Origin: an uncultured Pseudomonadota bacterium
GTDB taxonomy: Bacteria; Pseudomonadota; Alphaproteobacteria; RF32; CAG-239
Direction: 5' to 3'
Length of the DNA: 64,000 nucleotides
Assembly (NCBI GenBank): GCA_902799835.1
Contig: CADCCF010000002.1
Location: 7,338-71,337 of the forward strand
This document shows positions 1 through 64,000 of the stretch, in pieces. The notes under the pieces are model-generated. The model was not told the origin of the DNA. It saw only the letters and a list, made by a program, of their open reading frames with translations, and ran no database searches. The position numbers and the translations under genes are program-made. Within the stretch, counting starts at the first letter, position 1, and each line of letters starts with the position of its first letter.

Positions 1-194
1 CGCTTAGTGTTGTTTTCGCCGTTTGGAGCCACTTCTGCCTGAGGAAAGCGTTCCAAAATCATATCGCGCATTCGTTCAGCCGTACGGCGCGATACATTAA
101 ATCTTTGTTGAATATCTTTTAATGACACGCCATCGCGTCCCGATTGCATCCAAATTGCTAAATCCAGTAAATCATGCGCTTTTTCATAAGCCAT
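1..194 (-). CDS. N-terminal 64 aa of a winged-HTH (HTH_11/DeoR-like, the class that fronts WYL-domain regulators) transcriptional regulator. The gene runs off the window start.
   Basis: Minus-strand ATG at 194-192 with SD-like AAGGGGG about 6 nt upstream. Translation is MAYEKAHDLLDLAIWMQSGRDGVSLKDIQQRFNVSRRTAERMRDMILERFPQAEVAPNGENNTK. The pattern LLxLxxxLxxxxxGxSxxDLxxRFxVSxRTxxRDxxxL is typical of this HTH class. It is absent from the ORF track because it has no stop inside the window. Confidence 0.5.
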   Translation of the reverse strand, partial: MAYEKAHDLLDLAIWMQSGRDGVSLKDIQQRFNVSRRTAERMRDMILERFPQAEVAPNGENNTK

Positions 195-312
195 AACAGC
201 CCCCTTTTTTATTTATCATAGCTTTTTATTTTATAAAAAACAAACACTATGTCATTTTTTGACGCATTTGTGTTCTAATTTAATCTCATTATCAATAAAA
301 AAGGAGACTAAA

Positions 313-1284
313 ATGACAATCGTAACGCAAAATTTTAACCCGCCGCTTAAAGTTTGTTTGGGCAACGAAAAGTATTATACTGAAATAGAATCGCGCCAAT
401 GGGAAACAGAAGATAAAGGAGATTTTGTCGCAACAATTCAAAACTTGGGCTATATCGGGAACCGCCAAATTGAAGAGGTTTGGAAACATTACCATAACGA
501 ATATTATATCAGCAACTATGGTTATATTGTAAAAATTGCTAAAGAGGATGCCGAAATTGCCGATATTATAATACCTGACATATTAAAAAATGCTGATGAA
601 AATTCATCCGGTGTGCGTTGGCTCGATTTCTTAGAAGAAGTTAAGTTGTTGTTTCGCCGGAATGCTTATGTGCCTAAAAATCGAGAAAATTCAGGCTGTC
701 AAATTTGTCTTAACATTACCGGAAAAACTGCAGAATATGATATTCATAAGTTGGTAGCACGGTTTTTCTTAAAGAAACCGGAAGATTATGCTAAGCATAG
801 CTATGTTGTCCACCATATTGATAATAATTCGTATAACAACAGTGTGACTAATTTAATTTATCTGAAAGCGGAGACGCATAAGGGTAATCAACATAAAATT
901 TATCATCCGATGTCTCATTCAGGTAAAAAAATTAAAATGAAAAAAATAGTTTTAGACACCGAAACAACGGGATTTTATCCCTTAAAAGGAGATAGAATTG
1001 TTGAAATCGGGGCACTGGAGTTGGATGAAAATGATTGCCCGACCGGACAAACATTTCATACTTACATCAATCCGGAGTGTGAAGTATCGGAAGAAGCCGT
1101 AAAAATACACGGATTAACCAACAATTTTTTAAAAGATTATCCGACTTTCGTTGATATAAAAGACGAATTTTTGCGCTTTATTGAGGGCAAAGCCTTAATT
1201 GCACATAATCTTTCCTTTGATTTAGGATTTTTAGAGCATGAATTAGGTTTCAATTTGCCAAACAAAATGATTGATACCTTGTAA
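313..1284 (+). CDS. Fusion protein: NUMOD4 motif plus HNH_3 (phage/homing-endonuclease-type HNH) N-terminal half, DnaQ-like DEDD 3'-5' exonuclease C-terminal half. The reading frame is cut by an in-frame TAA at 1282-1284.
   Basis: SD AAGGAG 7 nt upstream of ATG 313. NUMOD4-like EEVWKHYHNEYYISNYGYIVKIA. HNH_3-like YDIHKLVARFFLKKPEDYAKHSYVVHHIDNNSYNNSVTNLIYLKAETHKGNQH. Exo I is IVLDTETTGF and Exo II is LIAHNLSFDLGFL. Confidence 0.6.
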   Translation: MTIVTQNFNPPLKVCLGNEKYYTEIESRQWETEDKGDFVATIQNLGYIGNRQIEEVWKHYHNEYYISNYGYIVKIAKEDAEIADIIIPDILKNADENSSGVRWLDFLEEVKLLFRRNAYVPKNRENSGCQICLNITGKTAEYDIHKLVARFFLKKPEDYAKHSYVVHHIDNNSYNNSVTNLIYLKAETHKGNQHKIYHPMSHSGKKIKMKKIVLDTETTGFYPLKGDRIVEIGALELDENDCPTGQTFHTYINPECEVSEEAVKIHGLTNNFLKDYPTFVDIKDEFLRFIEGKALIAHNLSFDLGFLEHELGFNLPNKMIDTL

Positions 1285-1431
1285 ATAGCAAAAAAATCTT
1301 TTCCCGATACTATATGTTCCTTGGATGCACTTTGCAAAATATTCAAAATAAATCCAAAAGCTAAAAATGCTCAAGGCGCATTGCTTGATGTTATGTGCTT
1401 GGCAGAAGTTTATCAAAAATTGGCAAAATAA
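1285..1431 (+). pseudogene. In-frame continuation (48 codons) of the DnaQ-like exonuclease domain after the TAA stop. It contains Exo III-like QGALLDVMCLAEVY with the catalytic His replaced by Gln. The 313..1431 gene is therefore a likely pseudogene or recoded gene.
   Basis: Same frame as 313..1284. The sequence ...MIDTL*IAKKSFPDTICSLDALCKIFKINPKAKNAQGALLDVMCLAEVYQKLAK* matches the canonical C-terminal part of DnaQ-type domains (DTLxLAKKxFP...LDALC...HGALxDAxxxAxVY). Confidence 0.5.
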
Positions 1432-1490
1432 AGTTGCTTTAAGCGGATTTTAGACTATCATAATGGTATTAGCTAAATTAAGGAGCAAAA

Positions 1491-2444
1491 ATGACTGGGA
1501 AATTTGATGTAACCAAATGCTTTGCAGATGATAGCGTAAACAAGCAAAAAGGAAAGTTTTGGGAAAACTTTCATAATCTAGATATAGAAAAATGGAAAGA
1601 AGATAAAAGAAAAATCTACTACGATAATAAATATTGTGATAAAGATGCTCTACCAGATCCCGATGCAACTAGCAAAAGTTTATATGATATACATCAAACA
1701 TTATGGAACCTTCAAAGTGAAAAATTTAACATTTCCGAAGTAATTCCTAACCCTAAAAAAGATTGTGAACTAATAATTAAAGAAAAGGATATTCATTTGG
1801 GTAGTGATTCCATAATGAGTATTTATTGGCATTGGGCTGGAAACAAAGTGCCGTTTAGCACAATGCAAAAACTTATTGAAAAAATAGGTAGTAGTATTCA
1901 AGAAAGAAAGGAATACAACGAACTTAAAAAAGAAATGAAAGAAAAAGGCTGTGATACAGAAAAATATTTACCAAACCAATTAAAAAATTTTATTTATCTA
2001 TATCTAAAAAAAGCCAATACAATTGGTGGATTTGTTGTTTTTCCAAAACATGATAAAAATATTAATGGTCGCAGAGGTATCTCTGCTAAAATACGAGATC
2101 GTTTTGACTTAACTCTTGAGTGTATAAAAAGAGGATATGAAAAAATTTTTGATGAAAACGACCTAAATAACCCTCTAGCTGATGTTCTAAAAGCTGATCA
2201 AGAATTTTTCAAAATGTTTGAATCTTTTGATAATTACATAAATTTCTTTTGCTTAAATTCTTGGATAGAAGATGGTCATGTTTTAAGCTTAATTGATAAC
2301 CAACACTTAGATAATTGGGATTTTAATAACGGTGAGCCTCTTCCGACAAAAGATAATTGGTGGACGTTTTATAAAAATATAATGAGCCGCCTTGATGCTC
2401 GTAATAAAGCTATTCAAGATCTATTTCCGGAGGAAAATAAATGA
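1491..2444 (+). CDS. Hypothetical 317-aa protein with no recognisable family. Second gene of the cassette.
   Basis: Long ORF with SD AAGGAG 7 nt upstream, 60 bp after the preceding gene. Its end overlaps the next start by 4 nt (ATGA). Confidence 0.6.
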   Translation: MTGKFDVTKCFADDSVNKQKGKFWENFHNLDIEKWKEDKRKIYYDNKYCDKDALPDPDATSKSLYDIHQTLWNLQSEKFNISEVIPNPKKDCELIIKEKDIHLGSDSIMSIYWHWAGNKVPFSTMQKLIEKIGSSIQERKEYNELKKEMKEKGCDTEKYLPNQLKNFIYLYLKKANTIGGFVVFPKHDKNINGRRGISAKIRDRFDLTLECIKRGYEKIFDENDLNNPLADVLKADQEFFKMFESFDNYINFFCLNSWIEDGHVLSLIDNQHLDNWDFNNGEPLPTKDNWWTFYKNIMSRLDARNKAIQDLFPEENK

Positions 2445-2935
2445 AATTTATAAAAATACTCGGCAAAAGCCTCTGGTTTGTAATAAAGCTCGCCTTTAAG
2501 ATTATCAAATTGCCTTTTGTTATTTTGATTTTCTTAGGTGGCGCCTCAAGCGGTGCAACTAGTGATGAAGCAACAATCAGCGATTATAATACCGGCAGAA
2601 CTTTATATAAAATAAAAGACGATCGTGTTGACGAATATGATACCGGGCGGACATTGTATAAAATTAATGGTAATTACTTTGAAGATGACTATAACGGTCG
2701 AACCATATATAAGCTCAATAATGATTATATTGAAGAGTATTCCAACGGTCGTAGTTTGTATAAAATAAAGGACAACTATATAGAAGAATATAGCACAGGA
2801 AACACATTGTACAGGATAAGAGATAATTACATTGAAGATTATAGCACCGGCAGAACCTTGTATAAAGTCGATGGCAAAATAACCGCATGGGTTATCATAA
2901 CCATTCTCATTTACGAAGGTATTTTGGAAAGATAA
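2441..2935 (+). CDS. Small membrane-anchored protein made of six tandem ~17-aa repeats with consensus Y-S/D-T-G-R-T-L-Y-K-I-x-D-N-Y-I-E-E.
   Basis: SD GGAGGA upstream and a 4-nt overlap with the upstream stop. N-terminal hydrophobic helix LPFVILIFLGG. A second hydrophobic stretch AWVIITILIY lies at the C-terminus. Confidence 0.6.
   Translation: MKFIKILGKSLWFVIKLAFKIIKLPFVILIFLGGASSGATSDEATISDYNTGRTLYKIKDDRVDEYDTGRTLYKINGNYFEDDYNGRTIYKLNNDYIEEYSNGRSLYKIKDNYIEEYSTGNTLYRIRDNYIEDYSTGRTLYKVDGKITAWVIITILIYEGILER
2581..2880 (+). repeat. Imperfect tandem ~51-bp coding repeats (x6) inside CDS 2441..2935.
   Basis: Repeated TGRTLYKI / NGRTIYKL / NGRSLYKI / TGNTLYRI / TGRTLYKV peptide units are visible in translation and as DNA periodicity. 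Confidence 0.55.
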
Positions 2936-3015
2936 TTTTAAAATTATTGCTTTTATTAATCAAGCAGATCAAGTCTAAATCAAGAATATGATACCGCCAA
3001 GCATCTAAAAATAGT

Positions 3016-3044
3016 TTGACTTGCAATCGAGATTATGTTATAAA
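3016..3044 (+). promoter_or_regulatory. Sigma70-like promoter TTGACT-17-TATAAA for the thrS-like gene, followed by a ~190-nt leader.
   Basis: TTGACT at 3016-3021, a 17-nt spacer and TATAAA at 3039-3044. Confidence 0.45.
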
Positions 3045-3092
3045 GACAATATGTTAAACGAAAGAGACATTTTTTTTCAATCATTTCAATTA

Positions 3093-3122
3093 CAGAACTT
3101 GCATGAAAGTTCTGCTTTTTGT
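3093..3122 (+). terminator. Terminator-like hairpin plus U-run inside the thrS-like leader. It is a possible attenuator. A second GC hairpin lies at 3149-3164.
   Basis: cagaactt-gcatga-aagttctg followed by cttttt. The second hairpin is caccgc-ttag-gcggtg. Confidence 0.35.
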
Positions 3123-3237
3123 GTTTCTTTAACCTTTACCGTAACCACCACCGCTTAGGCGGTGATATTTCTTTATTTCTGGATTTATATCCATACAAGT
3201 AATTTAAAGTTTAACAATTTTCGTAAAGGTTAGAAAA

Positions 3238-4512
3238 ATGAATAATAATATAGATGAAAAACAAAATATTTCCGAAAACGACCATCGTCGTATCGGTAAG
3301 GAACTGGACTTATTTTCTTTTAGTGATTATGTAGGATCCGGATTGGCTTTGTGGCATCCCAATGGCGCAATCATTAGAGGCGAAATAGAATCTTTTTGGA
3401 AAAAAGAACATCAAAAAGCCGGCTATAAATATGTCTATTCTCCGGTTGTCGGATTAAAACAGCTATGGGAAAAATCCGGTCATTTGGATCATTTTGCCGA
3501 CTGTATGTATCCGCCGATGGATATGTCCTTAAAGGATAAAGAAGAACAGGGGGCTTATTATGTTAAGCCGATGAGCTGTCCTTTTCATGTGGCAATTTAT
3601 AATGCTTCCGTACATTCATATAAAGAACTTCCGATTAAATATTGTGAACTTGGAAATGTTTATCGTTATGAAGCATCTGGCGGTCTGCAAGGACTATTGC
3701 GCGTTCGTTGCATTACGCAAGATGATGCGCATATTATCTGTCGTCAAGATCAGTTTATGGAAGAGCTTTCAAAGGTTTTGGACTTTGGTTTTGCTTTCAA
3801 TAAAGTCTTTGGCTATGATAAGTTTAAAGTATACTTTTCCATTCGTGATTTAAAAAACAAAAAGGATAAATATATTGAAAACGAGCCCGTTTGGCAAATG
3901 GCCGAGCAAGCGATAGAACAAGTCTTAAAAGACAAAAAACTTCCATATGATATAGATGTCGGAGGAGCAAAATTTTACGGACCGGCCATTGATGTCAAAG
4001 CCGTAGATGAAAATGGCAAGGAATGGCAATGTATGACGATTCAACTGGATATGAATTTGCCGGAAAAATGGGGAATGTCTTATATCGGTGAAGATGGTCA
4101 AAAGCACGTGCCGATTATGTTGCACCGCGCCATTTTAGGATCATTGGAGCGTTTTATCGGCGTATATTTGGAAAGATGCGAAGGTAAATTGCCGGTTTGG
4201 TTGTCACCGATTCAGGTCAAAATTTTACCGGTATCGGACAGGCACCAAGAACAAGCTCTGCAAATTCAAGAACAGCTACTGGCACAAGATATACGTGCTG
4301 AAGCTGATTTATCCAGCAATACGATTTCGTATCAAATCAGAAATGCGGTTAAAAAGAAAATTCCTTATGTTATTGTGATAGGAGACAAAGAAATTGAAAA
4401 TAATCATGTTTCTGTCAGATTGCGTAATGGTGAACAATTAGACGACATTCCGCTTGCTGATTTTATGAAACGTGTATCCGCAAAAATAAAAAACAAAAGT
4501 ATAGATTTGTAA
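3238..4512 (+). CDS. thrS: Threonyl-tRNA synthetase catalytic core plus anticodon-binding domain only (424 aa). The N-terminal TGS and editing domains are absent.
   Basis: Aligns with E. coli ThrRS from about residue 236 (DHRRIGKELDLF vs DHRKIGKQLDLY) through the C-terminus. Class II motifs are present: PMSCPFH, YRYEASGGLQGLLRVRCITQDDAHI and HRAILGSLERFIGVYLE. An in-frame upstream stop prevents N-terminal extension. Confidence 0.85.
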   Translation: MNNNIDEKQNISENDHRRIGKELDLFSFSDYVGSGLALWHPNGAIIRGEIESFWKKEHQKAGYKYVYSPVVGLKQLWEKSGHLDHFADCMYPPMDMSLKDKEEQGAYYVKPMSCPFHVAIYNASVHSYKELPIKYCELGNVYRYEASGGLQGLLRVRCITQDDAHIICRQDQFMEELSKVLDFGFAFNKVFGYDKFKVYFSIRDLKNKKDKYIENEPVWQMAEQAIEQVLKDKKLPYDIDVGGAKFYGPAIDVKAVDENGKEWQCMTIQLDMNLPEKWGMSYIGEDGQKHVPIMLHRAILGSLERFIGVYLERCEGKLPVWLSPIQVKILPVSDRHQEQALQIQEQLLAQDIRAEADLSSNTISYQIRNAVKKKIPYVIVIGDKEIENNHVSVRLRNGEQLDDIPLADFMKRVSAKIKNKSIDL

Positions 4513-4520
4513 AAGCAAAA

Positions 4521-4545
4521 ATCCTCCACAGAAGTGGGGGATTTT
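4521..4545 (+). terminator. Hairpin after thrS-like with a weak T-run.
   Basis: atcctccac-agaa-gtgggggat, then ttt. Confidence 0.35.
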
Positions 4546-4659
4546 ATGTATCATCATGCTGCTGGAATGTTCTTTCTTGACAAGGTTGTGTTTTTATATA
4601 GACTAAGCTTGTTAAATTATAATTATATCCAACAATTATTAATAAAAAATATTATTTCT

Positions 4660-5097
4660 ATGAAAAAATCTAGTAATCATTCCAAATTTGGTGATGAATT
4701 TGATGTTCTATGTATTGTTGATGGCAAAAAAGTTCGCTTGCCGTTTTCTAAAAGAAACCAGGGCGAGCCGATTGGTATCTTTCCATTTAACGGACCGGAA
4801 TATATTGAGCTTGAAGAGGTAGAAAATAAAAAGCACACTGACAAAGATGTTGATGAATCACGCCTTTTAGATGAACGCTTTTGTTGTGGCAAGGTTTCCA
4901 TAGTTGCTGACCGGCTAAACTCCTGCTTAAAAGAGATGGGAAAACCTGTACTGGAAAGCACATATCTTGCAGACAGCTCTTATATGAGGGGTGCGGGATG
5001 GATAATCCGCTTTGATGGTTCAAGTGATTATTACGGCGGCAACATTCCGGCAAAACTGCGCTATATGGGGTATTTCCATGAAGCTTGCCGAAAGTGA
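4660..5097 (+). CDS. Hypothetical protein. The start is uncertain; the ORF is open from 4534.
   Basis: ORF 4534..5097. Upstream ATGs sit inside the terminator hairpin, so the internal ATG at 4660 (MKKSSNHSKF...) is favoured. A clean terminator follows. Confidence 0.4.
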   Translation: MKKSSNHSKFGDEFDVLCIVDGKKVRLPFSKRNQGEPIGIFPFNGPEYIELEEVENKKHTDKDVDESRLLDERFCCGKVSIVADRLNSCLKEMGKPVLESTYLADSSYMRGAGWIIRFDGSSDYYGGNIPAKLRYMGYFHEACRK

Positions 5098-5124
5098 AGC
5101 AGTCAAGACAAGAACATTGCAAAA

Positions 5125-5160
5125 ATTCTCCATAGCGAAACACTATGGAGAATTTTTTGT
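5125..5160 (+). terminator. Rho-independent terminator.
   Basis: attctccatag-cgaaacac-tatggagaat followed by TTTTTTG. Confidence 0.6.
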
Positions 5161-5441
5161 TATAAAAAATCGACGAAAGTATCCGTTTCCTAGTTGTATC
5201 TATATTGGTCGTGCACACTAGGGATAAATCCGAAAATTGATACCATTTTTTGATTGTTTCATTTTCATCTCTAAAATAGTGTGGACGCGTTTTTAGGTTC
5301 GATTACAAAAAAATAGTCTGTTATAAGGCTTTGAAGACAGTTTTATAATTTTACAGCTTAGCATACGGATAAATTAGGAATGAACACTTTATCGAATGCT
5401 TTCTCTTGCGAGTCCATATATTGCGAACCGGTACAAATTAT

Positions 5442-5470
5442 TTGACATATATACAGAATCAGACTATAAT
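5442..5470 (+). promoter_or_regulatory. Perfect-consensus sigma70 promoter TTGACA-17-TATAAT.
   Basis: TTGACA at 5442-5447, a 17-nt spacer and TATAAT at 5465-5470. It lies 35 nt upstream of SD GGAGGAG and ATG 5506. Confidence 0.6.
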
Positions 5471-5505
5471 AAACTCATATTTGTACAATCTATGGAGGAG
5501 AAAAT

Positions 5506-6411
5506 ATGGTTAATATTATTGCCGCCGCCGTTGCCGCCGCTGTTAAGGAACGTCGTATAAGAGAGGAAGAACAAAGGCGATATAGAGAGGCTTTAAGAAT
5601 AGAAGAAGAAAGACGTCGTGAAGAAGAAAGACGTCGTGAAGAAGAAAGACGTCGTGAAGAAGAAAGACGTCGTGAAGAAGAGATTATTGATAAACAAAAG
5701 CGAAGGGCAGAAAATATAGCACGCAACCATCACAGGATATCAGATACGAATAACATCGGTGTAACAGATACGTCAATAACTTTTTTGGAAAAATATTACC
5801 ATCAGAAAGACGAATTATTAAGTGCCATAGTTTCTTCGGACGGCTATGAAAGTAAATGCGCCGACGGTTCGTCCATATTTTTTGGCAAAAATTACTACGT
5901 ACATAAGCTTACAAATGGAGTGCAGAGAATTTATGAAGACCGTGGAAGTTTGGTAAGACTTTGTCGAGAAGATATGCCGGATGGCCGGTCAAGAGTTTAC
6001 GGTGCTAAAGATGAGCATGGTACGCAGTTCACGGATGAAGATTGTTTCTTGCTGTATGAGTGTGATGCGAGCGGAAATTATAAACGCTATGGTGAAAAAG
6101 GCAAATACGGAAAATGGACGAGAACGGACGAAGTTGTGGAAGATGGTAAAATTAATACTTCTGAAATTCTGAATGATAATCAAATTTTTGCATATGAAGA
6201 ACTGAAAAAAGCCATTGAACGCGACGAAGTCGGATTGGATATGTTGAAAATTAAAAAAGAAATTTTACGTAAGAAACTTGGAGGTAAGACAGGTCAAACT
6301 GCAGATTCAAGAACAGGCGAAAAAACAGAAGAACATAAACAAACGGCAAAGACACATATTGATATTACCAAAGTTGTAATGAAAGTAGGGCGAGGACAGA
6401 ACATAAAGTAA
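5506..6411 (+). CDS. Hypothetical 301-aa protein with an N-terminal Ala-rich segment, an (EERRRE)x4 charged repeat and an uncharacterised C-terminal domain.
   Basis: Strong promoter and SD. The ORF ends before a long palindromic terminator. Confidence 0.6.
   Translation: MVNIIAAAVAAAVKERRIREEEQRRYREALRIEEERRREEERRREEERRREEERRREEEIIDKQKRRAENIARNHHRISDTNNIGVTDTSITFLEKYYHQKDELLSAIVSSDGYESKCADGSSIFFGKNYYVHKLTNGVQRIYEDRGSLVRLCREDMPDGRSRVYGAKDEHGTQFTDEDCFLLYECDASGNYKRYGEKGKYGKWTRTDEVVEDGKINTSEILNDNQIFAYEELKKAIERDEVGLDMLKIKKEILRKKLGGKTGQTADSRTGEKTEEHKQTAKTHIDITKVVMKVGRGQNIK
5605..5676 (+). repeat. Four perfect tandem copies of an 18-bp unit gaagaaagacgtcgtgaa (EERRRE) inside CDS 5506..6411.
   Basis: Exact repeats read directly at 5605-5622, 5623-5640, 5641-5658 and 5659-5676. 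Confidence 0.9.
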
Positions 6412-6704
6412 ATCGTCTGACAAATAGTCTTGGTAATTGAATGTTTCCGTAATATGTCCGTATTCAAATACAGAGCAATCAATCTGTTCAAATTTGTCTG
6501 GGGCTAATTCAACAATAAGCCATATAACGGCTCACAATAAAATATTACAGAGCAGAAAGCACCTGAGATATTTTAATGTTGTATATTTTTTCTTTTGTGT
6601 TTCACAACCAGAGGTCAACCCCACCTTATTGGATTTGAACTGGCGACAGCAATCTTGTCAAACACGCTTTCCTCCCGTGTTCTAATCCATTCACTTCGTT
6701 ATTT

Positions 6705-6745
6705 AAAACAGAAAAGGCGGTGATAAACACCGCTTTTTCTGTTTT
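6705..6745. terminator. Long near-perfect palindrome that acts as a bidirectional intrinsic terminator.
   Basis: aaaacagaaaaggcggtg-ataaa-caccgctttttctgtttt. Confidence 0.6.
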
Positions 6746-6747
6746 AA

Positions 6748-6790
6748 TGGTCGGGTTGAAGAGGACTACTTCGTTCACTGCGCTCATCAG
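6748..6790 (-). other. Degenerate partial copy of the 3' half of tRNA-Pro. It is a possible att-site remnant or tRNA pseudogene fragment.
   Basis: tggtcgggttgaagaggact...acttcgttcac...gcgctcatcag aligns with the tRNA-Pro segments tggtcgggacgagaggatt...acttcttgcac...gcgctctaccag. It has an internal deletion and lies 120 bp downstream of the intact tRNA in the same orientation. Confidence 0.4.
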
Positions 6791-6876
6791 CTAAAGCTGA
6801 CCGCCGCGCTTTCGCTCGGCTTTCGCTTGTAGTCGAACCTCCTTTTTCGGAGCTTCAAATCCTGATTCCAAAACCA

Positions 6877-6911
6877 ACAAAAAAACCACCCATAAAGGGT
6901 GGCTTTTTATT
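6877..6911. terminator. Bidirectional terminator hairpin directly 3' of tRNA-Pro.
   Basis: aaaaaaa ccaccc-ataa-agggtgg ctttttatt. Confidence 0.55.
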
Positions 6912-6987
6912 GGTCGGGACGAGAGGATTCGAACCTCCGACTTCTTGCACCCCATGCAAGCGCTCTACCAGACTGAACTACGTCCCG
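6911..6987 (-). tRNA. tRNA-Pro, anticodon GGG.
   Basis: Minus-strand sequence CGGGACG TA GTTC AGTCTGGTA GAGC G CTTGC ATGGGGT GCAAG AAGTC GGAGG TTCGAAT CCTCT CGTCCCG A CCA. It has a C1:G72 pair, A73, G37 and an encoded CCA. Confidence 0.85.
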
Positions 6988-7063
6988 AAAACTCTGTTAT
7001 ATCTAACACAATATTTTTATTATGCAACAAATTTTTGCCGAAACATTTATAATAATAAAAAAA

Positions 7064-7090
7064 GCGGTCTTATGCTGACCGCTTAAAACG
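7064..7090 (-). terminator. Terminator for the BOF-family gene.
   Basis: agcggtc-ttatgct-gaccgct, with a T-run on the minus strand. Confidence 0.5.
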
Positions 7091-7110
7091 AATCCATATT
7101 CGATTCTGTT

Positions 7111-7479
7111 TTATTTTTTCATAACCGACTTAGCATCAATTTCGGTTCCGTTTTTATCCTTGTCAACTTCACCCAAAATTATAACTTCATCAGTCTCGGT
7201 GATAGTGTTTCCACCCCATGCTTCCGATTCGATTTCGACAATTACAGTGCCGGTCGAATCCGCCAATTGATATTTATCACCTTTAACTTGATTGGTAATT
7301 TTTCCTGATACTTTAACCGGAGTGTCATCTTCCATCACCAAAACTTCAGCAATAGTGTTAACCGGCATGGCAGTATTTTGATAGCCGCCCCCCTTGTGGT
7401 GCTTTCCGGCATTGGCAACTGACAAACAGGCGAATCCGGCAATCAGTGTTAAGCTCATGATATACAATATTTTTCTCAT
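7111..7479 (-). CDS. Periplasmic YgiW/YdeI (BOF, bacterial OB-fold) family protein.
   Basis: Signal peptide followed by the characteristic KVSGKITNQV...KYQLADSTGTVIVEIE OB-fold pattern. Confidence 0.65.
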   Translation of the reverse strand: MRKILYIMSLTLIAGFACLSVANAGKHHKGGGYQNTAMPVNTIAEVLVMEDDTPVKVSGKITNQVKGDKYQLADSTGTVIVEIESEAWGGNTITETDEVIILGEVDKDKNGTEIDAKSVMKK

Positions 7480-7824
7480 AAATTTTCTCCTGCTGAAAAA
7501 TTTTTACGCAGTACATATATAAAGTCACAAGAATTTTTAAATAGAAATAAAGAATTATTTTTAACGAGTCGTTTTAACCTTTGCCGAATTAGTGATAAAA
7601 GGTTTAATTTTTTGCATAAATTGCCTAAAAAAATGGCGGATTTCTGCGCTGTACAGGTTATTAATATTTTTATCCTCATGGCAAAAAAAATTTTTTATGA
7701 CACGATTTTAAATAGATAGGTGCGGAATCCAAATTATCAACAAAATTTTATTCTTAACAGCTATTGAGAGCTTTATTTTTATCTGTAAAAATCATCCTCA
7801 ACAGTTTCGCAAAAAAAATTGTGC

Positions 7825-7873
7825 ATACTATATCTAGTATATTTACTTTTTGTTAAGACTATATATTGTATGT
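7825..7873 (+). promoter_or_regulatory. Two NrdR-box-like 16-bp palindromes with centres 32 bp apart, upstream of nrdD.
   Basis: ATACTATATCTAGTAT at 7825-7840 and ACTATATATTGTATGT around 7858-7873. They are compared with the NrdR-box consensus (acaCwAtATaTwGtgt) from established knowledge. Confidence 0.4.
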
Positions 7874-7933
7874 TATCAGCAACAGAGCAAAAAATGGTTT
7901 AATCTTTTAAGCAGTGAAAGAAAGACAATAGAA

Positions 7934-9994
7934 ATGACTAAAGCAACCGCAAAAAATTCATCTGCCGCCGAAGAAAATATCGGCATCGCTCAAATTTCAA
8001 AACGCGATGGTACATTGGCTCCTTTCGATTCAGAGAGAATCTTTAATGCTATTAACAAAGCAGGTTCTGCCACCAAAGAATTTGATGAGGATGAAAGCCG
8101 TCTGTTAACCGCTCAGGTTTTGAAGGTTTTGAAACATAAGTTCTCTGCAAAAAATTTGCCTTCAATCGAACAAATTCAAGATATTGTTGAGCAGGTTTTG
8201 ATTTCGGCTAACTATTTTAACACCGCCAAGGCCTACATTTTGTATCGTGACCAACGCACCCGCGTTCGCCAAGACAACAAAGTTATGGTTGATGTTGAGA
8301 GTTCGGTTAATGAATATTTGGAAAAGTTGGATTGGCGTATTAATGAAAATGCCAACCAAGGTTATTCCAATGGTGGATTGATTTTGAATGTTGCCGGTAA
8401 GGTAACTGCCAATTATTGGTTGAGCCATGTTTATCCGGCAGCTATCGGTGAGGCTCACCGCAATGGTGATTTTCATATCCATGATTTGAGCATGTTGGCA
8501 GCTTATTGTGCCGGTTGGTCATTAAAGAATCTTCTTCATGAAGGTTTTAACGGAGTTCCCGGCAAAGCTGAGGCTGGACCGGCCAAACACTTAAGTGCCG
8601 CAGTTGGTCAGATGGTTAACTTTATGGGTACTTTGCAAAATGAGTGGGCGGGAGCTCAGGCTTTTTCATCAGTTGATACCTATCTTGCTCCTTATGTTCG
8701 CAAAGATAAATTGTCATATAAACAAGTATATCAGAGCATGCAGGAATTGATTTATAACTTAAACGTTCCTTCTCGTTGGGGTTCACAAACACCTTTCACT
8801 AACTTCACTTTCGATTGGGTTTGTCCGGAAGATTTGCGTGATAAACATCCTTTGATTGCTGGTGTTGAACAAGACTTCACCTATGGCGATTTAAAAGACG
8901 AGATGCACATGATTAACAAAGCCTACATCGAAGTTATGATGAAAGGCGATACCAAAGGTCGTCCGTTTACCTTCCCGATTCCCACCTATAATATGACACC
9001 TGATTTTCCGTGGGAAGACGAAAACACTGAATTGTTGTTCGAAATGACCGCCAAATACGGCTTGCCTTATTTCCAGAACTTTATCAATTCTGTATTAAAA
9101 CCCGGTCAAATTCGTTCAATGTGTTGCCGTCTGCAATTAGACTTGCGCGAATTGTTGGCTCGCGGCAACGGCTTGTTTGGCTCGGCTGAACAAACCGGTT
9201 CAATTGGTGTTGTTACCATCAACTGCGCTCGTTTGGGCTATGTTTACAAAGGCAACGAAGCCGGTCTTTATGCTCGTTTGGATGAATTGATGGATATGGC
9301 CAAGGTATCCTTGGAAATCAAACGTAAACTCATTCAGCGCCTGATTGACCAAGGATTATTCCCTTATACCAAACGTTATTTGGGAACTTTACGCAACCAC
9401 TTCTCAACCATTGGTGTTAATGGCATCAACGAGATGATTAGAAACTTCACCAATGATGAACACGAAATTGCCGATGAATGGGGACAAGCTTTTGCTGTTA
9501 AATTCTTGGATTATATTCGCGATCGTTTGGTCAAAATTCAAGAAGAAACCGGTCATATGTATAACCTCGAAGCCACTCCGGCTGAGGGTGCAACAACTCG
9601 TTTTGCCCGTGAAGATAAAAAACGTTTTGCTGACATTATCCAAGCCGGTCCGAAAGAGAATCCTTTTTATACCAATTCATCACAGTTGCCGGTTGGCTAC
9701 ACCGATGATCCGTTTGAAGCTTTGGAATTACAATCAACTCTTCAAACCAAGTACACCGGAGGAACCGTGTTGCACCTTTACATGGGACAGCGTATTTCCT
9801 CAGCCAAAGTTTGTCGCGACATTGTAAAACGTGTTTTGACAAACTACCGGTTGCCTTATGTTACCATCACCCCGACTTTTTCCATTTGCCCAAAACATGG
9901 ATATATCTCGGGAGAACATAAATACTGCCCGATTTGTGATGAAGAAAAGAAGGCAGCAAAAAGAGCCGCAGCATCAAGAAAAGATGTTGCTTAA
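7934..9994 (+). CDS. nrdD: Anaerobic ribonucleoside-triphosphate reductase large (catalytic) polypeptide with an N-terminal ATP-cone. The glycyl-radical motif is not in this ORF.
   Basis: ATP-cone ISKRDGTLAPFDSERIFNAINKAG and a class III RNR body. It ends in a Cys/His cluster CPKHGYISGEHKYCPIC. The start was set at the internal ATG 7934 of track ORF 7850. Confidence 0.85.
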   Translation: MTKATAKNSSAAEENIGIAQISKRDGTLAPFDSERIFNAINKAGSATKEFDEDESRLLTAQVLKVLKHKFSAKNLPSIEQIQDIVEQVLISANYFNTAKAYILYRDQRTRVRQDNKVMVDVESSVNEYLEKLDWRINENANQGYSNGGLILNVAGKVTANYWLSHVYPAAIGEAHRNGDFHIHDLSMLAAYCAGWSLKNLLHEGFNGVPGKAEAGPAKHLSAAVGQMVNFMGTLQNEWAGAQAFSSVDTYLAPYVRKDKLSYKQVYQSMQELIYNLNVPSRWGSQTPFTNFTFDWVCPEDLRDKHPLIAGVEQDFTYGDLKDEMHMINKAYIEVMMKGDTKGRPFTFPIPTYNMTPDFPWEDENTELLFEMTAKYGLPYFQNFINSVLKPGQIRSMCCRLQLDLRELLARGNGLFGSAEQTGSIGVVTINCARLGYVYKGNEAGLYARLDELMDMAKVSLEIKRKLIQRLIDQGLFPYTKRYLGTLRNHFSTIGVNGINEMIRNFTNDEHEIADEWGQAFAVKFLDYIRDRLVKIQEETGHMYNLEATPAEGATTRFAREDKKRFADIIQAGPKENPFYTNSSQLPVGYTDDPFEALELQSTLQTKYTGGTVLHLYMGQRISSAKVCRDIVKRVLTNYRLPYVTITPTFSICPKHGYISGEHKYCPICDEEKKAAKRAAASRKDVA

Positions 9995-10037
9995 GAACCG
10001 AATTTATATTATAATAACAACCACTGGAGAAAAAAGA

Positions 10038-10256
10038 ATGACAACTATTAATTTTGAAGACATTAAATTGAGCGATGAAGAGAGACAACCTTGTGAAGTA
10101 TGGACAAGAGTTATGGGTTATCTTCGTCCTTATTCTGAGTTCAATGTAGGCAAAAAGTCTGAATTTGATTCGCGTGTTTGCTTCTCAGAACTCAAAGCAG
10201 TTAATGGCTGCGCTTGTCATTGTGAATGTGATGTTGAAGCTATTGCGGCAGAATAA
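10038..10256 (+). CDS. Small 72-aa protein carrying the NrdD-type glycyl-radical loop (TRVMGYLRP) and a Cys-rich tail. It is the separately encoded C-terminal piece of NrdD.
   Basis: Own SD GGAG 9 nt upstream of ATG 10038 and 43 nt after the nrdD stop. Sequence MTTINFEDIKLSDEERQPCEVWTRVMGYLRPYSEF...CACHCECD. Confidence 0.65.
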   Translation: MTTINFEDIKLSDEERQPCEVWTRVMGYLRPYSEFNVGKKSEFDSRVCFSELKAVNGCACHCECDVEAIAAE

Positions 10257-10263
10257 TTAACTA

Positions 10264-10968
10264 ATGAATAATTCAAAAATTGTAGTCGGCGGCGTTGAGA
10301 AATTCAGCGCCGTTGATTTTCCCGGGGTATTAAGTGCTGTAGTGTTTATGCAAGGATGCCCGTGGAAATGCCCTTATTGCCACAATGCCTCTATCCGAGA
10401 AATATTGAAAGAAAACAGCTTTTCATGGGAGAAGTTTGTTGATTTTTTACGCAAAAGGGTGGGGCGATTAGATGCCGTAACTTTTTCCGGCGGTGAGCCT
10501 TTGGTGCAGGATTGTTTGGGCGATGCTATTAAGGAAGTTAAAGAGTTAGGATTTAAAATTGGATTGCATACCGGAGGTTATCGTCCGGAGCATTTGGCTA
10601 AAATATTACCTCTGGTCGATTGGGTCGGCTTAGATATAAAGGCACCTTTTGATGAGGCAAAATATCAGGCAATTATCAGGGTTAATCATCTGAAAAAAGT
10701 TGAAGATAGTTTAGATTTGTTGCTTCAATGGGGCGGTGATTTTGAATGTCGCACCACTTGTGATCCGCGGTTCTTAAGTATTGAAGATTTATGGGTAATC
10801 GCTAAAACCTTAAAAGAAAAGGGTGTAAAAAAGTATTTTCTGCAAAAATATCGTCCGGTTGAAAGTGATAAAACCAGCACTGATGATATGTGTGAAAGGT
10901 TAGTTAGCGATTCGGGATTGTTGAAGTATTTGCAAGAAAATTTTGAGAATTTTGAAGTTAGGAAATAA
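10264..10968 (+). CDS. nrdG: Anaerobic ribonucleotide reductase activating enzyme (radical SAM).
   Basis: CPWKCPYCHN radical-SAM cluster motif with a glycine-rich SAM site FSGGEPL. Position is right after nrdD. Confidence 0.85.
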   Translation: MNNSKIVVGGVEKFSAVDFPGVLSAVVFMQGCPWKCPYCHNASIREILKENSFSWEKFVDFLRKRVGRLDAVTFSGGEPLVQDCLGDAIKEVKELGFKIGLHTGGYRPEHLAKILPLVDWVGLDIKAPFDEAKYQAIIRVNHLKKVEDSLDLLLQWGGDFECRTTCDPRFLSIEDLWVIAKTLKEKGVKKYFLQKYRPVESDKTSTDDMCERLVSDSGLLKYLQENFENFEVRK

Positions 10969-11133
10969 ATCAGCTTTTTTACAATATATTAACTACAATA
11001 ACACTAATATATTAAACGATTTTGAGAATACAGAGTCGCTTTTTTGTTGCAATTTAGACAAAAATATGCTACAAATAAAGAAGACATGGATTTTTGATGT
11101 CAAATCTAACGCAATATTTTAAGGAGAAAAGTC

Positions 11134-11808
11134 ATGATTACAAATGAAGATGCTGCTAGATTATTTGAACAACCGACCATCGAAGCCATCCCTAGTGATA
11201 TGAAACGTATTATAATTCCGGCTTACGGATTTGCTGGAGCTAAAGATGCAAAGAGGCAAGAATGGGGTGCTGATGGTCCGTTTATGGAAGATGTTAAAGG
11301 TCTTGTTTTCAAGAATCCTAAGGATGATGCTGATCAAGTATTAAAACAAGGCGATGGAGTTTTGATTTGTTATGATGCCCCTGGTCGCAAAGAGAAAATT
11401 GAACAATATTTGAAAGATAATCCGTCCACCTTTATGACCGCAGGACAAGTGCAAAGGTTTATTGATTATTTGACTACAAATGTTGTTAATGAAGGTGGAA
11501 AAGCTGATTTATGGGATTCAGACTTAGCTTTTGCTTCTGGATTAAAAGATGCACCAGCGAAAGAAGAAATGAAACCGGGAATGGTTTTCACCGGAGTTAA
11601 GAAAAAGGAAGCTGTTCAAGCTGTGTTTGTTAAAGAGGGAGTACAGTTTGAAGGAGCTGAGGGTAAACCCCAAACTGCTGGTAAGGATGGAGCATATATA
11701 ATTAAAGATAGTGCCGGATTAAGAATGATTCAAAAAGCCGAGTTTGCCAAGGCTTATCAAATTACCAAGATACCTCCGGTTCAATCAAATGACAAAGTCA
11801 GAGGTTAA
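11134..11808 (+). CDS. Hypothetical soluble protein (224 aa).
   Basis: SD AAGGAG upstream. A terminator follows. Confidence 0.55.
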   Translation: MITNEDAARLFEQPTIEAIPSDMKRIIIPAYGFAGAKDAKRQEWGADGPFMEDVKGLVFKNPKDDADQVLKQGDGVLICYDAPGRKEKIEQYLKDNPSTFMTAGQVQRFIDYLTTNVVNEGGKADLWDSDLAFASGLKDAPAKEEMKPGMVFTGVKKKEAVQAVFVKEGVQFEGAEGKPQTAGKDGAYIIKDSAGLRMIQKAEFAKAYQITKIPPVQSNDKVRG

Positions 11809-11825
11809 TTAGTAAAAAACAGAAA

Positions 11826-11850
11826 GGAGCCTTGCGGCTCCTTTTTTTAT
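11826..11850. terminator. Bidirectional terminator between convergent genes.
   Basis: ggagcc-ttgc-ggctcc plus TTTTTTT. Confidence 0.7.
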
Positions 11851-13014
11851 TTAAGCACACAGTTCTTCGGCTAACTTTTCCAATTGGGCTAAATCAGCTT
11901 TTTTCATAGCCGATTTGATAGTTATTTTATTTTCGCAAAATGTCAGATTTTTGCAACCTTCCAAAGCCTCACACATTTTTTTTGCTGCCATTGGTGCCCA
12001 AGATCCGTTTTCAATCAAACCGACTTGGCGATTCTGATAATTTTTATCACGTAATTGAGCAATAAAGTTTTCCATCTGCGGCATCATGCCGGCATCATGG
12101 GTGGAACTGGCTAAAACCAAGCGATCATACCGAAAAGCATCTTCCACTGCTTCAGCCATATCTTCACGTGCCAAATCGGTAATAGCCGCTTTTTCTCCTT
12201 TTGCTTCCAACATTTCTTTCAGTTTTAATGCCGCGGCTTTAGTGTGTCCATAAATTGAAGTATAAGCAATAAATATACCTTTGTCTTCCGGCTCATAACT
12301 ACTCCAAATATTATATTTGTTTAGATAATAATCCAAATTTTCGGTCAGCATCGGACCATGCAGAGGGAATATTTTTTGAATATCAAGATTAGCCGCTTTT
12401 TTCAAAACATTCTGTACTTGAACTCCGTATTTGCCGACAATATTGAAATAATAGCGGCGTGCTTCACAAGCCCAATCTTCATCCGTGTCCAAAGTGCCAA
12501 ATTTACCGAATGCATCAGCTGAGAACAAAACTTTGTCCTTTTTATCATAGGCAAACATGACTTCCGGCCAATGCACCATCGGTGCGGCAATAAAAGATAA
12601 TTTATGTTCACCCAAATCCAATTCAACGCCTTCTTTGACTTCAATTTTGCGATTCGTCACATCCAAATTTTCAAAAAATTGCTCTAATAGGGCAAAACTT
12701 TTGGCGCTGGAAACCATTTTCGCCTCAGGATAGGCTTCCATAAATTTAGCAATATTGGCGGCATGATCCGGTTCCATATGCAAAACAACCAGATAATCCG
12801 GTTTTTTATCGCCCAAAACCGCTTGCAAATTGGCAAACCATTCTTGCGTAACTCGTTTATCAGCAGTATCAACAATTGCAATCTTCGTATCTTTAATTAC
12901 ATAGGAATTATAAGTTATCCCGTTGGGAACAATATATTGCCCCTCAAATAAATCGAGAGTTTTATCGTCCACGCCGATATAAAAAATATCGTTGGTTAAT
13001 TGGATATTTTGCAT
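11851..13014 (-). CDS. Flavodiiron protein (metallo-beta-lactamase-like plus flavodoxin domains; rubredoxin:oxygen / NO reductase type).
   Basis: HMEPDH di-iron motif and a C-terminal flavodoxin-like domain. The start is at ATG 13014 with SD AAGGA, which avoids overlap with cysS. The track ORF extends to 13062. Confidence 0.8.
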   Translation of the reverse strand: MQNIQLTNDIFYIGVDDKTLDLFEGQYIVPNGITYNSYVIKDTKIAIVDTADKRVTQEWFANLQAVLGDKKPDYLVVLHMEPDHAANIAKFMEAYPEAKMVSSAKSFALLEQFFENLDVTNRKIEVKEGVELDLGEHKLSFIAAPMVHWPEVMFAYDKKDKVLFSADAFGKFGTLDTDEDWACEARRYYFNIVGKYGVQVQNVLKKAANLDIQKIFPLHGPMLTENLDYYLNKYNIWSSYEPEDKGIFIAYTSIYGHTKAAALKLKEMLEAKGEKAAITDLAREDMAEAVEDAFRYDRLVLASSTHDAGMMPQMENFIAQLRDKNYQNRQVGLIENGSWAPMAAKKMCEALEGCKNLTFCENKITIKSAMKKADLAQLEKLAEELCA

Positions 13015-13046
13015 GAGTTTTTCCTTTTTTGATTCAAATATTATTT

Positions 13047-14414
13047 TTATATTTTTTTCCAAGTAGTTCCGGTCGAGGAATCTTCCAAAACAATACCTTG
13101 AGCCTTCAGGTCATCACGAATTTTGTCGGCCAAAGCAAAATTTTTGTTCTTTTTAGCTTCTTTGCGCTCAGCTATCAATTTTTCAATTTCTTGAGCTTCG
13201 TCAGTCGATTCGCCTTTAAACCAAATTGAAGGATCTTGATATAGCAAACCCAGCAATTCGGCCGATGCCAACAGCAAAGATTTTTTATCCATCATACTTT
13301 TTTCATCAGAAGCTTTATTCAAATCACCGACCAATTCATGAATATAGCTCAAAGCCAGTGGTGTGTTAAGGTCATCTTCCAAAGCTTTTACTACTCTTTC
13401 ATCAGGTGCAACATCTTGCTTAGCAATGTCCTTAACCCGCAACAAAGCATTATAAAATTTATCCAAAGTTTGTTTTGCTGCTTCCAAGCCGTCAAAAGTA
13501 AAGTTGAACGGTTGGTGATAATGTGTCGTTAAAAAAGTCAAACGCAAAGCTTCGGCAGGTACCTTGTCCAAAATCTGGTCAATAGTATAAAAATTACCCA
13601 AAGATTTTGACATTTTAACCCCGTTAACCATCAGCATACCGCCATGAACCCAATAATGAGCAAAGTCATCATTAGGGTGGGCACACATTGATTGAGCACA
13701 CTCATTTTCGTGGTGCGGAAATATCAAATCAGAGCCGCCACCATGAATATCAAACGAATTGCCCAACAATTTTGCGCTCATTGCCGAACATTCCAAATGC
13801 CAACCCGGACGACCAAACCCCCAAGGGCTGTTCCACCCCGGTTGAGTTTCATCAGATGGCTTCCATAACACAAAATCTTCCGGATTCTTTTTGTAATCAG
13901 CGACTTCGATTCGTGCCCCTGCCAACATCTCTTTGCGTGAACGTTTGGATAAAAATCCGTAGTTTGACATCGATTCTACATCAAACAAAACATGACCTTT
14001 TGCTTCATAGGCATGACCGTTTTTGATTAATAATTCTACTAATTCAATCATCTCATTGATATACTCGGTTGCCTTGGGGCGGTGGTTGGGTGGCAAAACA
14101 TTCAGCCGTGCCATATCATCTATATACCACTGATAAGTCTGCTCGGTAATTTCCTTAATCGATTTTCCGGTAGCAATAGATTTGTTGATAATCTTATCAT
14201 CAATATCTGTAATATTGGAAACATAAGTCACATGCTCTTTGCCGTATATATGACGTAACAAGCGGTATAAAATATCAAATACCACCGGTGTTTTAATGTT
14301 TCCCAAATGAGCATGGTCATAAACTGTCGGACCGCATACATACATTCTGACATTATTTGCGTCAATCGGCTTAAACTCTTCTTTTAACCCGCTTAATGTA
14401 TTAAAAATTTGCAT
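13047..14414 (-). CDS. cysS: Cysteinyl-tRNA synthetase.
   Basis: HLGN (HIGH-type) and KMSKS motifs. Confidence 0.92.
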   Translation of the reverse strand: MQIFNTLSGLKEEFKPIDANNVRMYVCGPTVYDHAHLGNIKTPVVFDILYRLLRHIYGKEHVTYVSNITDIDDKIINKSIATGKSIKEITEQTYQWYIDDMARLNVLPPNHRPKATEYINEMIELVELLIKNGHAYEAKGHVLFDVESMSNYGFLSKRSRKEMLAGARIEVADYKKNPEDFVLWKPSDETQPGWNSPWGFGRPGWHLECSAMSAKLLGNSFDIHGGGSDLIFPHHENECAQSMCAHPNDDFAHYWVHGGMLMVNGVKMSKSLGNFYTIDQILDKVPAEALRLTFLTTHYHQPFNFTFDGLEAAKQTLDKFYNALLRVKDIAKQDVAPDERVVKALEDDLNTPLALSYIHELVGDLNKASDEKSMMDKKSLLLASAELLGLLYQDPSIWFKGESTDEAQEIEKLIAERKEAKKNKNFALADKIRDDLKAQGIVLEDSSTGTTWKKI

Positions 14415-14427
14415 AAAATCTCTCCTG

Positions 14428-15750
14428 TTAAGCCTTTTGTCCGTTCAGACGAGCTTTTGCTTTGGTGTGACCGATAAATTTCAACAAAACTTTTAATTCC
14501 GGTCCGTTTTCTAATCCGCTTAATGCCATACGTAAAGGATGGAACAAATCTTTACCTTTTTTGCCGGTTTCTTGCTTTATAGCACTAATCCAATTATTGT
14601 AGGCATCGTCTGTTGTCAAATCAGTCGGTAACACTTCGGCCGCTTTTGCGCATAAATCTTTATCTTCAATAACCGGTGAAACTTCAGCAAAACAAACATT
14701 TTGCCAAGTTGCAGCCTCTGCAACCGTATTAAGATTGCCTTTAATAGCTTCCCAAAATTCTTCTGAAATATTTAAGCGATTTTTTATGTGACTGTACTTC
14801 AGCTGATGCACAACTTTATGGTTAAACAACTTCAGTTCTTCTTCATCAAATTTGGGCTGAGAACGACCGAGTTTGCTAAAGTCTAATGATTGTGCTAAAT
14901 CGTCCAAATTATCCCATGGCTCGATTACCTCTGAAGTACCTAATTTAGCCAAAAAGGCACAAATTGCCATATTCTCGATTCCCATCGCGCGCAATTCTCT
15001 AACCCCAAGTGAACCAAGGCGTTTAGATAATTTGCCTTCTTTACCGGTCAACAATGGCAAATGTGCAAACTGAGGAGCTTTACCCCCCAAGGCTTCAAAC
15101 ATTTGGATTTGTGCTGCAGTATTGGTAACGTGATCTTCGCCGCGTACAATATGGGTGATGCCAAAATCAAAGTCATCTATAACCGACGGAAGATGGTACA
15201 AATAACTGCCATCTTCACGAATAATTACCGGATCAGCTAAATTGGCGGCATTATATTGGATATGTCCTCTTACCAAATCGTCCCACGCAATAACACCTTC
15301 GTTCAGTTTAAAGCGATAGTGTGGTTTGCGTCCTTCGGCTTCATAGCGGGCAATATCTTCTTTTGATAATTTCAAAGCTCCGCGATCATAAATTGGCGGT
15401 TTGCCTTGTGTCATAAGCTTTTTACGCATGACTTCCAATTCTTCGGCAGTTTCATAGCACGCATAGATTCTACCCTGCTCTTTTAATTGAGCGACAACTT
15501 CATCATAGCGTTTGGTGCGTGCCGATTGTCTGGCTTCCTCGTCCCAAGTAAGTCCTAACCATACTAAAATATCTCTAATAGCATCTTCATATTCTTTTTT
15601 GGATCGAACAACATCGGTATCGTCGATTCTCAACATAAACTTTCCGCCTAACTTTTTTGCCAAAAGCCAGTTAAAAACGGCTGTTCTGGTGTTACCGATA
15701 TGCATCCACCCCGTAGGACTTGGCGCAAATCTGACTTTAATATCACTCAT
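14428..15750 (-). CDS. gltX: Glutamyl-tRNA synthetase (short, 440-aa form).
   Basis: RFAPSPTGWMHIGN HIGH region and KLSKR motif. Confidence 0.9.
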   Translation of the reverse strand: MSDIKVRFAPSPTGWMHIGNTRTAVFNWLLAKKLGGKFMLRIDDTDVVRSKKEYEDAIRDILVWLGLTWDEEARQSARTKRYDEVVAQLKEQGRIYACYETAEELEVMRKKLMTQGKPPIYDRGALKLSKEDIARYEAEGRKPHYRFKLNEGVIAWDDLVRGHIQYNAANLADPVIIREDGSYLYHLPSVIDDFDFGITHIVRGEDHVTNTAAQIQMFEALGGKAPQFAHLPLLTGKEGKLSKRLGSLGVRELRAMGIENMAICAFLAKLGTSEVIEPWDNLDDLAQSLDFSKLGRSQPKFDEEELKLFNHKVVHQLKYSHIKNRLNISEEFWEAIKGNLNTVAEAATWQNVCFAEVSPVIEDKDLCAKAAEVLPTDLTTDDAYNNWISAIKQETGKKGKDLFHPLRMALSGLENGPELKVLLKFIGHTKAKARLNGQKA

Positions 15751-15803
15751 TTGTAAAAACCTTATAAAATATCACAGAAACTCCATGAACATTATAAGGT
15801 TTC

Positions 15804-16472
15804 TCAGTTAATTTCAAGGGATTTTTGCGTTGAAGCCAAACTTTCATTCAAACTGTTTTCCCAAGACCTGGTCGCATCTTCCAAATCTTCTAAAAACCAG
15901 TCAATTTCTTCATCATCTTGTGCAATCATTTGATAAAATTTGCCACGATAAGCCAACAACATACTGCTTTCGGCAACTTTTACATCAACAACTTTAATAA
16001 TTCCGTCTTTTTCATGAACTCTAAAAACCAAAGCTATTGTTTGTTTTTGAGAATTAAGGTTGAAATTAACGACGGTAAAGATATTGGTAAATTTGCCATC
16101 CACCTCAGTACTCACCACTTCATAGGTTAGGGTTGAAGCAAAATCCAACGGCAGAGTTTTATAATAAGATAAACCGTAACGTCTAAAGATATCCATATAT
16201 TTTTGCTGTTGTTCCGGCGTCATAATGCGCCAATATTTTCCAATAACAAATTTGCCGATATAATCAATATCAACATATTTTAGTATAATCTCATCCAGTT
16301 CTTTGTAGCGTTTGCTTAAATCTTTTTCTTGAAAGCTCATCAACAAAGCTTTTCCGGTGCTATTGGCAAAGTTAAGTGCATCTTGAGTTGCTACCGGCAT
16401 GGCGAAACCTATTATTGAATATAGCAAAATACTCAATCCTATAATAACTCGCAAAAATATATTACTTTTCAT
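15804..16472 (-). CDS. mlaC: MlaC/Ttg2D-family periplasmic phospholipid-binding protein.
   Basis: Signal peptide and the family-typical YWRIMTPEQQQKY...FRRYGLSYY region. Confidence 0.65.
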   Translation of the reverse strand: MKSNIFLRVIIGLSILLYSIIGFAMPVATQDALNFANSTGKALLMSFQEKDLSKRYKELDEIILKYVDIDYIGKFVIGKYWRIMTPEQQQKYMDIFRRYGLSYYKTLPLDFASTLTYEVVSTEVDGKFTNIFTVVNFNLNSQKQTIALVFRVHEKDGIIKVVDVKVAESSMLLAYRGKFYQMIAQDDEEIDWFLEDLEDATRSWENSLNESLASTQKSLEIN

Positions 16473-16521
16473 TTTTTTCTAACCTATAATACACAACAAA
16501 CGTAACCTATTATAACAATAA

Positions 16522-17550
16522 ATGGTTAATAAAATGATTCTTCAAAAAAAACTTTTGTTGTTTTTAGCATTATTGTTCTCATGGCATAATGCTTATGGCG
16601 CAGAGCTTGGAATTCCGCTGATTTCACAGCGTCACTATGTCGCTTGCGGCATTGATGCTGATTATAACTATTTGGCCCGCAAACAAGAGGGACATTGGAC
16701 CGGTTTTGATGCCGATATGTGCCGAGCCGTGGCTCAAGCGGTTTTGCAAAATTCTGAAAGTTTTAAATTGATATCGGTTAAACCTGCTAATATTGGAAAA
16801 ATGCTCAACACCGGCGCAATCGATATAATGTTTGGTCATAATGTTTTGCCTCCGCAAATTGAAGCTCAACAAAATATTTCTGTCGTTGATGTTATGTATT
16901 ATGATAGGATTGTATTTGCAGTGCGCAATCCCAAAGATAATGCTTCATCAATGAAGGAATATGCTTCAGAGAATGTTTGTGTACGAGATAAGTCGGCAGA
17001 TTTTGATTTCTTAAAACAGTACAACTCAAAATATGCCCTTGGTTTTAATTTTGTAAAATTTCCCAACAATACTGCCTTAAAAGAAGCATTTTATCTTAAA
17101 CGTTGTAACTTGGTCGTAGGCGACGAAGTTTTTCTCAAGAGCATTGTTAAAGATTTGAAATCAGGTAATGCCGAAGTATTGCCGGAAGAAATTTCTCTTA
17201 CCGGCGTTAAGAGTTATACGGCCGGAGGCAACAATCATTTTAACGCAGCTATGCGTGCTATATTTAATGCTATAAAGAGTGCTTCAGCCCTGAATATCAG
17301 CGCGGCAAATGTTGAAGCTTTCAAGTCCGATCCTACACCATCAGTCCAAAATATGTTGGGAATTAATCCGCAAATATGGCAAAAATTCGGTATTGCACCG
17401 GATTGGATGATTCCTTATATATCGCAGTTCGGTGGTTATTCGGAAATTATTGATCGCAATTTGGGTTATGCTTCACCTTTGAGTATTGACACATCGCGCA
17501 ACGAGCCATATAGCAAAGGCGGAATGATTGTTGCAACACCATTGTTATAG
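16522..17550 (+). CDS. Periplasmic amino-acid ABC transporter substrate-binding protein (family 3 SBP). No permease or ATPase genes are adjacent.
   Basis: Signal peptide and SBP_bac_3-like sequence. Confidence 0.6.
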   Translation: MVNKMILQKKLLLFLALLFSWHNAYGAELGIPLISQRHYVACGIDADYNYLARKQEGHWTGFDADMCRAVAQAVLQNSESFKLISVKPANIGKMLNTGAIDIMFGHNVLPPQIEAQQNISVVDVMYYDRIVFAVRNPKDNASSMKEYASENVCVRDKSADFDFLKQYNSKYALGFNFVKFPNNTALKEAFYLKRCNLVVGDEVFLKSIVKDLKSGNAEVLPEEISLTGVKSYTAGGNNHFNAAMRAIFNAIKSASALNISAANVEAFKSDPTPSVQNMLGINPQIWQKFGIAPDWMIPYISQFGGYSEIIDRNLGYASPLSIDTSRNEPYSKGGMIVATPLL

Positions 17551-18231
17551 GCTGCGTTCAATTATAAAGTTCTTGGCGATATCAATCTCTTCATCGGTAA
17601 TACGATGTGCAGTGTCGGCGAAAGAATAGCTTTGAGTTTTACAACCCAGTTTTTTCAGATTTTCAGCGGTAAATTCCAGAGCGCCGATTCGAATTTTTTC
17701 ATCATCTTGTCCGTGTAACAAGAGAACATCCGGTTTGTTCATATAATGATTTTCGATATAACCTTGGGCCGCCAAGATGCCGCCAAAACTTATAACGCCA
17801 CCTATCTTATACGGACACATCAGACCGGAATACATTGCGCACATAGCTCCTTGCGAAAATCCGCACAAGAATAAATCACTATAAGACAGCTGATATTCTG
17901 ATAACAGATTATCAATATATTCCATAATATTTTGATATGCTGACTCTAATCCGACTGTCATTTTGTTATACAATTCTACAAACTCTTCCCAAGAAGGAGT
18001 ATCACGCCTGGCATCATTAGGGTCAAACTGACGGATTGAAAACCATTGCCTTGTAGTATGGTCAATCTCACTTATGAGAGGGGAATCCGGTATGTGTAAG
18101 GCAGTATCAGGCAAGTCCTGTAATTTTAAGCATTTGTGATCAATATGTCCGGCACAATCCTGATAGCCGTGCAAAAAAACCACTAATCTTTTTGGAATTC
18201 CATTGATATGCACAATTTCTTCGTTAATCAT
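17545..18231 (-). CDS. Alpha/beta hydrolase of the phospholipase/carboxylesterase family.
   Basis: GFSQG nucleophile elbow with a downstream HG...D/H pattern. Confidence 0.65.
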   Translation of the reverse strand: MINEEIVHINGIPKRLVVFLHGYQDCAGHIDHKCLKLQDLPDTALHIPDSPLISEIDHTTRQWFSIRQFDPNDARRDTPSWEEFVELYNKMTVGLESAYQNIMEYIDNLLSEYQLSYSDLFLCGFSQGAMCAMYSGLMCPYKIGGVISFGGILAAQGYIENHYMNKPDVLLLHGQDDEKIRIGALEFTAENLKKLGCKTQSYSFADTAHRITDEEIDIAKNFIIERSL

Positions 18232-18290
18232 TTCTTCAACCTCAAATCATCCTGAAGAATAATGCAAAGATTTAAATAAATCGTAAAAAA

Positions 18291-19064
18291 CTAGTCCTCA
18301 TTTTTCAATATCATAAAAGTTATGCTGTTATCATCAGCTTTAATGACTCGCAAACCCTTACCATTAACTGTAATCAAACCAGGCTGATTAGGAAAATTAA
18401 TGCGATCAAATTTTCCGGAAACATCACTTCCATCATAAGCCAGGTAATCAAACCAAATTCTATCCAGCTGAACCCCGGCATATTTTATCTCATAACCATT
18501 TCGTACATTGCTAACTTCATCACGGGATTTTATAATTTTTTCCATCTTCATGCCCGAGGGATAGACCATAACTTCTTCGGGAAGAATTTGTAAAACACCA
18601 TCTTTGTCAAGACCTCCGTGTTCGTAAAAATTGCCTTCCTCATCAAACAAATAGAAATATCCGTCTAAACTGCTTTCCAGCAGGTAATATTTGCTTCCAT
18701 CAATTTTTACCCAATAGCTGACATCATAAGTTTTGCGTGCATCAATATTTAAAGGAAAAACCATATTCTGTAAGCTTCCGCTCATATTCGGCTTAAAAGA
18801 AGTATGTTCATAAGAAGCTCTGTCATAAAGTTTATCACTCAAAACAGCTTCACCTTTTCTTACGGTAAGTGCTTTATTCATCACAACTTCGTTTTCTCTG
18901 ATATTAGATGTTCCTTTATATTCTTCACTGTTAAACTCATGAATGGAATAGCCGCGAGCCGCATTTATAATACTTTTGCGGAAAGGCAACAAATCAAAAT
19001 TTCCTGCCCGTACACATCCGGATAAGACAAGAATCAAAGCTAAAAAAGTGATATATTTTTTCAT
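18291..19064 (-). CDS. Hypothetical lipoprotein.
   Basis: MKKYITFLALILVLSGC lipobox. The start is at the internal ATG 19064 of track ORF 18291..19097. Confidence 0.6.
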   Translation of the reverse strand: MKKYITFLALILVLSGCVRAGNFDLLPFRKSIINAARGYSIHEFNSEEYKGTSNIRENEVVMNKALTVRKGEAVLSDKLYDRASYEHTSFKPNMSGSLQNMVFPLNIDARKTYDVSYWVKIDGSKYYLLESSLDGYFYLFDEEGNFYEHGGLDKDGVLQILPEEVMVYPSGMKMEKIIKSRDEVSNVRNGYEIKYAGVQLDRIWFDYLAYDGSDVSGKFDRINFPNQPGLITVNGKGLRVIKADDNSITFMILKNED

Positions 19065-19166
19065 GTTTTTTCTTTCGAGATAAAACCGATATGTCAATCT
19101 ATTTTTAATTATTATATCATAAACTTAAGCTTAGCAAATGAAATTATGCAATAATAGGATAAATAT

Positions 19167-20030
19167 ATGGAAAGCAAATGCTGGCAGGTCATTTTTAAGC
19201 AAGATTCTCCATCAGAGAGATTCGATGAGTTTTTAGATGAATTTTTTGATGTTACGGCAATTAATTACCTTGATGATGGCAGATTGGAATATGTCGGATA
19301 CGCAAATATTAGCAGTTTTTCCGAAGACAAAATGCTAAAAACGGCCAAAGATTGGAATTTGTCTCTGCCGCCTTATAAAATTATAGAATTGAAAAGTGAA
19401 AATTGGCTCAAAGATTATGTCATAAAATTTGATGCTTTTGAGGTAGCCGATTTTTGCATATACGGAGCACACCAACTTACTCCACCGATTAGTAATAAAA
19501 TAAAATTGCAGATTTATGCGGCCACTGCTTTTGGTTCCAATCATCAAACAACCCGGGCCTGTATTAATGCTATTTCTGATTTGCATCATAAGGGGTTTGT
19601 CGCAGATAAAGTGTTGGATATGGGCTGTGGTTCGGGAATTTTATCACTTTGCGCAGCCAAACTTTGGCCATCTGCTCAGATTGTTTCCGCGGATATTGAT
19701 GAGGAAGCGGTAATTGTCACTAATAGTAATGCCCAAAATAACAATCTGGATTCTCAGATTGTCGCCTTTGCCGGTGATGGTTATCAAAACAGCCAGGTAA
19801 ATAAATCGGCACCATATAATCTTATCTTAAGCAACATTTTAGCTAATCCCTTAAAAGAATTTGCTCCTCAATTATCTCGGCATTTATCAGTACCAGGCTA
19901 TGCCATATTATCCGGATTTGTTGATAATCAGGTTGATGAGGTTATATCTGCTCACGAGCAAAACGGGCTGAAATTGGTTAAACTTTACGAAATAGACAAC
20001 TGGCGCGCCGCGCTTATGCAAAAGGAATAA
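19167..20030 (+). CDS. prmA: Ribosomal protein L11 methyltransferase.
   Basis: DMGCGSGILS SAM-binding motif and PrmA architecture. Confidence 0.8.
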   Translation: MESKCWQVIFKQDSPSERFDEFLDEFFDVTAINYLDDGRLEYVGYANISSFSEDKMLKTAKDWNLSLPPYKIIELKSENWLKDYVIKFDAFEVADFCIYGAHQLTPPISNKIKLQIYAATAFGSNHQTTRACINAISDLHHKGFVADKVLDMGCGSGILSLCAAKLWPSAQIVSADIDEEAVIVTNSNAQNNNLDSQIVAFAGDGYQNSQVNKSAPYNLILSNILANPLKEFAPQLSRHLSVPGYAILSGFVDNQVDEVISAHEQNGLKLVKLYEIDNWRAALMQKE

Positions 20031-20034
20031 TATA

Positions 20035-21696
20035 ATGACCATAAATGATATTCAAAATTATCTCAAAACCAAAGAGTTTGACGCTTATATAATTACTCGT
20101 AATAATATGTTTATAGGTCAAGATGTTCTTGACGAAGAAAACAAAATCAAAGAGTTGACCGGATTTACCGGTTCGGCCGGTACCTTGATAGTTTTTCAGA
20201 ATCGAGCCGTACTTATGGTTGACGGCCGATATGATCTGCAAGCCAAAACTCAAACCGATTCGAGCCTTGTTGAAGTGGTTTGTACTAGAGATTCTATTGG
20301 CACATGGATAAATCATAATATTCATGAACCGCACAAATTTGTTTATGATGCGTGGTGCCACTCAATTTCTGAAGTTGATTATTGGCGTCGCTCACTTGAT
20401 AGACATGTTTTTGTGGAGGATAAGGATAATTTATTAGGCAATCGCATTTCTGCCAAAGAAACTAATATATTTGAGCTTCAAAACGAATTTTGCGGCATCA
20501 CGACAGATGAAAAAATATCTTATTTAACCGAATTTATGGCGCAAAATCATTTGGATGCCTACCTGTTATGTGAAGCAGACAGCGTTTCCTGGTTGATGAA
20601 TTTGCGCTCGGATTTGATAGAATATTCTCCTATATTCAGAGCATTTGCATTAGTCTATGCTTCCGGTGAGGTAAGCCTGTTTGCCAGTGATTTTTCCAAA
20701 TTGGTAGATGAGCTGGCATCGCTCAAAGGAAAAAATATCGGCATCAACTTTTCGCGCACTCCTAAAAAAATGCAAAGTGTCATAAAAGCAAATGAAGCCT
20801 TTTATCGCAATGTCTCTAATCCGATTGTTGAATGGAAAGCAACCAAAAATCCGGTTGAAATTGCCGGCTTTAAGGCTTGTCATATAAGAGATGGTGTTGC
20901 AGTGGTAAAATTTTTGAGTTGGCTAAGAGATAATTTTTCCGGCAGCACGGAGTTGGATTGTGTCAACAAATTACATGAGTTCAGAGCCCAAGAACAAAAT
21001 TTTTATTCGGAGAGTTTTGCCACTATTGCCGGATTTGGTTCTAACGGAGCCATAATTCATTATCAGCCAACTTTGGATACCAATAAAAAAATCACCGGAG
21101 ATTCCATATTGTTGCTTGATTCCGGCGGACATTATTATGACGGAACGACTGATATAACTCGCACTGTAGCTTTTGAAAACCCGTCTCAGGAAATAATTGA
21201 TAGTTACACCCAAGTGCTCAAAGCTCATATTGCGTTGAGTTCACAGGTTTTTCCCGTCGGCACTTTAGGGGCACAGCTCGACGCAATTACACGCTCATCT
21301 TTATGGAATAACCGAAAAGATTACGCTCACGGAACCGGTCATGGCGTTGGATGTTGCCTTAATGTCCATGAAGGACCGCAATCTATTTCATTGAAAAATC
21401 AGGTTCCACTTCAGTCCGGAATGGTGTGTTCCATTGAGCCGGGATATTACAAAGAGGAAGCCTATGGTATTCGTATCGAAAATTTGGCATTGGTGGTTGA
21501 AGACAGTGATGGTTGGTTAAAGTTTGAACCATTGACTGTTGTTCCTTATGAGCCGAAATTAATCAACTCTTCTTTACTGAATGTCCAAGAAAAAGATTGG
21601 TTAAATTCCTATCATCAAAAAGTTGGCGCAACACTTTTACCACTGTTAGACGAAGCAACTTCTGCTTGGCTGAAAGAGCAAATAAAGCCCTTGTAA
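20035..21696 (+). CDS. pepP: Xaa-Pro aminopeptidase (M24B, aminopeptidase P family).
   Basis: Creatinase N-domains plus an M24 C-terminal domain with HGTGHGVG. Confidence 0.8.
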   Translation: MTINDIQNYLKTKEFDAYIITRNNMFIGQDVLDEENKIKELTGFTGSAGTLIVFQNRAVLMVDGRYDLQAKTQTDSSLVEVVCTRDSIGTWINHNIHEPHKFVYDAWCHSISEVDYWRRSLDRHVFVEDKDNLLGNRISAKETNIFELQNEFCGITTDEKISYLTEFMAQNHLDAYLLCEADSVSWLMNLRSDLIEYSPIFRAFALVYASGEVSLFASDFSKLVDELASLKGKNIGINFSRTPKKMQSVIKANEAFYRNVSNPIVEWKATKNPVEIAGFKACHIRDGVAVVKFLSWLRDNFSGSTELDCVNKLHEFRAQEQNFYSESFATIAGFGSNGAIIHYQPTLDTNKKITGDSILLLDSGGHYYDGTTDITRTVAFENPSQEIIDSYTQVLKAHIALSSQVFPVGTLGAQLDAITRSSLWNNRKDYAHGTGHGVGCCLNVHEGPQSISLKNQVPLQSGMVCSIEPGYYKEEAYGIRIENLALVVEDSDGWLKFEPLTVVPYEPKLINSSLLNVQEKDWLNSYHQKVGATLLPLLDEATSAWLKEQIKPL

Positions 21697-21751
21697 AACT
21701 ATTTTTACCACCCATATTAATTTTTGGTTTTATTAATAAGGGAAGGTAAAT

Positions 21752-22192
21752 ATGAAAAAAATTTTATTAGGGCTGCTTATGCTCATGAGTATTAGCGTTG
21801 CATCGGCACAAGACAATATGTTGCAGATGGAAAATCAAGAACAATACTTTCAGGAAAACAATCAAAATCCTGATAAGTCAATTATCTATATTTTCTTCAA
21901 TAATCAGCCTTGCTCAACTTGTCCTATGGCGATAGATATGATAGAGGAAGTTTACAACCAAAATTTCCTTAATGATTATAATTTGATCATGATAAATTAC
22001 AGCGAAGACAACAATGCCGGATTCGTTCAAAGCTATAACTTGAGTGAACCACTGGAAGTAGTCATGGTTTATGTTAATGACGGACAATTTCAAGGGTACC
22101 AAAAAATTGAAGGTCTGCAAGATATGACCACAGCACCGCAAGCTTTTAATGAATACTTTGTCAGTCAAGTAAACGGCTATCTTGGTGAGTAG
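21752..22192 (+). CDS. Hypothetical secreted protein (146 aa).
   Basis: Signal peptide MKKILLGLLMLMSISVASA. A terminator follows. Confidence 0.6.
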   Translation: MKKILLGLLMLMSISVASAQDNMLQMENQEQYFQENNQNPDKSIIYIFFNNQPCSTCPMAIDMIEEVYNQNFLNDYNLIMINYSEDNNAGFVQSYNLSEPLEVVMVYVNDGQFQGYQKIEGLQDMTTAPQAFNEYFVSQVNGYLGE

Positions 22193-22204
22193 AACTTTTA
22201 CATA

Positions 22205-22237
22205 AAAAAACCGCTTTGTTCAAAGCGGTTTTTTTGA
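22205..22237. terminator. Bidirectional terminator.
   Basis: aaaaaaa ccgctttg-ttc-aaagcgg ttttttt. Confidence 0.7.
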
Positions 22238-22239
22238 GA

Positions 22240-23034
22240 TTATAATTTTTCTTTTTTCTCAACAAATTTAAAGAATTGATAAATATGCGCGTAATACGAG
22301 CCCTTTATACAAGTATTGATAGTCTGTATTACAATTCCCAGCAGCCAAAAACTCAAACTGTTTCTGACCACATCAGTTCCATAGATGCCAAATAATATTA
22401 CAGCGCTGATTACCAAAAATAGAAAACACGGCAAACTGGCGGCAATCATCCCCCAAAACACTCTGTTGTGATTGCCATGAACCAGTCGAAACAGTCTTTT
22501 TATGCTCAAAAGGCTCCAGTCTTTTACGGCTATTGATGGAAACACCAAAAACAGCGGAGATATCAAGATACATTCAACAAACAGTATCAAATATATTAAT
22601 GAAACCAATATACTAACATTTGCTAATACTCCTGTAGAAACAGCTAAAGCTGATATCAAAAGGATAACCGGTACAGCCAAAAATATTCCCAACGCAATAG
22701 AGACTAAACAATAAAATACAACACTTTTCCAAAATGAAAGCGAAACAAAATCTAACTCATCTTTTAAAACTATATGCCGACAATAATTTATGATGATTCC
22801 GATGTTAAAAACAATAAAAGCCAAAGAGATGGCGATATTTTGCCAACTGGTTGAGCAATCTTCCACATCGGGAGAACAAGATGAAGTCATTGTTAAAACA
22901 ACCTCTACCACAACTAAGGCCAGTAAGATTGGCAAAATTGTCAGCATCATATTTTTGTTTTTCCAAACATAAACAAAAGTTCTTTTTAGTGTTTCGCCCA
23001 ATGGTAATTTCATTAAAGTTTTTTCATTATTCAT
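22240..23034 (-). CDS. Hypothetical polytopic membrane protein, a paralog of the adjacent gene.
   Basis: Multiple TM segments. Shared pattern with the neighbour: CSTSWQNIAISLAFIVFNIGIIINYCRHIVLKDE vs CSTNFIVFVISHLLNIFVNCMFARNWVEIALNKE. Confidence 0.6.
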   Translation of the reverse strand: MNNEKTLMKLPLGETLKRTFVYVWKNKNMMLTILPILLALVVVEVVLTMTSSCSPDVEDCSTSWQNIAISLAFIVFNIGIIINYCRHIVLKDELDFVSLSFWKSVVFYCLVSIALGIFLAVPVILLISALAVSTGVLANVSILVSLIYLILFVECILISPLFLVFPSIAVKDWSLLSIKRLFRLVHGNHNRVFWGMIAASLPCFLFLVISAVILFGIYGTDVVRNSLSFWLLGIVIQTINTCIKGSYYAHIYQFFKFVEKKEKL

Positions 23035-23836
23035 TGTTGTTGCCTCCGAAAAGTATTTTGTGTTGTATATAGCAGAAATTCATAATCAATGCAATAATAA
23101 TCATTTTAAAGAAATTAATTATATATTCGATGACCACTGTCTGTACAAAAGATATAACACCACCGGCCTCCATAGAAAACTGAAGTGTTTGCGACATTAT
23201 CAATAAATAAATCAACATAATCATTGTTGTTCCGCCAAGAATTGCCATAAGATTTCCTGCAGTTTTCTGCCATAGCAATATCGGCGAAACCATTTTTTCA
23301 CCTAAGGCAATAGTTGCAGCATAACTACTGAATTTCAAAGCAAGTATCGGAACAATAAATCCGATAGAAACAAACGCAAAGAAGGCAATTTCTATTTTCC
23401 AGTTTGGGTTGGGGACTCTCACATATAAAACATACATGCATATCAATGCTAAAACTAATGTCAGAATATATAATCCCAACAGGCCTAACAATTTAAAATC
23501 TTTTTTAGATGGAATAAGAGCCGATTTCCATTTTAATTTTTCTTTATTCAAGGCTATTTCCACCCAATTACGAGCAAACATACAATTGACAAAGATATTT
23601 AGTAAATGAGAAATTACAAAAACAATAAAATTGGTGCTGCAATAATGTGCTTCGCGATAGGCTTGATTAGAGCAAATAAACATGTTTCCGCTTAACGCCA
23701 AAACAATTGTTTCAATTCCTGCAAATACTGCACATAAGAGCCATGCTTGTCGATTTGCCTTTAGCAATAAATCTAAATATCCTACCAGCATCTTAAATGC
23801 AGGAAACTTTATCGCAGTATTATCTTGATTTGTCAT
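23027..23836 (-). CDS. Hypothetical polytopic membrane protein, a paralog of 22240..23034.
   Basis: Same architecture and size as its neighbour. The genes overlap by 8 nt. Confidence 0.6.
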   Translation of the reverse strand: MTNQDNTAIKFPAFKMLVGYLDLLLKANRQAWLLCAVFAGIETIVLALSGNMFICSNQAYREAHYCSTNFIVFVISHLLNIFVNCMFARNWVEIALNKEKLKWKSALIPSKKDFKLLGLLGLYILTLVLALICMYVLYVRVPNPNWKIEIAFFAFVSIGFIVPILALKFSSYAATIALGEKMVSPILLWQKTAGNLMAILGGTTMIMLIYLLIMSQTLQFSMEAGGVISFVQTVVIEYIINFFKMIIIALIMNFCYIQHKILFGGNNNE

Positions 23837-23837
23837 A

Positions 23838-26800
23838 TTACAATTCCTTTATCTTGGTTATTCCCGGCAAAGACCTTATTTGAGCAACAGTGTCACCCCA
23901 TAAAGCAAAACTTTCCTTTAACATAATCCTTATATCCCAATCATTGTTGATTGGTTTGATATATATTTTATTTTTGCCGTTTCTATCTTTTTGCAAAATT
24001 TGTTTTAATCCGGCAATCGCACTTATATCATCTACATATATTTCAAGTCCGTTTGCCACGCCGGCTATCGCTGTATCAAGCAGTTCCACCGTGTTAATCA
24101 ACATGCGTGAATTTTCGCCTTCTTCTTTTTTGTTCAATGTAGCGTTAACCAATAGCGGTTTTCCGGAATTTATAATTTCTTCATACTTGCTCAAACCTTC
24201 AGCAAATAAAACACCTTCAAAATTAGAAATTCCATCGGATAATCCTAAGAAAGCAAATTTATTGCCGTTTTTAGAAATTCGTTTTTGAAAATTGTTAACG
24301 CAACCGGCAAATTTGCAGTGCAAGTTATCACCGACTTTTAGCCCCTGTATAACCTCAGAGTATTTTTTAACTCCAAGTCTTTCCATCCCATCACGATAAC
24401 TATCCAAAGGATGAGCTGACAGATAAAAACCTATTGCATCAGCTTCCTGTTGCAACTTTTCCAATTCCGGCCAATCCGGTTTTTCGGCTAAGGTTATTTT
24501 AGCTGACAGTTCTTCTACACCGAAAAGAGAGCTTTGAGCGCTATTTTTCATTTCTGTTGCCGATGCTATATTAGAAATTATAACATCTAAATTAGCCATC
24601 AATTTGCCGCGTGATTTTTCCAAACAATCAAAAGCCCCGGCTTTGATTAATTGTTCTATTTGTCGGCGATTTATCTGTCTTGCATCGACGCGATTAATAA
24701 AATCGGAAATATCCTTAAATTTGCCACCTTTGTTGCGTTCGGCTATTATAGCTTCCATATTGGCAGCACCGACTGATTTTATGGCGGCTAAGGCATAACG
24801 AATATTGCCATCTTCTACAGCAAATTCGGGTAACGATTTGTTGATATCCGGTGGTAAAACTTTAAATCCCATCTTAGCGCATTCTTCTTTGTAAGACAGT
24901 AATTTATCGACATTGGTCATATCCAATGACATAATAGCGCACATGAATTCCACCGGGTAATGTGCCTTTAAGTATGCTGTTTGATACGAAATCAAAGAAT
25001 AAGCTGCCGCATGCGACTTGTTAAATCCGTAGGAGGCAAATTTTTCCATTTGATCAAAAATTTTGGTGGCAGTATCTTTGTCAATGCCTTTTTTGAGAGC
25101 ACCCTCGGTAAACATTGCGCGTTGCTTGGGTATTTCATCGCGCATTTTTTTACCCATAACTTTACGCAGTTTATCGGCACCGCCTAAGGTATAGCCTCCC
25201 AAAACTTGAGCAATTTTCATAACCTGCTCTTGATACACCATAATGCCATAGGTTTCATCCAAAATCGGCGCTAAATCAGGGTGTAAATAAGTTATTTCTT
25301 CTTCACCGTGTTTGCGTTTAATATAAGTCGGAATATTATCCATAGGGCCAGGACGATATAAGGACACAATAGCAATTAAATCCTCAAATCTGTCCGGTTT
25401 AATTTGTCTGTGCACATCACGCATTCCCGGCGATTCAAATTGAAAAACCGCTGAAGTGTCACCGCGTTGTAACATTTCATAAGTTTCTTTGTCATCTAAG
25501 GGCAGTTCATCAATATTAAAGTCAATTCCATGGCTTGTTTTTATCCAGTCAACGGCTTTTTTTATTACTGTAAGAGTTTTCAATCCTAAAAAGTCAAACT
25601 TAATTAAACCGGTTTCTTCTACAAATTTCATGTCATATTGGGTAACCGGCATATCAGCGCGCGGGTCTTTGTATAACGGAACCAATTTTTCCAATGGTCT
25701 GTCCCCGATAACCACACCGGCAGCATGCATACCGGAATTGCGATATAAACCCTCAAGTTTCATCGCAATATCAAACAATTTGTTGATTTGCGGATCTTCA
25801 GTGCGCATCTGCTCCAACTCGGGTACTTGATCCAATGCTTCTTGCAAAGTGGGGTTTTTGCCTTGCGCTCCGGGGGGAATCATTTTTGATATACGGTCTG
25901 CCTGAGAATAAGGTAATCCCATAACTCGAGCCACATCGCGCACCACAGCTTTTGATTGTAATTTACCATAGGTGATAATTTGCGCAACTTTGTCTTTACC
26001 ATACTTTTCTTGAACATATTCAATGGTTTTATAACGATTCTCTTGGCAAAAATCGACATCAAAATCCGGCATGTTAACGCGTTCAGGATTCAAAAAACGC
26101 TCAAACAACAAATCAAGTTTTATCGGATCCAGCTCAGTTATATGTAAAGACCAAGCCACAATTGAACCCGCACCGGAACCACGTCCCGGTCCGACCGGTA
26201 CTCCATGCCCTTTTGACCAAGTTATAAAATCCGACACTATCAGAAAATATCCCGGAAATCCCATTTTTTTTATGACACTTAGCTCATATTCCAAACGGGC
26301 ATAATATTTTTCATCAATCGATTTTTTTTCTTCTTCGCTCATGCCCTCATGATAAACATGTTTCTCCATACGGCCTTTTAGTCCTTCATAAGCGCGCTTG
26401 GTAATATATTCATCTTGTGTCATATTGTCAGGACAGATAAAGATTGGCAGTAAAGGCTGTACTTTTTTGGAAAGATAATTGCAACGCTTGGCAATGATAA
26501 CTGTGTTTTGCAGTGCTTCTGGCAAATCATCAAAAAGCTGTAACATCTCAGCTTCAGTTTTGAGACGGTTGTTGATTGAAAAATGTTTGCGGTTTTCATT
26601 GCTCAACACTTCGGCTGCAGCAATGCAAACCAAAGCATCATGAGCTTCGTACATATCCTCATCAAAGAAAAAAGCTTCATTGGTTGCAACTAACGGAATA
26701 TCAAATTCATAGGCCAAATTTATAAAAGCTTCTTCAGTTTGTTTTTCACTATCCAATCCCAAACGAGATATTTCCATATAAAAGCGATTACCGAAAATAG

Positions 26801-27305
26801 CTTTAAGTTTTGCGACAGTTGCTTTGGCTTCATCAAGACGATTCTCCAATAACAAACGTCCGATTTGTCCATCAACTCCGCCGGATAAAGCGATAAGTCC
26901 TTCACTGGCATTTTCCAAATCACTCATTCGCAAAAATGGTTTTTCAACTGAGCTGGGATTGTCCAAGTATGATAATTTCATCAGGTGCATGATGTTCATA
27001 TATCCGGTTTCACTCATGACTAATAAAATTATCTTATCAGGGTCTATTGTCATGCCTTTTGATTTTAACACATCATCAGCATCGGGGTTGCGTAGATAAA
27101 ATTGGCAGCCGAGGATTGGTTTTATGCCAGCTTCAGCAGCAAACTTTGATACCGCTTTACCGCCAAACATATTGGCGGTATCGGTCATTGCAAAAGCTGG
27201 AATACCCATTTCACCCAAGCGCTTAACCAAAGCCGGAACCTTCATAGCTCCCTCAGATAGAGAGTATGCCGTGTGCACTCGCAAAGGTATGTATTTTGGT
27301 TCCAC
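23838..27305 (-). CDS. dnaE: DNA polymerase III alpha subunit.
   Basis: 1155-aa protein with PHP and polymerase core (GxPDFDVDF) domains. Confidence 0.95.
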   Translation of the reverse strand: MEPKYIPLRVHTAYSLSEGAMKVPALVKRLGEMGIPAFAMTDTANMFGGKAVSKFAAEAGIKPILGCQFYLRNPDADDVLKSKGMTIDPDKIILLVMSETGYMNIMHLMKLSYLDNPSSVEKPFLRMSDLENASEGLIALSGGVDGQIGRLLLENRLDEAKATVAKLKAIFGNRFYMEISRLGLDSEKQTEEAFINLAYEFDIPLVATNEAFFFDEDMYEAHDALVCIAAAEVLSNENRKHFSINNRLKTEAEMLQLFDDLPEALQNTVIIAKRCNYLSKKVQPLLPIFICPDNMTQDEYITKRAYEGLKGRMEKHVYHEGMSEEEKKSIDEKYYARLEYELSVIKKMGFPGYFLIVSDFITWSKGHGVPVGPGRGSGAGSIVAWSLHITELDPIKLDLLFERFLNPERVNMPDFDVDFCQENRYKTIEYVQEKYGKDKVAQIITYGKLQSKAVVRDVARVMGLPYSQADRISKMIPPGAQGKNPTLQEALDQVPELEQMRTEDPQINKLFDIAMKLEGLYRNSGMHAAGVVIGDRPLEKLVPLYKDPRADMPVTQYDMKFVEETGLIKFDFLGLKTLTVIKKAVDWIKTSHGIDFNIDELPLDDKETYEMLQRGDTSAVFQFESPGMRDVHRQIKPDRFEDLIAIVSLYRPGPMDNIPTYIKRKHGEEEITYLHPDLAPILDETYGIMVYQEQVMKIAQVLGGYTLGGADKLRKVMGKKMRDEIPKQRAMFTEGALKKGIDKDTATKIFDQMEKFASYGFNKSHAAAYSLISYQTAYLKAHYPVEFMCAIMSLDMTNVDKLLSYKEECAKMGFKVLPPDINKSLPEFAVEDGNIRYALAAIKSVGAANMEAIIAERNKGGKFKDISDFINRVDARQINRRQIEQLIKAGAFDCLEKSRGKLMANLDVIISNIASATEMKNSAQSSLFGVEELSAKITLAEKPDWPELEKLQQEADAIGFYLSAHPLDSYRDGMERLGVKKYSEVIQGLKVGDNLHCKFAGCVNNFQKRISKNGNKFAFLGLSDGISNFEGVLFAEGLSKYEEIINSGKPLLVNATLNKKEEGENSRMLINTVELLDTAIAGVANGLEIYVDDISAIAGLKQILQKDRNGKNKIYIKPINNDWDIRIMLKESFALWGDTVAQIRSLPGITKIKEL

Positions 27306-27391
27306 TATTCGTCCCTCAATTGTCCCAAAACTAATCTATCATAAACATTTTACCGCTCTATCACAACGAAAAAGTTAAACATTATAAAAAA

Positions 27392-28465
27392 TTATTCCAA
27401 AGCAGCCAATTTTTGTGCCTGATCATCAGCAACCAAAGCATCAATAATTTCGCCCAAAGCGCCTCCGTGCATAACCTCATCCAATTTATAAAGCGTCAGG
27501 TTGATGCGGTGGTCAGTTACACGACCTTGCGGAAAATTATAAGTTCTGATTCTTTCGGAACGATCACCGCTGCCGACTTGTTGTTTACGAGCCTCAGCAT
27601 AGGCGGAATCAGCGGCTTCTTTTTGTGAGTTATACAGTTTTGCGCGCAATTTTCGCATGGCATTGTCGCGGTTTTTAAACTGTGAACGCTCTTCCTGCGA
27701 TTCGACAACTATGCCTGAAGGAATATGAGTCAGGCGAACGGCAGAGCTGGTTTTGTTAACCTTTTGACCTCCGGCACCTGACGAGCGGAATGCTTCCATT
27801 TTTACATCAGCCGGATTAATATAAATATCCACTTCTTCAATTTCAGGCAATACAGCAACTGTGGCTGCTGAAGTATGAACGCGTCCTTGGCTTTCAGTCA
27901 CCGGCACACGTTGCACGCGATGAGCGCCGGATTCAAATTTTAATTTAGCAAAAACTCCTTTGCCTGAAATGGAGGCTGTCGCTTCCTTATATCCGCCCAA
28001 TTCATTTTCGGAAGCATCCATAAATTCAAATTTCCACCCTTGAGTTTCGGCATAACGTTGATACATTTCAAACAAGTCAGCAGCAAACAAAGCCGCTTCA
28101 TCACCACCAGTGCCGGCTCTTACTTCCAAAATAGCATTTTTTTCATCATCAGCATCTTTAGGTAAAAGCAAAATTTTTATTTCTTTTTCCTTTAACGGTA
28201 ATGCATCTTTAATTTGGTAATACTCAGCTTCGGCTAATTCTTTCATTTCTTTATCCATGGTAGGATCATCCATAATTTCTTTAGCTTCGGCAAAACTTTG
28301 ATTCATTTGATTATAGTCGTTAATGACTTCAACTACCGGAGCCAAATTAGATAACTCCTTATTCATCTTGACCAAATTATCTGGAGTTACAGCGGGATCA
28401 GCTATCAGAGCTTCCAGTTCTTTATAGCGGTTAACAACATTTGCTAATTTCTCATTTATATCCAT
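27392..28465 (-). CDS. prfA: Peptide chain release factor 1.
   Basis: GGQ motif and an RF1-type tripeptide region ([12 protein letters not shown]). Confidence 0.9.
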
Positions 28466-28540
28466 TTTTAATTCCTTTTTTTATATACCAAAAATTGCAG
28501 GAGTACGATTCCACTCCTGCAATTAAAAGCATTCATCTTG

Positions 28541-29599
28541 CTAATGGTTAGAATTCAAATAGCTGTCAATATCGATGTTCATCTTTCTGCCAATGCGAGC
28601 AATGTCGGTTTTTTTGCCGTTAACATAAACATTAACGCCACCAAGTTTGCCAACTGACAGTATTAATCCTGTGTCATTAGGCAGAGTATAACTGGCACCA
28701 GGTTGTAAGACTTTGCTTATATAAAGCTTGGATTCGTTTCGAACTTCTATCCATGTTTCTTCCAAAACTTCAATGAAAACACCATGGTCGGGAATAACAG
28801 TATTCTGCACTATAATTTCAGTATCTGGTGATTCGTTTTTTACTTCGGCGGCTGTAGTCTCGGTCTTTTCTTCATTTTTAATTTCGGTTATCGGAGTCTC
28901 TTTAGCGGGTTCCTTAACGTCCCCTTCCGATGCTGTCACTTCTTCTTCCAAAACGGCGTCACTGACTTTAATGTCGTTTTCGCTTGATTGAGGGATGGTT
29001 AGTTCTTCAAAAACAACCAATTCATCACTTTCATTGGGCTGCTCGCTTGAAATTTGGTCAACCTCTTCGTCTTCTTCTTTGCTGTTCCACATTGTCCAAG
29101 CACCATACAAAATACCCAAAGCGACTAAGCTGGCCAAAACATAGATTCCGTTTGGCATTGCCGACGTAGTTTGTGTCTCTGTCAAATTAACGGGCGCCGG
29201 ATTTTTTTCGGTTGTTTCTTCCTTATACAATTCAACAATATTACCGCTATTTAATCCTAAAAAGTCAGCATAAGAACGTATGAAACCAGTACCATAAGGA
29301 AAAGGCGGAACTTCGGCATAATTACTTTCTTCAATAGCTTCCAAATATTGTTTTCTAATACACAACTTTTTGGCAACTTCAACAATTTTTAACCCTTTTT
29401 CTTGTCGCATATTCTTCAGCAAAGTTCCAACTTTTGTTACTTTGGGCTGAGTAGCAACAGGTTTGGCCTCTTCTTTAACCTCTTCTTTAACCTCTTTAAC
29501 CTCGGTCTCTGTTCCGGGTTTGGCATCTGCTGCAACTTCTATTTTTTTCTCTTTCTTTACCATATTATTCCTCTCGTTCTTTTTTTGCGCTTTTACCAT
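28541..29599 (-). CDS. rodZ: RodZ-like cytoskeleton protein (XRE HTH, a TM segment, an acidic linker and a C-terminal DUF4115-like domain).
   Basis: N-terminal HTH LLKNMRQEKGLKIVEVAKKLCIRKQYLEAIE, a single TM and a long E/K-rich linker. Confidence 0.6.
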   Translation of the reverse strand: MVKAQKKNERNNMVKKEKKIEVAADAKPGTETEVKEVKEEVKEEAKPVATQPKVTKVGTLLKNMRQEKGLKIVEVAKKLCIRKQYLEAIEESNYAEVPPFPYGTGFIRSYADFLGLNSGNIVELYKEETTEKNPAPVNLTETQTTSAMPNGIYVLASLVALGILYGAWTMWNSKEEDEEVDQISSEQPNESDELVVFEELTIPQSSENDIKVSDAVLEEEVTASEGDVKEPAKETPITEIKNEEKTETTAAEVKNESPDTEIIVQNTVIPDHGVFIEVLEETWIEVRNESKLYISKVLQPGASYTLPNDTGLILSVGKLGGVNVYVNGKKTDIARIGRKMNIDIDSYLNSNH

Positions 29600-29614
29600 T
29601 ATATTACCTGCTTT

Positions 29615-31891
29615 TTAAAAAATTTCAATATTATGATCGGTTGCATAGGCAGTCATCTGCGAACGTAAACTGCGTTGATCCTTTTTTAACAAGGTGTTTA
29701 AGTAATCAGACAGCTGTGCAGTATTAACTGATCGCGCCATCTTTTTTACCTTATAGAAGGATGCACCAGACACTGATAAATTACGATAACCCAAGCCTAG
29801 CAAGGCCATTGCTTCAATAGGATTAGACGCCATTTCTCCGCATACTGAACAAGCAACCTTATAATTATTGCATTTATCAATAATTTCTTTCAATATTCTT
29901 AAGAATGGTGATGAAAGTACGTCATAACGGTACATTAAACGATTATTGGTACGATCACAAGCAAAAACAAATTGCGCCAAATCGTTGGTACCGATAGAAA
30001 CAAAATCAGTATAAGGCAATATTTCATCTAACTGAAAAAGTAATGACGGAACTTCAATCATCATTCCTGTATTAACAGAGCTGGGCACTTCATTGGATCG
30101 CTGTTTTTCTCTTTCCATCTCAATCATCAGAGTTTCTTTTGCTTCATTAAACTCAGTTAAATTAGCTACCATCGGGAACATAACATTCAATTCTTTTCCC
30201 TTGGCTGCTCTTATAAAAGCACGCAACTGTTGTCTCAGGATTGCTCTGCGATCAAGGGTAATGCGAATAGAGCGCCAACCGATGGCGGGATTTTCTTCGC
30301 CGGAAAAAGCCCAATAAGGCAACAACTTATCCGAGCCGACATCCAAACTGCGGAACACCACTTTTCTGTTTCCGGCCTTATCCATTAGCTTGGAATAAAA
30401 TGATAATTGCTCATTTACATCAGGCATTTTGCTGGCGGACATGAAGGGTATTTCTGTGCGATATAAACCTACACCGTTGCAATTTGTGCTCTCAATATAT
30501 TCAAGATCAAAATCAAGTCCTACATTGATAAATAAATTTACTTTTTGATTGTCCAAGGTTTTAGATGCGCGTTTCTTTAGCGCACTCATCTGTTTAATTT
30601 CTTGCTGTTTTTGGGTTATTTTTTGTTTTATTGTTTCTAAAACTTTTCCTTTAGGGTCTATATAAACAACACCGTTTTCACCATCCACAGCCAAAATTTC
30701 GCCATTGCGAATTTCGTTGTAAATTCCCTTTATCTTGGCAACTACCGGTATTCCCAAAGCTTTGGCAACAATTGCCACATGCATGGTCGGAGTTCCGTCT
30801 TCCAAAATTAATGCCCTTATTTTATGGTAGTCATAATCCATTAAATCAGCAGGTCCCATCATTTGAGCGATAACAATAATATCTTTCTCATCTTGTGATT
30901 TTGGCTCATTTTTATCATCATACAAATAAGATAGCAACCTGTCGGTGATATCGCGTAAATCGTTCAACCTTTCGCGTAAATATGTATCTTGTGTCCCGGA
31001 AAGGCGATTCCACATATCCTCATAAGCGCGCTCAACCGCAGCTTCAACCGTCAGTCCGCCACCAATATGGTCAGTCATTCTCTTCAGCCAGCCTTTATCT
31101 TTGGCCAACATTCGATAGGCATCAAGAATTTCAGCGTGCTCACCCAATCCCAGTTTGGCCGAATTAAATTTCTCGTCCAAATCCTCATTCATCTTGCTAT
31201 GGGCTTCAGTTAAACGCTTTAGTTCGGCTTCTTTATCTTTAGCAAAAATCTTAGTAACAGCTTGACGACGACGATGTACAACGGCTGCGCCGATTCCATA
31301 GCCTCTGTTTAAGGAAACCCCCTTAAATCTGTCGCGTGCACTTATACCGCGTTTGCGCATAAAATCACTTTTATAGTTGCGTATTTCATCTGAGGCTGCC
31401 CATTCGGTAAAAGGCATGGCCAAAGTTTCCATAGCGTTAATTTCTTCATTATTGAATTCATAAACTTCTTTTTTATACAAACACAAAACGCCGATGGCAA
31501 TTCCCCAGCGAATTAGCGGCACGCCGAGAAATCCCTTATATTGCTCTTCTTCAACACCATCGCGATGTAAAAAATCAGGATCTTCCCACATGTTATCGGT
31601 GGTAAAAGTGCATTTGGCTTTAGCGATTCGGCCAATAATACCTTCACCGACTTTCAGGGCTATTTTATTGTTTAGTTTGCTGCTGAAACCGTACGATGCA
31701 AACATTTCAATGTAGTTATCATCGACAGCTAAATAACAGGATGAACCATCTGCCCCTATACCTTCGGCAATAGTTTTCATTGCTTCATTTAATTTTTCAG
31801 CCACATCAAAAGAACTGTTGATTATATCTTTCAACAGTTCAGCTACTTGAGCAGCTTTATTAGTCATAGGCGGGTTCATGCTTTTTACCAT
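29615..31891 (-). CDS. ptsP: Phosphoenolpyruvate-protein phosphotransferase PtsP (GAF domain plus enzyme I; EI-Ntr).
   Basis: N-terminal GAF domain and PEP-utilizing enzyme domains with the conserved phospho-His region. Confidence 0.88.
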   Translation of the reverse strand: MVKSMNPPMTNKAAQVAELLKDIINSSFDVAEKLNEAMKTIAEGIGADGSSCYLAVDDNYIEMFASYGFSSKLNNKIALKVGEGIIGRIAKAKCTFTTDNMWEDPDFLHRDGVEEEQYKGFLGVPLIRWGIAIGVLCLYKKEVYEFNNEEINAMETLAMPFTEWAASDEIRNYKSDFMRKRGISARDRFKGVSLNRGYGIGAAVVHRRRQAVTKIFAKDKEAELKRLTEAHSKMNEDLDEKFNSAKLGLGEHAEILDAYRMLAKDKGWLKRMTDHIGGGLTVEAAVERAYEDMWNRLSGTQDTYLRERLNDLRDITDRLLSYLYDDKNEPKSQDEKDIIVIAQMMGPADLMDYDYHKIRALILEDGTPTMHVAIVAKALGIPVVAKIKGIYNEIRNGEILAVDGENGVVYIDPKGKVLETIKQKITQKQQEIKQMSALKKRASKTLDNQKVNLFINVGLDFDLEYIESTNCNGVGLYRTEIPFMSASKMPDVNEQLSFYSKLMDKAGNRKVVFRSLDVGSDKLLPYWAFSGEENPAIGWRSIRITLDRRAILRQQLRAFIRAAKGKELNVMFPMVANLTEFNEAKETLMIEMEREKQRSNEVPSSVNTGMMIEVPSLLFQLDEILPYTDFVSIGTNDLAQFVFACDRTNNRLMYRYDVLSSPFLRILKEIIDKCNNYKVACSVCGEMASNPIEAMALLGLGYRNLSVSGASFYKVKKMARSVNTAQLSDYLNTLLKKDQRSLRSQMTAYATDHNIEIF

Positions 31892-31976
31892 TTTATTTTT
31901 TTTGCCTTGCGTTTTTACTTATATTATCTATATTCATATACATCAAGTGAAAAACAAAATTTATCAAGGAATAAAA

Positions 31977-32339
31977 ATGACTACAACTTATCAAAAAGGC
32001 GCTTCGGACAATCGTCCATGGGGAACATGGGAAGTACTGGAGTCTTCTACCGGTTATTGTGTCAAAAAAATTTGTGTGAAACCCCATGCGCAATTGTCGT
32101 TGCAACTTCATCATCACCGCGCCGAACATTGGATTATCGCCGATGGTCGGGCTATTGTTACCATTGGTGATAAAAAGATTAATGTCAAAAAAGATGATGC
32201 AGTATATATTCCGGTTGAAACAAAGCACAGAATTGAGAACGATTCGGACAAGGAAATGACCTTTATTGAAGTGCAGACCGGCGATCTTTTGGATGAAGAT
32301 GATATAGTTCGCCTCGAAGATATATATGGTCGTGTATAA
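31977..32339 (+). CDS. Cupin-domain protein (mannose-6-phosphate isomerase type II C-terminal-like).
   Basis: Cupin motifs HHHRAEHWII...AVYIPVETKHRIEN. SD AAGGA before ATG 31977. Confidence 0.6.
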   Translation: MTTTYQKGASDNRPWGTWEVLESSTGYCVKKICVKPHAQLSLQLHHHRAEHWIIADGRAIVTIGDKKINVKKDDAVYIPVETKHRIENDSDKEMTFIEVQTGDLLDEDDIVRLEDIYGRV

Positions 32340-32352
32340 TTTAGAAAGGTAA

Positions 32353-33138
32353 ATGATTATGAATTTTAGAGAATTAGGTTTAAGCGAACAGACAGTTCAA
32401 GCAATAGACGAATATGGTATTACTGAACCGACCACGGTTCAGGCGGATGTCATACCGGCAATTTTAGCCGGTCGCGATATTTTCACCATTGCTCCGGCGC
32501 GGTGCGGCAAGACCATGTCTTATGTGTTGCCGTTGTTGGATATTATCAATGCTAAAAAAGTCAAAAATATTTTGATTATCACTGCCAATTCCCAAATGGC
32601 GGTCAAAACCTCTGATTGTTTGGCTATTTTTAACAAATATCATGAAATCAACGGAACTGCCATCAAAGAGGGCGAAGATATGGCAGCAGATGAGGCTAAT
32701 GTTGTTATTGGTGCTCCGGATTTATTGTTGGAGGTTGCAGACGGAACCAAGGTTGATTTGAGCCAAATTGATATTTTGGTGGTTGATGATATCAACTTAA
32801 TCAAGAAAAATAAGCAGTTGGATAATTTGGAAAAGGTTTTGGCAATGTTGCCGGCTGACAAGCAAAATGTTGTATACACCAATCGCCGCTCCAAAGAGAC
32901 GCAAGATATTTTGGATAAGATAATGCAGACTCCGGCAGAGATTAAAATAGACAAGAATAAAGAACAAGAAGCTGAAACCTCAAAAAAAGCAGCCATGGAC
33001 AAGAAGAATAAATCAACATTTGTTGAAAAGATTGATGATGAAGCCGTCAGTTTGGCCAGGAAACTTAATTCGTTTAACGGTAAGACACCTAAATTTTTGT
33101 TGATAAAGGGTATTATTGCCGAGGGCGAAGAAAAATAA
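32353..33138 (+). CDS. Degenerate DEAD-box helicase N-terminal RecA-like domain protein. Domain 2 is absent and the catalytic motifs are altered.
   Basis: F...Q motif (FRELGL...PTTVQ), Walker A-like APARCGKT and motif II VVDD in place of DEAD. No SAT motif and no C-terminal helicase domain. Confidence 0.55.
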   Translation: MIMNFRELGLSEQTVQAIDEYGITEPTTVQADVIPAILAGRDIFTIAPARCGKTMSYVLPLLDIINAKKVKNILIITANSQMAVKTSDCLAIFNKYHEINGTAIKEGEDMAADEANVVIGAPDLLLEVADGTKVDLSQIDILVVDDINLIKKNKQLDNLEKVLAMLPADKQNVVYTNRRSKETQDILDKIMQTPAEIKIDKNKEQEAETSKKAAMDKKNKSTFVEKIDDEAVSLARKLNSFNGKTPKFLLIKGIIAEGEEK

Positions 33139-33357
33139 TTTTTTTATAAAAATCATTGACAACTAAGTAAAAAAGTGTTCTATAAGGGACACTTTTTTAT
33201 AATTATGTATTTAAATGCTTAGTATGTCGTTGATTCCCTTTATTCTGCAAAATAAGGATTTATCCATAATCTACGGCATACTTTTTGAACGAAGTTTTGT
33301 TCCATAAATATCTATATTCTCAACTGTCGTGAGACAGCTGAAGTGCTTGCTTATTTC

Positions 33358-33423
33358 GGGAGGATTGCTCCGCCAAGGCCGCATTTTGCCAATCGTGCCG
33401 CTTTAGGCAATCCTCTTTTTTTA
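33358..33423 (+). terminator. Strong stem (gggaggattgc/gcaatcctc) with a structured GC-rich loop, then TTTTTTT. An orphan terminator that is a possible 3' end of a small RNA.
   Basis: Inverted repeat 33358-33368 / 33407-33415, then a T7 run. No upstream CDS ends nearby. Confidence 0.35.
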
Positions 33424-33640
33424 GGAACTTTCTTCCTTCTTCCCATATATATCACGCCGGTTTTGAAAGATTCGTTTGTGTCAATTCCTAACGCTCTTTC
33501 AAGCCGGCTTAATTTTTTTAAACAGCATTTCCACTTTTATCAAAAATTTAGACAAAAAGACTTGAATGTTGTATTGTTATGTGATAACTTAAAGTCACCG
33601 TCAAGTTATTAGTATTTATTAACGCAAAAAAACTAGAATT

Positions 33641-33940
33641 ATGGAGAGACAACAGCTTTCCGATGCAGCCCTTGCGCATGAAGAGAATCGAGTTATTACT
33701 TACGCCCACAAGCATGGTATGAAAATTCTCACAAAAGGGCGCGGTGTCATCTGCCTGGGACGCAACAACTCTTATCCGAGTTATTATGTTACAGCAATTA
33801 AAGACACCAAAGGCGACAAAAATGCACGTCGCCACGGGTTTCCGTTGGGGGTGGAAGTAATCATCTCTATCCTGACCAACGGAAAGGTTTCATGCCTGCC
33901 AATATACGCGCGGCATGTGACAATCCGTAACGCAAATTAA
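33641..33940 (+). CDS. Possible small protein (99 aa) in a locally GC-richer patch. It could instead be non-coding.
   Basis: ORF without a convincing SD. It ends about 20 bp before a terminator. Its GC content is visibly higher than the surrounding sequence. Confidence 0.25.
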   Translation: MERQQLSDAALAHEENRVITYAHKHGMKILTKGRGVICLGRNNSYPSYYVTAIKDTKGDKNARRHGFPLGVEVIISILTNGKVSCLPIYARHVTIRNAN

Positions 33941-33960
33941 ATTATTTTTTCTAATAAAGA

Positions 33961-34003
33961 AAAGCGTTGGCCTTGCGAGGACTCAACGCTTTTCGCTTTT
34001 TTA
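33961..34003. terminator. Bidirectional terminator for thyA (minus strand) and any plus-strand upstream transcript.
   Basis: aaagcgttg-gccttgcgaggactc-caacgcttt plus a T-run. Confidence 0.6.
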
Positions 34004-34012
34004 AATACTAAG

Positions 34013-34828
34013 TTAAACCGCAACTTCACCTTTGATGGCCGGATGGTATTGATAACCTACCAGCTCAAAGTCCTCGTACCGGAAATCATCAATGTTTTTG
34101 ATTTCAGGGTTGATTTTCATTTGCGGCAAAGGATAGGGTTCACGCGACAGTTGCAATTTGACCTGCTCAAAGTGGTTGGAGTAAATGTGTGCATTACCCA
34201 AGGTATGCACAAACTCACCCGCTTTGAGCCCGCAAACCTGCGCCACCATCATGGTAAGGAGCGAATAGGACGCTATGTTGAAGGGAACTCCCAAAAACAT
34301 ATCGCAACTGCGCTGATACAACAGGCAGTTGAGATAACCGTCCGGTGTAACATCGAACTGGAAAAAGCAGTGACAAGGTGGCAAAGCCATCTCGTCAATC
34401 TGCGCCGGATTCCATGCGCAGACGATTTCGCGGCGATCTTGCGGATTGTTTTTGATGCGATCGATGACGTCTTTAATTTGGTCAACTCCGCCTTCGGTTT
34501 TGACGCCTTTGGCCCACGGGGCATTGAAATGCCGCCACTGGTGTCCGTAAACCGGCCCCAAATCACCCTCGGCATCGGCCCACTCATCCCAAATGGTAAC
34601 ATTGTTATCCTTGAGATACTTGATGTTGGTATCGCCCGAAAGCAACCAAATCAACTCGTGGATAATACCTTTGTGAAAGACCTTTTTGGTGGTTACCAAA
34701 GGGAAGCCTTGGCGCAAATCAAAGCGCATTTGGCGACCGAAAACTTTGCGAGCATAAACGCCCGTGCGGTTGTTGGCATCCTGACCGTGGTCTAAGATGT
34801 CCTGAAGCAAATCTAAATACTGTTTCAT
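34013..34828 (-). CDS. thyA: Thymidylate synthase.
   Basis: PPCHCFFQF active-site region. Confidence 0.95.
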
Positions 34829-34844
34829 AACTTAATCCTTTTTT

Positions 34845-35405
34845 TTAATGGTTAATAATTGCGTTAGTAATATGTTTTAAAACTTCCTGCGGCACAAATT
34901 CGCCTTTTTTCACCCAAATAGTGGTGGTAACATTATCTTCTTCATAATCCGGCGAAATTTTGCTGTAATTCTTTTCCATCGCCTCGATACATTCTTTGAT
35001 GTCAACCGGATTGCCGCTCAAAGACTTATCAATTTCATTATGATTGCATGAATCAACAATAATCTCCGGCGCCATCTTTTTCATAAATAACTTGTAGATA
35101 CTGGCTCCGCCGGCAATGTACAGCGGCTCGTCAAAGTCCTTTAAGGTCATCATATCATTAACTACATGGTGATTCTGCTTGTCTGACACCTCATAATCTT
35201 TTTCAAAAGTTAAAACATAAATTTGCCGATTCGGTAGAGTGCGGTTGGGAAAGCTTTCATAAGTGGTTTGTCCACAAGTGATGTTTGCGCCGGATGTAAT
35301 GCGGCGAAAACGTTGCAAATCAGACGGAATGCTCCATGGAATTTTCGGCCCTATTCCGATAATACAGTCATTCTCATGACGACACCAAACGGCAATTTTA
35401 GTCAT
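34845..35405 (-). CDS. folA: Dihydrofolate reductase.
   Basis: IIGIGPKIPWSIPSDLQRFRRITSG matches the DHFR signature. The start is at the internal ATG; the track ORF begins at GTG 35471. Confidence 0.8.
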   Translation of the reverse strand: MTKIAVWCRHENDCIIGIGPKIPWSIPSDLQRFRRITSGANITCGQTTYESFPNRTLPNRQIYVLTFEKDYEVSDKQNHHVVNDMMTLKDFDEPLYIAGGASIYKLFMKKMAPEIIVDSCNHNEIDKSLSGNPVDIKECIEAMEKNYSKISPDYEEDNVTTTIWVKKGEFVPQEVLKHITNAIINH

Positions 35406-35555
35406 GGTATTTTCTCCCCTTTTTGAGCAAAAGCATAAATAATTTCCAAAATAAATGCAAACAAAAAACACTGATTATTTTATTTATATCCCTAATTTTT
35501 TGCTTAACAAACCCAATCTCATCTTGTAGATTGGGTGATAAATTGAGAGTAAAAC

Positions 35556-36911
35556 ATGAAAGATATGTTCGAGATTGAAACACCTAAAGATCAGCCGGAA
35601 TTGAGTGTTAGTGAGATTTCAGCGGTTATTAAAAAATGCGTGGAAACAACTTTTTCGCGCGTTAAGGTGCGTGGCGAGATATTTGGTGCTAAACGAGCCG
35701 ATTCCGGACACTGGTACTTGAGCTTAAAAGACGAAAATGCCACATTGTCGGCAGTAATTTGGCGCGGCACGGCCTTGGGGTTGAATATCAAACCGGAAGA
35801 CGGATTGGAAGTTGTTGCCACCGGTAAAATTACTACTTTTGCCGGAAAATCGTCGTATCAATTGGTTATCGAACATATGGAGGCTGCCGGTGTGGGCGCT
35901 CTGTTGAAACTTTTAGAGGAGCGTAAACAAGCCTTTGCCAAAGAGGGATTGTTTGATATTGCCCACAAAAAAGCCATACCCTTTTTGCCTCAGACCATCG
36001 GCGTTGTAACCTCAGCTTCCGGCGCAGTTATTCGTGATATAATCCATCGGGTGCGTGATCGTTTTCCTTCTCATATTTTGCTTATTCCCACTCCGGTGCA
36101 AGGCGAGGGAGCAGCCCTAAAAATTGCTCAAGCCATCAAAGATTTTAATCGCTTGGATAAAATATCGTCCTTTGCCAAACCCGATGTTTTGATAGTGGCG
36201 CGCGGTGGCGGAAGCTTGGAGGATTTGTGGCCTTTTAATGAAGAATGTGTGGTCAGGGCAGTCTATGACTCCGAAATACCGATTATTTCTGCAGTAGGAC
36301 ACGAAACCGATACCATGCTGATAGATTATGTTGCCGATAAAAGAGCGCCAACTCCGACTGGAGCTGCCGAGTTTGCAGTGCCGGTGCGTTCTGAATTGCA
36401 GATGAAGGTTAATAATTTGGAGCAAAGGCTAAAAAACGGCATCTTGCGTTATGTTAGTGAAAAAAGCAGTTTTTTAGCTGCGTTGGGGCGGGGAATTCCC
36501 AATTTGGAACAAATATTACAAGAAGCAATGCAAAAGTATGACGGCAAAATTGAGCGGTTGAATTTGGCTTTTAAAAATCTCCTGAAGGATAAATTTCACC
36601 AACTTGAAATTTGTCGGTTGCAACCCTTAGCAGTAACTAAAATAATTGAACGTAATCAGGAAAAATTGAACCATTTGTGGGAGGTGTTGTCATCAGTTTC
36701 GGTCGGCTCAGTTCTAAGAAGAGGCTTCGCTTGGCTCAAAAATGAAAAAGGTCAAACCTTATATAATGCCTCTCAAGCCCTACAAGCCAAAGAATTTATC
36801 ATTAATTTTGTTGACGGGCAGGTTAGAGCAATAAACGCCTCATCAGCAACTAATAAAAACAAAAAGGATAAAACAAATGAAACTAAACAAATATCTCTGT
36901 TTGATTTATAG
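35556..36911 (+). CDS. xseA: Exodeoxyribonuclease VII large subunit.
   Basis: OB-fold N-terminus and a catalytic domain. Confidence 0.9.
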   Translation: MKDMFEIETPKDQPELSVSEISAVIKKCVETTFSRVKVRGEIFGAKRADSGHWYLSLKDENATLSAVIWRGTALGLNIKPEDGLEVVATGKITTFAGKSSYQLVIEHMEAAGVGALLKLLEERKQAFAKEGLFDIAHKKAIPFLPQTIGVVTSASGAVIRDIIHRVRDRFPSHILLIPTPVQGEGAALKIAQAIKDFNRLDKISSFAKPDVLIVARGGGSLEDLWPFNEECVVRAVYDSEIPIISAVGHETDTMLIDYVADKRAPTPTGAAEFAVPVRSELQMKVNNLEQRLKNGILRYVSEKSSFLAALGRGIPNLEQILQEAMQKYDGKIERLNLAFKNLLKDKFHQLEICRLQPLAVTKIIERNQEKLNHLWEVLSSVSVGSVLRRGFAWLKNEKGQTLYNASQALQAKEFIINFVDGQVRAINASSATNKNKKDKTNETKQISLFDL

Positions 36912-37713
36912 CGTGGCGATTCTATGTAATAATGCCGAAGCGGTTGAAATCTGTGGTAATCTGAACCAGGGCGAATTTGTCATTGGTAAAACTCAACCCG
37001 GTCAAGAGGTTTATCTTAACGGCGACAAGATAGCAGTTGATAGTGATGGTCGTTTTTTAATGGCTTTCGGCCGTGACGAAAAAGAAGATCAGCTTTTGAC
37101 AATTGCCAACACTAAGGGGCAAAAAAAAGACTTTATTTTGCCGATATCTGCCACCGAATGGAATATCCAAAACATCACCGGTGTTCCGCCCCGTAAAGTC
37201 AATCCTTCTGATGGCGATTTGGTTGCAATTAACAAAGAAAACACTTTATTAAAACAGGCTTTAAAAACCAATAATAATGAGACATCGTGGCAGCAAGGTT
37301 TTATTACTCCGGTTGAGGGTAGAATATCAGGCGAATTCGGCGGACAACGCATTATGAATAAAGTTCCCAAGAGCCCGCACCGCGGTATGGATATTGCCGC
37401 TAAGGAAGGCACTCCTGTCAAATCTGCAGCTAAAGGTAAGGTGGTGTTGGCTTATCCTAATTTATTTTACTCCGGTAATGTGGTAGTAATTGATCATGGT
37501 TTTGGTTTGCAAACTATCTACGCCCATCTCAAAGAAATAAAAGTAAAACTCGGTGATGAGGTTGCACAAGGCGACGTCATAGGACTGGTCGGCAAAACCG
37601 GACGAGCCACCGGACCTCACTTGCATTTCGGTGCATCTTTACGCAATTTGCGTTTCAATCCTAAATCATTGTTAGATATGAACAATAATTTACAAAAATG
37701 TTTTACTTTATAA
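36877..37713 (+). CDS. M23 family (LytM-type) metallopeptidase, secreted.
   Basis: Signal peptide. HRGMDIAA...HLHFG M23 motifs. Confidence 0.8.
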   Translation: MKLNKYLCLIYSVAILCNNAEAVEICGNLNQGEFVIGKTQPGQEVYLNGDKIAVDSDGRFLMAFGRDEKEDQLLTIANTKGQKKDFILPISATEWNIQNITGVPPRKVNPSDGDLVAINKENTLLKQALKTNNNETSWQQGFITPVEGRISGEFGGQRIMNKVPKSPHRGMDIAAKEGTPVKSAAKGKVVLAYPNLFYSGNVVVIDHGFGLQTIYAHLKEIKVKLGDEVAQGDVIGLVGKTGRATGPHLHFGASLRNLRFNPKSLLDMNNNLQKCFTL

Positions 37714-37756
37714 ACAAAATGGATAAACTAGACAGCAAGTTACAAGTTTATGAGGG

Positions 37757-38185
37757 TTGATTATGAACGATATCAATAACAAACAGATTAGTTTGGATAC
37801 AGTTACTTGTCTAATCGTTGACGATGATAAATTTTCGCGTACTTTTACCAAAACCGCTCTTTATCAAATAGGGGTGAAAAACACCAAAGAGGCGGCGACA
37901 GCGTTGGAAGCAACCGAAATTATCAATAGCTACAAAATAGATTTTGTGCTATTGGATCACCAAATGCCAGAACAGAATGGGCTGGAATTGGCTCGTCAAA
38001 TTAAAGAAGGTAAAATCGGCAACCACAAAGATATGCCGATTATTATAGTCACTATTGATACAAAAGAAAATACTGTAATGGATGCTAAGAAAATAGGTAT
38101 TCATGAGTATTTAGTTAAACCGATTTCGCCACTGGCATTGCGCAAGAGAATTTGCACAGCCTTGGGTATCAAAGAAAGAGTATAA
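37757..38185 (+). CDS. Single-domain CheY-like response regulator.
   Basis: Receiver domain LIVDDD...LLDHQMP...K with no output domain. Confidence 0.8.
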   Translation: MIMNDINNKQISLDTVTCLIVDDDKFSRTFTKTALYQIGVKNTKEAATALEATEIINSYKIDFVLLDHQMPEQNGLELARQIKEGKIGNHKDMPIIIVTIDTKENTVMDAKKIGIHEYLVKPISPLALRKRICTALGIKERV

Positions 38186-38188
38186 ATC

Positions 38189-39016
38189 GTGCTTGAGAAT
38201 ATACATATTTTATACTTGTCAATTTTGCAAGGAATTACCGAGTTTTTACCGGTAAGTTCTTCCGGTCATCTCATATTGTTATCTAAATTTACCAACTTTC
38301 CTGATCAAGGATTGGTATTAGATGTAGCTGTTCATTTTGGCTCAATCTTGGCAGTTTTGATGTATTTTTCTTCCACTATCGCCGACATGGTTAAAGGTGT
38401 ATGGAAGAGCAGATTTATTCCCAATACCACAAATGAAAGCGCTAAGCTTTTTTGGTTGTTGGTGGTTGGAACTTTGCCGATAATTGTTGCCGGTTTATTG
38501 CTTCGTAACTATGGAACTGAATGGATGCGTAGCACAAAACTTGTCGGATGGACAATTTTGGGTTATGGTTTGTTGCTGTTGTTTGCCGACAGTTGCTCAA
38601 TGACAGTAAGACAAATAAAGCATATGGGCTTTTTTGATGCTATACTCATCGGCTTGGCTCAATGCTTAGCGCTTATTCCGGGAACATCGCGCTCCGGTAT
38701 AACTATTACAATGGCACGTTTTTTGGGTTTAGAGCGTACCGAGGCTGCAAAATTTTCAATGTTGCTGTCTATACCGGCTATAATCGGAGCAACGTCTTTG
38801 GTGTGTTGGAAAATTGTGGCTGATGGCAATTTTGCTGAGATAGCACAAGTTTTTGATGGTGTGGTTTATTCTTATGCCGCTTCGGTTATTGCTATATATA
38901 TTGTTATGTGGTGGCTTAAAAAATCAACATTTTTCCCGTTTGTTGTTTATCGCATAGCACTAGGAAGTTTCTTGCTTCTGGATTCTTACGGATATTTGCA
39001 TAAGTGGCTTGACTAA
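38189..39016 (+). CDS. uppP: Undecaprenyl-diphosphatase (BacA).
   Basis: GTG start. BacA family polytopic membrane protein with the SRSG motif. Confidence 0.88.
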   Translation: MLENIHILYLSILQGITEFLPVSSSGHLILLSKFTNFPDQGLVLDVAVHFGSILAVLMYFSSTIADMVKGVWKSRFIPNTTNESAKLFWLLVVGTLPIIVAGLLLRNYGTEWMRSTKLVGWTILGYGLLLLFADSCSMTVRQIKHMGFFDAILIGLAQCLALIPGTSRSGITITMARFLGLERTEAAKFSMLLSIPAIIGATSLVCWKIVADGNFAEIAQVFDGVVYSYAASVIAIYIVMWWLKKSTFFPFVVYRIALGSFLLLDSYGYLHKWLD

Positions 39017-39054
39017 ATTTAAATTTAAGTTTATAGATGAGCTCAATCTGAAAT

Positions 39055-39141
39055 GCTCTGGTGGCGGAATTGGTAGACGCGCAAGTTTCAGGTACTTGTG
39101 AGGGTTTCCTCGTGAAAGTTCGAGTCTTTTCCAGAGCACCA
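39055..39141 (+). tRNA. tRNA-Leu, anticodon CAG.
   Basis: GCTCTGG acceptor, anticodon loop TTCAGGT, a long variable arm, a TTCGAGT T-loop and an encoded CCA. Confidence 0.88.
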
Positions 39142-39143
39142 AA

Positions 39144-39170
39144 ACACACCCTTTGAGGGTGTTTTTTTGT
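39144..39170 (+). terminator. Terminator after tRNA-Leu.
   Basis: acacaccc-tttga-gggtgt plus TTTTTT. Confidence 0.65.
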
Positions 39171-39322
39171 ACTCTTGGGTAAAACAGGTGCCCGAGAAAA
39201 GTTGCAAAGCAAACAAAATTTTGCTGTTCTTTATTTTGTGAAGTGTCGGCAAAAAGTTAATGACAAAAAGATTATTTGCGTTAATATAAAGCAAAACAAA
39301 TTTATGCATAAGAGTTTTGTTT

Positions 39323-40039
39323 ATGAAGACATTATATAAGAGAGTTTTACTCAAGCTTTCCGGTGAGGGTTTATCCGGGGATAAGGGATTCGGTGTTGAT
39401 TCGCAAGCAGTCTTAGCTCTTGCCGAACAGATAAAAAAAATCGTCAAAGCAAAAATTGAAGTTTGTATAGTGGTAGGCGGCGGTAATATTTTCCGTGGCG
39501 CTAAAGATTGCACAATCGGACTAGACCGCTCGCAAGCTGATCAACTGGGAATGATGGCTACCATTATGAATGCCGTAGTTTTGCGCGGTGCCTTGTCTCA
39601 TGTCGGAGTTGAGGCTAGAGTCTTATCGGGTTTGAGTGCTCCTAAAGTTTGTGAAGATTACAATTATGATCGTGCCATAAGCCATCTGCAAAAAGGGCGT
39701 GTGCTTATTTTTGCGGCAGGTACCGGTAATCCTTATTTTACCACCGATACAGGCGCGGCGTTGCGAGCTATTGAAATGCATTGTGATGTCATGCTGAAAT
39801 CCAGCCAGGTAGATGGTGTTTATTCTGCTGATCCGCTTAAAGATAAAAATGCTGTTCGTTATGACGAAGTATCTTATGATGAAGTTATTACCAAAAAACT
39901 CAAGATTATGGATTTGACGGCAGTAGCATTGGCTCGTGAAAACAATTTGCCTTTGATCGTATTTTCACAACACGAAAAAGATTCTCTTGTTAATATAGTG
40001 CAAGGCAAAGGACATTTTTCTACTATCAAAAATAAGTGA
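39323..40039 (+). CDS. pyrH: UMP kinase.
   Basis: KRVLLKLSGE...GGGNIFRG motifs. Confidence 0.92.
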   Translation: MKTLYKRVLLKLSGEGLSGDKGFGVDSQAVLALAEQIKKIVKAKIEVCIVVGGGNIFRGAKDCTIGLDRSQADQLGMMATIMNAVVLRGALSHVGVEARVLSGLSAPKVCEDYNYDRAISHLQKGRVLIFAAGTGNPYFTTDTGAALRAIEMHCDVMLKSSQVDGVYSADPLKDKNAVRYDEVSYDEVITKKLKIMDLTAVALARENNLPLIVFSQHEKDSLVNIVQGKGHFSTIKNK

Positions 40040-40046
40040 GGTTACA

Positions 40047-40610
40047 ATGGAAGATTTTAGCGAAGTTAAAGATAGTGCAATCAGCCGTATGGATAAAACA
40101 ATCGAGACATTGAAGTCTGATTTTGGTTCTTTGCGTGCAGGGCGTGCTCATATCAGTTTACTTGATGGTATTATGGTCGAAGCTTATGGGTCATTGACAC
40201 CGATTGCTCAGGTCGGCTCAATCTCAACTCCGGATGCCCGCACACTATCGGTTAGTGTTTGGGATAAAAGTCTAACTAAAGCGGTGGAAAAAGCCATTAT
40301 GGAGTCTGAATTAGGGTTAAACCCCTCAAGTGATGGTCAACTTATTCGTATTCCGGTGCCGCCTTTGTCCGAAGAAAGACGTAAAGAGTTAATCAAAGTA
40401 GCCGGTAAATATGCTGAAGGAGCTAAAGTAGCTGTTCGCAACATTCGTCGCGATTCGATGGACGGCATCAAAAAGCTGAAAAAGGACAATTCAATTTCAG
40501 AGGATGAAGAAAAGAAATTCGAAAATGAAATTCAGAAATTAACTGACGAGGCTACCAAAAAAATTGACGATATTTTGAGCCAAAAAGAAAAAGATATTTT
40601 GCAAGTATAG
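40047..40610 (+). CDS. frr: Ribosome recycling factor.
   Basis: RRF family, 187 aa, SD GAGG. Confidence 0.92.
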   Translation: MEDFSEVKDSAISRMDKTIETLKSDFGSLRAGRAHISLLDGIMVEAYGSLTPIAQVGSISTPDARTLSVSVWDKSLTKAVEKAIMESELGLNPSSDGQLIRIPVPPLSEERRKELIKVAGKYAEGAKVAVRNIRRDSMDGIKKLKKDNSISEDEEKKFENEIQKLTDEATKKIDDILSQKEKDILQV

Positions 40611-40621
40611 AGGGACATTAG

Positions 40622-41323
40622 TTGAGTAACGAGTTACAACATATTGCCATTATAATGGACGGTAACGGACGCTGGGCCAAAAGTCGCGGTCTGCCGCGTT
40701 CGGCCGGACACAAACAAGGTGCGGAAACCTTGCGCAAAATTGCTGAATCTGCAGCTGATATGGGGCTAAAATATTTAACTGTCTATGCTTTTTCGACTGA
40801 GAATTGGCAACGTCCGCAAGAAGAGGTTGATTATTTGATGGGGCTGTTACGCCAATATCTCAAATCTGAATTGAAAGAGTTGCAAGAACATGGCGCTCGC
40901 ATTTGTTTTGTTGGCGAAAGAAACATGTTGGATGCAGATATCGTTGCTCAAATGGCAAAAATTGAAGCTGACACAGTCGATAACGATAAATTTACGCTGT
41001 GTATTGCTCTAAGCTATGGTTCGCGGCAAGAAATAGTAGCGGCTGTTAAAAATATAGCTCAAGCAGTAAAAAGCGGAAAAAATGATATTGCTGACATCAA
41101 CGAAAAATTAATCAGTGATTCCTTATATACAAAAAATATTCCTGATCCTGATTTGGTGATTCGCACCAGCGGAGAACAACGAATTAGCAATTATTTGTTG
41201 TGGCAAATCGCATATAGCGAATTATTTTTTACCAAAACATTATGGCCGGATTTTACGGTAGATGAGTTAAAGTCAATTATTAACGAATATCAATCAAGGG
41301 AGCGGCGTTATGGCAAAGTCTAA
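40622..41323 (+). CDS. uppS: Undecaprenyl diphosphate synthase.
   Basis: TTG start. HIAIIMDGNGRWA and ERR motifs. Confidence 0.9.
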   Translation: MSNELQHIAIIMDGNGRWAKSRGLPRSAGHKQGAETLRKIAESAADMGLKYLTVYAFSTENWQRPQEEVDYLMGLLRQYLKSELKELQEHGARICFVGERNMLDADIVAQMAKIEADTVDNDKFTLCIALSYGSRQEIVAAVKNIAQAVKSGKNDIADINEKLISDSLYTKNIPDPDLVIRTSGEQRISNYLLWQIAYSELFFTKTLWPDFTVDELKSIINEYQSRERRYGKV

Positions 41324-42104
41324 ATTAAATTCTTTCATCAAAAGGTTGATCACGACACTTATTTTGGTTCCGGTAGTTGTTGGTTGCGTGCTGGGCGGAA
41401 GAGAGGCTGTATCGCTTTTGGCATTGGGTGTGGCCGCTTTATTATCTTGGGAGTGGGCGCATATGTTGCGTGGTCGTAGTGAAGGTTTTGCAGCTCTTTC
41501 TTATCTGGTAGCGACGGTGGTGGCGATTATGATGTCGCCTTATTACATTGCTGTCGGAACAATTATAGTTTTGAGCATGTTGGGCGGTTTTTGTTGGCGT
41601 CACGACAAGCATCTGTTTTTGCGTGTGTTAGGTATTTCCTATATAGCAATCGGTATTGGTTTTATAATGGCATTGTATACTAGTTATGGTGCCGGAGTGG
41701 TTTTGTGGTATATGTGCGCGGTTTGGGCTGTTGATATAGGCGGATATTTGTTCGGTTCTACCTTGCATGGACCAAAATTGGCACCGCGTATTTCTCCCAA
41801 TAAAACTTGGGCCGGTTTATTTGGTGGCATGTTGCTGTCTGTAACGATAAGTTGGTGTGCTTGTCACTGGTTCGGCGGCGACAAATATATGGCCAATGCA
41901 GTTATTTTAGCGGGTATTATCACGATTATTGCCCAAATTGGCGACTTGGTTGAATCGGCGATAAAACGTCATTTAGGCCTAAAAGATTCCAGCAATCTCA
42001 TACCCGGACATGGTGGGGTTTTTGACCGTATTGACGGACTGATTTTTGCTGCGCCGTTTACATATGGTTTGTTGCAAATCATGAAAATAGCTTTTGAATA
42101 TTAG
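41310..42104 (+). CDS. cdsA: Phosphatidate cytidylyltransferase.
   Basis: CTP_transf_1 membrane protein. Confidence 0.85.
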   Translation: MAKSKLNSFIKRLITTLILVPVVVGCVLGGREAVSLLALGVAALLSWEWAHMLRGRSEGFAALSYLVATVVAIMMSPYYIAVGTIIVLSMLGGFCWRHDKHLFLRVLGISYIAIGIGFIMALYTSYGAGVVLWYMCAVWAVDIGGYLFGSTLHGPKLAPRISPNKTWAGLFGGMLLSVTISWCACHWFGGDKYMANAVILAGIITIIAQIGDLVESAIKRHLGLKDSSNLIPGHGGVFDRIDGLIFAAPFTYGLLQIMKIAFEY

Positions 42105-42113
42105 GATAATTAA

Positions 42114-43238
42114 ATGAATTGGTTAATTAACACAATATATTATGTCGTCCCGTTTTTAGTCGTACTCGGAGTATTGGTTTTTGTTCACGAGTTCGGACAT
42201 TATTTAGTAGCAAAACTTTGTGGGGTTAAGGTCGCTGAATTTTCTATCGGTTTTGGCAAACAATTATGGGGTAAATATGACAAATCAGGTACATTGTGGA
42301 AGCTGTCAGCAATTCCCTTAGGCGGTTATTGTAAATTTTTGGGAGATGATGATGCTTCATCTTCAACCAGCAAGGAAGAAGATTTGTCAGATGAAGACAA
42401 AAAATATGCTTTTGCTTATCAAAATCCGTTTAAAAAATTGGCAATCGTGATTGGCGGTCCGGGGTTCAACTACCTGTTTGCTATTTTGGTATTTTTTGGT
42501 ATTTTTGCTATTCTTGGCAAAATGGATTTTCCTCCGGTCATTGGAACAGTGCTGGAAAACAGTGCCGCTCAAGAGGCAGGAATTTTGCCCGGTGATCGGG
42601 TTTTGAGTGTGGATGGTATAGAGATCAAAACCTTTCAGGAGTTCAGACAGGAAATTGAGATGAATACCAGCGGCACCTCGGCAATCAAGTTACGCCGTGG
42701 TGAAGATGTTTTGGATGTGAATGTCCATCTGAAACTTATTGATGATGAAGCATCCGGTGTCAAAACAACCAAGCCGGTTGTCGGGGTTACTTCGGTAAAC
42801 AATATTGAATTCAGCCCGATAAAATTGTCATTGGGTGAAGCATTAAAGGAATCATTCAGTGAGACTTGGCGTATAACTACCATGACTTTGCGAGGGGTTT
42901 ATCAGATGATAACCGGTGCACGGGGAACCGAAGACTTAGGCGGTATAGTGCGCATTGCCGAAATGAGCGGCGACATATCAAAATCAAATTCATGGATAGA
43001 TTTGTTGGTATTTACGGCTTTATTGTCAATTAATTTGGGCTTGATTAATCTTTTTCCGATACCGGTTTTAGATGGTGGTCATGTTGTAATCTTTTTAATT
43101 GAAATAGTAATAAGACGTGAAATTAATGAAAAAGCCAAAGAATGGGTTTTCAAATTTGGCTTTGCTTTGTTGATAGCATTAATGTTTTTTGCTACATACA
43201 ATGACATTATTCACCTTATTAAAAGATGGTTTTCTTAA
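42114..43238 (+). CDS. rseP: RIP zinc metalloprotease RseP (site-2 protease).
   Basis: HEFGH zinc motif, a PDZ domain and LDGG. Confidence 0.88.
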   Translation: MNWLINTIYYVVPFLVVLGVLVFVHEFGHYLVAKLCGVKVAEFSIGFGKQLWGKYDKSGTLWKLSAIPLGGYCKFLGDDDASSSTSKEEDLSDEDKKYAFAYQNPFKKLAIVIGGPGFNYLFAILVFFGIFAILGKMDFPPVIGTVLENSAAQEAGILPGDRVLSVDGIEIKTFQEFRQEIEMNTSGTSAIKLRRGEDVLDVNVHLKLIDDEASGVKTTKPVVGVTSVNNIEFSPIKLSLGEALKESFSETWRITTMTLRGVYQMITGARGTEDLGGIVRIAEMSGDISKSNSWIDLLVFTALLSINLGLINLFPIPVLDGGHVVIFLIEIVIRREINEKAKEWVFKFGFALLIALMFFATYNDIIHLIKRWFS

Positions 43239-43268
43239 AAGTAATTTTTATAGCAAGTGGAGTGTAAA

Positions 43269-45530
43269 ATGAAAAAAATAAATATAGGAAGTTTTTTAGG
43301 ATGCTTGTTGGCTTCAACCAGTGCCTTAGCATCATCTGTCTATGTCAAAGATATTAAGATTGATGGATTGCAGCGCGTTGAGCCTGAAACCGTGTTGTCA
43401 TATATCAACATCAAATCAGGAACTAGCACTACTGATGAGGCGATGAACTCAGCCTTAAAGAATTTGTATTCTACCGGATTGTTTGAGGATGTATCAATTA
43501 ATGTTGATGCCGCCAATGTGATGCGAGTTCATGTTTCGGAAAATCCGATAATTTCACAAGTTTTGTTTGATGGTAATGACAAAATTGATGATGAAATGCT
43601 GACTTCCGAAGTTCGCTTAGCGCCACGCTCCACATTTTCACGCGCTAAGGTTCAGGAAGATGTTCGCCGCATTATGGAAGTTTATCGTCGTTCAGGTCGT
43701 TATGCCACGGTTGTAAATCCTGAGATTATTCGCCGTGACCAAAATCGAGTTGATTTGATATTTAATATTGATGAAGGACCAACAGCCGTTATTGATAAGA
43801 TTAACTTTATCGGCAATCAGCACTATTCAGCCAAAGAGTTGCAAGAAGTTATTATGAGCAAAGAGAGCCGTTGGTATCGCATATTCTCTTCTTCAGAAAA
43901 TTACGATGCTGAAAAAGCCGAATATGACAAAGAATTACTGCGCCGTTTTTACCACAAAAAAGGTTATGCTGATTTCAGAGTTGTTTCCAATGTTGCCGAG
44001 CTCAGCTCCAACAAAAAGTCATTTACTCTGACTTTCGTTGTTGATGAAGGACAAAAGTATAAACTGAACAACATTAAAATTGTTTCAGATATTAACGATA
44101 TTAACGCTGATGATTTTTACAAATTTTTGGAAGTTGAATCCGGTGATATTTACAGCACCGATGATATTGACAAGAGTATAACTGCATTGACCGATGAATT
44201 GGGTAAAAAAGGCTTCGCCTTTGTCGAGGTTGTTCCTGAAGACTATCGTAATGCCACAGATGGTACAGCCGATTTGACTTTCCGTATTCGTGAAGGTGAA
44301 CGCTTCTTTATTGATCGTATTAATATCAAAGGTAATACTCGTACACATGACAAAGTTATTCGTCGCGAGCTGCGCTTGGGCGAAGGTGATGCTTTCAATG
44401 CTTCCAAGATAAAAGATTCTCGTCGTAATTTGGAGAATCTGGACTACTTTGAAAAAGTTGATATTGATACATCGGCTAAAGATGGCAACCGTGCTGATTT
44501 GAATATTGATGTCAAAGAAAAGTCAACCGGATACTTTAACGTCGGTGTTGGTTTTTCAACAGTTAACGGTGCTCTTGTTCGTACCGGCGTTACCGAGAAC
44601 AACTTCCGTGGTGTTGGACAACAAGCTTCATTTGATGTTGCGGTTTCGCAAAAATCTCAAGATTTTGATTTCAGCTTTACTGAGCCTTATTTCTTGGATC
44701 GTCGCTTGCGTGCCGGTTTTGATTTGTTCCATTCGCGTCAGGACTATCAAGACGAAAGTTCTTATGACAGCCGCACTACCGGTGGTCGTTTGCGCACCGG
44801 TTGGAACTACACCGATGACTTGTCTCAACAACTGAGATACACCTTGAAAAAAGATGAAATCACTTCTGTCGGACAATATGCTTCTAAATATATTAAAGCT
44901 GAAAAAGGCGAATATACCGGTTCTTCGGTTGGTACCAGCTTTGTTTATGACAAACGTGATTCTGCCAACTTTACTCGTAACGGTTATTTCTTGATGGCTG
45001 GTGGTGATTTTGCCGGACTTGGCGGTGATGAAAAATACTACAAGTTCGATGGTAAAGCCTATTGGTACTACACCATGATGGACTACTATACCTTTAAGTT
45101 CTTCGCTAATGCCGGCTATATTGACGGCTATTCCGGCGAGCCGGTACGTTTGGCTAACCGTTATTATTTGGGCGGTTATACAATGCGTGGCTTTGAGGTC
45201 GGCGGTATCGGTGCTCGTGACAAACACACTGATGACGCTTTGGGCGGCAACTGGATGGTATATACCGGTGCGGAGTTAGGATTCCCGATTGGTTTGGATG
45301 AACTGGGTATTACAGGCCATGTATTTACTGATGTTGGTATGCTGGGCAAACCTGACGGAATTGACACCAATGATGTATATTACTCAGACAAAGCTAGAGT
45401 TTCAGTCGGTTTTGGTTTCCAGTGGATTTCCCCGATGGGGCAGATCGATATTGATTTCGGTTTCCCGGTTGTCAAAGAGAAGTATGATGAAACAGAGGTA
45501 TTCCGTCTGAATTTCGGTACTCGTTTATAA
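43269..45530 (+). CDS. bamA: Outer membrane protein assembly factor BamA.
   Basis: POTRA repeats plus a C-terminal beta-barrel ending ...FNFGTRL. ATG 43269 has SD GGAG; the track ORF starts at GTG 43257. Confidence 0.9.
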
Positions 45531-45543
45531 GGGAGGAATTACA

Positions 45544-46557
45544 ATGATAGACAGCCGTTTTTATAAAAACAACGGACCATTCTCGCTTAGCAAAATTGCT
45601 GAAATTTGCGGTGCCGAATTGCAAGACTCTGCCAAAGTTGGGGTTATGATTAATGACATTGCCGGTATAACCTCGGACAAAGAGGGCGAAATTTGTTTCT
45701 TTTTTGATCGCAAGAAAAAAGAAATGGCATCGCAAATCAAGACGACTGCTTGCGTTACCACTTCGGCATTTGTTGAGTTGATACCACAGGGAGTTATTGT
45801 CTTGACCTGTGATGATCCGCATAGTGCTTTTATCAAACTTAATCGTGCTATGTATACCGAGATTATGCACGCACCGGAAATTCATGAACGCGCAGTTGTT
45901 TCACCTACTGCGAAAATTGGCAAAGATTGTTATATCGGACCTAATGCCGTGGTTGGTGATGGCGCGGTGGTTGGCGATAATTGTTATCTGGAACCCAACT
46001 GCACTATCGGCGATAATTGTGTTTTGGGCAACAATTGCCGAATTGGCGCTAATGCCAATGTTATGCATGCTATCCTTGGCAATAATGTTTATATCTATGG
46101 CGGAGCGCGTATCGGTTGGGATGGTTTCGGTTTTCAAACTGTTGCCGGTCAGCATCAAAGAATTGCTCAGCTGGGCAGGGTGATTATCGGCAATGATGTC
46201 GAGATTGGAGCCAACTCTTGCGTTGATCGCGGTGCTTTGGACGATACGGTAATCGGCGATGGTTGCCGCATTGATAATTTGGTACAAGTTGCGCATAATG
46301 ACAAGTTAGGGCGCGGATGTATCTTGGTGGCTCAAGTCGGAGTGGCCGGATCTTGCACTTTTGGCAATTATGTTGTTGCCGGCGGTCAAGTCGGATTCGC
46401 CGATCATTTGAATATCGGCGATATGGCGCAAATTGGCGCTCAATCCGGTGTTATGCGTGATGTTGAAGCCGGTTCAACCATTATGGGAACTCCGGCTATC
46501 GGTGCTCGTGATTTTATGAAGCAAACGGCCTGCGTACAAAAATTATGGAAGAAATAG
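45544..46557 (+). CDS. lpxD: UDP-3-O-acylglucosamine N-acyltransferase.
   Basis: Left-handed beta-helix hexapeptide repeats. Position is between bamA and fabZ. Confidence 0.9.
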
Positions 46558-46563
46558 GTTAAA

Positions 46564-47001
46564 ATGACTACTTATACTCGCGAAGATATCTTAAAACTGT
46601 TGCCTCATCGTGATCCGTTTTTGTGGGTTGATAAGATTGATATTATCACCAGCGGTGAAGAGGGCATGGGATATAAAAATATCAAAAAAGACATGGATTT
46701 TTTCCGCGGACATTTTCCCGGTAATCCGGTAATGCCCGGAGTTTTGCAGATTGAGGCTATGGCGCAAACTGCCGGTTGTGTGGTGATGGAAGCATTACGC
46801 AATGATCCCGAACCACCGACACAAGTCTTTTTTATGTCGATTGACAAAGTTAAGTTTCGTCACATGGTGGTGCCGGATTGCCAGCTTAAGATGCATGCCA
46901 AAAAGGTTAAATCGCATGGTAAGGTATATGTTTTTGAAGCCAAGGCTTATGTTGACGACAAATTGGTTTCAGAAGCGACTTTCAGCGCCTTGGTTGGTTA
47001 A
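46564..47001 (+). CDS. fabZ: 3-hydroxyacyl-ACP dehydratase.
   Basis: Hot-dog fold. HFPGNPVMPGVL motif. Confidence 0.92.
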   Translation: MTTYTREDILKLLPHRDPFLWVDKIDIITSGEEGMGYKNIKKDMDFFRGHFPGNPVMPGVLQIEAMAQTAGCVVMEALRNDPEPPTQVFFMSIDKVKFRHMVVPDCQLKMHAKKVKSHGKVYVFEAKAYVDDKLVSEATFSALVG

Positions 47002-47079
47002 AAATTATTTGCCAAAACGGTTTTAGTGTTTTATAACTTGGCACAAGTTTAAAACCTTAAGATTCGGAGTTTTTTGATT

Positions 47080-48189
47080 ATGGGATTTAATTGTGGTATT
47101 GTAGGTCTGCCTAATGTCGGCAAATCAACTTTGTTTAATGCGTTAACCCAAACTATTGCGGCACAAGCGGCTAATTTTCCTTTTTGCACGATTGAGCCTA
47201 ATGTCGGCAGAGTAGCCGTGCCGGACAAGCGCCTAAAAATCTTAGAGGAAATGGTAAAACCGAAGATGGTAACCCCAACGCAATTGGAGTTTGTTGATAT
47301 TGCCGGTTTGGTCAAAGGAGCATCCAAAGGCGAAGGTTTGGGCAACCAGTTTTTGGCCAACATCAGAGAGGTTGATGCCATAATCCATGTTTTGCGTTGT
47401 TTTGAAGACGACAATATCACTCATGTTGAAGGCTCGGTTGATCCTATTCGCGATGCCGAAATTGTTGAAACCGAATTAATGATTGCCGATTTGGAATCTT
47501 TGGAAAAACGTCTTGATCAGGCCACCAAAAAAGCTCGTGGCGGCGACAAAGAAGCGATTGTTAATGTTGCAGTGATGACACCTGTTATTGAGGCCTTAAA
47601 GGCAGGCAAACCCGCCCGCACCGCCAAGCCGGACGAGAGCAACAAAGATGCCTGCAAAGCCTATAAAAATTTGCAGCTTTTGACCTCTAAACCGGTTTTG
47701 TATGTCTGCAATGTTGATGAAGCTTCGGCGGCTAACGGTAACGAATTTTCTAAAAAAGTTTTTGCCAAAGCCAAACAAGAAAATGCTCGCGCCGTAGTGA
47801 TTTCGGCAGCGATTGAGGCGGAAGTTGCCCAGCTTGAGAGCGAGGAAGAGCGGGCTGAATTTTTGGCTGATTTAGGCTTGAGTGAAACCGGTTTGGCCAA
47901 AATTATCCGCGAGGGCTATGAGCTTTTAGGCTTACAAACTTATTTTACCGCCGGACCGAAAGAAGTGCGCGCTTGGACATTTATCAAAGGTTCTAAAGCT
48001 CCGGTTTGCGCCGGAATTATTCACTCTGATTTTGAGCGCGGATTTATCAGAGCTGAAACCATCTCGTTTGATGACTTTGTCAAGTTTGGTGGTGAGCAAG
48101 GCGCCAAAGAAGCCGGTAAAATGCGCTCCGAGGGCAAGGATTATGTCGTCCAAGATGGCGATTTGCTCAATTTTTTGTTTAATGTGTAG
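47080..48189 (+). CDS. ychF: Ribosome-binding ATPase YchF (Obg-family GTPase).
   Basis: [10 protein letters not shown]-loop and a C-terminal TGS domain. Confidence 0.9.
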
Positions 48190-48203
48190 GTAGAATCTAA
48201 AAA

Positions 48204-48668
48204 ATGCGGCTTGCTTTATTTCAACCCGATATTCCGCAAAACACCGGAACCCTGTTGCGTCTGGGCGCTTGCCTTGATTTGCCGATAGATATTATTGAAC
48301 CATGCGGATTTTTGTTTAATGAAAAAGCGATGAAGCGTGCCGGTATGGATTATTTGGATTTTGCTTCATATCGCCGTCACGATTCGTGGGAAGATTTTCT
48401 AAAGTTTCGTGCTGATAATCCTCAAGAATACGGACGTATCGTTTTGATGACAACACACGCCACTCAACCTTATACCGATTTTTGTTTCCAAGAAAACGAC
48501 ATTATTTTGATGGGGCGCGAGTCGGCGGGTGTTCCCGAAGCCGTGCATCAAATGGCCGATGCCAGGCTCACCATACCGATGAACCCGAATGCACGTTCAA
48601 TCAATATGGCAATTTCTGCTGCCTTGGCAGTCGGCGAAGCACTTCGCCAAACCAGATGGTGCAAATAA
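48204..48668 (+). CDS. trmL: tRNA (cytidine/uridine-2'-O)-methyltransferase TrmL (SpoU family).
   Basis: Short SpoU/TrmH fold, 154 aa. Confidence 0.8.
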   Translation: MRLALFQPDIPQNTGTLLRLGACLDLPIDIIEPCGFLFNEKAMKRAGMDYLDFASYRRHDSWEDFLKFRADNPQEYGRIVLMTTHATQPYTDFCFQENDIILMGRESAGVPEAVHQMADARLTIPMNPNARSINMAISAALAVGEALRQTRWCK

Positions 48669-48858
48669 ATCTTAAGTTTATAGTGAAAAAGTATTTTTGG
48701 GCGATTATCTAGGCAATAAAGGCTTAACGCTCGATAAAAAACTCAGCAATGATAAAAAAAGTTGCAAAACATGATGTTTTTTAGTTGAAAATTAAGTTTT
48801 TATTGTTAAGTTAATCCTGTATTAGTTGTTATGCAACTGAGATAAATTTAAAACCCAT

Positions 48859-49332
48859 ATGGAGAAAATTAAAATGAAAAAACTTTTAAGTTTGGTTTGT
48901 GCTGTTATGGCTTTGTCTGCTTGCTCAACCTTGAGTGAGAGCGCTTTGTTCGGTGGCAGCGAATGTGAATCTAAATTAGCTCGTGATTTTATGGCTAACG
49001 CCGAAGACAGAGTATTCTTTGCTTTTGATAGCTCAGCTATTTCTGCTGATGCTGCTGAAGTTTTGAACTCTCAAGCAAAATGGTTGAAGAGCCATGACAA
49101 TGTAAATGTTGTTGTTCAAGGCTACTGCGATGAAAGAGGTACCAGAGAATACAACTTGGCTTTGGGTGAAAGACGTGCCAATGCCGTAAAACAATACTTG
49201 GTATCTAAAGGTGTTGCAGCCAACAGAATCTCTACCATTTCTTATGGTAAAGAAAGACCGGCTGTTTTGGGCAACAACGAAACCGCTTGGGCTCAAAACC
49301 GTCGTGCTGTTACAGTTGTAGCTGCTAACTAA
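48859..49332 (+). CDS. pal: Peptidoglycan-associated lipoprotein (OmpA-like domain).
   Basis: Lipobox LSAC. OmpA C-terminal motif NRRAV. The likely start is ATG 48874. Confidence 0.85.
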   Translation: MEKIKMKKLLSLVCAVMALSACSTLSESALFGGSECESKLARDFMANAEDRVFFAFDSSAISADAAEVLNSQAKWLKSHDNVNVVVQGYCDERGTREYNLALGERRANAVKQYLVSKGVAANRISTISYGKERPAVLGNNETAWAQNRRAVTVVAAN

Positions 49333-49454
49333 TACCTTTTTGAGGTTTTATGATATGCTCTGGGCTAATAGTTCAGAGCATATTTTTTATTCTTGAGATT
49401 TGTGATAATTTGTTTTAGATTTGAAAAAACAAATTTTATTAAAGCGAGGCAAAA

Positions 49455-50312
49455 ATGAAAAAAGCATTATTATCCGGAGTAGTTTTGGCAGGCATTATGG
49501 GATTTATTTCCAATGATGTTTGGGCGGTATCGGATGTCCAGCGCCAAATTGAAAATTTGCGTGAAGAGGTGCAAATTTTGCAACGCCAAGCTGCTCGCAT
49601 GGGCAATTCTTCCGGCGAGGATGTGGTTATGCAAATGACCCAAATGGATGAAACTGTGCGCTCGCTTAATGGTCGGCTTGATATGTTGGAGCACAACTTA
49701 AAAGCTTTGGAAGACAAAATCTCTAATATCAACAAAGATATTGATTTGCGCCTTAATATGCTTGAAGGCAAAGGTATGACCACAGCGTCTTCCGATTTGA
49801 GTGTCGCATCTGCCAATAAAGAACCAGCTAAAAAATTTGAAGCCCAGGTTGCAACTGCAGCTCCGGCAGCTATATTGGGTGGTGAAATTGCTAAAGGTGA
49901 GGCTTTGCCCGAGGTTAACACCAAATCACCCGACCAGATTTATCAAGAAGGTTTGGATGCCATCAAAGCCAATGATTTTGATTTATCCACGGCTCGTTTT
50001 ACAACCCTTTTAACCAAATATCCCAATCATGCTTTGGCCGATAATGCTCAGTATTGGCTTGGTGAATCATATTATGGCAAAAAGGACTACACTAAAGCGG
50101 CTGTGGCTTTTGCAACCGGTTATGAAAAGTATAAAAATGGTCATAAGGGAGCCGACAATATCTTAAAATTGGGAATGTCAATGCAGATGTTGGGCAAAAA
50201 AGATGAGGCGTGTACTGCGTTTACCAATCTGCCCAAAGAATTTCCCAAGGCTTCGGATGTCCTAAAAGACAAAGCTGCCAAGTTGGCCGCAGAATTGGAA
50301 TGTAAAAAATAG
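49455..50312 (+). CDS. cpoB: Tol-Pal system protein CpoB/YbgF (coiled coil plus TPR).
   Basis: Signal peptide, a coiled coil and TPR-like repeats. Position is after pal. Confidence 0.75.
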   Translation: MKKALLSGVVLAGIMGFISNDVWAVSDVQRQIENLREEVQILQRQAARMGNSSGEDVVMQMTQMDETVRSLNGRLDMLEHNLKALEDKISNINKDIDLRLNMLEGKGMTTASSDLSVASANKEPAKKFEAQVATAAPAAILGGEIAKGEALPEVNTKSPDQIYQEGLDAIKANDFDLSTARFTTLLTKYPNHALADNAQYWLGESYYGKKDYTKAAVAFATGYEKYKNGHKGADNILKLGMSMQMLGKKDEACTAFTNLPKEFPKASDVLKDKAAKLAAELECKK

Positions 50313-50315
50313 GTT

Positions 50316-51365
50316 ATGCAGGATTTTTTTGTTCAACACGGAATTGAAGAAGCAATAATAGCGGTTGGGGTTTCCGGTGGTGCGGATTCGCTGGCGCTTG
50401 CTTTGTCTCTCCATGAACAGGGCAAAAATATAATAGCATTAACAGTTGACCATGGACTGCGTCCTGAATCAAAAAACGAGGCTGAATATGTGGCCTCGAT
50501 TATGCAAAAATTCGGTATAGAACATCATATTTTGACATGGGAAGGTCAAAAACCGCAAACCGGAGTGGAGGAGGCGGCACGACAGGCGCGCTATAATCTG
50601 TTGTTTGACTATTGCCACCGGCATAATATTAAATATTTGGCGACCGGACATCACCGCCGTGATCAAGCCGAAACATTTTTGTTGCGTTTGTCACGGGGGA
50701 GCGGAGTATTCGGGTTGAGCGGAATTTTACCTCTATCCGAGCGCAATGGAATTACAATTATCCGTCCGCAGCTTGATGCCTCGCCCGATGATTTAAAACA
50801 ATATCTCAAAGACAAAGATGTATCTTGGGTTGAAGATCCGATGAATGATATTACCGACTTTGTCAGAGTTAAGATTCGCAAATTTTTACCTCAGTTGCAA
50901 GATATCGGCATTGATGAAGCCAAATTGGCGCAAACCGCCGCAATCCTGCAACATACCAGAGAATTTTTGCAAAACCTTTGTGACAGATTTGTGAGTGATT
51001 ATGTGCGGTGGTTTGGCAATAAAGCCGCTTCAATTTCGTTGCAGAATTTGGCTGATAGTGATGAGGAAATTACTCGTTTGGTTTTGGGTGAGCTGATTCG
51101 TTCAATCGGAGGTGGCAATTATTCTCCCGAAGCCGAAAGTGTGCACCGTATTATTGCTGAAGGCGAAAATTTTAAGGGTTGCACTTTGGGTGGTTGTGAG
51201 TTAGAGGTAGCTTTAGGAAGGCTTTGGATTATTCCGCAAGATGAGGGCAATATTCTGTTAAGTACCGAACAATGGAACGATTTTGTAGCACACCATTTGG
51301 AATTTGCCAATTCCGGATTACCTTATAAGGTTCGTCGGGCCATTTGGCAAAATTGGAAAGAATAA
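50316..51365 (+). CDS. tilS: tRNA(Ile)-lysidine synthetase.
   Basis: VGVSGGADS PP-loop. Confidence 0.85.
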   Translation: MQDFFVQHGIEEAIIAVGVSGGADSLALALSLHEQGKNIIALTVDHGLRPESKNEAEYVASIMQKFGIEHHILTWEGQKPQTGVEEAARQARYNLLFDYCHRHNIKYLATGHHRRDQAETFLLRLSRGSGVFGLSGILPLSERNGITIIRPQLDASPDDLKQYLKDKDVSWVEDPMNDITDFVRVKIRKFLPQLQDIGIDEAKLAQTAAILQHTREFLQNLCDRFVSDYVRWFGNKAASISLQNLADSDEEITRLVLGELIRSIGGGNYSPEAESVHRIIAEGENFKGCTLGGCELEVALGRLWIIPQDEGNILLSTEQWNDFVAHHLEFANSGLPYKVRRAIWQNWKE

Positions 51366-51368
51366 AAA

Positions 51369-51854
51369 ATGGCAAAAGATAAGAAAAAATCAAATTTAAT
51401 TTCAACCGGAGTTGTCGCCAACAATCGCCGCGCCAATTTTGATTATCAAATTGAAGAAAAGTTTACGGCCGGACTAATTCTCACCGGCACGGAAGTTAAA
51501 TCTTTGCGGCTTGGACATGCCAATATCAACGATGCTTATGGCATGGAAAAAGACGGCGAAATATTTATTCTCAATATGTTTATTGCCGAATATACCAACA
51601 AAGGTTATGCCAGTCACGAAGAAAAGCGGACACGCAAACTATTGCTTAACAAACGTGAGATTATTAACATCACCAATGCGCTTGCACGCAAAGGTGCCAC
51701 GCTTGTTGCCATAAAGTTGTTTTTTGATAACCACGGACGAGCAAAATTAGAAATCGGTTTGGGTTTTGGTAAAAAGAATTATGACAAACGCGAGACTATC
51801 AAAAATCGTGATATTGATCGCAAAATTCGCACCCAAGATTTTCGCAGAATTTAA
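51369..51854 (+). CDS. smpB: SsrA-binding protein.
   Basis: SmpB family, 161 aa. Confidence 0.9.
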   Translation: MAKDKKKSNLISTGVVANNRRANFDYQIEEKFTAGLILTGTEVKSLRLGHANINDAYGMEKDGEIFILNMFIAEYTNKGYASHEEKRTRKLLLNKREIINITNALARKGATLVAIKLFFDNHGRAKLEIGLGFGKKNYDKRETIKNRDIDRKIRTQDFRRI

Positions 51855-51994
51855 GCTAGATAATAGTTTGATAAATAATAATAAAATCGCGAATATTAAT
51901 GATTGTAATATTTGTTAAATTTTTGTGTTTTGCCTTATGTTAAAAAAGCTTTTAAGGTGAAATTTAGATTAAACATTTTAGGACTATTAAGTAA

Positions 51995-52789
51995 ATGTCA
52001 AAGATTCATCCTTCAGCCGTCATTGAGGACGGCGCAAAGATTGCCGATACCGCCGAGATCGGTCCTTTCTGTTGGATTAGCTCACAAGCCAAAATTGGTG
52101 AAAATGTAAGACTTTTGGCTCGTGTTACTGTTTATGGTGATACCACCATTGGTGATGGCACTGTTGTTTTTCCGGGTGCTTGCTTAGGTACCGGTCCGCA
52201 GGATCATGGTAACGAGTTTGTCCCCGGCGCCAAAGTTATTATTGGCAAAAATAACGTCATCAGAGAAAATGTTACAATACATGCCGGAACACCCAAAGAG
52301 CACCAAACAACGGTTGTCGGTGATAATTGCATGTTTATGGTCAATTCCCATGTTGCTCACGATTGTGTCGTCGGTAACGATGTGATTATGACCAACAATG
52401 CGGTTATTGGCGGACACGTTCGTCTCGGCGATGGTGCTGTTTTGGGCGGCAATTGTGCAGTACATCAATTCTGCCGTATTGGTCGCAAAGCTATGATTGG
52501 CGGCCTTTCCGGAGTTGCCAGAGATGTTATTCCTTTTGGTATTGTTACCGGAGATCGCGGCAAATTGCGCGGACTTAATCGCATCGGCATGATGCGCAGC
52601 GGTATGTCGGAAGCTGATGTTAAATCGGTTAGTCATGCTTTTATGTACATTTTCAAGAGCGAAGAAGACAACTTTGACATTCGTTTGGAAAAAGCTAAAG
52701 AAAAGTACAAAGATAATCCGTTAGTAATGGAGCAAGTTGAGTTTATAATTGAAGGTTTGGCCGGTCGTCGCAAAGTTATGACGGCTTGA
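51995..52789 (+). CDS. lpxA: Acyl-ACP--UDP-N-acetylglucosamine O-acyltransferase.
   Basis: Hexapeptide repeats and an LpxA C-terminal domain. Confidence 0.9.
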   Translation: MSKIHPSAVIEDGAKIADTAEIGPFCWISSQAKIGENVRLLARVTVYGDTTIGDGTVVFPGACLGTGPQDHGNEFVPGAKVIIGKNNVIRENVTIHAGTPKEHQTTVVGDNCMFMVNSHVAHDCVVGNDVIMTNNAVIGGHVRLGDGAVLGGNCAVHQFCRIGRKAMIGGLSGVARDVIPFGIVTGDRGKLRGLNRIGMMRSGMSEADVKSVSHAFMYIFKSEEDNFDIRLEKAKEKYKDNPLVMEQVEFIIEGLAGRRKVMTA

Positions 52790-52825
52790 GGCTAGGGAAG
52801 AATACCTCTTAGAAGAGGTTGTAAA

Positions 52826-52857
52826 TTGGCTTGGCACTTTTGTTAAGCCAATTTTTA
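52826..52857 (+). terminator. Terminator after lpxA.
   Basis: ttggctt-(12-nt loop)-aagccaa plus TTTTT. Confidence 0.4.
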
Positions 52858-52996
52858 CAAAGCTTGATATATGATGGCTTAAGATTTCTTTTGATAAATG
52901 GTCGTCAGTTTGTTTTTTGTAAGCAATGGCCGCTGTTTTTTGAGAAATAATGTGTCGTTATAATATCAAGTTTTTTTTATATTAAAGGGCTGATGA

Positions 52997-53845
52997 ATGA
53001 CCAATAAAACACGCAAACTCGGAATTATTGCAGGCGGGGGAAATATACCGGCAATGCTTATTGAACATTGTCGGCAAAATGGCATAGATTTTGTCGCTTT
53101 GGCCATAGAGGGTAACGCCGATAAATCATTTTTTAAGGGTGAGGAATTTGCGTATCGCTGGATTCGCATCGGTCAAGCCGGTAGCGGATTTAAGTATTTT
53201 GCTCAAGAAAAAGTTACCGATGTAGTGATGATTGGCACTATTCGCCGCCCCAGTTTTTTTGATTTGGTACCTGATTTGCGTACTACGGCCTTTTTTGCCA
53301 AAGTCGGAGCTAAGGCATTGGGTGATGACGGTATTTTGCGAGCAGTCATATCCGAAATTGAAAAAGAGGGTATGCATGTTAAAGGTATTCATGAACTGAT
53401 GCCGGATTTACTGATTTCGCAAGGCTTATTGACCAAACATAAACCTTCTAAATCTGATATGATTGATATTCAAAGGGGAGTGGAGGTTGCTTTTGCACTC
53501 GGCAAATTGGATGTCGGACAATCGGTTGTTGTACAACATGGCTTGGTACTGGGTGTCGAAGGGATTGAAGGTACCGACGAGTTGATACGCCGTTGTAAAG
53601 ACTACCGTCGTAAGGGTGACGGCGGAGTTTTGGTCAAACTGCGCAAACCGCAACAAGATATGCGGATTGATTTGCCGACCATTGGGATAAAAACCATTGA
53701 GGGGGCTCATGAGAGCGGTTTGCGAGGTGTTGTTGTCCATGCCGGCAACGGCTTGATTGTCGACCAAGCACAAGCGGTTGCTTTGGCTGATAAATATGGA
53801 ATGTTTATAATGGGGGTACTCCCGGATGAGCTCTGCAAAAATTAA
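52997..53845 (+). CDS. lpxI: UDP-2,3-diacylglucosamine hydrolase LpxI (DUF1009).
   Basis: LGIIAGGGNIP N-terminus. Position is between lpxA and lpxB. Confidence 0.8.
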   Translation: MTNKTRKLGIIAGGGNIPAMLIEHCRQNGIDFVALAIEGNADKSFFKGEEFAYRWIRIGQAGSGFKYFAQEKVTDVVMIGTIRRPSFFDLVPDLRTTAFFAKVGAKALGDDGILRAVISEIEKEGMHVKGIHELMPDLLISQGLLTKHKPSKSDMIDIQRGVEVAFALGKLDVGQSVVVQHGLVLGVEGIEGTDELIRRCKDYRRKGDGGVLVKLRKPQQDMRIDLPTIGIKTIEGAHESGLRGVVVHAGNGLIVDQAQAVALADKYGMFIMGVLPDELCKN

Positions 53846-54983
53846 GGTCTATTTGATTGCCGGTGAACCGAGCGGTGATTTGCTGGGCTCGCGTTTGATG
53901 CGTGCCTTGCGTCAAAAAAATGCTGTTGAATTTTGCGGCATTGGCGGTGATACCATGCAGCAGGAAGGATTGCAATCACTGTTTGATATCTCTGAATTGG
54001 CGGTCATGGGATTGGCCGAAGTTATTCCCAGTATTCCTAATGTTTTGCGCCGGATTAAACAGACAGTTGCCGATATAGTCAAGCAAAAACCTGATGTGGT
54101 AGTGACGATTGATAGTTGGAGTTTTTGTAGCCGGATTCATAAAAAATTACGCAAACTTAATACCGGAATAAAACAAATTCACTACGTTGCACCGCAAGTT
54201 TGGGCATGGAAAAAGCGTCGCGCTAAAACTATGTATCAATATGTTGATGAGTTATTGACACTGCTTCCTAACGAACCGCAATATTTTACCCCTTATCACT
54301 TAAAAACAACTTTTGTCGGACATCCGGTAATTGAAAGCGCCGCCTTAAAGGCTGACGGTGCAGAATTTCGTCGTCGCCACAATATTGCCGATAACAAACA
54401 AATTATTTCAATTCTTCCCGGTTCGCGCCACAATGAAGTAAGTCGGCTTTTGCCTGATTTTTTGGCTGCGGCACAAAAGCTGTATGCCAAACACCCTGAT
54501 ATGTTTTTTGTTCTGCCGACGGTAACCACGGTTGCCCAAAGAGTTCAAAATATGGTTAAAGGTTGTGATTTACCCTTGTTAGTGGTAACAAGCGAAAACG
54601 AAAGGTATGGTGCTTTTCAGGCTTCATCAGCGGCAATAGCGGCTTCCGGCACTGTGGCTTTGGAGTTGGCAATGTGTCGCATTCCTCACATTATTGCCTA
54701 TAAAATTTCGCCTTTGACTTATTACTTGGCTAAGAGCTTGGTAAAAATAAAATATGTAAATTTAACCAATATCATGTTGGATCGTCCGGTTATTCCTGAG
54801 CTTTTGCAACATGATTGTACTCCGCAAAATATTGCTGATCATATTGATGAGCTCTTAGCCCATGCACAAGTTTATCAAAAACAAATGCAGGGTTTTGATG
54901 ATATAAAGCAATATTTGAGCAATGGTAATGATACGCCGAGCAATCAGGCTGCGGCAGTAATATTAAAGGCTATACAATGTTAG
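53826..54983 (+). CDS. lpxB: Lipid-A-disaccharide synthase.
   Basis: GT19 family (YLIAGEPSGD). Confidence 0.9.
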   Translation: MSSAKIKVYLIAGEPSGDLLGSRLMRALRQKNAVEFCGIGGDTMQQEGLQSLFDISELAVMGLAEVIPSIPNVLRRIKQTVADIVKQKPDVVVTIDSWSFCSRIHKKLRKLNTGIKQIHYVAPQVWAWKKRRAKTMYQYVDELLTLLPNEPQYFTPYHLKTTFVGHPVIESAALKADGAEFRRRHNIADNKQIISILPGSRHNEVSRLLPDFLAAAQKLYAKHPDMFFVLPTVTTVAQRVQNMVKGCDLPLLVVTSENERYGAFQASSAAIAASGTVALELAMCRIPHIIAYKISPLTYYLAKSLVKIKYVNLTNIMLDRPVIPELLQHDCTPQNIADHIDELLAHAQVYQKQMQGFDDIKQYLSNGNDTPSNQAAAVILKAIQC

Positions 54984-56908
54984 AATTATTGATATCTTGT
55001 TGGAAATCAGATTATTCCCGCCGCATTTTGTGGCTTCCGGTGTTGTTTGGCTGCGGTATCGGCAGTTATTTTCTTCTGTCTGAGGAACCTAATAAATGGA
55101 TAACTTTATGGACAGTAGAAGCGCTGATAGTGATTGCGATTATTTTTCGCCGGCGTATGCGGGTGCTTTATTATTTAGCGGCAATTTTTGTTTTTGTATT
55201 GGGTTTTGCCATCATACAATTAAAAAGCATTTATATCAGCAATTTTCCGCATGATTTATATGGCAAAACCTCTTATCTCAAAGGCGTGATTACTAAAATA
55301 GACACCAATTACAAAGGCAAACAACGCTTCACTTTTGATGAATTGGAAGATTTTGATGGCAATAAATATTCCGGCAAATATCGCATTGTGCAACGCTCTA
55401 ATGACAAAGTTGCGTCAATTGGTGATTGTGTTGAGCAAGTTGGAACCATTATGCCTCCGGCAGTAGAAACGGCAGTGGGCGGATATCAGCTTGACCGCAA
55501 AAATTATTTTGAGGGACTTAAAGGTAGCGGTTATGCCGAAAGCAATTTTTTCCCCGCAGAATGTGATGTTTCATCTCCGGGCTGGTTTGGTTCACAAATA
55601 GCACGGTTACGCCAAAGATTGGTGCGCCACATTATGCGCTTGTTGCCGCCTGCGGAATCTTCGGTTGCGGCAGCGATTATTGCCGGTGATAAAAGTTTGA
55701 TTTCTCCTGAGCAATATGATCAATATCGCAATTCGGGTTTGGCGCATTTCTTGGCCATCTCCGGTTTGCATATGAGTTTATTATGCGGATTGATGTTTTT
55801 TATCGTGCGCTTAGGCTTAGCACTTGTTCCGCCGATGGCTTTACGCTTCGATTCGCGTAAAATTGCAGCTTGGTGTGCGCTGATTACCAGCTTTATCTAT
55901 TTGTTAATTTCCGGCATGGCAGTTCCGGCACAAAGAGCATTTATTATGATTGCGGTCGTTTTAATCGGAGTCATAACCAACCGTCGGGCAATTTCGATGT
56001 ATTCGGTTGGGTTGGCGGCATTTATCATACTGTTATTATCGCCGGAAGTTCTTATTTCGCCCAGTTTTCAGATGTCATTTGCCGCAACCATCGGGTTGGT
56101 GGCTTTTTATGAAAAATATTCGAGCGCAATTCACTCATATTTTGCCAAAGGCAACAAGTTTTGGCAGGGTTTTAAGATATATATATTCGGTATATTGATT
56201 ACAGACTTTATTGCCTCACTTTCTACTTTGCCTTTTGCCATTTATCATTTTAACATGGTGGCAATTTATACCACTTTGGGCAACTTGGCTTCCGGACCGA
56301 TTATCGGTTTTGTCATCATGCCTTGTGTGCTGTTCAGCCTGTTGCTGTTACCTTTGGGTTGGGACAAGCCGTTTTTAATCGCAGCAGGCTTTGGTATCGA
56401 TTGGGTTAATCATATTACGGAATATGTTTCTTCATTGCCTTATGCCGGATTTTATGTTCAGGCGATGCCGACCATCGGACTTTTGGCTATAGTCTTTGGC
56501 GGATTGTGGTTGAGTATTTGGTTTTGTCGTTGGCGAATTTGGGGCGCTTATGCCATAGGCTTAGGCTTGTTGAGTATATTATTTGTGCGCACCCCTGATG
56601 TGCTGGTTGGCGACCATCTCAAAGCGATAGCTTTTAAGAATGATGATGGTAAATTAGAACTGGTTTCAACTCGTGGCGGTGGTTTTATCAAACAATCATG
56701 GCGACAACGTTATCCGACCTCCGATAATATAACCATGCTCAAAGCTCATCCTGAACTTTGGATTGAGGGAGATATTGTTACCATCGGTCGTCAGCAATAC
56801 AATATTAAGGATATTATCGGTTTCAGTGCCTATAAAAAAGGTGATGATTATATCGTCAAAACCATCCGTGATGACATTGGCAACCGCAAGTGGAATGAAA
56901 ATAATTAA
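54977..56908 (+). CDS. comEC: ComEC/Rec2 family membrane protein with no MBL domain.
   Basis: DUF4131 plus competence-domain polytopic protein. Confidence 0.75.
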   Translation: MLELLISCWKSDYSRRILWLPVLFGCGIGSYFLLSEEPNKWITLWTVEALIVIAIIFRRRMRVLYYLAAIFVFVLGFAIIQLKSIYISNFPHDLYGKTSYLKGVITKIDTNYKGKQRFTFDELEDFDGNKYSGKYRIVQRSNDKVASIGDCVEQVGTIMPPAVETAVGGYQLDRKNYFEGLKGSGYAESNFFPAECDVSSPGWFGSQIARLRQRLVRHIMRLLPPAESSVAAAIIAGDKSLISPEQYDQYRNSGLAHFLAISGLHMSLLCGLMFFIVRLGLALVPPMALRFDSRKIAAWCALITSFIYLLISGMAVPAQRAFIMIAVVLIGVITNRRAISMYSVGLAAFIILLLSPEVLISPSFQMSFAATIGLVAFYEKYSSAIHSYFAKGNKFWQGFKIYIFGILITDFIASLSTLPFAIYHFNMVAIYTTLGNLASGPIIGFVIMPCVLFSLLLLPLGWDKPFLIAAGFGIDWVNHITEYVSSLPYAGFYVQAMPTIGLLAIVFGGLWLSIWFCRWRIWGAYAIGLGLLSILFVRTPDVLVGDHLKAIAFKNDDGKLELVSTRGGGFIKQSWRQRYPTSDNITMLKAHPELWIEGDIVTIGRQQYNIKDIIGFSAYKKGDDYIVKTIRDDIGNRKWNENN

Positions 56909-56920
56909 GATTGCAAAGTA

Positions 56921-56954
56921 AAAAAAACAGCTTGGCTTTGAGAAAGCCAAGCTG
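56921..56954 (-). terminator. Hairpin with a minus-strand T-run. It terminates the minus-strand 57120 gene and is possibly bidirectional.
   Basis: aaaaaaa cagcttggcttt-gaga-aagccaagctg. Confidence 0.55.
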
Positions 56955-57119
56955 TCTTGCTATTTAATCGTTAAATAGTAACTTTTCATCTATAGTTTGA
57001 GAAAACTAACAAATATAACACCCAGAATCACGATGCCGTATTTTTTTTGATTTAAATCTCAGCTTCCGAGTCGGAATCAAGAATGACGATAAAAAATATA
57101 TTATAAAATTTTTTTATGA

Positions 57120-57791
57120 TTATTTCAAATTACAAAAATCTAAAATTGCCGGTTTTAGCTCAGCATAAATTTTTGCCATATCTTCTTCATTTTCGGCATG
57201 CCATGTTTCAACCGTAATCAGCGGAATTTTTCTTTCAATTCCCGCCCAAGTGCCAAACGAACCGTTGGTCGGATAGCCGATTTCATCAACCAAACGATAA
57301 CCGCAAATTTGGCTGAATTTTAAGGCCAGTTCTTTCGCCGGTCCATCATAATCAATCAGGTGCAAATCCGAGTGGATGGAGAGTATGCGCTTAAAGTTGT
57401 AACCATTAATCAGATCCATCATGATTTGCGTTTCAATCTCGGATGCCGGTTGACCGGAGGAAATTTCTTTGACATGCGGATTGACGCAGGTTGAGCTGAA
57501 ATTTTCGGTTGGATAATTGCGATTGAGATCAACCCCATGTCCGTTCGCCCGAGTGAAAAGCTTTTTCCCGCTGGGGTTTAGGCAAGGCAAAATATAGATA
57601 TTATAAGGGGATTGCCACTTATTTTGCTCTAATTCCGACAGCAATTGTCGCAAGCAAAATTCCCCCTCCGGCTCATCACCATGAAAACGTGCCACCAACA
57701 AAATATTGTCATCAGATGGATACGATGGATAGCACAATAATTCTATCGGATTACCGAAACTATCAACCCAATCCTTAACTTTAGTCAGCAT
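57120..57791 (-). CDS. M14-family zinc carboxypeptidase-like protein (MpaA / succinylglutamate desuccinylase-aspartoacylase type).
   Basis: HGDEPEG zinc-binding motif and a downstream H. Confidence 0.65.
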   Translation of the reverse strand: MLTKVKDWVDSFGNPIELLCYPSYPSDDNILLVARFHGDEPEGEFCLRQLLSELEQNKWQSPYNIYILPCLNPSGKKLFTRANGHGVDLNRNYPTENFSSTCVNPHVKEISSGQPASEIETQIMMDLINGYNFKRILSIHSDLHLIDYDGPAKELALKFSQICGYRLVDEIGYPTNGSFGTWAGIERKIPLITVETWHAENEEDMAKIYAELKPAILDFCNLK

Positions 57792-57793
57792 AA

Positions 57794-58510
57794 TCAGCGT
57801 CCTACTACTTTGGTGAAAAATCTTTCTTTGATTGCAATATTACGTAATACATCAGAAAATCGGCTTATTCCGATTGATACCGGAGACAAACAAAATTCCG
57901 TTTTATTGTTTTGCGATGTGATGTGGTCAAAATCCGAAGTATGAGCTACCTTTTTAGCACACAAAACATTCTCATGAAATTTTTTGCCATTAGTATTATT
58001 ATCATTATATTCCACGATAAATTGATTAAAACCTTTTTGCTGTAATTCTTGAAATACCGTTTTAATAAAATAAGTTCCTAAACCTTGCTTTTGAGCTTCC
58101 GGCGCAATATAAATCTGATTTAAGATTAGTGTATTTTTCTCATAGTTGGGATTCCGAGTATATTGAATTTTACGTTGACGCGCCATTTTCCATCCGTCTA
58201 ACTCGCCGGTCTCATGCTCAACGGCTTGCAAATCTTGATTAATATAGCGATAATCTTCAGGTATGGGATTAAGTCTCATGATTCCACAAGGCTTGCCATT
58301 CTGATGCAAGACATAGATAAAAGGTTCATTGCCCTTTTCTTGATTAATTGCCCACTTTTCCAGTTTTTTTATAAATGAAAATTTGGTGTACAAAGCCATC
58401 TCTTCTTTGGTTTTATAGCCTTTTGACAGCTCATTATATGAGCGCATATAGACATCAGCCAAGGGTAAAATTTCTTTATAGTTGCCGGCGAACTTTTTAA
58501 CTTTCAACAT
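57794..58510 (-). CDS. GNAT family N-acetyltransferase.
   Basis: Acetyl-CoA motif QKQGLGTYFIKTVFQEL. ATG 58510 has SD GAGG; the track ORF extends to 58573. Confidence 0.65.
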   Translation of the reverse strand: MLKVKKFAGNYKEILPLADVYMRSYNELSKGYKTKEEMALYTKFSFIKKLEKWAINQEKGNEPFIYVLHQNGKPCGIMRLNPIPEDYRYINQDLQAVEHETGELDGWKMARQRKIQYTRNPNYEKNTLILNQIYIAPEAQKQGLGTYFIKTVFQELQQKGFNQFIVEYNDNNTNGKKFHENVLCAKKVAHTSDFDHITSQNNKTEFCLSPVSIGISRFSDVLRNIAIKERFFTKVVGR

Positions 58511-58675
58511 ATTATCAACCTCGCAAAATCTCAAGTGTGCGGGTATAATAAGATTTTGTTTATTTTTTGTCAAGTAAATATTCTTTCAAATGTCGGTTGT
58601 GTATCAGAAAGTTTTTTTGTTGCGTATAACAAATTAAAATGCTACAAAAACAAGCAAGGGAGAGTGGTTTTGAAT

Positions 58676-59080
58676 ATGGAAATCGCAGAAATAATTGACA
58701 ACATGTCTTTCTTTGACTCATGGGAGGATAAATATCGCTATATTATTGAAATTGGCGAAAGTTTGCCCGATTTGCCGCCCGAGTTTTTGACCGAAGAATG
58801 GAAGGTGAAGGGTTGTCAATCTCAGGTTTGGCTTGTTCCGCAAAAGAAGGCTGATAATACTCTGTCTTTTTTGGGAACCAGTGATGCGATGATTGTTAAA
58901 GGCTTGATAGGCATTGTCTTGAGTATATATAACAACAAAACCCCGTCCGAGATTAAAAGTATGGATATTGATGGAATTTTTGCTTCTTTGGGCTTGCGTG
59001 AACATTTATCACCTTCACGGCGCAACGGGTTAGAGGCGATGATTGAAAAAATTAAGCATTATGCGGTTGTTATGGAGTAA
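58676..59080 (+). CDS. sufE: SufE-like cysteine desulfuration protein.
   Basis: SufE family with the conserved Cys in KVKGCQSQVWL. The start is the internal ATG 58676 with SD. Confidence 0.8.
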   Translation: MEIAEIIDNMSFFDSWEDKYRYIIEIGESLPDLPPEFLTEEWKVKGCQSQVWLVPQKKADNTLSFLGTSDAMIVKGLIGIVLSIYNNKTPSEIKSMDIDGIFASLGLREHLSPSRRNGLEAMIEKIKHYAVVME

Positions 59081-59092
59081 GGTAAAAGCGGT

Positions 59093-60295
59093 ATGAATAT
59101 TCATGAGTATCAAGCCAAAAATGTACTGAAGCACTTCGGAATAAGTGTTCCGAATGGCAAGATAGCTTATACTCCTAAAGAAGCTTCAGCCGTAGCCGTC
59201 GAAGTCAGCAGTCATGGACCATGGGTGCTCAAGGCGCAAATTCAATCCGGTGCCAGACAATCAGGCTTTTTCTTAGAAAAATCGGCCGGTGTTGCCGGAG
59301 GAATTCGTCTGGTCAAAAATCGTCGTGCTGTTGCCAGCGAAACCGAAAAAATGCTTGGCAATACCTTGGTTACCATCCAAACCGGACCAAAGGGCAAAGT
59401 GGTTAATAAAATTTATGTTGAGGCTTTTCAAAAAGTCAAAAAAAGTTTCTACCTCGGGTTGACCATAGATCGCATAACTTCTGAATTGGTTTTGTTGGCA
59501 GCAAATGTTCCTGATGGCAATATTATTGAAAAAGCGATTAATAATCCTGACGAAATTTTACACCTTTCGCTCAATACCTTGGGCACAACTTCACAACAGC
59601 AGATTCAGCACATAATGAAGTTTTTAAAATTACCCAAACGCACTCTTCCTCACTTGGAGCAGTTGGTTAATGGTTTGCACAAAGCCTTTTTGGGTTTGGA
59701 TGCTACTATGATAGAGATTAATCCGGTTGGCGTTACATCTTCCGGCGAATTATTAGCGTTGGATGCTAAAATTTCGCTTGATGACAATGCTCTGTTTCGC
59801 CATCCTGATATTGCAACTCTGCGTGATGACAGTGATTTGGACGAGCGAAAATTACAGGCTAGACGCTATAAGTTTACTTATCATGATTTTTCAGGATCGG
59901 TTGGATGTATTGTCAACGGCGATGGATTGGCGCTGTCAACGATGGATTTGCTCAAAGAAAAAGGCAGTGGTGCCGCGTGTTTTATCAATGTAAAAGGCGG
60001 TGTTGATAAGGACAAAATCGCTAACGGCATCAAGATAATCATGACCAATCCGCGCGTTGAAGGAATATTGCTCAATATTTTGGGCGGTTTTGTGCGATGC
60101 AATTTGATAGCAGATGGAATTATTGCCGCCGCCGCCGAGGCCGGACTTAATGTTCCGATGGTGATTCGCTTTGAAGGAACCAATAAAGATATGGCTCATG
60201 AAATTTTGAACAATTCACATTTGCCGGTTATATGGGCAGATACTCAAGAAGAAGCAGTCGACAAACTGCTTAAAGAAATGGAGGCTGCGGTCTAA
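59093..60295 (+). CDS. sucC: Succinyl-CoA synthetase beta subunit.
   Basis: ATP-grasp plus ligase-CoA domains. Confidence 0.92.
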   Translation: MNIHEYQAKNVLKHFGISVPNGKIAYTPKEASAVAVEVSSHGPWVLKAQIQSGARQSGFFLEKSAGVAGGIRLVKNRRAVASETEKMLGNTLVTIQTGPKGKVVNKIYVEAFQKVKKSFYLGLTIDRITSELVLLAANVPDGNIIEKAINNPDEILHLSLNTLGTTSQQQIQHIMKFLKLPKRTLPHLEQLVNGLHKAFLGLDATMIEINPVGVTSSGELLALDAKISLDDNALFRHPDIATLRDDSDLDERKLQARRYKFTYHDFSGSVGCIVNGDGLALSTMDLLKEKGSGAACFINVKGGVDKDKIANGIKIIMTNPRVEGILLNILGGFVRCNLIADGIIAAAAEAGLNVPMVIRFEGTNKDMAHEILNNSHLPVIWADTQEEAVDKLLKEMEAAV

Positions 60296-61164
60296 TGGCG
60301 ATTTTTGTTAACAAAGATACTCTTGTTGTATGCCAAGGTATAACCGGTACCCAAGCCTCATTCCATGTCAAAAATTCATTGGATTATGGCACCAAAGTTG
60401 TCGCCGGCGTAACCCCTGATAAAGGCGGAACTTTGCATTTAGGTCTTCCGGTTTTTAACACTTTACAAGAAGCCGTCAAAGAAACCAAAGCTACTGCCAG
60501 TGTTATGTATGTTCCGGCATCACAGTTGAAAGCGGCTGTGCGTGAGGCGGTTGAAGCCGAGTTGGATTTGGCAGTCAGTATTGCTGCCGATGTTCCTTTG
60601 CGAGATATGCTTGAAATAAAAGCAATGCTTCGTGGTTGCAAAACCAAACTTATCGGCCCGAATACGCCGGGAATTATCACTCCCGATGAAGCCAGATTAG
60701 GTATTTTCCCCGTTGATATTCATAAAAAAGGCAATATCGGCGTTGTTTCGCGTTCATCAACTTTGACCTATGAGGCAGTTCTTTCCATCAATCGTGCTGG
60801 ATTGGGACAATCAACAGTAGTTGGTTTGGGTGATGACATTTTGATTGGTGTTGATTTTATTGATGTGATATCAGCGTTTAATCATGATGATGAAACCAAG
60901 GCAATCGTGATGATAGGTCAGCTGAGCGGGCCGTTTGAAGAAGCTGCTGCCGAATGGTATAAACGCCAACACAACAAAAAACCGGTTATAGCCTTTGTTG
61001 CCGGTGATGCCATGCCGTTTGATCACAATATGGGTTATGCCGGAGATATCCTGACCAATGGCTATGTTTCGGTTCAGGATAAAAAAGATGCGTTAGCTGA
61101 TGCCGGTATGATAGTGGTAAACACTGTCAGCGACATAACTAAAGCGTTGGTTAACCTAAAATGA
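60295..61164 (+). CDS. sucD: Succinyl-CoA synthetase alpha subunit.
   Basis: CoA-binding and ligase domains with a phospho-His region. Confidence 0.92.
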   Translation: MAIFVNKDTLVVCQGITGTQASFHVKNSLDYGTKVVAGVTPDKGGTLHLGLPVFNTLQEAVKETKATASVMYVPASQLKAAVREAVEAELDLAVSIAADVPLRDMLEIKAMLRGCKTKLIGPNTPGIITPDEARLGIFPVDIHKKGNIGVVSRSSTLTYEAVLSINRAGLGQSTVVGLGDDILIGVDFIDVISAFNHDDETKAIVMIGQLSGPFEEAAAEWYKRQHNKKPVIAFVAGDAMPFDHNMGYAGDILTNGYVSVQDKKDALADAGMIVVNTVSDITKALVNLK

Positions 61165-61886
61165 CGATTTGGCATAAAATTCTCAATTTTATATTACCGC
61201 CTCGTTGCGTCATCTGCGGAAAAATTTTGCCTGAAGATAAAGGCCTTTGTGATACTTGCATTCGGGAAATTGAATTTCTCAAATCTCCGGTTTGCCATCG
61301 TTGCGGTCAACCTTTGGGCGAAGTTGCGGCTGAAGATAATGTCCATTTGTTGTGCGGACAATGTTTGCAAAACAAACGTAAACCTTTTCGCCTTTCACGT
61401 TCAGCTTTTGCCTATGATGATTTTTCCAAAAAATTAATTTTGGATTTTAAATTTTACGATCACACGGAATTAGCTTCGCTACTGGCCAAGATGATGTTTG
61501 TTGCCGGCAACGAAATTTTTAAATCCGGTGTGGATGTGATAATACCGGTTCCCTTGCATTACACTCGTTTGATTTGGCGCAAGTATAATCAGTCATCACT
61601 TTTGGGTAAAGAATTGTCTGAGTTGACCGGTATTGAGGTTAATAATTCCGTTTTGCGTAAGATTCGTCGAACCAAGTCACAAGTAGAATGCAAAGGGTTT
61701 GCCCGATTGAAAAATTTGCAAGGTGCATTTGGTGTAAAGAATGGTCAACTAATCAAGGGTAAAAGAGTTTTGTTGATAGATGATGTTCTCACAACCGGCT
61801 CAACGCTTAAAGAATGTACTCAGGTTTTGAAACACGCCGGAGCCAAATCGGTTGATTGGCTGACCGTAGCGCGCACATCAATTTGA
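61161..61886 (+). CDS. comF: ComF-family protein (zinc finger plus phosphoribosyltransferase domain).
   Basis: CxxC...CxxC N-terminus. PRTase motif VLLIDDVLTTGST. Confidence 0.8.
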   Translation: MTIWHKILNFILPPRCVICGKILPEDKGLCDTCIREIEFLKSPVCHRCGQPLGEVAAEDNVHLLCGQCLQNKRKPFRLSRSAFAYDDFSKKLILDFKFYDHTELASLLAKMMFVAGNEIFKSGVDVIIPVPLHYTRLIWRKYNQSSLLGKELSELTGIEVNNSVLRKIRRTKSQVECKGFARLKNLQGAFGVKNGQLIKGKRVLLIDDVLTTGSTLKECTQVLKHAGAKSVDWLTVARTSI

Positions 61887-61991
61887 TTGTTAACATATTG
61901 TTAGCATTTTTTTGCTATACTGTTATCGGTTGGACAAAAAAGCTTGATTTTTTTATTATTTTATGATAGCACCCAATAATAGAACTATGGA

Positions 61992-62363
61992 TTGTTGAAT
62001 AAAATGATAATTGATAGCAATAATAAGATACAAAAAAGTATCCTGACTAATAAGTGCTTTTACCAAACAACAGCACGGATTATGCGTGACTTTGAAGAAA
62101 AGGGATATGCAAATTCGGCTGATGAGACGGTAAAGGCCATTTCGGCGTATCATGCTATCGTTCAAAAAAGAGTCAAAAATAACTACAATGCCGACTATAA
62201 TGCCGCCTTCAAACGTATTGATGATGCGATAAGCACATTGGCCAATCAAGTGTTTTATGACTGCGACAAAAAAAGTTTGGATTATGCTTATCAATCTTTT
62301 GAACATTTTGATCATATTAAGGCGATTGTAACTCGCCAACGCGCCAAAAAAGGCGAATTGTAA
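61992..62363 (+). CDS. Hypothetical protein (123 aa).
   Basis: ORF only. No strong SD. Confidence 0.4.
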   Translation: MLNKMIIDSNNKIQKSILTNKCFYQTTARIMRDFEEKGYANSADETVKAISAYHAIVQKRVKNNYNADYNAAFKRIDDAISTLANQVFYDCDKKSLDYAYQSFEHFDHIKAIVTRQRAKKGEL

Positions 62364-62475
62364 TTTTTTAATCCACCACGTATCTTGTTTTTGTAATATT
62401 GCCGTTGCGAAAATGTTTTTAATGGTCTAACATAGCTTCATTAACTACAATAGCATTGAAAGGCTTGAAGTAACT

Positions 62476-64000
62476 ATGACTAAAATATCACTAATCGGAT
62501 GTGGTCGTTGGGGCACATTTTTAGGATGGTATGTTGCCAATTATGGCAAGGCTGACGAAGTTTATATGTATGATATTCCGACTTCACCTAATTTTATTGA
62601 ACTGGAAAAAACTCGCAAAAACTCTTATTTGGCACTGAGTGACAATATGTTTTTGTTTGATAATTTGGCTAAGGTTTTGGAAAATGATTTTATTATCATA
62701 TCTATCGGATGCCAATATTTTCGAGGCCTTTGTAAAGAATTAAGTGCATATGATTTGAAAGGCAAAACATTTTTGTTGGCGATGAAAGGACTGGAAGAGC
62801 CATCTGGCGAAAGAATGCTTGATATTATGCGGGAAGAAATTAGCCAAAATATTTATATTGCTACTCTCGGTGGTCCTGGACATGTGCAAGATTATATGGC
62901 AGGCATACCTTCGGCTGCGGTTGTTGATAGTGATGATGATATGACCAAACAATACGTCATAAACATTATGCAGAGCCCCCTTATCAGATTATATTATGGA
63001 AATGATTTGATAGGTAACCAGATAGGAGCAGCCTTAAAAAATGTAATGGGGTTAGCTGCAGGTATTCTTGACGGATTGGGATGGAGTGGCCTTAAAGGTG
63101 CGTTAATAGCCCGTGCTCCGGTTGAGGTTGGACGTTTGATAAAATTTTACGGTGGCAATCCGATGACCGCTTATGGACTGTCGCACTTAGGAGATTATGA
63201 AGCTACGTTATTTTCCAAACATAGTCATAACCGCATGTTTGGTGAAAAATTTGCTCGTGGAGAAACATTTGAGAAGTTGGCCGAGGGTGTGCCAACCTTA
63301 AAAGCAGTAAAAATTATCGCTGATAATAACAATATTGATATGCCGATTTCACAAGCTTTATACCAAGCCATTTATGAAAAAGCAGACATTAAAGTTGTTA
63401 TCAAGAAATTATTTGAGCGATCATTAAAACAGGAATTTAAAGATATAAGCGCAACAAATTCCCAAACTACTAAAAAAATTGCTGAAATAGACGTCGAAAT
63501 TAAAACGGGCGATATAGTTAATGAAGAGGCAAATTGCATAGTTGTACCTGAATTTATCAACAAGGCTTCTTATGGCGGAGTAGGAGCATCAATTTGCCGA
63601 GCAGGTATGTATGCGGGAATTAAAGAATTTGATGATATGGCTCAAAGTAAAGATTTAAAATATGGTGATGCTATTTTTACTAAGAGTGGTAAAAATAATG
63701 TGTATTTATCTAACGTTGTAACCATCGGTGCTGATAGATCTCATCAGTTTATGACGGTGTTCAGTGCTGTTATGCATACTTTAGCACAGGCTGAAAAACT
63801 TGGTTTGAAAAGTGTTGCTATTCCTGAGTTGGGAACTGGCAAAGATGGAACTTTGACATCTCATCAATCAGCCAAAGCTATATTGGGAGCTGTTTATCAA
63901 TTTTCCAGAATGCGCCAAACCAAATCAGTTGAAAAAGTGGTAGTATTAAATTATCACGGTTCAATAGAAAAAGCCCAAAAGGTATTGGAAGAAGAAAGCT
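62476..64000 (+). CDS. gpsA: NAD(P)H-dependent glycerol-3-phosphate dehydrogenase with an in-frame C-terminal extension of at least 180 aa that resembles a macro (ADP-ribose-binding) domain. It runs off the window end.
   Basis: ATG 62476 (LIGCGRWGT Rossmann motif). The GpsA body ends near ...QALYQAIYEK... and the frame then stays open to 64000. Macro-like motifs are IKTGDIVNEEANCIVVP, YGGVGASICRAG and LKSVAIPELGTGKDG. It is absent from the ORF track because it has no stop in the window. Confidence 0.8.
   Translation, partial: MTKISLIGCGRWGTFLGWYVANYGKADEVYMYDIPTSPNFIELEKTRKNSYLALSDNMFLFDNLAKVLENDFIIISIGCQYFRGLCKELSAYDLKGKTFLLAMKGLEEPSGERMLDIMREEISQNIYIATLGGPGHVQDYMAGIPSAAVVDSDDDMTKQYVINIMQSPLIRLYYGNDLIGNQIGAALKNVMGLAAGILDGLGWSGLKGALIARAPVEVGRLIKFYGGNPMTAYGLSHLGDYEATLFSKHSHNRMFGEKFARGETFEKLAEGVPTLKAVKIIADNNNIDMPISQALYQAIYEKADIKVVIKKLFERSLKQEFKDISATNSQTTKKIAEIDVEIKTGDIVNEEANCIVVPEFINKASYGGVGASICRAGMYAGIKEFDDMAQSKDLKYGDAIFTKSGKNNVYLSNVVTIGADRSHQFMTVFSAVMHTLAQAEKLGLKSVAIPELGTGKDGTLTSHQSAKAILGAVYQFSRMRQTKSVEKVVVLNYHGSIEKAQKVLEEES

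Follow-up and report, generated by a model that had tools for sequence, protein, structure and literature searches.

The window, the whole stretch of 64,000 nucleotides analysed here, carries an open reading frame (3238..4512, + strand) that starts with ATG and encodes a threonyl-tRNA synthetase (ThrRS) of 424 amino acids. A Pfam search with this protein returned tRNA-synt_2b (PF00587; residues 101-312, 3e-38) and HGTP_anticodon (PF03129; residues 326-415, 8e-22) and no further domain. The NCBIfam model TIGR00418 (thrS) matched at 1e-151, with 506.7 bits against a cutoff of 383.65, the match being restricted to profile positions 160-564 of 565. The top solved structures were S. aureus ThrRS (residues 238-634; 1e-106) and the E. 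coli 242-642 fragment (~1e-96), and these matches span residues 14-422 of the query. From the Pfam, TIGR00418 and structure matches the protein is therefore composed of a catalytic core, an anticodon-binding domain and an N-terminal tail of 14 residues. Both the class II core motifs and the HGTP-type anticodon-binding domain are present. In a protein alignment with relatives (alignment A3), C114, H165 and H296 align to the E. coli zinc ligands Cys334, His385 and His511, and D163 aligns to Asp383; all four are invariant, as are R143 of motif 2 and the sequence GSLERF of motif 3.

We also searched for the N-terminal domains of ThrRS. Pfam gave no match to the TGS (N1) domain (PF02824) in the 424 residues, and the TIGR00418 match begins only at profile position 160. 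Likewise, no match was obtained in the protein to PF07973, the N2 editing domain (tRNA_SAD) with its HxxxH and CxxxH motifs, and in alignment A3 the protein begins C-terminal to the N2 domain of its relatives. The 302 nt upstream of thrS (2936-3237) contain no N-terminal ThrRS coding sequence. The initial annotation had described a catalytic plus anticodon-binding protein that starts at the linker and is devoid of the N2 proofreading domain. The domain and family matches, the structures and the alignment agree with this architecture, and no N2 domain is encoded upstream or elsewhere in the window. By analogy, we infer that the protein would charge tRNA-Thr but could not clear Ser-tRNA-Thr by post-transfer editing, and that it would behave like the engineered N-terminal deletion of E. 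coli ThrRS and like yeast mitochondrial ThrRS.

The truncated ThrRS was found in 16 species-level MAGs of uncultured gut and rumen bacteria labelled Alphaproteobacteria (72-94% identity) and in ~25 protein clusters of 423-433 amino acids with at least 69% identity. Throughout the 17 loci and the ~25 clusters the proteins have a common start, consisting of a short N-rich tail followed by DHRRIGKELDLF; an N-terminal extension of at least 160 amino acids is encoded in all 63 other thrS loci that we fetched. Since 16 independent genome assemblies and ~25 clusters start alike, chance and assembly error are excluded, including an error that removed the 5′ part of the gene, of which the initial annotation had warned. 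It had also considered that all close relatives might have the truncated gene as their only thrS within a syntenic core: the gene is indeed truncated in all of them, but synteny is restricted to the nearest ones.

In an NJ tree the truncated clade was monophyletic in 100 of 100 bootstraps, joined proteins of 596-598 amino acids in 99 of 100, and sat on a long branch after the N-terminal loss, which may reflect compensatory change. The truncation was a single event at the base of this clade. Truncated thrS has a median dN/dS of ~0.04, most pairs being saturated at synonymous sites, and the gene has been kept under strong purifying selection since the truncation; together with the 17 concordant starts, this value rules out a pseudogene or an assembly error. 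The window ThrRS is 94% identical to that of L004, compared to 95% for the CysRS encoded in the window. For this CysRS, more than 120 clusters were found at ≥76% identity, as against ~25 at ≥69% for the truncated ThrRS. Because the CysRS clusters are far more numerous, the truncated ThrRS marks only a sub-lineage, and CysRS is too conserved to calibrate whether truncated thrS is 'core'. The ThrRS type of the family is closest to enzymes of the candidate phyla radiation (Microgenomates, Woesebacteria, Shapirobacteria) and to Clostridium-type enzymes. The sister proteins of 596-598 amino acids are without TGS and have an intact N2 editing domain in which the HxxxH and CxxxH motifs are kept; one of their clusters has members named as proteins of Alphaproteobacteria MAGs. 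In the sister locus L085, a YbaK-family gene lies 3.5 kb from thrS.

Upstream of thrS we read a putative promoter (3016..3044, +) from the sequence, with a −35 element TTGACT (3016-3021), a 17-nt spacer ending in TGn (extended −10) and a −10 element TATAAA (3039-3044). This layout is kept in 20 of 20 related loci, although the DNA upstream of it is unrelated. The window promoter was not listed by a simple promoter scan, because the rule of the scan demands a T at position 6 of the −10 element. Downstream of thrS, a predicted intrinsic terminator (4515..4549, +) with the core ATCCTCCAC-AGAA-GTGGGGGAT, followed by TTTTAT, was folded at −18.8 kcal/mol. Promoter, leader, thrS and terminator form a self-contained unit, and the span from 3016 to 4545, which the initial annotation had assigned to the gene, extends from the −35 hexamer to the terminator hairpin. 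The promoter, the leader of ~190 nt and the poorly conserved neighbours described there were all recovered, the first in the layout shared by the 20 loci and the last in a synteny found only among the nearest relatives. The initial annotation had overlooked the Thr-codon leader peptide encoded in this leader.

The ORF of this peptide (MLNERDIFFQSFQLQNLHESSAFCVSLTFTVTTTA; 3051..3158, +) comprises 35 codons and a TAG stop codon. The peptide ends in LTFTVTTTA, with five Thr codons within the last nine; these ACC codons start at 3132, 3138, 3144, 3147 and 3150. The Thr-rich C-terminal end is conserved: an ORF with this feature was found in all 17 truncated-family loci (34-38 codons) and in all three sister loci, that is, in 20 of 20 truncated and sister loci versus only one of 63 other thrS loci. 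Within the leader-ORF part of the MAFFT alignment, gaps are 3 nt long. The −10 element is situated 6-7 nt from the leader ATG in 19 of the 20 related loci (6 nt in the window), and the ORF is probably translated without a 5′ UTR, as a leaderless ORF. In the three sister loci the leader ORFs preceding thrS are shorter (17-21 codons) and use ACA, ACC, ACG and ACT; in L083-L085 the same GC hairpin (H2, see below) encloses the leader stop codon in its loop and is followed by a T tract. The presence of these shorter Thr-rich ORFs indicates that regulator and gene are orthologous between the two clades. Judged by sequence, the closest relatives of the truncated gene are the N2-containing thrS genes of the sister MAGs, which have the same type of leader. 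No leader peptide of thrS came up in the literature that we searched.

Several RNA elements are predicted in and behind the leader ORF. Hairpin H1 (3093..3114, +), formed by CAGAACTT and AAGTTCTG and followed by CTTTTTGTGTTTC, lies inside the ORF and is terminator- or pause-like; the scan classified it as terminator-like. It shows compensatory changes at five of eight pairs, with 89% of cells paired, and the peptide encoded there is not conserved where the stem covaries. Further downstream, an anti-Shine-Dalgarno (anti-SD) segment, TTTAACCTTTAC (3128..3139, +), contains Thr codons 28 and 30 and is predicted to pair with 3223-3234. Hairpin H2 (CACCGC-TTAG-GCGGTG; 3149..3164, +) has the last Thr codons and the Ala codon in its 5′ arm and the leader stop codon TAG (3156-3158) in its loop, and is followed by a T-rich tract (3165-3179). 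H2 is nearly invariant, with 92.6% of cells paired, and was called terminator-like by the scan; together with the T-rich tract it matches the terminator pattern, but the stem has just 6 bp and the U tract is interrupted. Hairpin H3 (TGGAT-TTAT-ATCCA; 3180..3193, +) shows compensatory changes at five of five pairs, and 91% of cells are paired.

The partner of the anti-SD segment is the ribosome-binding region of thrS, GTAAAGGTTAGA (3223..3234, +), with the SD sequence AAAGG at 3225-3229. The helix between them is part of the minimum free energy fold of the leader (z = −4.5), with a pairing probability of 0.99 in the free RNA of the window, and duplex energies range from −7.5 to −15.6 kcal/mol in all 17 truncated-family loci. 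The four core pairs covary (AACC:GGTT, GACC:GGTC, CAAACC:GGTTTG and AAACCTC:GAGGTTT). The helix dominates the predicted ensemble in some loci (the window, L013, L018 and L020) but not in others. For the leader structure as a whole, 83% of cells are paired versus ~40% when the partners are slid, and 17 pairs are changed on both sides, in an alignment that was fitted to the proposed structure. None of 500 shuffles reached the observed covariation on four of five measures, and five of 500 did so for further pair types.

We compared the leader with known regulatory RNAs. Rfam gave no match in the window at the gathering threshold, and for 2900-3300 there was none even up to E = 10, so that a T-box riboswitch or another known RNA family was rejected for the leader. 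An operator of the E. coli thrS type was rejected as well, as the loops of H1 (GCATGA), H2 (TTAG) and H3 (TTAT) are without a Thr anticodon; the E. coli mechanism also needs the N-terminal domain of ThrRS. A long-range helix between AUGUUAAAC and the conserved GUUUAACA before the SD can be paired in 90% of cells, but has no compensatory support. No convincing antiterminator was seen in the leader alignment, where inspection by eye gave only a weak and poorly conserved GTGGTT:AACCAC pairing. When a covariance model of the leader was run on 68 other thrS loci, only chance matches on AT-rich terminators were obtained.

The Thr-codon leader peptide points to regulation by the supply of Thr-tRNA. 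We modelled the effect of a ribosome on the fold of the window leader: with a ribosome footprint on any of the five Thr codons, the pairing probability of the SD drops from 0.99 to 0.16, while it stays at 0.99 with the ribosome at the stop codon or at codon 20. With the ribosome on codons 32-34, H2 is lost. Across all loci the occlusion folding gave a clear effect in only about one-third, and in several others the effect was weaker than in the window. The SD is paired with a segment of the leader ORF in the predicted fold and by covariation, and in the modelling this pairing is relieved by a stalled ribosome; a conserved short ORF with a cluster of cognate codons, as in ribosome-mediated attenuators, is provided by the Thr leader.

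In the mechanism that we propose, scarcity of charged tRNA-Thr would cause the ribosome to stall on the leader Thr codons. A ribosome stalled on codon 28 or 30 would cover the anti-SD segment and free the thrS ribosome-binding site, while one stalled on codons 32-34 would cover the 5′ arm of H2, so that H2 could not form and more ThrRS would be made. When Thr-tRNA is plentiful, the ribosome would reach the stop codon in the H2 loop and leave, H2 and the anti-SD:SD helix would re-form, and expression would fall. Direct occlusion of H2 by the ribosome is thus proposed in place of a separate antiterminator. That Thr codons are also embedded in the anti-SD segment suggests, in the folding model, control at two levels. 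The direction of regulation is inferred, because with a tightly coupled ribosome the H2 geometry could reverse the sign of the transcriptional control.

The neighbourhood of thrS within ~10 kb was annotated in the window and in L001 and contains an HNH-DEDDh nuclease, DUF6994, a WYL regulator, unknowns, tRNA-Pro, BOF, NrdD/G and aaRS genes; for the remaining 15 loci, the analysis of neighbours was confined to a comparison among these loci. The neighbourhood of truncated thrS is not conserved beyond the closest relatives, and the gene sits among variable genes. Synteny is conserved only for the window and L004 and for L014 and L015, and partly for L005; in the nearest relatives this partial synteny includes BOF and a homologue of 11134-11808.

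We lean slightly towards the reading that this is a genuine, functional ThrRS gene, encoding the regulated working ThrRS of its lineage under control of a Thr leader peptide. As a Thr-codon upstream ORF would switch thrS, the gene looks like a normal regulated translation gene and not like a resistance copy. The least certain part is the claim that the truncated protein is the only, housekeeping ThrRS of the cell, Ser-for-Thr errors being left unedited or corrected by another factor. The main rival, which we regard as unlikely but well worth weighing, holds that the gene provides a second ThrRS, induced on starvation in the manner of B. subtilis ThrZ or Anabaena T2, beside a full-length editing ThrRS encoded elsewhere; the leader would keep the enzyme low until Thr-tRNA is short, and the other enzyme would edit, possibly via heterodimers. 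A leader that induces on scarce Thr-tRNA suits an auxiliary copy equally well, and a back-up enzyme can afford to lose editing more easily. Anabaena T2 offers an example of an induced ThrRS with impaired editing that T1 rescues in trans, and Rubio et al. argue that selection acts against misacylating ThrRSs in a housekeeping role (PMC4787780). The position of truncated thrS among variable genes also speaks for this rival, and the affinity to candidate-phyla-radiation and Clostridium-type ThrRSs would fit an acquired extra copy. Against this, tblastn with N2, TGS+N2 and YbaK queries gave nothing, and no second thrS was seen, in the window or in the 16 related loci (318 kb, a small sample); the truncated gene is present in all 16 species-level MAGs recovered; it evolves like a core gene, both in its dN/dS and in its identity to L004 relative to CysRS; and the sister orthologue, whose leader is of the same type, encodes a complete editing ThrRS, which is what a primary thrS should do.

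A split enzyme of the Sulfolobus type, in which a free-standing N2/AlaX-like or YbaK/ProXp-type deacylase encoded elsewhere would clear Ser-tRNA-Thr in trans, overlaps with the explanation that we favour, and as a reading of its own we consider it improbable. It has a precedent in Crenarchaea, the catalytic-only A. pernix ThrRS-1 (3a31) is among the structure matches, and the YbaK-family gene near the thrS of L085 also speaks for it. However, the tblastn queries detected no N2, TGS or YbaK-like sequence in the window or the related loci. A word-indexed search with the sister N2 domain gave only partial or frameshifted thrS among the 120 matches listed, which is weak evidence against a free-standing domain. 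Five short N2 matches were looked up; the catalytic part adjoined in four, and the fifth was cut by a contig end. Those N2 matches that are flanked by infC-rpmI-rplT are organised unlike the thrS of the truncated lineage. Far less probable still is the self-resistance or immunity paralogue that the initial annotation had favoured, of the type of borrelidin BorO or obafluorin ObaO, or a mobile resistance gene. The paralogue-like appearance, the own promoter, the location in a poorly conserved block beside a tRNA-Pro gene and the ThrRS type closest to candidate-phyla-radiation and Clostridium relatives speak for it; BorO and ObaO are, however, full-length ThrRSs. No PKS, NRPS or other biosynthetic genes lie near thrS in the window or in L001, and the leader would sense Thr codons and not a drug. 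Plasmids and phages contained no ThrRS relatives above 45% identity and viral contigs none, which gives no support to a phage or plasmid origin; the spectrum of 72-94% identity and the saturated dS fit old vertical descent and not recent spread. Instead of an immunity paralogue or a mobile gene, a monophyletic, strongly constrained family across a clade of MAGs was found. Finally, truncated aaRS-like genes often have other roles, and the window is without the 5′ part of the gene, yet it is hardly credible that the gene is an artefact or the remnant of a pseudogene, or that its ThrRS-like product acts outside translation, given the same start in 17 independent assemblies, the conserved promoter and leader directly upstream, the dN/dS of 0.04 and the retention of all catalytic and anticodon-domain hallmarks.

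The fullest version of the reading that we favour is that a free-living clade of bacteria from gut or rumen uses an editing-less ThrRS as its sole ThrRS, either tolerating Ser-for-Thr errors across the proteome or having evolved compensating discrimination in the core, with its level set by an undescribed thrS leader switch that acts on a terminator hairpin and the ribosome-binding site; to this combination we give somewhat less than an even chance. The long branch that follows the loss would be consistent with such discrimination by the catalytic core. Removal of Ser-tRNA-Thr by ThrRS editing is considered important to the fitness of bacteria, and natural ThrRSs without an editing domain are documented in yeast mitochondria and, with a separate partner, in some archaea. 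If the reading is true, the clade would provide the first natural equivalent in bacteria of the editing-less ThrRS of yeast mitochondria. Such a clade would be a natural test of how much mistranslation is bearable and of compensation by the core, with the N2-containing sister clade as a built-in control for the loss of editing. The gene would also join a small set of synthetase genes under leader-peptide control, with an unusually compact design: regulatory codons in both the terminator arm and the anti-SD segment, a terminator loop that contains the stop codon, and an ORF that is probably leaderless. One acidobacterial MAG (Pyrinomonadaceae; locus L042) has a leader of similar design upstream of a full-length thrS, a hint that such leaders occur more widely and have escaped notice.

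Among known enzymes, the closest in extent is the engineered E. coli ThrRS 242-642 (1evk, 1evl, 4hwo and others), whose boundary is identical, query residue 15 aligning to construct residue 2. According to work reviewed in PMC4267643, E. coli ThrRS without its editing domain remains dimeric and activates amino acids with full activity, but charges tRNA less efficiently. In contrast to this engineered fragment, the window ThrRS is natural and has long been kept by selection. Yeast mitochondrial ThrRS (MST1/ScmtThrRS; 3ugq, aligned to the 424-aa protein at 7.6e-69) is naturally editing-less and works as the sole ThrRS of its compartment, mischarging Ser and relying on pre-transfer editing (PMC4267643). 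MST1, however, is organellar and serves the translation of few proteins, whereas in the present case the entire proteome of a bacterium would be at risk; editing was lost independently in the two. In Crenarchaea, a catalytic ThrRS protein works with a free-standing editing protein (Korencic et al. 2004, cited in PMC4267643), and A. pernix ThrRS-1 (3a31, 1.1e-53) has the same two domains as the 424-aa protein. In the crenarchaeal system the separate editing protein is known and its fold differs, whereas no partner was found here in the window or the related loci. In Bacillus, thrS and thrZ are regulated by T-boxes. Anabaena T1/T2 (PMC4787780) and B. subtilis thrS/thrZ resemble the present case in an editing-impaired or back-up enzyme that is induced under stress, and in regulation by Thr-tRNA status. 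Anabaena T2 and B. subtilis ThrZ, on the other hand, keep their N-terminal domains and are induced by zinc limitation or through a T-box, not by a leader peptide.

The leaders of the E. coli thr operon and of pheST are leader-peptide attenuators, and in ermC-type translational attenuation a stalled ribosome frees a sequestered SD. Leader peptides have also been predicted upstream of trpS and leuS, and in the LEU element of Actinobacteria a codon run is predicted to pair with the SD upstream of leuA (PMC1262725). Like the thr, pheST and trpS/leuS attenuators, the thrS leader has a short ORF with a run of cognate codons, followed by a terminator-like hairpin. It differs from known attenuators in that no separate antiterminator is evident, no Rfam family matches and the ORF is apparently leaderless, and also in that its regulatory codons form part of the 5′ arm of the terminator, with the stop codon in the terminator loop.

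The window has a G+C content of 39% and carries thrS as a forward-strand ORF of 424 codons (3238-4512), followed by a terminator hairpin at 4515-4549 (-18.8 kcal/mol). In the encoded 424-aa protein, Pfam recognised only the tRNA-synt_2b class II core (residues 101-312) and the HGTP anticodon-binding domain (326-415). The NCBIfam thrS equivalog TIGR00418 scored 506.7 bits (cutoff 383.65), with an alignment restricted to profile positions 160-564 of 565. The top matches among solved structures were S. aureus ThrRS (residues 238-634, 1e-106) and also the crystallised E. coli fragment 242-642 (about 1e-96), whose residue 2 aligned with residue 15 of the window protein (D of DHRRIGKELDLF). C114, H165 and H296 aligned with the zinc ligands Cys334, His385 and His511; these three residues, D163, R143 of motif 2 and motif 3 were invariant in an alignment with relatives. 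We found no ThrRS coding sequence in the 302 nt upstream of thrS and no N2 or TGS sequences anywhere in the window. The initial annotation, whose coordinates span the -35 hexamer to the terminator of thrS itself, was thus correct in describing a ThrRS core that begins at the linker and has neither editing nor TGS domain. Of the features of the ThrRS family, the protein lacks two, TGS and N2.

An identical protein was found on several metagenome contigs, one of 254 kb, and a protein search returned about 25 clusters of 423-433 aa with 69-88% identity. Beyond a gap in identity followed proteins of about 596-600 aa (55-63%), which possess tRNA_SAD (N2) and lack TGS. When one genome per species was scanned, truncated thrS was present in 16 MAGs (72-94% identity), all labelled (Alpha)proteobacteria and, going by isolate names, mostly from rumen or gut samples. 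A short Asn-rich N-terminal tail followed by DHRRIGKELDLF was seen in 17 of 17 truncated genes, while all 63 other fetched thrS loci had at least 160 N-terminal residues ahead of this motif. With the same start in every truncated gene and a family of this size, an artefact was rejected. Pairwise dN/dS within the clade had a median of 0.04 and a maximum of 0.10, and synonymous sites were saturated in most pairs; judging from these values, truncated thrS is old and strongly constrained.

The closest longer relative was P0027 (598 aa, 63% identity), a type that retains the HxxxH and CxxxH editing motifs. Two members of its cluster are named as 'Alphaproteobacteria bacterium' MAG proteins, and their genes lie in ordinary chromosomal contexts. 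In a neighbour-joining tree on 410 shared ThrRS columns, the truncated proteins were monophyletic in 100 of 100 bootstraps, on a long branch, and were united with the 596-598-aa group in 99. Next came the TGS-less ThrRSs of candidate-phyla-radiation bacteria (Microgenomates, Woesebacteria, Shapirobacteria). The simplest history suggested by the sequences would be a stepwise reduction, in which the thrS of an ancestral line was already without TGS before a single loss of N2.

Gene order around thrS was common only to closest relatives (the window and L004; L014 and L015), and thrS borders a variable block, in agreement with the accessory location described initially. Another locus, L005, has the BOF gene and a homolog of 11134-11808 in common with the window. 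Directly upstream of thrS, the window encodes an HNH-DEDDh exonuclease (PADLOC DEDDh / PDC-S48-like), a DUF6994 protein, for which the window and L004 show only 46% identity, and a membrane protein in which Y-x-TGRTLYKI is repeated about six times with a 51-nt period, with a WYL-domain regulator further up; this region is a possible defence island (259-2935, and 5986-6957 in L001). Downstream follow two unknown proteins, tRNA-Pro(GGG), BOF, NrdD/NrdG, CysRS and a GluRS-type synthetase. The conserved unit is promoter, leader, thrS and terminator. A role in antibiotic self-resistance or immunity, initially favoured, is not supported, as there are no biosynthetic genes near thrS in the window, no plasmid or phage relatives above 45% identity and no viral contigs with relatives.

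Several other features of this region were observed. An unknown protein (5506-6411) contains a perfect 18-nt tandem repeat at 5602-5681 (EERRRE, 4.4 copies); on L001, which has an identical thrS, the gene for this protein is extended by 357 nt (119 aa), so that its length differs between near-identical strains. The anaerobic ribonucleotide reductase NrdD is split in the window, L001 and L004: in the window, a 714-aa ORF (7850-9994) stops just past the zinc-finger cysteines, and the glycyl-radical motif (TRVMGYLRP) lies on a separate 72-aa ORF (10038-10256). CysRS (455 aa) adjoins the GluRS/GlnRS-type synthetase (440 aa) in a core region about 9 kb from thrS (13047-15750, reverse strand).

The main new finding at this locus is the thrS leader. 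It could be aligned in 17 of 17 truncated-family loci from the -35 hexamer on, and the DNA ahead of the hexamer was unrelated. The promoter consists of a -35 TTGACT (3016-3021) and a -10 TATAAA (3039-3044), separated by a 17-nt spacer ending in TGn. In 19 of 20 loci only 6-7 nt separate the -10 element from an ATG, so translation of the ORF that follows (3051-3158) is probably leaderless or nearly so. It encodes MLNERDIFFQSFQLQNLHESSAFCVSLTFTVTTTA, with five ACC codons in its last nine positions. Every truncated-family locus has an equivalent ORF of 34-38 codons ending in ..LT(F/L)T.TTTA, and gaps inside it were 3 nt in a MAFFT alignment. In three loci of the sister clade (596-598-aa ThrRS) the ORFs have 17-21 codons, end in TTTTTA or TKTTTTA and use ACA, ACC, ACG and ACT; selection therefore acts on 'threonine codons' and not on one RNA word. 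Only one of the 63 other thrS loci had a comparable Thr-rich ORF. A locus from an acidobacterial Pyrinomonadaceae MAG (L042, about 9015-9215) also has a mini-ORF, MLSKNFAGFITTTTR, upstream of a full-length thrS; a GC-hairpin loop contains its stop codon, with a strong terminator downstream, and the same design may therefore occur in another phylum.

The leader is predicted to form three hairpins and a long-range helix. H1 (3093-3114), a terminator- or pause-like structure within the ORF, precedes a U-rich run; H2 (3149-3164) has the last Thr and Ala codons in its 5′ arm and the stop codon in its loop, with a T-rich tract after it; H3 spans 3180-3193. The anti-SD:SD helix, which the minimum-energy fold includes (z = -4.5), joins TTTAACCTTTAC (3128-3139), with its Thr codons 28 and 30, to the ribosome-binding region of thrS, GTAAAGGTTAGA (3223-3234). 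Covariation was assessed in a covariance-model alignment of 18 sequences, in which 83% of cells were paired, compared with about 40% when partners were slid; fitting the alignment to the structure inflates the pairing somewhat. Seventeen leader pairs changed on both sides, and values as high as observed occurred in 0 of 500 shuffles on four of five measures and in 5 of 500 for further pair types. Compensatory changes affected five of eight pairs in H1, all five in H3 and all four in the anti-SD:SD core (AACC:GGTT, GACC:GGTC, CAAACC:GGTTTG, AAACCTC:GAGGTTT); H2 was uninformative because it is almost invariant. The H2 design is also present in sister loci, from which the anti-SD is absent, and H2 is therefore taken as the ancestral part. 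Rfam gave no match to the leader, so that a T-box was rejected, and the covariance model found nothing comparable in 68 other thrS loci. In addition, the ORF start AUGUUAAAC (3051-3059) is complementary to the conserved GUUUAACA (3209-3216), about 25 nt before the thrS SD. This pairing, for which no compensatory changes were seen, could mask the leader start codon after the whole leader has been transcribed.

The anti-SD overlaps Thr codons, and so does the 5′ arm of H2. When a ribosome with a 28-nt footprint was modelled on the window leader, placing any one of the five Thr codons in its A site lowered the SD pairing probability from 0.99 to 0.16, and for codons 32-34 H2 was abolished as well; with the ribosome at codon 20 or the stop codon, the SD stayed sequestered. 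The effect was clear in the window, L013, L018 and L020, and weak in other loci, where the predicted ensemble is not dominated by the short A/U-rich helix. We propose that scarce Thr-tRNA-Thr would stall the ribosome on the leader, which would free the thrS SD (translational attenuation) and block H2 by direct occlusion (transcriptional attenuation). H1 may serve as a pause that couples ribosome and polymerase. No convincing antiterminator was found in the leader, and with a tightly coupled ribosome the geometry of H2 could give the opposite transcriptional sign.

The truncated enzyme should charge tRNA-Thr without post-transfer editing, as expected from knowledge summarised in PMC4267643. We found no N2, TGS or YbaK-like sequence in 318 kb of related loci. 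A query with the sister N2 domain returned, among the matches listed, partial or frameshifted thrS genes; the context of five such matches was inspected, and the catalytic part was adjacent in four of them, the fifth being truncated at a contig end. In L086-L089, which come from several metagenome assemblies (in some, the contig names are of a long-read assembler type), thrS is called as two adjacent ORFs, an N2 and a catalytic part. Frameshift errors are most likely, and in protein databases such calls can pass for 'free-standing editing domains'. In L085, a YbaK/tRNA_edit-family gene (3274-3750, reverse strand), located about 3.5 kb upstream of the sister-clade 596-aa thrS, is a candidate trans-editing factor.

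Several points from these comparisons favour a primary role for the truncated ThrRS over a second, inducible copy: truncated thrS is present clade-wide, its conservation is core-like (94% between the window and L004, versus 95% for CysRS) and it is orthologous, leader included, to the complete editing ThrRS of the sister clade. In the search meant to gauge core status, CysRS proved too conserved for comparison. Rubio et al. reported an induced, editing-impaired ThrRS that is rescued in trans by the housekeeping enzyme, and argued that selection acts against misacylating ThrRSs in a housekeeping role (PMC4787780); it is because of their work that we still grant the second copy a minority chance. 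A primary role as the sole enzyme would, if true, raise the importance of the truncated ThrRS.

With regard to known systems, the E. coli 242-642 fragment and yeast MST1 have a natural twin in the window ThrRS. The yeast mitochondrial ThrRS, which naturally has no editing domain, forms Ser-tRNA-Thr in vitro and depends on pre-transfer editing (PMC4267643). Our literature search found no report of a leader-peptide attenuator for thrS. By its sequence, the thrS leader belongs with the leader-peptide attenuators, with an unusual layout. Among these is that of pheST, and in ermC translational attenuation operates through a stalled ribosome that frees the SD, as proposed here for thrS. Attenuators of this kind were predicted for trpS and leuS, and the translational attenuation proposed for the LEU element would free the SD in a manner like that of the thrS leader (PMC1262725).

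Follow-up and report, generated by a model that had tools for sequence, protein, structure and literature searches.

tRNA-derived foldback units behind tRNA-Pro genes of uncultured Alphaproteobacteria and their possible role as cassette recombination sites

Partial tRNA copies behind tRNA genes are usually dismissed as scars of integration. In the tycheposons of Prochlorococcus, each new insertion at the tRNA displaces its predecessors away from the gene, and partial tRNAs remain (10.1101/2020.12.28.424599). In these and in other islands that tyrosine integrases place at tRNA ends (P4-type), the insert lies between directly repeated copies of the tRNA 3' end and the tRNA is restored; the tycheposons stack outward, carry variable cargo including defence genes, and are heterogeneous among strains. 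Integron cassettes are small and mostly contain a single gene, and each ends in an imperfect palindrome of ∼60–140 nt, the attC site (as defined in the IntegronFinder paper, PMC4889954), which folds on one strand and keeps its structure more than its sequence, with exchange occurring at the hairpin base. Some arrays, termed CALINs, have no integrase close by. In Xer-dependent elements (IMEX) such as CTX-phi, the target is present as an inverted pair of copies that anneal within a single strand and mimic the duplex chromosomal site; the folded single-stranded attP of CTX-phi was reportedly described by Val et al. in 2005. tRNA-like RNAs comprise the tRNA-like domain of tmRNA, the bacterial Y-RNA-like YrlA, and viral tRNA-like structures.

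The locus compared here lies in a 64-kb stretch of DNA, hereafter the window, where a 133-nt foldback unit follows a tRNA-Pro gene. With tRNA-end islands it shares the bounding direct repeat, the restored tRNA, the outward stacking with partial tRNAs, the variable cargo with defence-type genes, and the strain heterogeneity. In contrast to those islands, no integrase is found in or beside the elements, which measure down to ∼190 bp with one gene at most, and the region corresponding to att is a 130-nt foldback composed of an inverted tRNA-end copy and a covarying core. As for an attL/attR pair, the direct repeat and a breakpoint polymorphism at the tRNA 3' end are present, whereas no element-borne integrase is found among the flanking and cargo proteins scanned.

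The resemblance to integrons extends to the small, mostly single-gene cassettes with a terminal palindrome, to its structure being kept more than its sequence, to folding on one strand, to exchange at the hairpin base, to arrays with no integrase found nearby, and to the occurrence of one cassette (that of the gene p301) in different contexts, namely in the window and in locus L112. In contrast to attC sites, the units lack the R''/R' consensus RYYYAAC ... GTTRRRY; GTT/AAC-like heptamers occur in them in reverse order and, by inspection, are not mutually paired. Furthermore, the units are derived from tRNA, their primary site is a tRNA gene rather than an attI site, and the cargo genes point either way and possess their own terminators. 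The genes upstream of the tRNA (BOF, a 67-aa ORF, NrdD, and a radical-SAM activase) include no IntI-type integrase.

Paired inverted target copies and tandem arrays at the target are also known from CTX-phi, and by analogy recombination at the units may involve a single strand. Nevertheless, the target here is a tRNA end and not dif, the arms are not dif-like by eye, and neither phage genes nor an Xer-type site was recognized. Like tRNA-like RNAs, the unit has a CCA-ending mimic of an acceptor stem and a tRNA-derived sequence, but it has no elbow of T loop and D loop, no Rfam match, and no tmRNA call, no promoter was found, and it directly follows a terminator. REPIN/REP elements and MITEs are likewise short, non-coding, hairpin-forming, non-autonomous repeats behind genes, but the units are not dispersed (one copy in the 64-kb window) and their arms copy the local tRNA.

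A conserved family of units with covarying helices

The features of the window are as follows (P1a to P4 and H1 denote helices and hairpins of the unit; loci used for comparison carry the prefix L).

6911–6987, minus strand: tRNA-Pro, anticodon GGG, CCA encoded (ARAGORN; Rfam RF00005, 60.8 bits)
6880–6908, minus strand: intrinsic terminator of the bidirectional type, 12-pair stem and T run (terminator scan)
6748–6880, minus strand: foldback unit, 133 nt (covariance model R1, 134.3 bits, E 8.6e-31)
6859–6879, minus strand: outer left arm GUUGGUUUUGGAAUCAGGAU, complementary to the right arm, with the 5' strands of P1a and P1b
6865–6871 with 6751–6757, minus strand: P1a
6859–6863 with 6762–6766, minus strand: P1b
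6833–6858, minus strand: hairpin H1, 10-bp helix and GAAAAA loop
6768–6832, minus strand: core, at T-loop position 58/59, compensatory changes in P2, P3, and P4
6822–6826 with 6782–6786, minus strand: P2, with tandem G.A
6814–6820 with 6803–6809, minus strand: P3 hairpin, GAAA loop and conserved G.A
6796–6800 with 6787–6791, minus strand: P4 hairpin
6768–6783, minus strand: conserved junction GCGCAGUGAACGAAGUA
6748–6767, minus strand: right arm, degenerate copy of tRNA 59–76 (AGUCCUCUUCAACCCGACCA), 16/20, exact copies in relatives
6712–6746, no strand: bidirectional terminator directly 3' of the unit's CCA (terminator scan), common to the L112 segment
5206–6747, no strand: 1.54-kb cargo cassette (breakpoints against L003 and L091; comparison with L112)
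5506–6411, plus strand: cargo gene p301, 301 aa, no Pfam family
5206–5246, minus strand: mini-unit closing the cassette (AUGGUAUCAAUUUUCGGAUUUAUCCCUAGUGUGCACGACCA), small hairpin and CGACCA end

The tRNA-Pro gene is surrounded by genes for HisRS, a 187-aa ORF, a BOF-family protein, and NrdD, and it is 100% identical in ten related loci. All sequences originate from metagenome assemblies and MAGs. The relatives of HisRS are 72–94% identical and all belong to MAGs of uncultured Alphaproteobacteria from rumen and gut; an independent assembly (L001) is identical to the window through the unit region. Several assemblies (L002, L095) break at this tRNA. The terminator directly 3' of the tRNA is kept as a hairpin in the relatives, with a different stem sequence.

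On the strand of the tRNA, the unit consists of the outer left arm, hairpin H1, a core organized as a three-way junction, and the right arm with its terminal CCA. The right arm provides the 3' strands of P1a (6751–6757) and P1b (6762–6766), and in units with an exact tRNA end (L084 and the first unit of L094) P1a is the acceptor stem of the tRNA. The 3' strand of H1 (GGAGGUUCGA, 6833–6842) is an exact copy of tRNA positions 49–58, and its 5' strand (6849–6858) is the complement, an inverted copy of the T arm. Because GGUUCGA is base-paired within H1, the unit has neither a T loop nor a D loop. The left arm of L004 reaches as far as CCGACUUCUU, the reverse complement of tRNA positions 41–50, showing that this arm repeats the 3' third of the tRNA in inverted orientation. 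P3 combines an invariant non-canonical pair with a GNRA-type loop, and GAAA, GGAA, GUAA, and GCAA loops interchange among units. The core junction is rich in purines and conserved, and GCGCAGUGAACGAAGUA is kept even in a unit based on tRNA-Met.

The initial annotation had described 6748–6790 as a degenerate partial copy of the tRNA-Pro gene. Pairwise alignment confirms a same-orientation copy of the tRNA 3' end, 163 nt from the tRNA, with homology above chance for 6748–6767 only. This stretch (sense AGTCCTCTTCAACCCGACCA) agrees with the last 19 nt of the tRNA (AATCCTCTCGTCCCGACCA) in 16 of 20 columns with one gap. The full local alignment as originally proposed scores 22, a value attained in 4 of 2977 random windows of 133 nt and in 49 of 3000 shuffles. 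Homology to the tRNA end is settled by the relatives, because the corresponding segment is 100% identical to the adjacent tRNA 3' end in L003, L004, L087, L091, L099, and L086. The remainder, 6768–6790, stays at chance level: its blocks acttcgttcac and gcgctcatcag, which had been aligned with the anticodon and D arm, score 13, which is matched or exceeded by 2043 of 5000 shuffles. We found two other tRNA-derived segments instead. One is an exact 10/10 copy of tRNA positions 49–58 (GGAGGTTCGA, T stem and T loop) at 6833–6842, with 65 nt inserted between it and the 3' copy; the other, which closely precedes it in sense orientation, is an inverted copy of the T-arm region (15/17, ∼6849–6865). Homology to the tRNA is limited to positions 49–58 and 59–76 and the inverted copy, and the core resembles the tRNA body no more than expected by chance. 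In the window region, ARAGORN and Rfam call no tRNA besides 6911–6987, and a short-word BLAST search of the unit against the 64-kb window revealed no second copy.

The covariance model R1, which we constructed, rests on 14 units and a structure drawn by hand. In about 300 kb of related DNA, it finds 19 strong unit matches in 12 sources (39–138 bits), with further units in L113–L121. In 672 kb of unrelated bacterial loci, searched as a control, there is one match of 16.6 bits, and tRNA genes reach only ∼15 bits under the model. The sources of the units are all related uncultured Alphaproteobacteria from gut and rumen. The units lie downstream of tRNA-Pro genes in the same orientation, with one weak case at a tRNA-Met gene, and each locus holds 0–3 copies. 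A strong intrinsic terminator is located within a few bases upstream of every unit, and most units are then followed by a terminator of their own. All copies in the related loci (∼290 kb) are positioned at tRNA genes or at cassette ends; the units occur only just behind tRNA genes, in variable copy number. Outside this family, a permissive cmscan with Rfam 15 (window region and L084–L086) returns tRNA only, with all other matches far below the thresholds; blastn against phage and plasmid collections gives no unit match, and the exact unit motif is absent from viral contigs. The literature that we searched contains no description of such units.

The units form a conserved family with covarying helices. 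In the alignment of 19 units, which was fitted to the model and hence leans towards the structure, 82% of the paired cells are filled by pairs compared with 74.8 ± 0.7 in shuffles, and 22 pairs show double changes compared with 11.2 ± 2. The covariation score of 0.244 exceeds that of shuffles (0.138; none of 500 reaches it) and of slid controls (0.04–0.07). H1 is paired in 91% of its cells over the 19 units, and P2, P3, and P4 carry compensatory changes. RNAalifold recovers H1 and P3 independently. G.U cells outnumber A.C cells (56 versus 27), indicating that folding takes place on the tRNA-sense strand. Minimum free energy folds of 12 units close with the outer-arm helix, and the RNA folds of 12 units have z-scores that are all negative (−1.0 to −6.2). 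Folding of the window unit as single-stranded DNA is not better than that of shuffles (z −1.19).

The arms of the units track the local tRNA. Unit A of L086, located behind a tRNA-Pro(CGG) gene, ends in the 3' end of its own tRNA, and both strands of H1 differ accordingly. The arms of the L006 units derive from another tRNA-like end. The unit behind tRNA-Met in L007 reads CAGGGGUCCGAA, core, AAUCCCUUCGCCGC, with the core inserted at the same T-loop position, although this match is weak (19 bits). In L113 and L116, a palindrome (AGAAGTCG/CCGACTTCT) is also present upstream of the tRNA.

Exchange of DNA at the CCA end and cargo cassettes

In L003, L087, and L091, the tRNA is followed by a terminator, unit 1, a second terminator, and unit 2. 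The tRNA 3' end is reproduced exactly at the end of unit 1, and unit 2 ends in the degenerate variant UCUUCAACCCGACCA, as in the window; this variant is kept in six units. Tandem arrays thus combine an exact end in the proximal unit with a degenerate end in the distal unit, which is the order expected from successive insertions at the tRNA, as in tycheposons. Exact 19-nt direct repeats (∼50 nt including the terminator) are found in L003, L004, L087, L091, and L086, and in L004 two ∼50-nt direct repeats of tRNA end and terminator enclose a longer, divergent insert. Repeats of 50–115 bp flank the units. Distal units are 71–94% identical, compared with 56–75% for the adjacent terminators. Copy number varies within a single BOF allele, with no unit detected in L093 and two each in L094 and L096, the two units of L096 flanking a cargo gene.

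The boundary of DNA exchange coincides precisely with the ...CGACCA end of the tRNA or unit. L093 and L094 are 100% identical over 323 nt upstream and through the tRNA, and 42% identical from the first base after the CCA. Conversely, L003 and L096 have unrelated upstream spacers and are 98% identical over the first 60 nt after the CCA. L015 and unit B of L086, which sit behind different tRNA-Pro genes, share a 120-nt block of 100% identity from the base of H1 to the CCA, with unrelated flanks. Mosaic units (unit 1 versus unit 2 of L087; L116 versus L113) indicate that ordinary homologous recombination also shuffles these repeats.

In the window, the segment 5206–6747, which is absent in L003 and L091, is inserted precisely behind the CCA of the unit, between direct CGACCA repeats. 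The initial annotation had raised the possibility of a larger island, which exists as this segment, although it lies on the far side of the tRNA fragment. The island is bounded by a second, smaller site, the mini-unit 5206–5246 with its CGACCA end. The cassette comprises the bidirectional terminator 6712–6746 as its first module, a doubtful 82-aa ORF, the p301 gene, and the mini-unit ending in GCACGACCA. The p301 protein has a charged coiled-coil N terminus followed by a repeated domain; the L001 and L112 versions measure 420 and 306 aa, respectively, and its only homologue in the protein database is located on L112.

L112 and the window (5205–6763) are 93.8% identical, whereas both flanks are unrelated. 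The L112 cassette has the same two junctions as the window and is placed beside a different type of unit, whose ...CCCCGACCA end abuts the proximal junction. Distally, after GCACGACCA, L112 continues with a terminator in place of the flank found in the window. The sequence common to both contexts at the junctions amounts to only 6–8 nt, which argues against an assembly artefact and against homologous recombination. The initial annotation's proposal of tRNA-targeted, site-specific integration is corroborated by this insertion exactly at the fragment's CCA in two contexts, by the divergence of L093 and L094 after the CCA, and by the tandem arrays with exact proximal and degenerate distal tRNA ends.

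Homologous mini-units, which lack H1 and core and yet bound cassettes, also close cassettes in L112 and L087. Other arrangements comprise a unit, a 266-aa gene, ...CUCCGACCA, a terminator, and a unit (L096 and L113); a unit, a GNAT-like gene, and a unit (L006); and a unit, a 151-aa GNAT gene, and a mini-unit (L087). The cargo proteins (p301, the 266-aa, 349-aa, and 294-aa proteins, and others) are mutually unrelated, and their genes point either way with their own terminators. Genes of defence type adjoin the arrays, namely Mrr, WYL, and AAA in L006 and a D12 methylase in L015. Pfam identifies no recombinase among 27 flanking and cargo proteins, and no recombinase gene is found within ∼8 kb of the window unit or beside the arrays in L006, L015, and L004.

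Candidate roles of the unit

The units might be folded, attC-like recombination (att) sites belonging to small cassettes that are non-autonomous and accumulate in stacks at the 3' ends of tRNAs, a reading to which we give about an even chance; its comparison with integron attC or with the folded attP of CTX-phi is one of analogy. The unit itself derives from the 3' third of tRNA-Pro, arranged as an inverted copy, a short loop, and a direct copy, with the core inserted at the T-loop position. Each cassette would consist of a full unit or mini-unit, a copy of the tRNA 3' end, and a terminator, and its insertion at the tRNA would rebuild a working tRNA gene. The tRNA-Pro(GGG) gene (6911–6987) would be the primary attachment point of the array. 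New cassettes would enter at the tRNA, with or without a cargo gene, whereas older ones would move outward and decay. When folded as a single strand, the two arms may re-create a duplex copy of the acceptor/T-stem region, by analogy with CTX-phi, and a purely hypothetical, trans-encoded site-specific recombinase would exchange strands within CGACCA. The window unit would be an old distal member of the array, whose tRNA-like end later took up the p301 cassette. Cassette circle junctions would be predicted to read ...GCACGACCA + TTAAAACAG..., or ...GUGUGCACGACCA + TTAAAACAGAAAAAGCGG..., and a precise empty site ...CAACCCGACCA + ATATAGATAC.... More tentatively, and with some doubt on our side, the system may be an integron analogue not described before, in which the tRNA 3' end would take the part of attI, ∼130-nt foldback units or ∼40-nt mini-units would act as sites, and the recombinase would be encoded elsewhere. 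The three-way-junction core would possibly guide or regulate the reaction as a cofactor, in the form of RNA or DNA; since core-less mini-units bound cassettes, the core seems dispensable for recombination itself, and the cassette reading does not account for its conservation. If the units are cassette sites, they would show how accessory and defence-type genes are shuffled in small-genome, uncultured Alphaproteobacteria of gut and rumen, and would extend the folded single-strand recombination sites of integrons and CTX-phi to tRNA genes.

The main rival, which we regard as possible but rather unlikely, is that the unit encodes a stable, structured small RNA imitating the tRNA-Pro acceptor end. 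The multi-helix core of this RNA would be closed by a ∼12-bp helix with a terminal ACCA; read-through from the tRNA promoter would produce the RNA, and tRNA-processing enzymes would trim it. The arrays would result from tandem duplication and gene conversion with the tRNA, and cargo would lie beside units only because tRNA-like ends are secondary targets of foreign integrases. The covarying helices fit this proposal, as do the excess of G.U over A.C on the tRNA-sense strand, RNA folds that steadily beat shuffles where the DNA fold of the window unit does not, the identity of P1a with the acceptor stem in exact-end units (L084 and the first unit of L094), and the terminator after most units. 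The interchange of GNRA loops, the tandem G.A of P2, the invariant non-canonical pair of P3, and the conserved GCGCAGUGAACGAAGUA point in the same direction, and GNRA loops, tandem G.A, and a purine-rich junction belong more typically to a functional RNA than to a DNA site. However, with a terminator before every unit and no promoter-like site found, expression is doubtful; no Rfam family matches, and T loop and D loop are absent because GGUUCGA is paired in H1. Cassettes that end in core-less mini-units, as well as the identical cassette junctions in two contexts, are also left unexplained by an RNA gene. A structured RNA, which would constitute a new class of RNAs mimicking tRNA ends, and a cassette site are not mutually exclusive. 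Either way, the covariance model provides an annotation handle that flags variable hot spots and avoids mis-calling units as tRNA fragments.

It is improbable that the fragment is a passive scar, that is, a displaced original tRNA 3' end (attR) or a pseudogene fragment with ∼130 bp of decayed island remnant between it and the tRNA, as the initial annotation had envisaged. The degeneracy of the fragment (16/20), the lack of an integrase nearby, and the frequency of partial tRNAs in islands behind tRNA genes would all suit a scar, but neither decay of an element nor a plain pseudogene is supported for the intervening stretch, which is a conserved unit with covarying helices present in many genomes and kept across species whose HisRS is 72–94% identical. 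The distal units (71–94%) are better kept than the adjacent terminators (56–75%), the unit recurs in tandem and at other tRNA genes, and the degenerate UCUUCAACCCGACCA is itself conserved in six units. The passive-scar reading is thus largely refuted by the unit family and its covariation; what resembles a scar is a structured module, conserved across species, that marks base-exact junctions of single-gene cassettes, with no integrase found. We consider it very improbable that the direct-inverted-direct arrangement of the tRNA end around the terminator palindromes is a by-product of template switching or fold-back synthesis during replication, with neither recombinase nor function and with copy number shifting by slippage between repeats of tRNA end plus terminator. 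Outward from the terminator, the left arm is the exact reverse complement of the tRNA end and in L004 reaches CCGACUUCUU, a similar palindrome stands upstream of the tRNA in L113 and L116, and the units are flanked by repeats of 50–115 bp, but such a process leaves unexplained a conserved core at one T-loop position in units based on different tRNAs, the compensatory changes, and the unrelated cargo at identical 6–8-bp junctions in two contexts. Both the scar and the template-switch readings account for the tRNA-derived arms, but not for the covarying core or the cassette junctions.

Several other assignments were rejected. ARAGORN detects no tmRNA, including the permuted form, and a canonical tRNA or pseudogene is incompatible with homology confined to the 3' end and with the absence of a cloverleaf. 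The mutual lack of relationship among the cargo proteins speaks against a hidden recombinase family, and the missing blastn and exact-motif matches in phage, plasmid, and viral collections against a phage or plasmid origin. TTCGA precedes both the core and the mobile block, which had prompted readings as IS200/IS605, TnpB/IscB, or bridge RNA elements; none of these genes is found nearby. The window copy contains CUGAUGAG...CGAA, reminiscent of a hammerhead ribozyme, but other units read CCGAUUG..., the stems misfit, and Rfam is silent. As for a T-loop intron or split tRNA, no cloverleaf can be formed, and GGAGG pairs with its upstream complement in H1 and not with CCUCU.

Sequences bounding the cargo cassettes

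Cargo cassettes terminate in mini-units of 35–45 nt, in which a small hairpin is followed by ...GCACGACCA or ...CUCCGACCA. These sites possess neither hairpin H1 nor the core of the full 133-nt unit. The hairpin of the window mini-unit (CGGAUUUAUCC) differs in sequence from that of the related locus L112 (CCUGAUUUAGG), whereas pairing is kept in both.

Mini-units
Window 5206-5246 (-)
L087 4090-4137 (+)
L112 283-325
L113 3340-3374

Three different cargo segments start with a homologous terminator (ACAAGTCGTC...GGCGACTTTTTCTTTT) immediately 3' of CCA (L006, after 13015; L096, after 834; L106, after 3080), which suggests that they share a common cassette "head" module. The DNA that follows the last CCA of an array is also recurrent. 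It begins with ATATRGATAAC in the window, L091, L003, and L086 and with TTTACATAAC in L015 and L087. These beginnings recur even between non-orthologous loci and may be a component of the recombination site.

First DNA past the last CCA of the array
Window 5195-5205
L091 about 3617
L003 about 8595
L086 about 2581
L015 about 10594
L087 4138

The upstream side of tRNA-Pro

In several relatives, the ancestral upstream context of the gene holds the 5' half of tRNA-Pro in decayed form (positions 1-38, CGGGACAAAAGTTCAGTCTGGCAAAAGCGCTTGCATGGGG). This remnant is followed by an insert of ∼190 nt that terminates in the palindrome AGAAGTCG/CCGACTTCTTGCAA, then by a new promoter-like stretch, and finally by the intact tRNA-Pro.

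Decayed 5' half and insert, upstream of tRNA-Pro
L113 1798-2020
L116 1458-1686
L003 about 9013-9060

The presence of a decayed 5' half and an insert upstream of an intact gene indicates that the tRNA-Pro of several relatives has been recombined on the 5'/anticodon side as well. In the window, the upstream context (compare 6988-7010) is uninterrupted.

Two independent assemblies, L002 (ending at 3590) and L095 (ending at 3076), break within or just past the tRNA-Pro terminator, which fits either repeats or differences among strains at this hot spot. Downstream of tRNA-Leu(CAG), the second tRNA of the window (39055-39141), the covariance model of the units (R1) detects no unit.

Cargo genes and neighboring reading frames

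The cargo protein of the window cassette, p301, has a charged N terminus of the (EEERRR)n type and a domain of ∼120 amino acids. This domain is present once in the window (301 aa) and in L112 (306 aa) and is duplicated in the independent assembly L001 (420 aa), an otherwise identical contig. Pfam contains no family for p301, and its homologues among 5.8 billion proteins form one cluster only.

Genes for p301
Window 5506-6411
L001 4069-5331
L112 584-1504

Genes adjoining the unit arrays in two other loci resemble defence cargo.

Defence-type genes
L006 7378-11555: Mrr-type restriction endonuclease, WYL/WCX regulator, and AAA ATPase
L015 8419-10417: D12 adenine methyltransferase and a 298-aa partner of unknown type

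Mechanically called ORFs of 53 and 54 aa (6626-6787 and 6791-6955 (-)) overlap the unit and the tRNA. They show no conservation in relatives, the ATG within CUGAUGAGC, for example, is missing in other units, and both are almost certainly spurious. The homologue of a 187-aa window ORF (4534-5097) is split in L003 (7298-8483), where tblastn aligns it in two parts with about 630 bp between them; an insertion or a frame disruption could account for this. Elsewhere in the window, the ORF at 259-1284 carries an RNase_T/DnaQ-type exonuclease domain at its C terminus and matches HNH-endonuclease PHROGs in its N-terminal part; its neighbor (1491-2444) encodes a DUF6994 protein.

Follow-up and report, generated by a model that had tools for sequence, protein, structure and literature searches.

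Canonical class III (anaerobic) ribonucleotide reductases, consisting of NrdD and its activase NrdG, are described from E. coli, phage T4, T. maritima and N. bacilliformis. Their NrdD is a single chain that combines an ATP-cone, a barrel, a finger loop, a zinc ribbon and a glycyl hairpin, and the radical-SAM activase is encoded next to it. In RNRdb2, the subclass NrdDh is characterised by an SCCR motif in the finger-loop region, which reads MCCR in group NrdDh4, and the radical site of T. maritima NrdD is Gly621 (PMC4493059).

Ribonucleotide reductases encoded in pieces are known from two other settings. The class II enzyme NrdJa/NrdJb of Pseudomonas aeruginosa is specified by two successive open reading frames (ORFs), with a C-terminal functional module on the second chain (Crona et al. 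2015, as cited in a passage of PMC9669993); it shares this organisation with the locus described here but is adenosylcobalamin-dependent and has no glycyl radical. In phages, an intron interrupts T4 nrdD, a homing endonuclease splits Aeh1 nrdA, and phiAS4 nrdD is present in fragments (Dwivedi et al. 2013, PMC3653736). There too an nrdD coding sequence may extend over more than one ORF. However, the phage cases involve sporadic introns, inteins or endonuclease genes at various positions, whereas here no mobile element is present and the break is fixed at a domain boundary and conserved in many bacterial species.

Among glycyl-radical enzymes, the closest parallel is GrcA (YfiD), a small stand-alone protein with the radical glycine of such an enzyme. 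GrcA is a paralogue of the C-terminus of pyruvate formate-lyase (PFL) and rescues full-length PFL cleaved by oxygen. It is, to our knowledge, the sole free-standing glycyl domain known, and we know of no characterised glycyl-radical enzyme in which the radical glycine is not on the catalytic polypeptide. According to a 2026 review, spare-part proteins are known for just one class of glycyl-radical enzymes, the formate lyases (PMC13450708). In the literature covered, we found no account of a bacterial NrdD whose glycyl domain has a gene of its own.

The locus described here lies in a window of 64 kb, by which the whole stretch of DNA analysed is meant. It shares with the canonical systems the fold, the domains and the adjoining activase, the finger-loop motif being the MCCR variant of the NrdDh SCCR. 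It differs from a single-chain NrdD in that the glycyl hairpin is separate, the break falling between the zinc ribbon and the hairpin, and in two additions, a helical tail of 18 residues on the large subunit and a leader of 19 residues on the small one. Judged from its sequence, the locus very probably encodes a functional, obligate two-chain class III ribonucleotide reductase of the RNRdb2 subclass NrdDh.

The divided nrdD locus

The features are as follows.
7825..7871, + strand: two NrdR-box-like palindromes, at 7825-7840 (ATACTATATCTAGTAT) and 7856-7871 (AGACTATATATTGTAT); candidate repressor sites
7934..9994, + strand: nrdD-large, catalytic subunit of 686 aa (ATG at 7934, TAA at 9992-9994)
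7991..8260, + strand: ATP-cone domain, residues 20-109 of the large subunit (Pfam PF03477, E 5.6e-24)
9119..9130, + strand: finger-loop motif M396-C397-C398-R399 (MCCR), read from the sequence; signature of RNRdb2 NrdDh group 4
9887..9937, + strand: zinc-ribbon-type cluster C652-x2-H655 ... C665-x2-C668, read from the sequence; putative metal site
9938..9994, + strand: C-terminal tail of the large subunit, DEEKKAAKRAAASRKDVA, and TAA stop; compared with the tails in 57 loci
9995..10037, + strand: spacer of 43 nt, with a Shine-Dalgarno GGAG at 10026-10029, 8 nt before the ATG
10038..10256, + strand: small subunit, glycyl-radical hairpin protein of 72 aa (ATG at 10038, TAA at 10254-10256)
10116..10118, + strand: codon of Gly27, the predicted radical-bearing glycine, which aligns with Gly621 of T. 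maritima NrdD
10209..10229, + strand: Cys/His-rich tail C58-A-C-H-C-E-C64 of the small subunit; position not conserved
10264..10968, + strand: nrdG, radical-SAM activase, separated from the small ORF by 7 nt
11017..11038, + strand: terminator-like hairpin followed by a T-run, after nrdG; from a consensus scan only

The large subunit has an ATP-cone, a ten-stranded barrel and a zinc ribbon and lacks the glycyl-radical loop. It matches the NCBIfam models NF006126 (1126 bits, cut-off 548) and TIGR02487 (485.9 bits, cut-off 326), and its match to Pfam NRDD (PF13597) covers profile positions 1-532 of 562 (E 2.6e-179). Its sequence ends in ...SICPKHGYISGEHKYCPICDEEKKAAKRAAASRKDVA, with no RVxGY motif; the motif, as RVMGY, is found on the separate 72-aa ORF. 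Conservation was followed in alignments A1, A2 (concatenated large and small pairs from the loci) and A4 (with natural fused homologues as rows). The MCCR motif is invariant in A2 and A4, as are C397, C398 and C192, and C652, H655, C665 and C668 are invariant or nearly so. The C652-C668 cluster aligns with the zinc-domain region of solved NrdDs and lies ahead of the position of the glycyl loop; metal binding by it is predicted. Beyond the zinc ribbon, the 18-residue tail bears the family motif D-[AE]-E-x-[IL]-A-x-K, seen in the tails of the 57 loci, and an AlphaFold model predicts a helix at residues 666-682. The homologues returned by a search with the large subunit were all at least 90% identical to it, and the chain ends in VA in 120 of 120 close homologues.

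The small protein, MTTINFEDIKLSDEERQPCEVWTRVMGYLRPYSEFNVGKKSEFDSRVCFSELKAVNGCACHCECDVEAIAAE, lies in the +1 frame relative to nrdD. Its conserved core consists of E15, R16, C19, E20, W22, T23, R24, V25, M26, G27, Y28, R30, P31, N36, G38, K39, E42, R46 and F49, and Gly27 is invariant in A1, A2 and A4. NRDD is the only Pfam family matched at E values up to 0.01 (positions 531-562, E 6.8e-08, 32.1 bits, cut-off 26.2). The PFL-type Gly_radical domain of Pfam gave no match, and a PDB sequence search with the small protein returned chance hits only, none to PFL or GrcA. A profile of the small family, set against solved structures, placed residues 17-48 on residues 613-645 of T. maritima NrdD, with G27 on the radical Gly621, at an E value (0.08) that is weak because the protein is short, so that the identity of the motif carries the argument. 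The large ORF aligns to residues 104-612 of the same protein. The two ORFs thus tile a canonical NrdD, and their NRDD matches (1-532 and 531-562) are complementary in a way that chance would not produce. The small subunit makes up what the large one lacks of the canonical C-terminal glycyl-radical domain, namely the β-hairpin, with Gly27 at the tip, and a short segment behind it. The reading given in the preliminary description, a split class III ribonucleotide reductase whose large ORF ends after a Cys/His cluster without RVxGY and whose glycyl-radical peptide is encoded separately behind a 43-nt gap with its own GGAG, is upheld in each of these points. A CACHCEC cluster, also claimed there, is indeed present at C58-C64 but is not a conserved feature of the family.

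Structure prediction is consistent with this assignment. The AlphaFold model of the artificially concatenated large and small subunits, built with A4, is of moderate quality (pLDDT 72.9, below 50 in the finger loop). When the large subunit is included, residues 20-31 of the small one are modelled as a hairpin with M26-G27 at its turn (block-mean pLDDT 73-88); modelled alone, the small protein acquires no confident fold (pLDDT 63, pTM 0.30). In a Foldseek search with the concatenated model, the top of the list consisted of class III ribonucleotide reductases and nothing else.

The activase gene matches NCBIfam TIGR02495, NrdG2 (198.7 bits, cut-off 131.15), and Pfam Radical_SAM and Fer4_12, so that the genes of the NrdD chains adjoin that of a dedicated radical-SAM enzyme. 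The hairpin behind nrdG probably marks the end of a three-gene operon. Within the spacer, no terminator-like hairpin, intron or intein was found; an Rfam scan of the window returned two tRNAs as its only families and none in the 43-nt gap, and Pfam gave no Hint or endonuclease domain. Upstream of nrdD, the two palindromes stand side by side, 31 nt apart and 63-109 nt before the ATG, and are tentatively regarded as candidate repressor sites. Scanning the window with an NrdR-box consensus gave three matches at no more than three mismatches, against 0.28 expected. The third match, at 42130, lies inside an ORF and is attributed to chance.

Distribution of the split and fused forms

The identical 72-aa protein was found on 20 metagenome contigs, and the six sites displayed have the same three-gene layout with flanking genes that differ between strains. 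Two divergent relatives (P0102 and P0086) also carry the three genes in different neighbourhoods. Homologues of the small protein comprised 458 short sequences, of which the best 120 were all 47-111 aa long; at the level of clusters of 50% identity there were 1416, the best 150 with lengths of 54-153 aa. The motif of the small protein occurs in at least 599 species genomes.

Locus statistics were drawn from 80 species genomes kept from the scan, with 57 split loci in which a start was assigned. The small gene lies beside the large one in 58 of the 80 genomes and is fused to it in one. The relative frame of the two parts is 0 in 21 of the 57 loci, +1 in 13 and +2 in 23, and the gap ranges from −4 to 235 nt, several loci overlapping by ATGA. 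At two loci (L085 and L088), tblastn placed the parts in different frames, which identifies them as split. A Shine-Dalgarno-like motif precedes the small start in 51 of the 57 loci. Relatives differ in spacer length and sequence, yet GGAG stays 7-10 nt ahead of the ATG; a comparison of close relatives shows divergence in the spacer but not in the stop codon or GGAG. Large subunits are 64-83% identical across phyla, and their catalytic Cys residues do not vary. As judged from these comparisons, the split is maintained under selection across many species and several phyla. A fixed gene fission had been offered in the preliminary description as one possibility, with conservation in relatives as a check, and it is this possibility that the survey bears out.

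Well-studied bacteria are included. Plasmid pHG1 of Cupriavidus necator H16 carries a 676-aa gene, a 66-aa gene and nrdG, and the strain is reported to depend on this locus for anaerobic growth and denitrification (PMC2864759). The layout of C. necator H16 recurs in Ralstonia solanacearum, Bradyrhizobium and Azospira, and Paracoccus gives a two-piece match. Among plasmids and chromids, 163 records have a match to the junction region, almost always as two pieces. Annotations of the small gene in Cupriavidus, Ralstonia, Bradyrhizobium, Azospira and Paracoccus read nrdD or hypothetical, where it is annotated at all. The split is no local oddity but the common state in a large NrdD subfamily with model bacteria among its members.

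Natural fused proteins also occur. There are 44 of them, with linkers of 6-50 residues, and in those with longer linkers the motifs that mark tail and leader in the split genes are still present. One fused variant of 757 aa (P0390), in the same clade as the present locus, is a deletion derivative known from a single contig, in which the old Shine-Dalgarno site and ATG are still read through in frame. These sequences show the split and fused forms to be, on comparative grounds, interchangeable during evolution.

Of the 80 species loci, 14 are orphan small genes with neither nrdD nor nrdG nearby. An orphan is also present on the A. vinosum plasmid pALVIN01, and in one metagenome-assembled genome an orphan accompanies the operon copy. 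The idea that the orphans work with a hidden, divergent catalytic partner was considered and rejected; the large genes next to them lack an NRDD domain and show no consistent homology.

Other explanations of the gene arrangement

The simplest objection is that a sequencing or assembly frameshift has broken one continuous nrdD. The two ORFs do lie in different frames 43 nt apart, A-runs flank the junction, and a fused variant exists in the same clade. Yet the layout is identical at the six displayed sites of the 20 contigs, and the split recurs across many species in every frame relation and over the whole range of gaps. Joining the frames would create a linker of about 50 residues containing an internal Shine-Dalgarno site and a Met, and the lone fused variant of the clade is a deletion derivative. 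Because independent assemblies and cross-species conservation agree, the worry is removed and the probability of an artefact is practically negligible. It is also extremely improbable that the locus is a decaying pseudogene, that is, a truncated nrdD followed by a remnant. The large ORF does lack the radical motif that defines an active NrdD; however, both parts are under strong purifying selection, with the interphylum identity of the large subunit given above and an invariant core in the small one, the small ORF has kept its start codon and Shine-Dalgarno site, and the same layout is needed for anaerobic growth in C. necator H16 (PMC2864759).

Recoding by a programmed frameshift, stop-codon read-through or protein splicing would yield one fused polypeptide, and a separate small protein would then not be the working form. 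The frame of the small ORF is open upstream into nrdD (a 132-aa ORF, 9858-10256), and in 21 of the 57 loci both parts share a frame with a stop between them. Against this, the relative frame differs from locus to locus, ATGA overlaps occur at several of them, and a conserved slippery site is absent among the loci compared. The conserved element is GGAG with ATG, the rest of the spacer sequence not being conserved; neither an intein nor a Hint domain was found, the gap contains no intron and no RNA family of another kind, and tail and leader measure only 18 and 19 residues. Recoding is on these grounds highly improbable. A GrcA-type role as a spare part only, in which the small protein would rescue another, full-length NrdD and the large ORF would not be its regular partner, appears very unlikely. 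The orphan genes speak for it, and a second full-length NrdD could lie elsewhere in the genome, of which the window covers 64 kb. Nevertheless, the small gene is placed between a large subunit without a loop and its activase in a conserved layout, in fused relatives this sequence forms the C-terminus of that same large subunit, and the Gly_radical model of PFL type does not match it.

Proposed mode of action

In the favoured two-chain reading, nrdD-large, the small gene and nrdG would be co-transcribed, and the small ORF would be translated from its own Shine-Dalgarno site and ATG. With S-adenosylmethionine, NrdG would remove a hydrogen from the small subunit's Gly27. As in single-chain NrdD, the hairpin would occupy the large subunit's barrel, facing the finger loop. 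The glycyl radical would then generate a thiyl radical that starts nucleotide reduction. We infer both the physical association of the chains and the site of radical formation. NrdDh is reportedly the NrdD2 of Wei et al. 2014, and by this subclass assignment, taken from the literature, it is probably a thioredoxin-type system, and not formate, that serves as reductant.

The likeness to GrcA proposed in the preliminary description holds by analogy, and the orphan copies of some genomes resemble GrcA in their genomic independence. It fails in other respects: the small protein is of NrdD type and not of PFL type; GrcA acts on an enzyme with its own glycyl domain, whereas the partner here has no glycyl loop; and GrcA is encoded away from the enzyme operon, whereas the small gene lies between nrdD-large and nrdG. 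Since it provides the only glycyl loop available in the operon, it would be an obligate subunit and not a spare. A spare-part role in addition is plausible because extra orphan copies exist in other genomes. The replacement of oxygen-damaged radical domains suggested in the preliminary description may be part of it, and the orphan copies are compatible with this. The small subunit may, as a rather speculative suggestion, be an exchangeable radical cartridge: NrdG would activate it and, after oxygen cleavage at Gly27, only the 8-kDa chain would be replaced and the 77-kDa catalytic subunit re-used, the orphan copies serving as spare cartridges. If true, this would extend the GrcA principle from PFL to ribonucleotide reduction, and the enzyme would be the first of the glycyl-radical type to have a dissociable subunit as its native radical site.

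A separate product carrying the radical site alters thinking on activation by NrdG and on repair after oxygen damage, and provides a natural two-piece system for studying how a glycyl domain leaves and re-enters the barrel. It bears on anaerobic growth and denitrification work in Cupriavidus, Ralstonia, Paracoccus and Bradyrhizobium, and also on work with Sutterella and gut Alphaproteobacteria. Often unannotated or called hypothetical in all of these, the small gene is easily lost in cloning or knock-out designs. For annotation, a large subunit without the small gene is not a complete NrdD, and small ORFs of this kind are worth keeping.

Cysteines in the tails are a further feature. We know of no thioredoxin-facing redox shuttle in NrdD2-type enzymes, and the Cys-pair tails seen in about half of the pairs might act as one; for the CACHCEC tail of the present locus, a redox shuttle or a metal site is a guess. 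At least two Cys are present in the C-terminal tail of one subunit in 27 of the 57 split pairs, and the frequency of Cys is 4.3% in tails as compared to 1.55% in the body.

The nrdD operon and the division of the enzyme

The locus consists of three genes placed head to tail on the forward strand, in the order nrdD-large, small gene and nrdG:

7934-9994, +, nrdD-large: 686-aa ORF, ATG at 7934, TAA at 9992-9994
43-nt spacer between nrdD-large and the small gene: GGAG at 10026-10029
10038-10256, +, small gene: 72-aa ORF, ATG at 10038, frame +1 relative to the large ORF
10264-10968, +, nrdG: 234-aa ORF, begins 7 nt past the small ORF

The large ORF ends in ...SICPKHGYISGEHKYCPICDEEKKAAKRAAASRKDVA and lacks the RVxGY motif, whereas the small ORF reads MTTINFEDIKLSDEERQPCEVWTRVMGYLRPYSEFNVGKKSEFDSRVCFSELKAVNGCACHCECDVEAIAAE. 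The window sequence bears out the preliminary description on this point, including the coordinates and the 43-nt gap with its GGAG.

The large ORF covers positions 1-532 of the 562 in Pfam NRDD (E 2.6e-179), with an additional ATP-cone match, and is recognized by NCBIfam NF006126 "ribonucleoside triphosphate reductase" (1126 bits). The small ORF covers NRDD positions 531-562 (32.1 bits vs a cut-off of 26.2), and the 234-aa ORF matches TIGR02495, NrdG2 (198.7 bits). In a search of solved structures, the large ORF aligns with residues 104-612 of Thermotoga maritima NrdD, ending at the zinc-domain CPVCGKAK. When the family profile of the small protein is compared with solved structures, its residues 17-48 align with residues 613-645 (VDEYMRIVGYLVPVSAFN...) of the same enzyme, and Gly27 falls on Gly621, which is the radical glycine of T. 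maritima NrdD (PMC4493059). These alignments place the break precisely where the zinc ribbon gives way to the glycyl hairpin. The proposal of an NrdD divided over two genes is sustained, as the Pfam and T. maritima matches of the two ORFs are complementary.

By its finger-loop motif, MCCR, the predicted enzyme is a member of group 4 within RNRdb2 subclass NrdDh. This group falls under the NrdD2 type (Wei et al.), of which the studied member uses thioredoxin; by extension from that literature, thioredoxin would be the reductant here.

Occurrence of split and fused forms

The split is conserved in relatives, a point raised in the preliminary description. When one genome was scanned for each species, the peptide WTRVMGYxR turned up in at least 599 genomes; in 58 of the 80 species loci retained for layout analysis, a separate large nrdD ends just 5′ of the small gene. 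Where a start was assigned (57 loci), the gap between the ORFs lies between -4 nt, where they overlap by ATGA, and 235 nt; in 51 of these loci the small gene follows a Shine-Dalgarno-like motif. Among the remainder of the 80, two further loci are split as judged by tblastn frames, L091 (linker of 11 residues) is the sole truly fused locus, in L041 the large gene is encoded on the other strand, and four loci are located at the ends of contigs.

Searches with the small protein give 458 homologues in a 90%-clustered database, of which the best 120 all measure 47-111 aa, and 1416 clusters at an E-value of 0.001 or below in a 50%-clustered library. The top 150 of these clusters span 54-153 aa and include three contig-edge fragments of fused forms. 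The small gene occurs in the gut Alphaproteobacteria of the window's own clade, in Afifella, Martelella, Sutterella, Castellaniella, Massilia, Duganella, Herminiimonas and Trinickia, and in metagenome-assembled genomes labelled Actinobacteria, Coriobacteriia, Elusimicrobiota and Acidobacteria. By tblastn, the protein is encoded in 161 plasmid or chromid records (Ralstonia 132, Bradyrhizobium 7, Cupriavidus 5, Paracoccus 4, and others). A fused-junction query matched 163 such records, nearly all in two pieces, which indicates that the locus is split. The split form is common in sequence databases and already partly labelled by automatic annotation.

It is also present, largely unnoticed, in model bacteria. 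Plasmid pHG1 of Cupriavidus necator H16 carries a 676-aa "ribonucleoside triphosphate reductase", a 66-aa "nrdD" and nrdG, and H16 is reported to require this nrdDG locus when it grows by denitrification (PMC2864759). In R. solanacearum, a 58-aa small gene overlaps the large gene by ATGA and is annotated as "hypothetical protein" or missing in several annotations. The genome paper of C. metallidurans CH34 (locus L098) names NrdDG as Rmet_5137 and Rmet_5139 (PMC2864759); the intermediate tag skipped there is probably the small gene, and if so it shows how that gene went overlooked. The arrangement is unmentioned in the literature searched on ribonucleotide reductase phylogeny, NrdDh and split phage nrd genes, a search that took in few subscription journals, so that an earlier description is possible. 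Judged against the searchable literature, split NrdD is a new form of a known enzyme.

The identical 72-aa protein is found on 20 metagenome contigs; at the six places inspected, the 686-aa NrdD lies upstream (cut once by a contig end) and the 234-aa NrdG downstream, with flanking genes that vary between strains. Two relatives of about 70% identity (P0102, 64 aa; P0086, 70 aa) have the three genes alike in unrelated neighbourhoods. In a junction DNA alignment of eight relatives, the nrdD stop codon is retained, as is GGAG 7-10 nt 5′ of the small-gene ATG. The spacer varies both in its sequence and in its length, from 24 to 43 nt, and synonymous changes occur in the coding sequence on both sides of the junction. 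The contigs, the divergent relatives and the junction conservation rule out an artefact, and a sequencing frameshift in one continuous ORF is rejected. A pseudogene is unlikely, as the small gene keeps its GGAG and ATG in relatives. Recoding into a single fused chain is also unlikely; the relative frames in the 57 loci are 0 in 21, +1 in 13 and +2 in 23.

Natural fused proteins come from a profile search with concatenated large and small pairs, whose best 120 matches comprise 44 natural single-chain proteins (694-757 aa) and 76 split large subunits (671-701 aa). In the fused proteins, CxxC and the hairpin W stand 6 to 50 residues apart. Those with short linkers resemble ordinary NrdD (CPQCGSACEVWTRVMGY), and those with long linkers retain both the split large-subunit tail motif D-x-E-x-L-x-x-K and the small-subunit leader I-x-L-x-D-x-E-R-x-x-C-E-x-W. 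One single-chain NrdD of 757 aa belongs to the window's own clade and is known from one contig (P0390, L101:2851-5124). Its junction reads CPICDEDLILEKEK-MTTINFED..., and in its DNA a deletion has removed the large-subunit tail with the stop codon, so that the old TGGAG Shine-Dalgarno and ATG are now read in frame; it is probably the product of a recent re-fusion, less likely of faulty assembly. In the large-subunit tree (neighbour-joining, midpoint-rooted, no outgroup; weak evidence), the single fused species locus branches within the split ones. Fused and split forms interconvert, and this interchange indicates that the small protein plays the part that the C-terminal glycyl hairpin has in this enzyme.

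Conserved residues and predicted structure

Modelled by itself, the small protein does not reach a confident fold (pLDDT 63, pTM 0.30). An artificial fusion of large and small chains, aligned with 31 natural fused homologues, gives pLDDT 72.9 and pTM 0.68, and the structures that match it best are without exception class III ribonucleotide reductases. In this model the large-subunit tail is a helix, and residues 20-25 and 28-31 of the small subunit make up a beta-hairpin that turns at M26-G27 (block-mean pLDDT 73-88). The models fit a small protein that would fold on docking.

Invariant or nearly invariant residues of the small protein are E15, R16, C19, E20, W22, T23, R24, V25, M26, G27, Y28, R30, P31, N36, G38, K39, E42, R46 and F49. 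In a few members Cys19 is swapped for a Cys two residues on (QPVECW in L064, P0147 and P0225), and in L063 and L074 the Cys is duplicated (TPCECW); the shifted Cys would still present its thiol on the same side of the strand that runs into the glycyl loop.

The CACHCEC cluster pointed out in the preliminary description is present in the window's small ORF (10209-10229) but is not conserved in the family. At least two Cys occur in the C-terminal tail of one subunit in 27 of 57 non-redundant pairs (small 21, large 6), and in the tails of both in none of the 57. Cys pairs (CxC, CC) are enriched in these tails, with 4.3% Cys vs 1.55% in the body (L007-L096), and are reminiscent of the redox-shuttle cysteines at the C-terminus of class I and II reductases. 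Within the gut alphaproteobacterial clade, AAE is the end of the small subunit in 103 of 120 proteins (P0001-P0120; window 10245-10253) and VA that of the large one in 120 of 120 (P0269-P0388; window 9986-9991), and the residues immediately preceding these ends are variable.

Probable two-chain function, orphan copies and gene surroundings

The locus very probably encodes an obligate two-chain class III ribonucleotide reductase, in which one operon would yield both chains, each from its own translation start, and NrdG would install the radical on Gly27 of the small chain. The preliminary description had likened the small ORF to GrcA, the autonomous glycyl-radical cofactor of pyruvate formate-lyase. 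Copies of the small gene that stand alone look as a spare-part system might: in 14 of the 80 species loci it is intact, with nrdD-large and nrdG absent within 1.4-4 kb on each side.

near position 4000 of each locus: orphan small genes of L027, L038, L039, L040, L043, L048, L050, L053-L057, L072 and L086
L097:3486-3695: orphan small gene

Most of them follow a Shine-Dalgarno-like motif. In one metagenome-assembled genome (CALXXX01), the small gene occurs both in the operon (L064) and as an orphan (L048), and plasmid pALVIN01 of Allochromatium vinosum carries an orphan annotated nrdD. The large neighbours of the orphans contain no NRDD domain and include no conserved partner. A pure GrcA-type spare serving another enzyme is unlikely, given the interchange of fused and split forms. 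It is compatible with the data, though rather doubtful, that the small chain of the two-chain reductase is exchangeable after oxygen damage and that the orphan genes are spares.

Upstream of the operon lie a tRNA gene (6914-6987, -) and a gene for a BOF-family (bacterial OB-fold) secreted protein (7111-7479, -), neither with an evident link to it. Just 5′ of nrdD, two AT-rich palindromes (7825-7840 and 7856-7871, 31 nt apart) resemble NrdR boxes; these candidate boxes suggest NrdR control of the operon. Downstream of nrdG, a 224-aa ORF (11134-11808, +) has no Pfam or NCBIfam match, and sister strains have in its place an unrelated 369-aa ORF, likewise without a Pfam match. The operon is adjoined by a gene for a flavodiiron-type protein (11851-13062, -) with metallo-beta-lactamase, ODP and flavodoxin domains. 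Such proteins are a class of O2/NO reductases, and this neighbour suggests that the organism is exposed to oxygen or nitric oxide.
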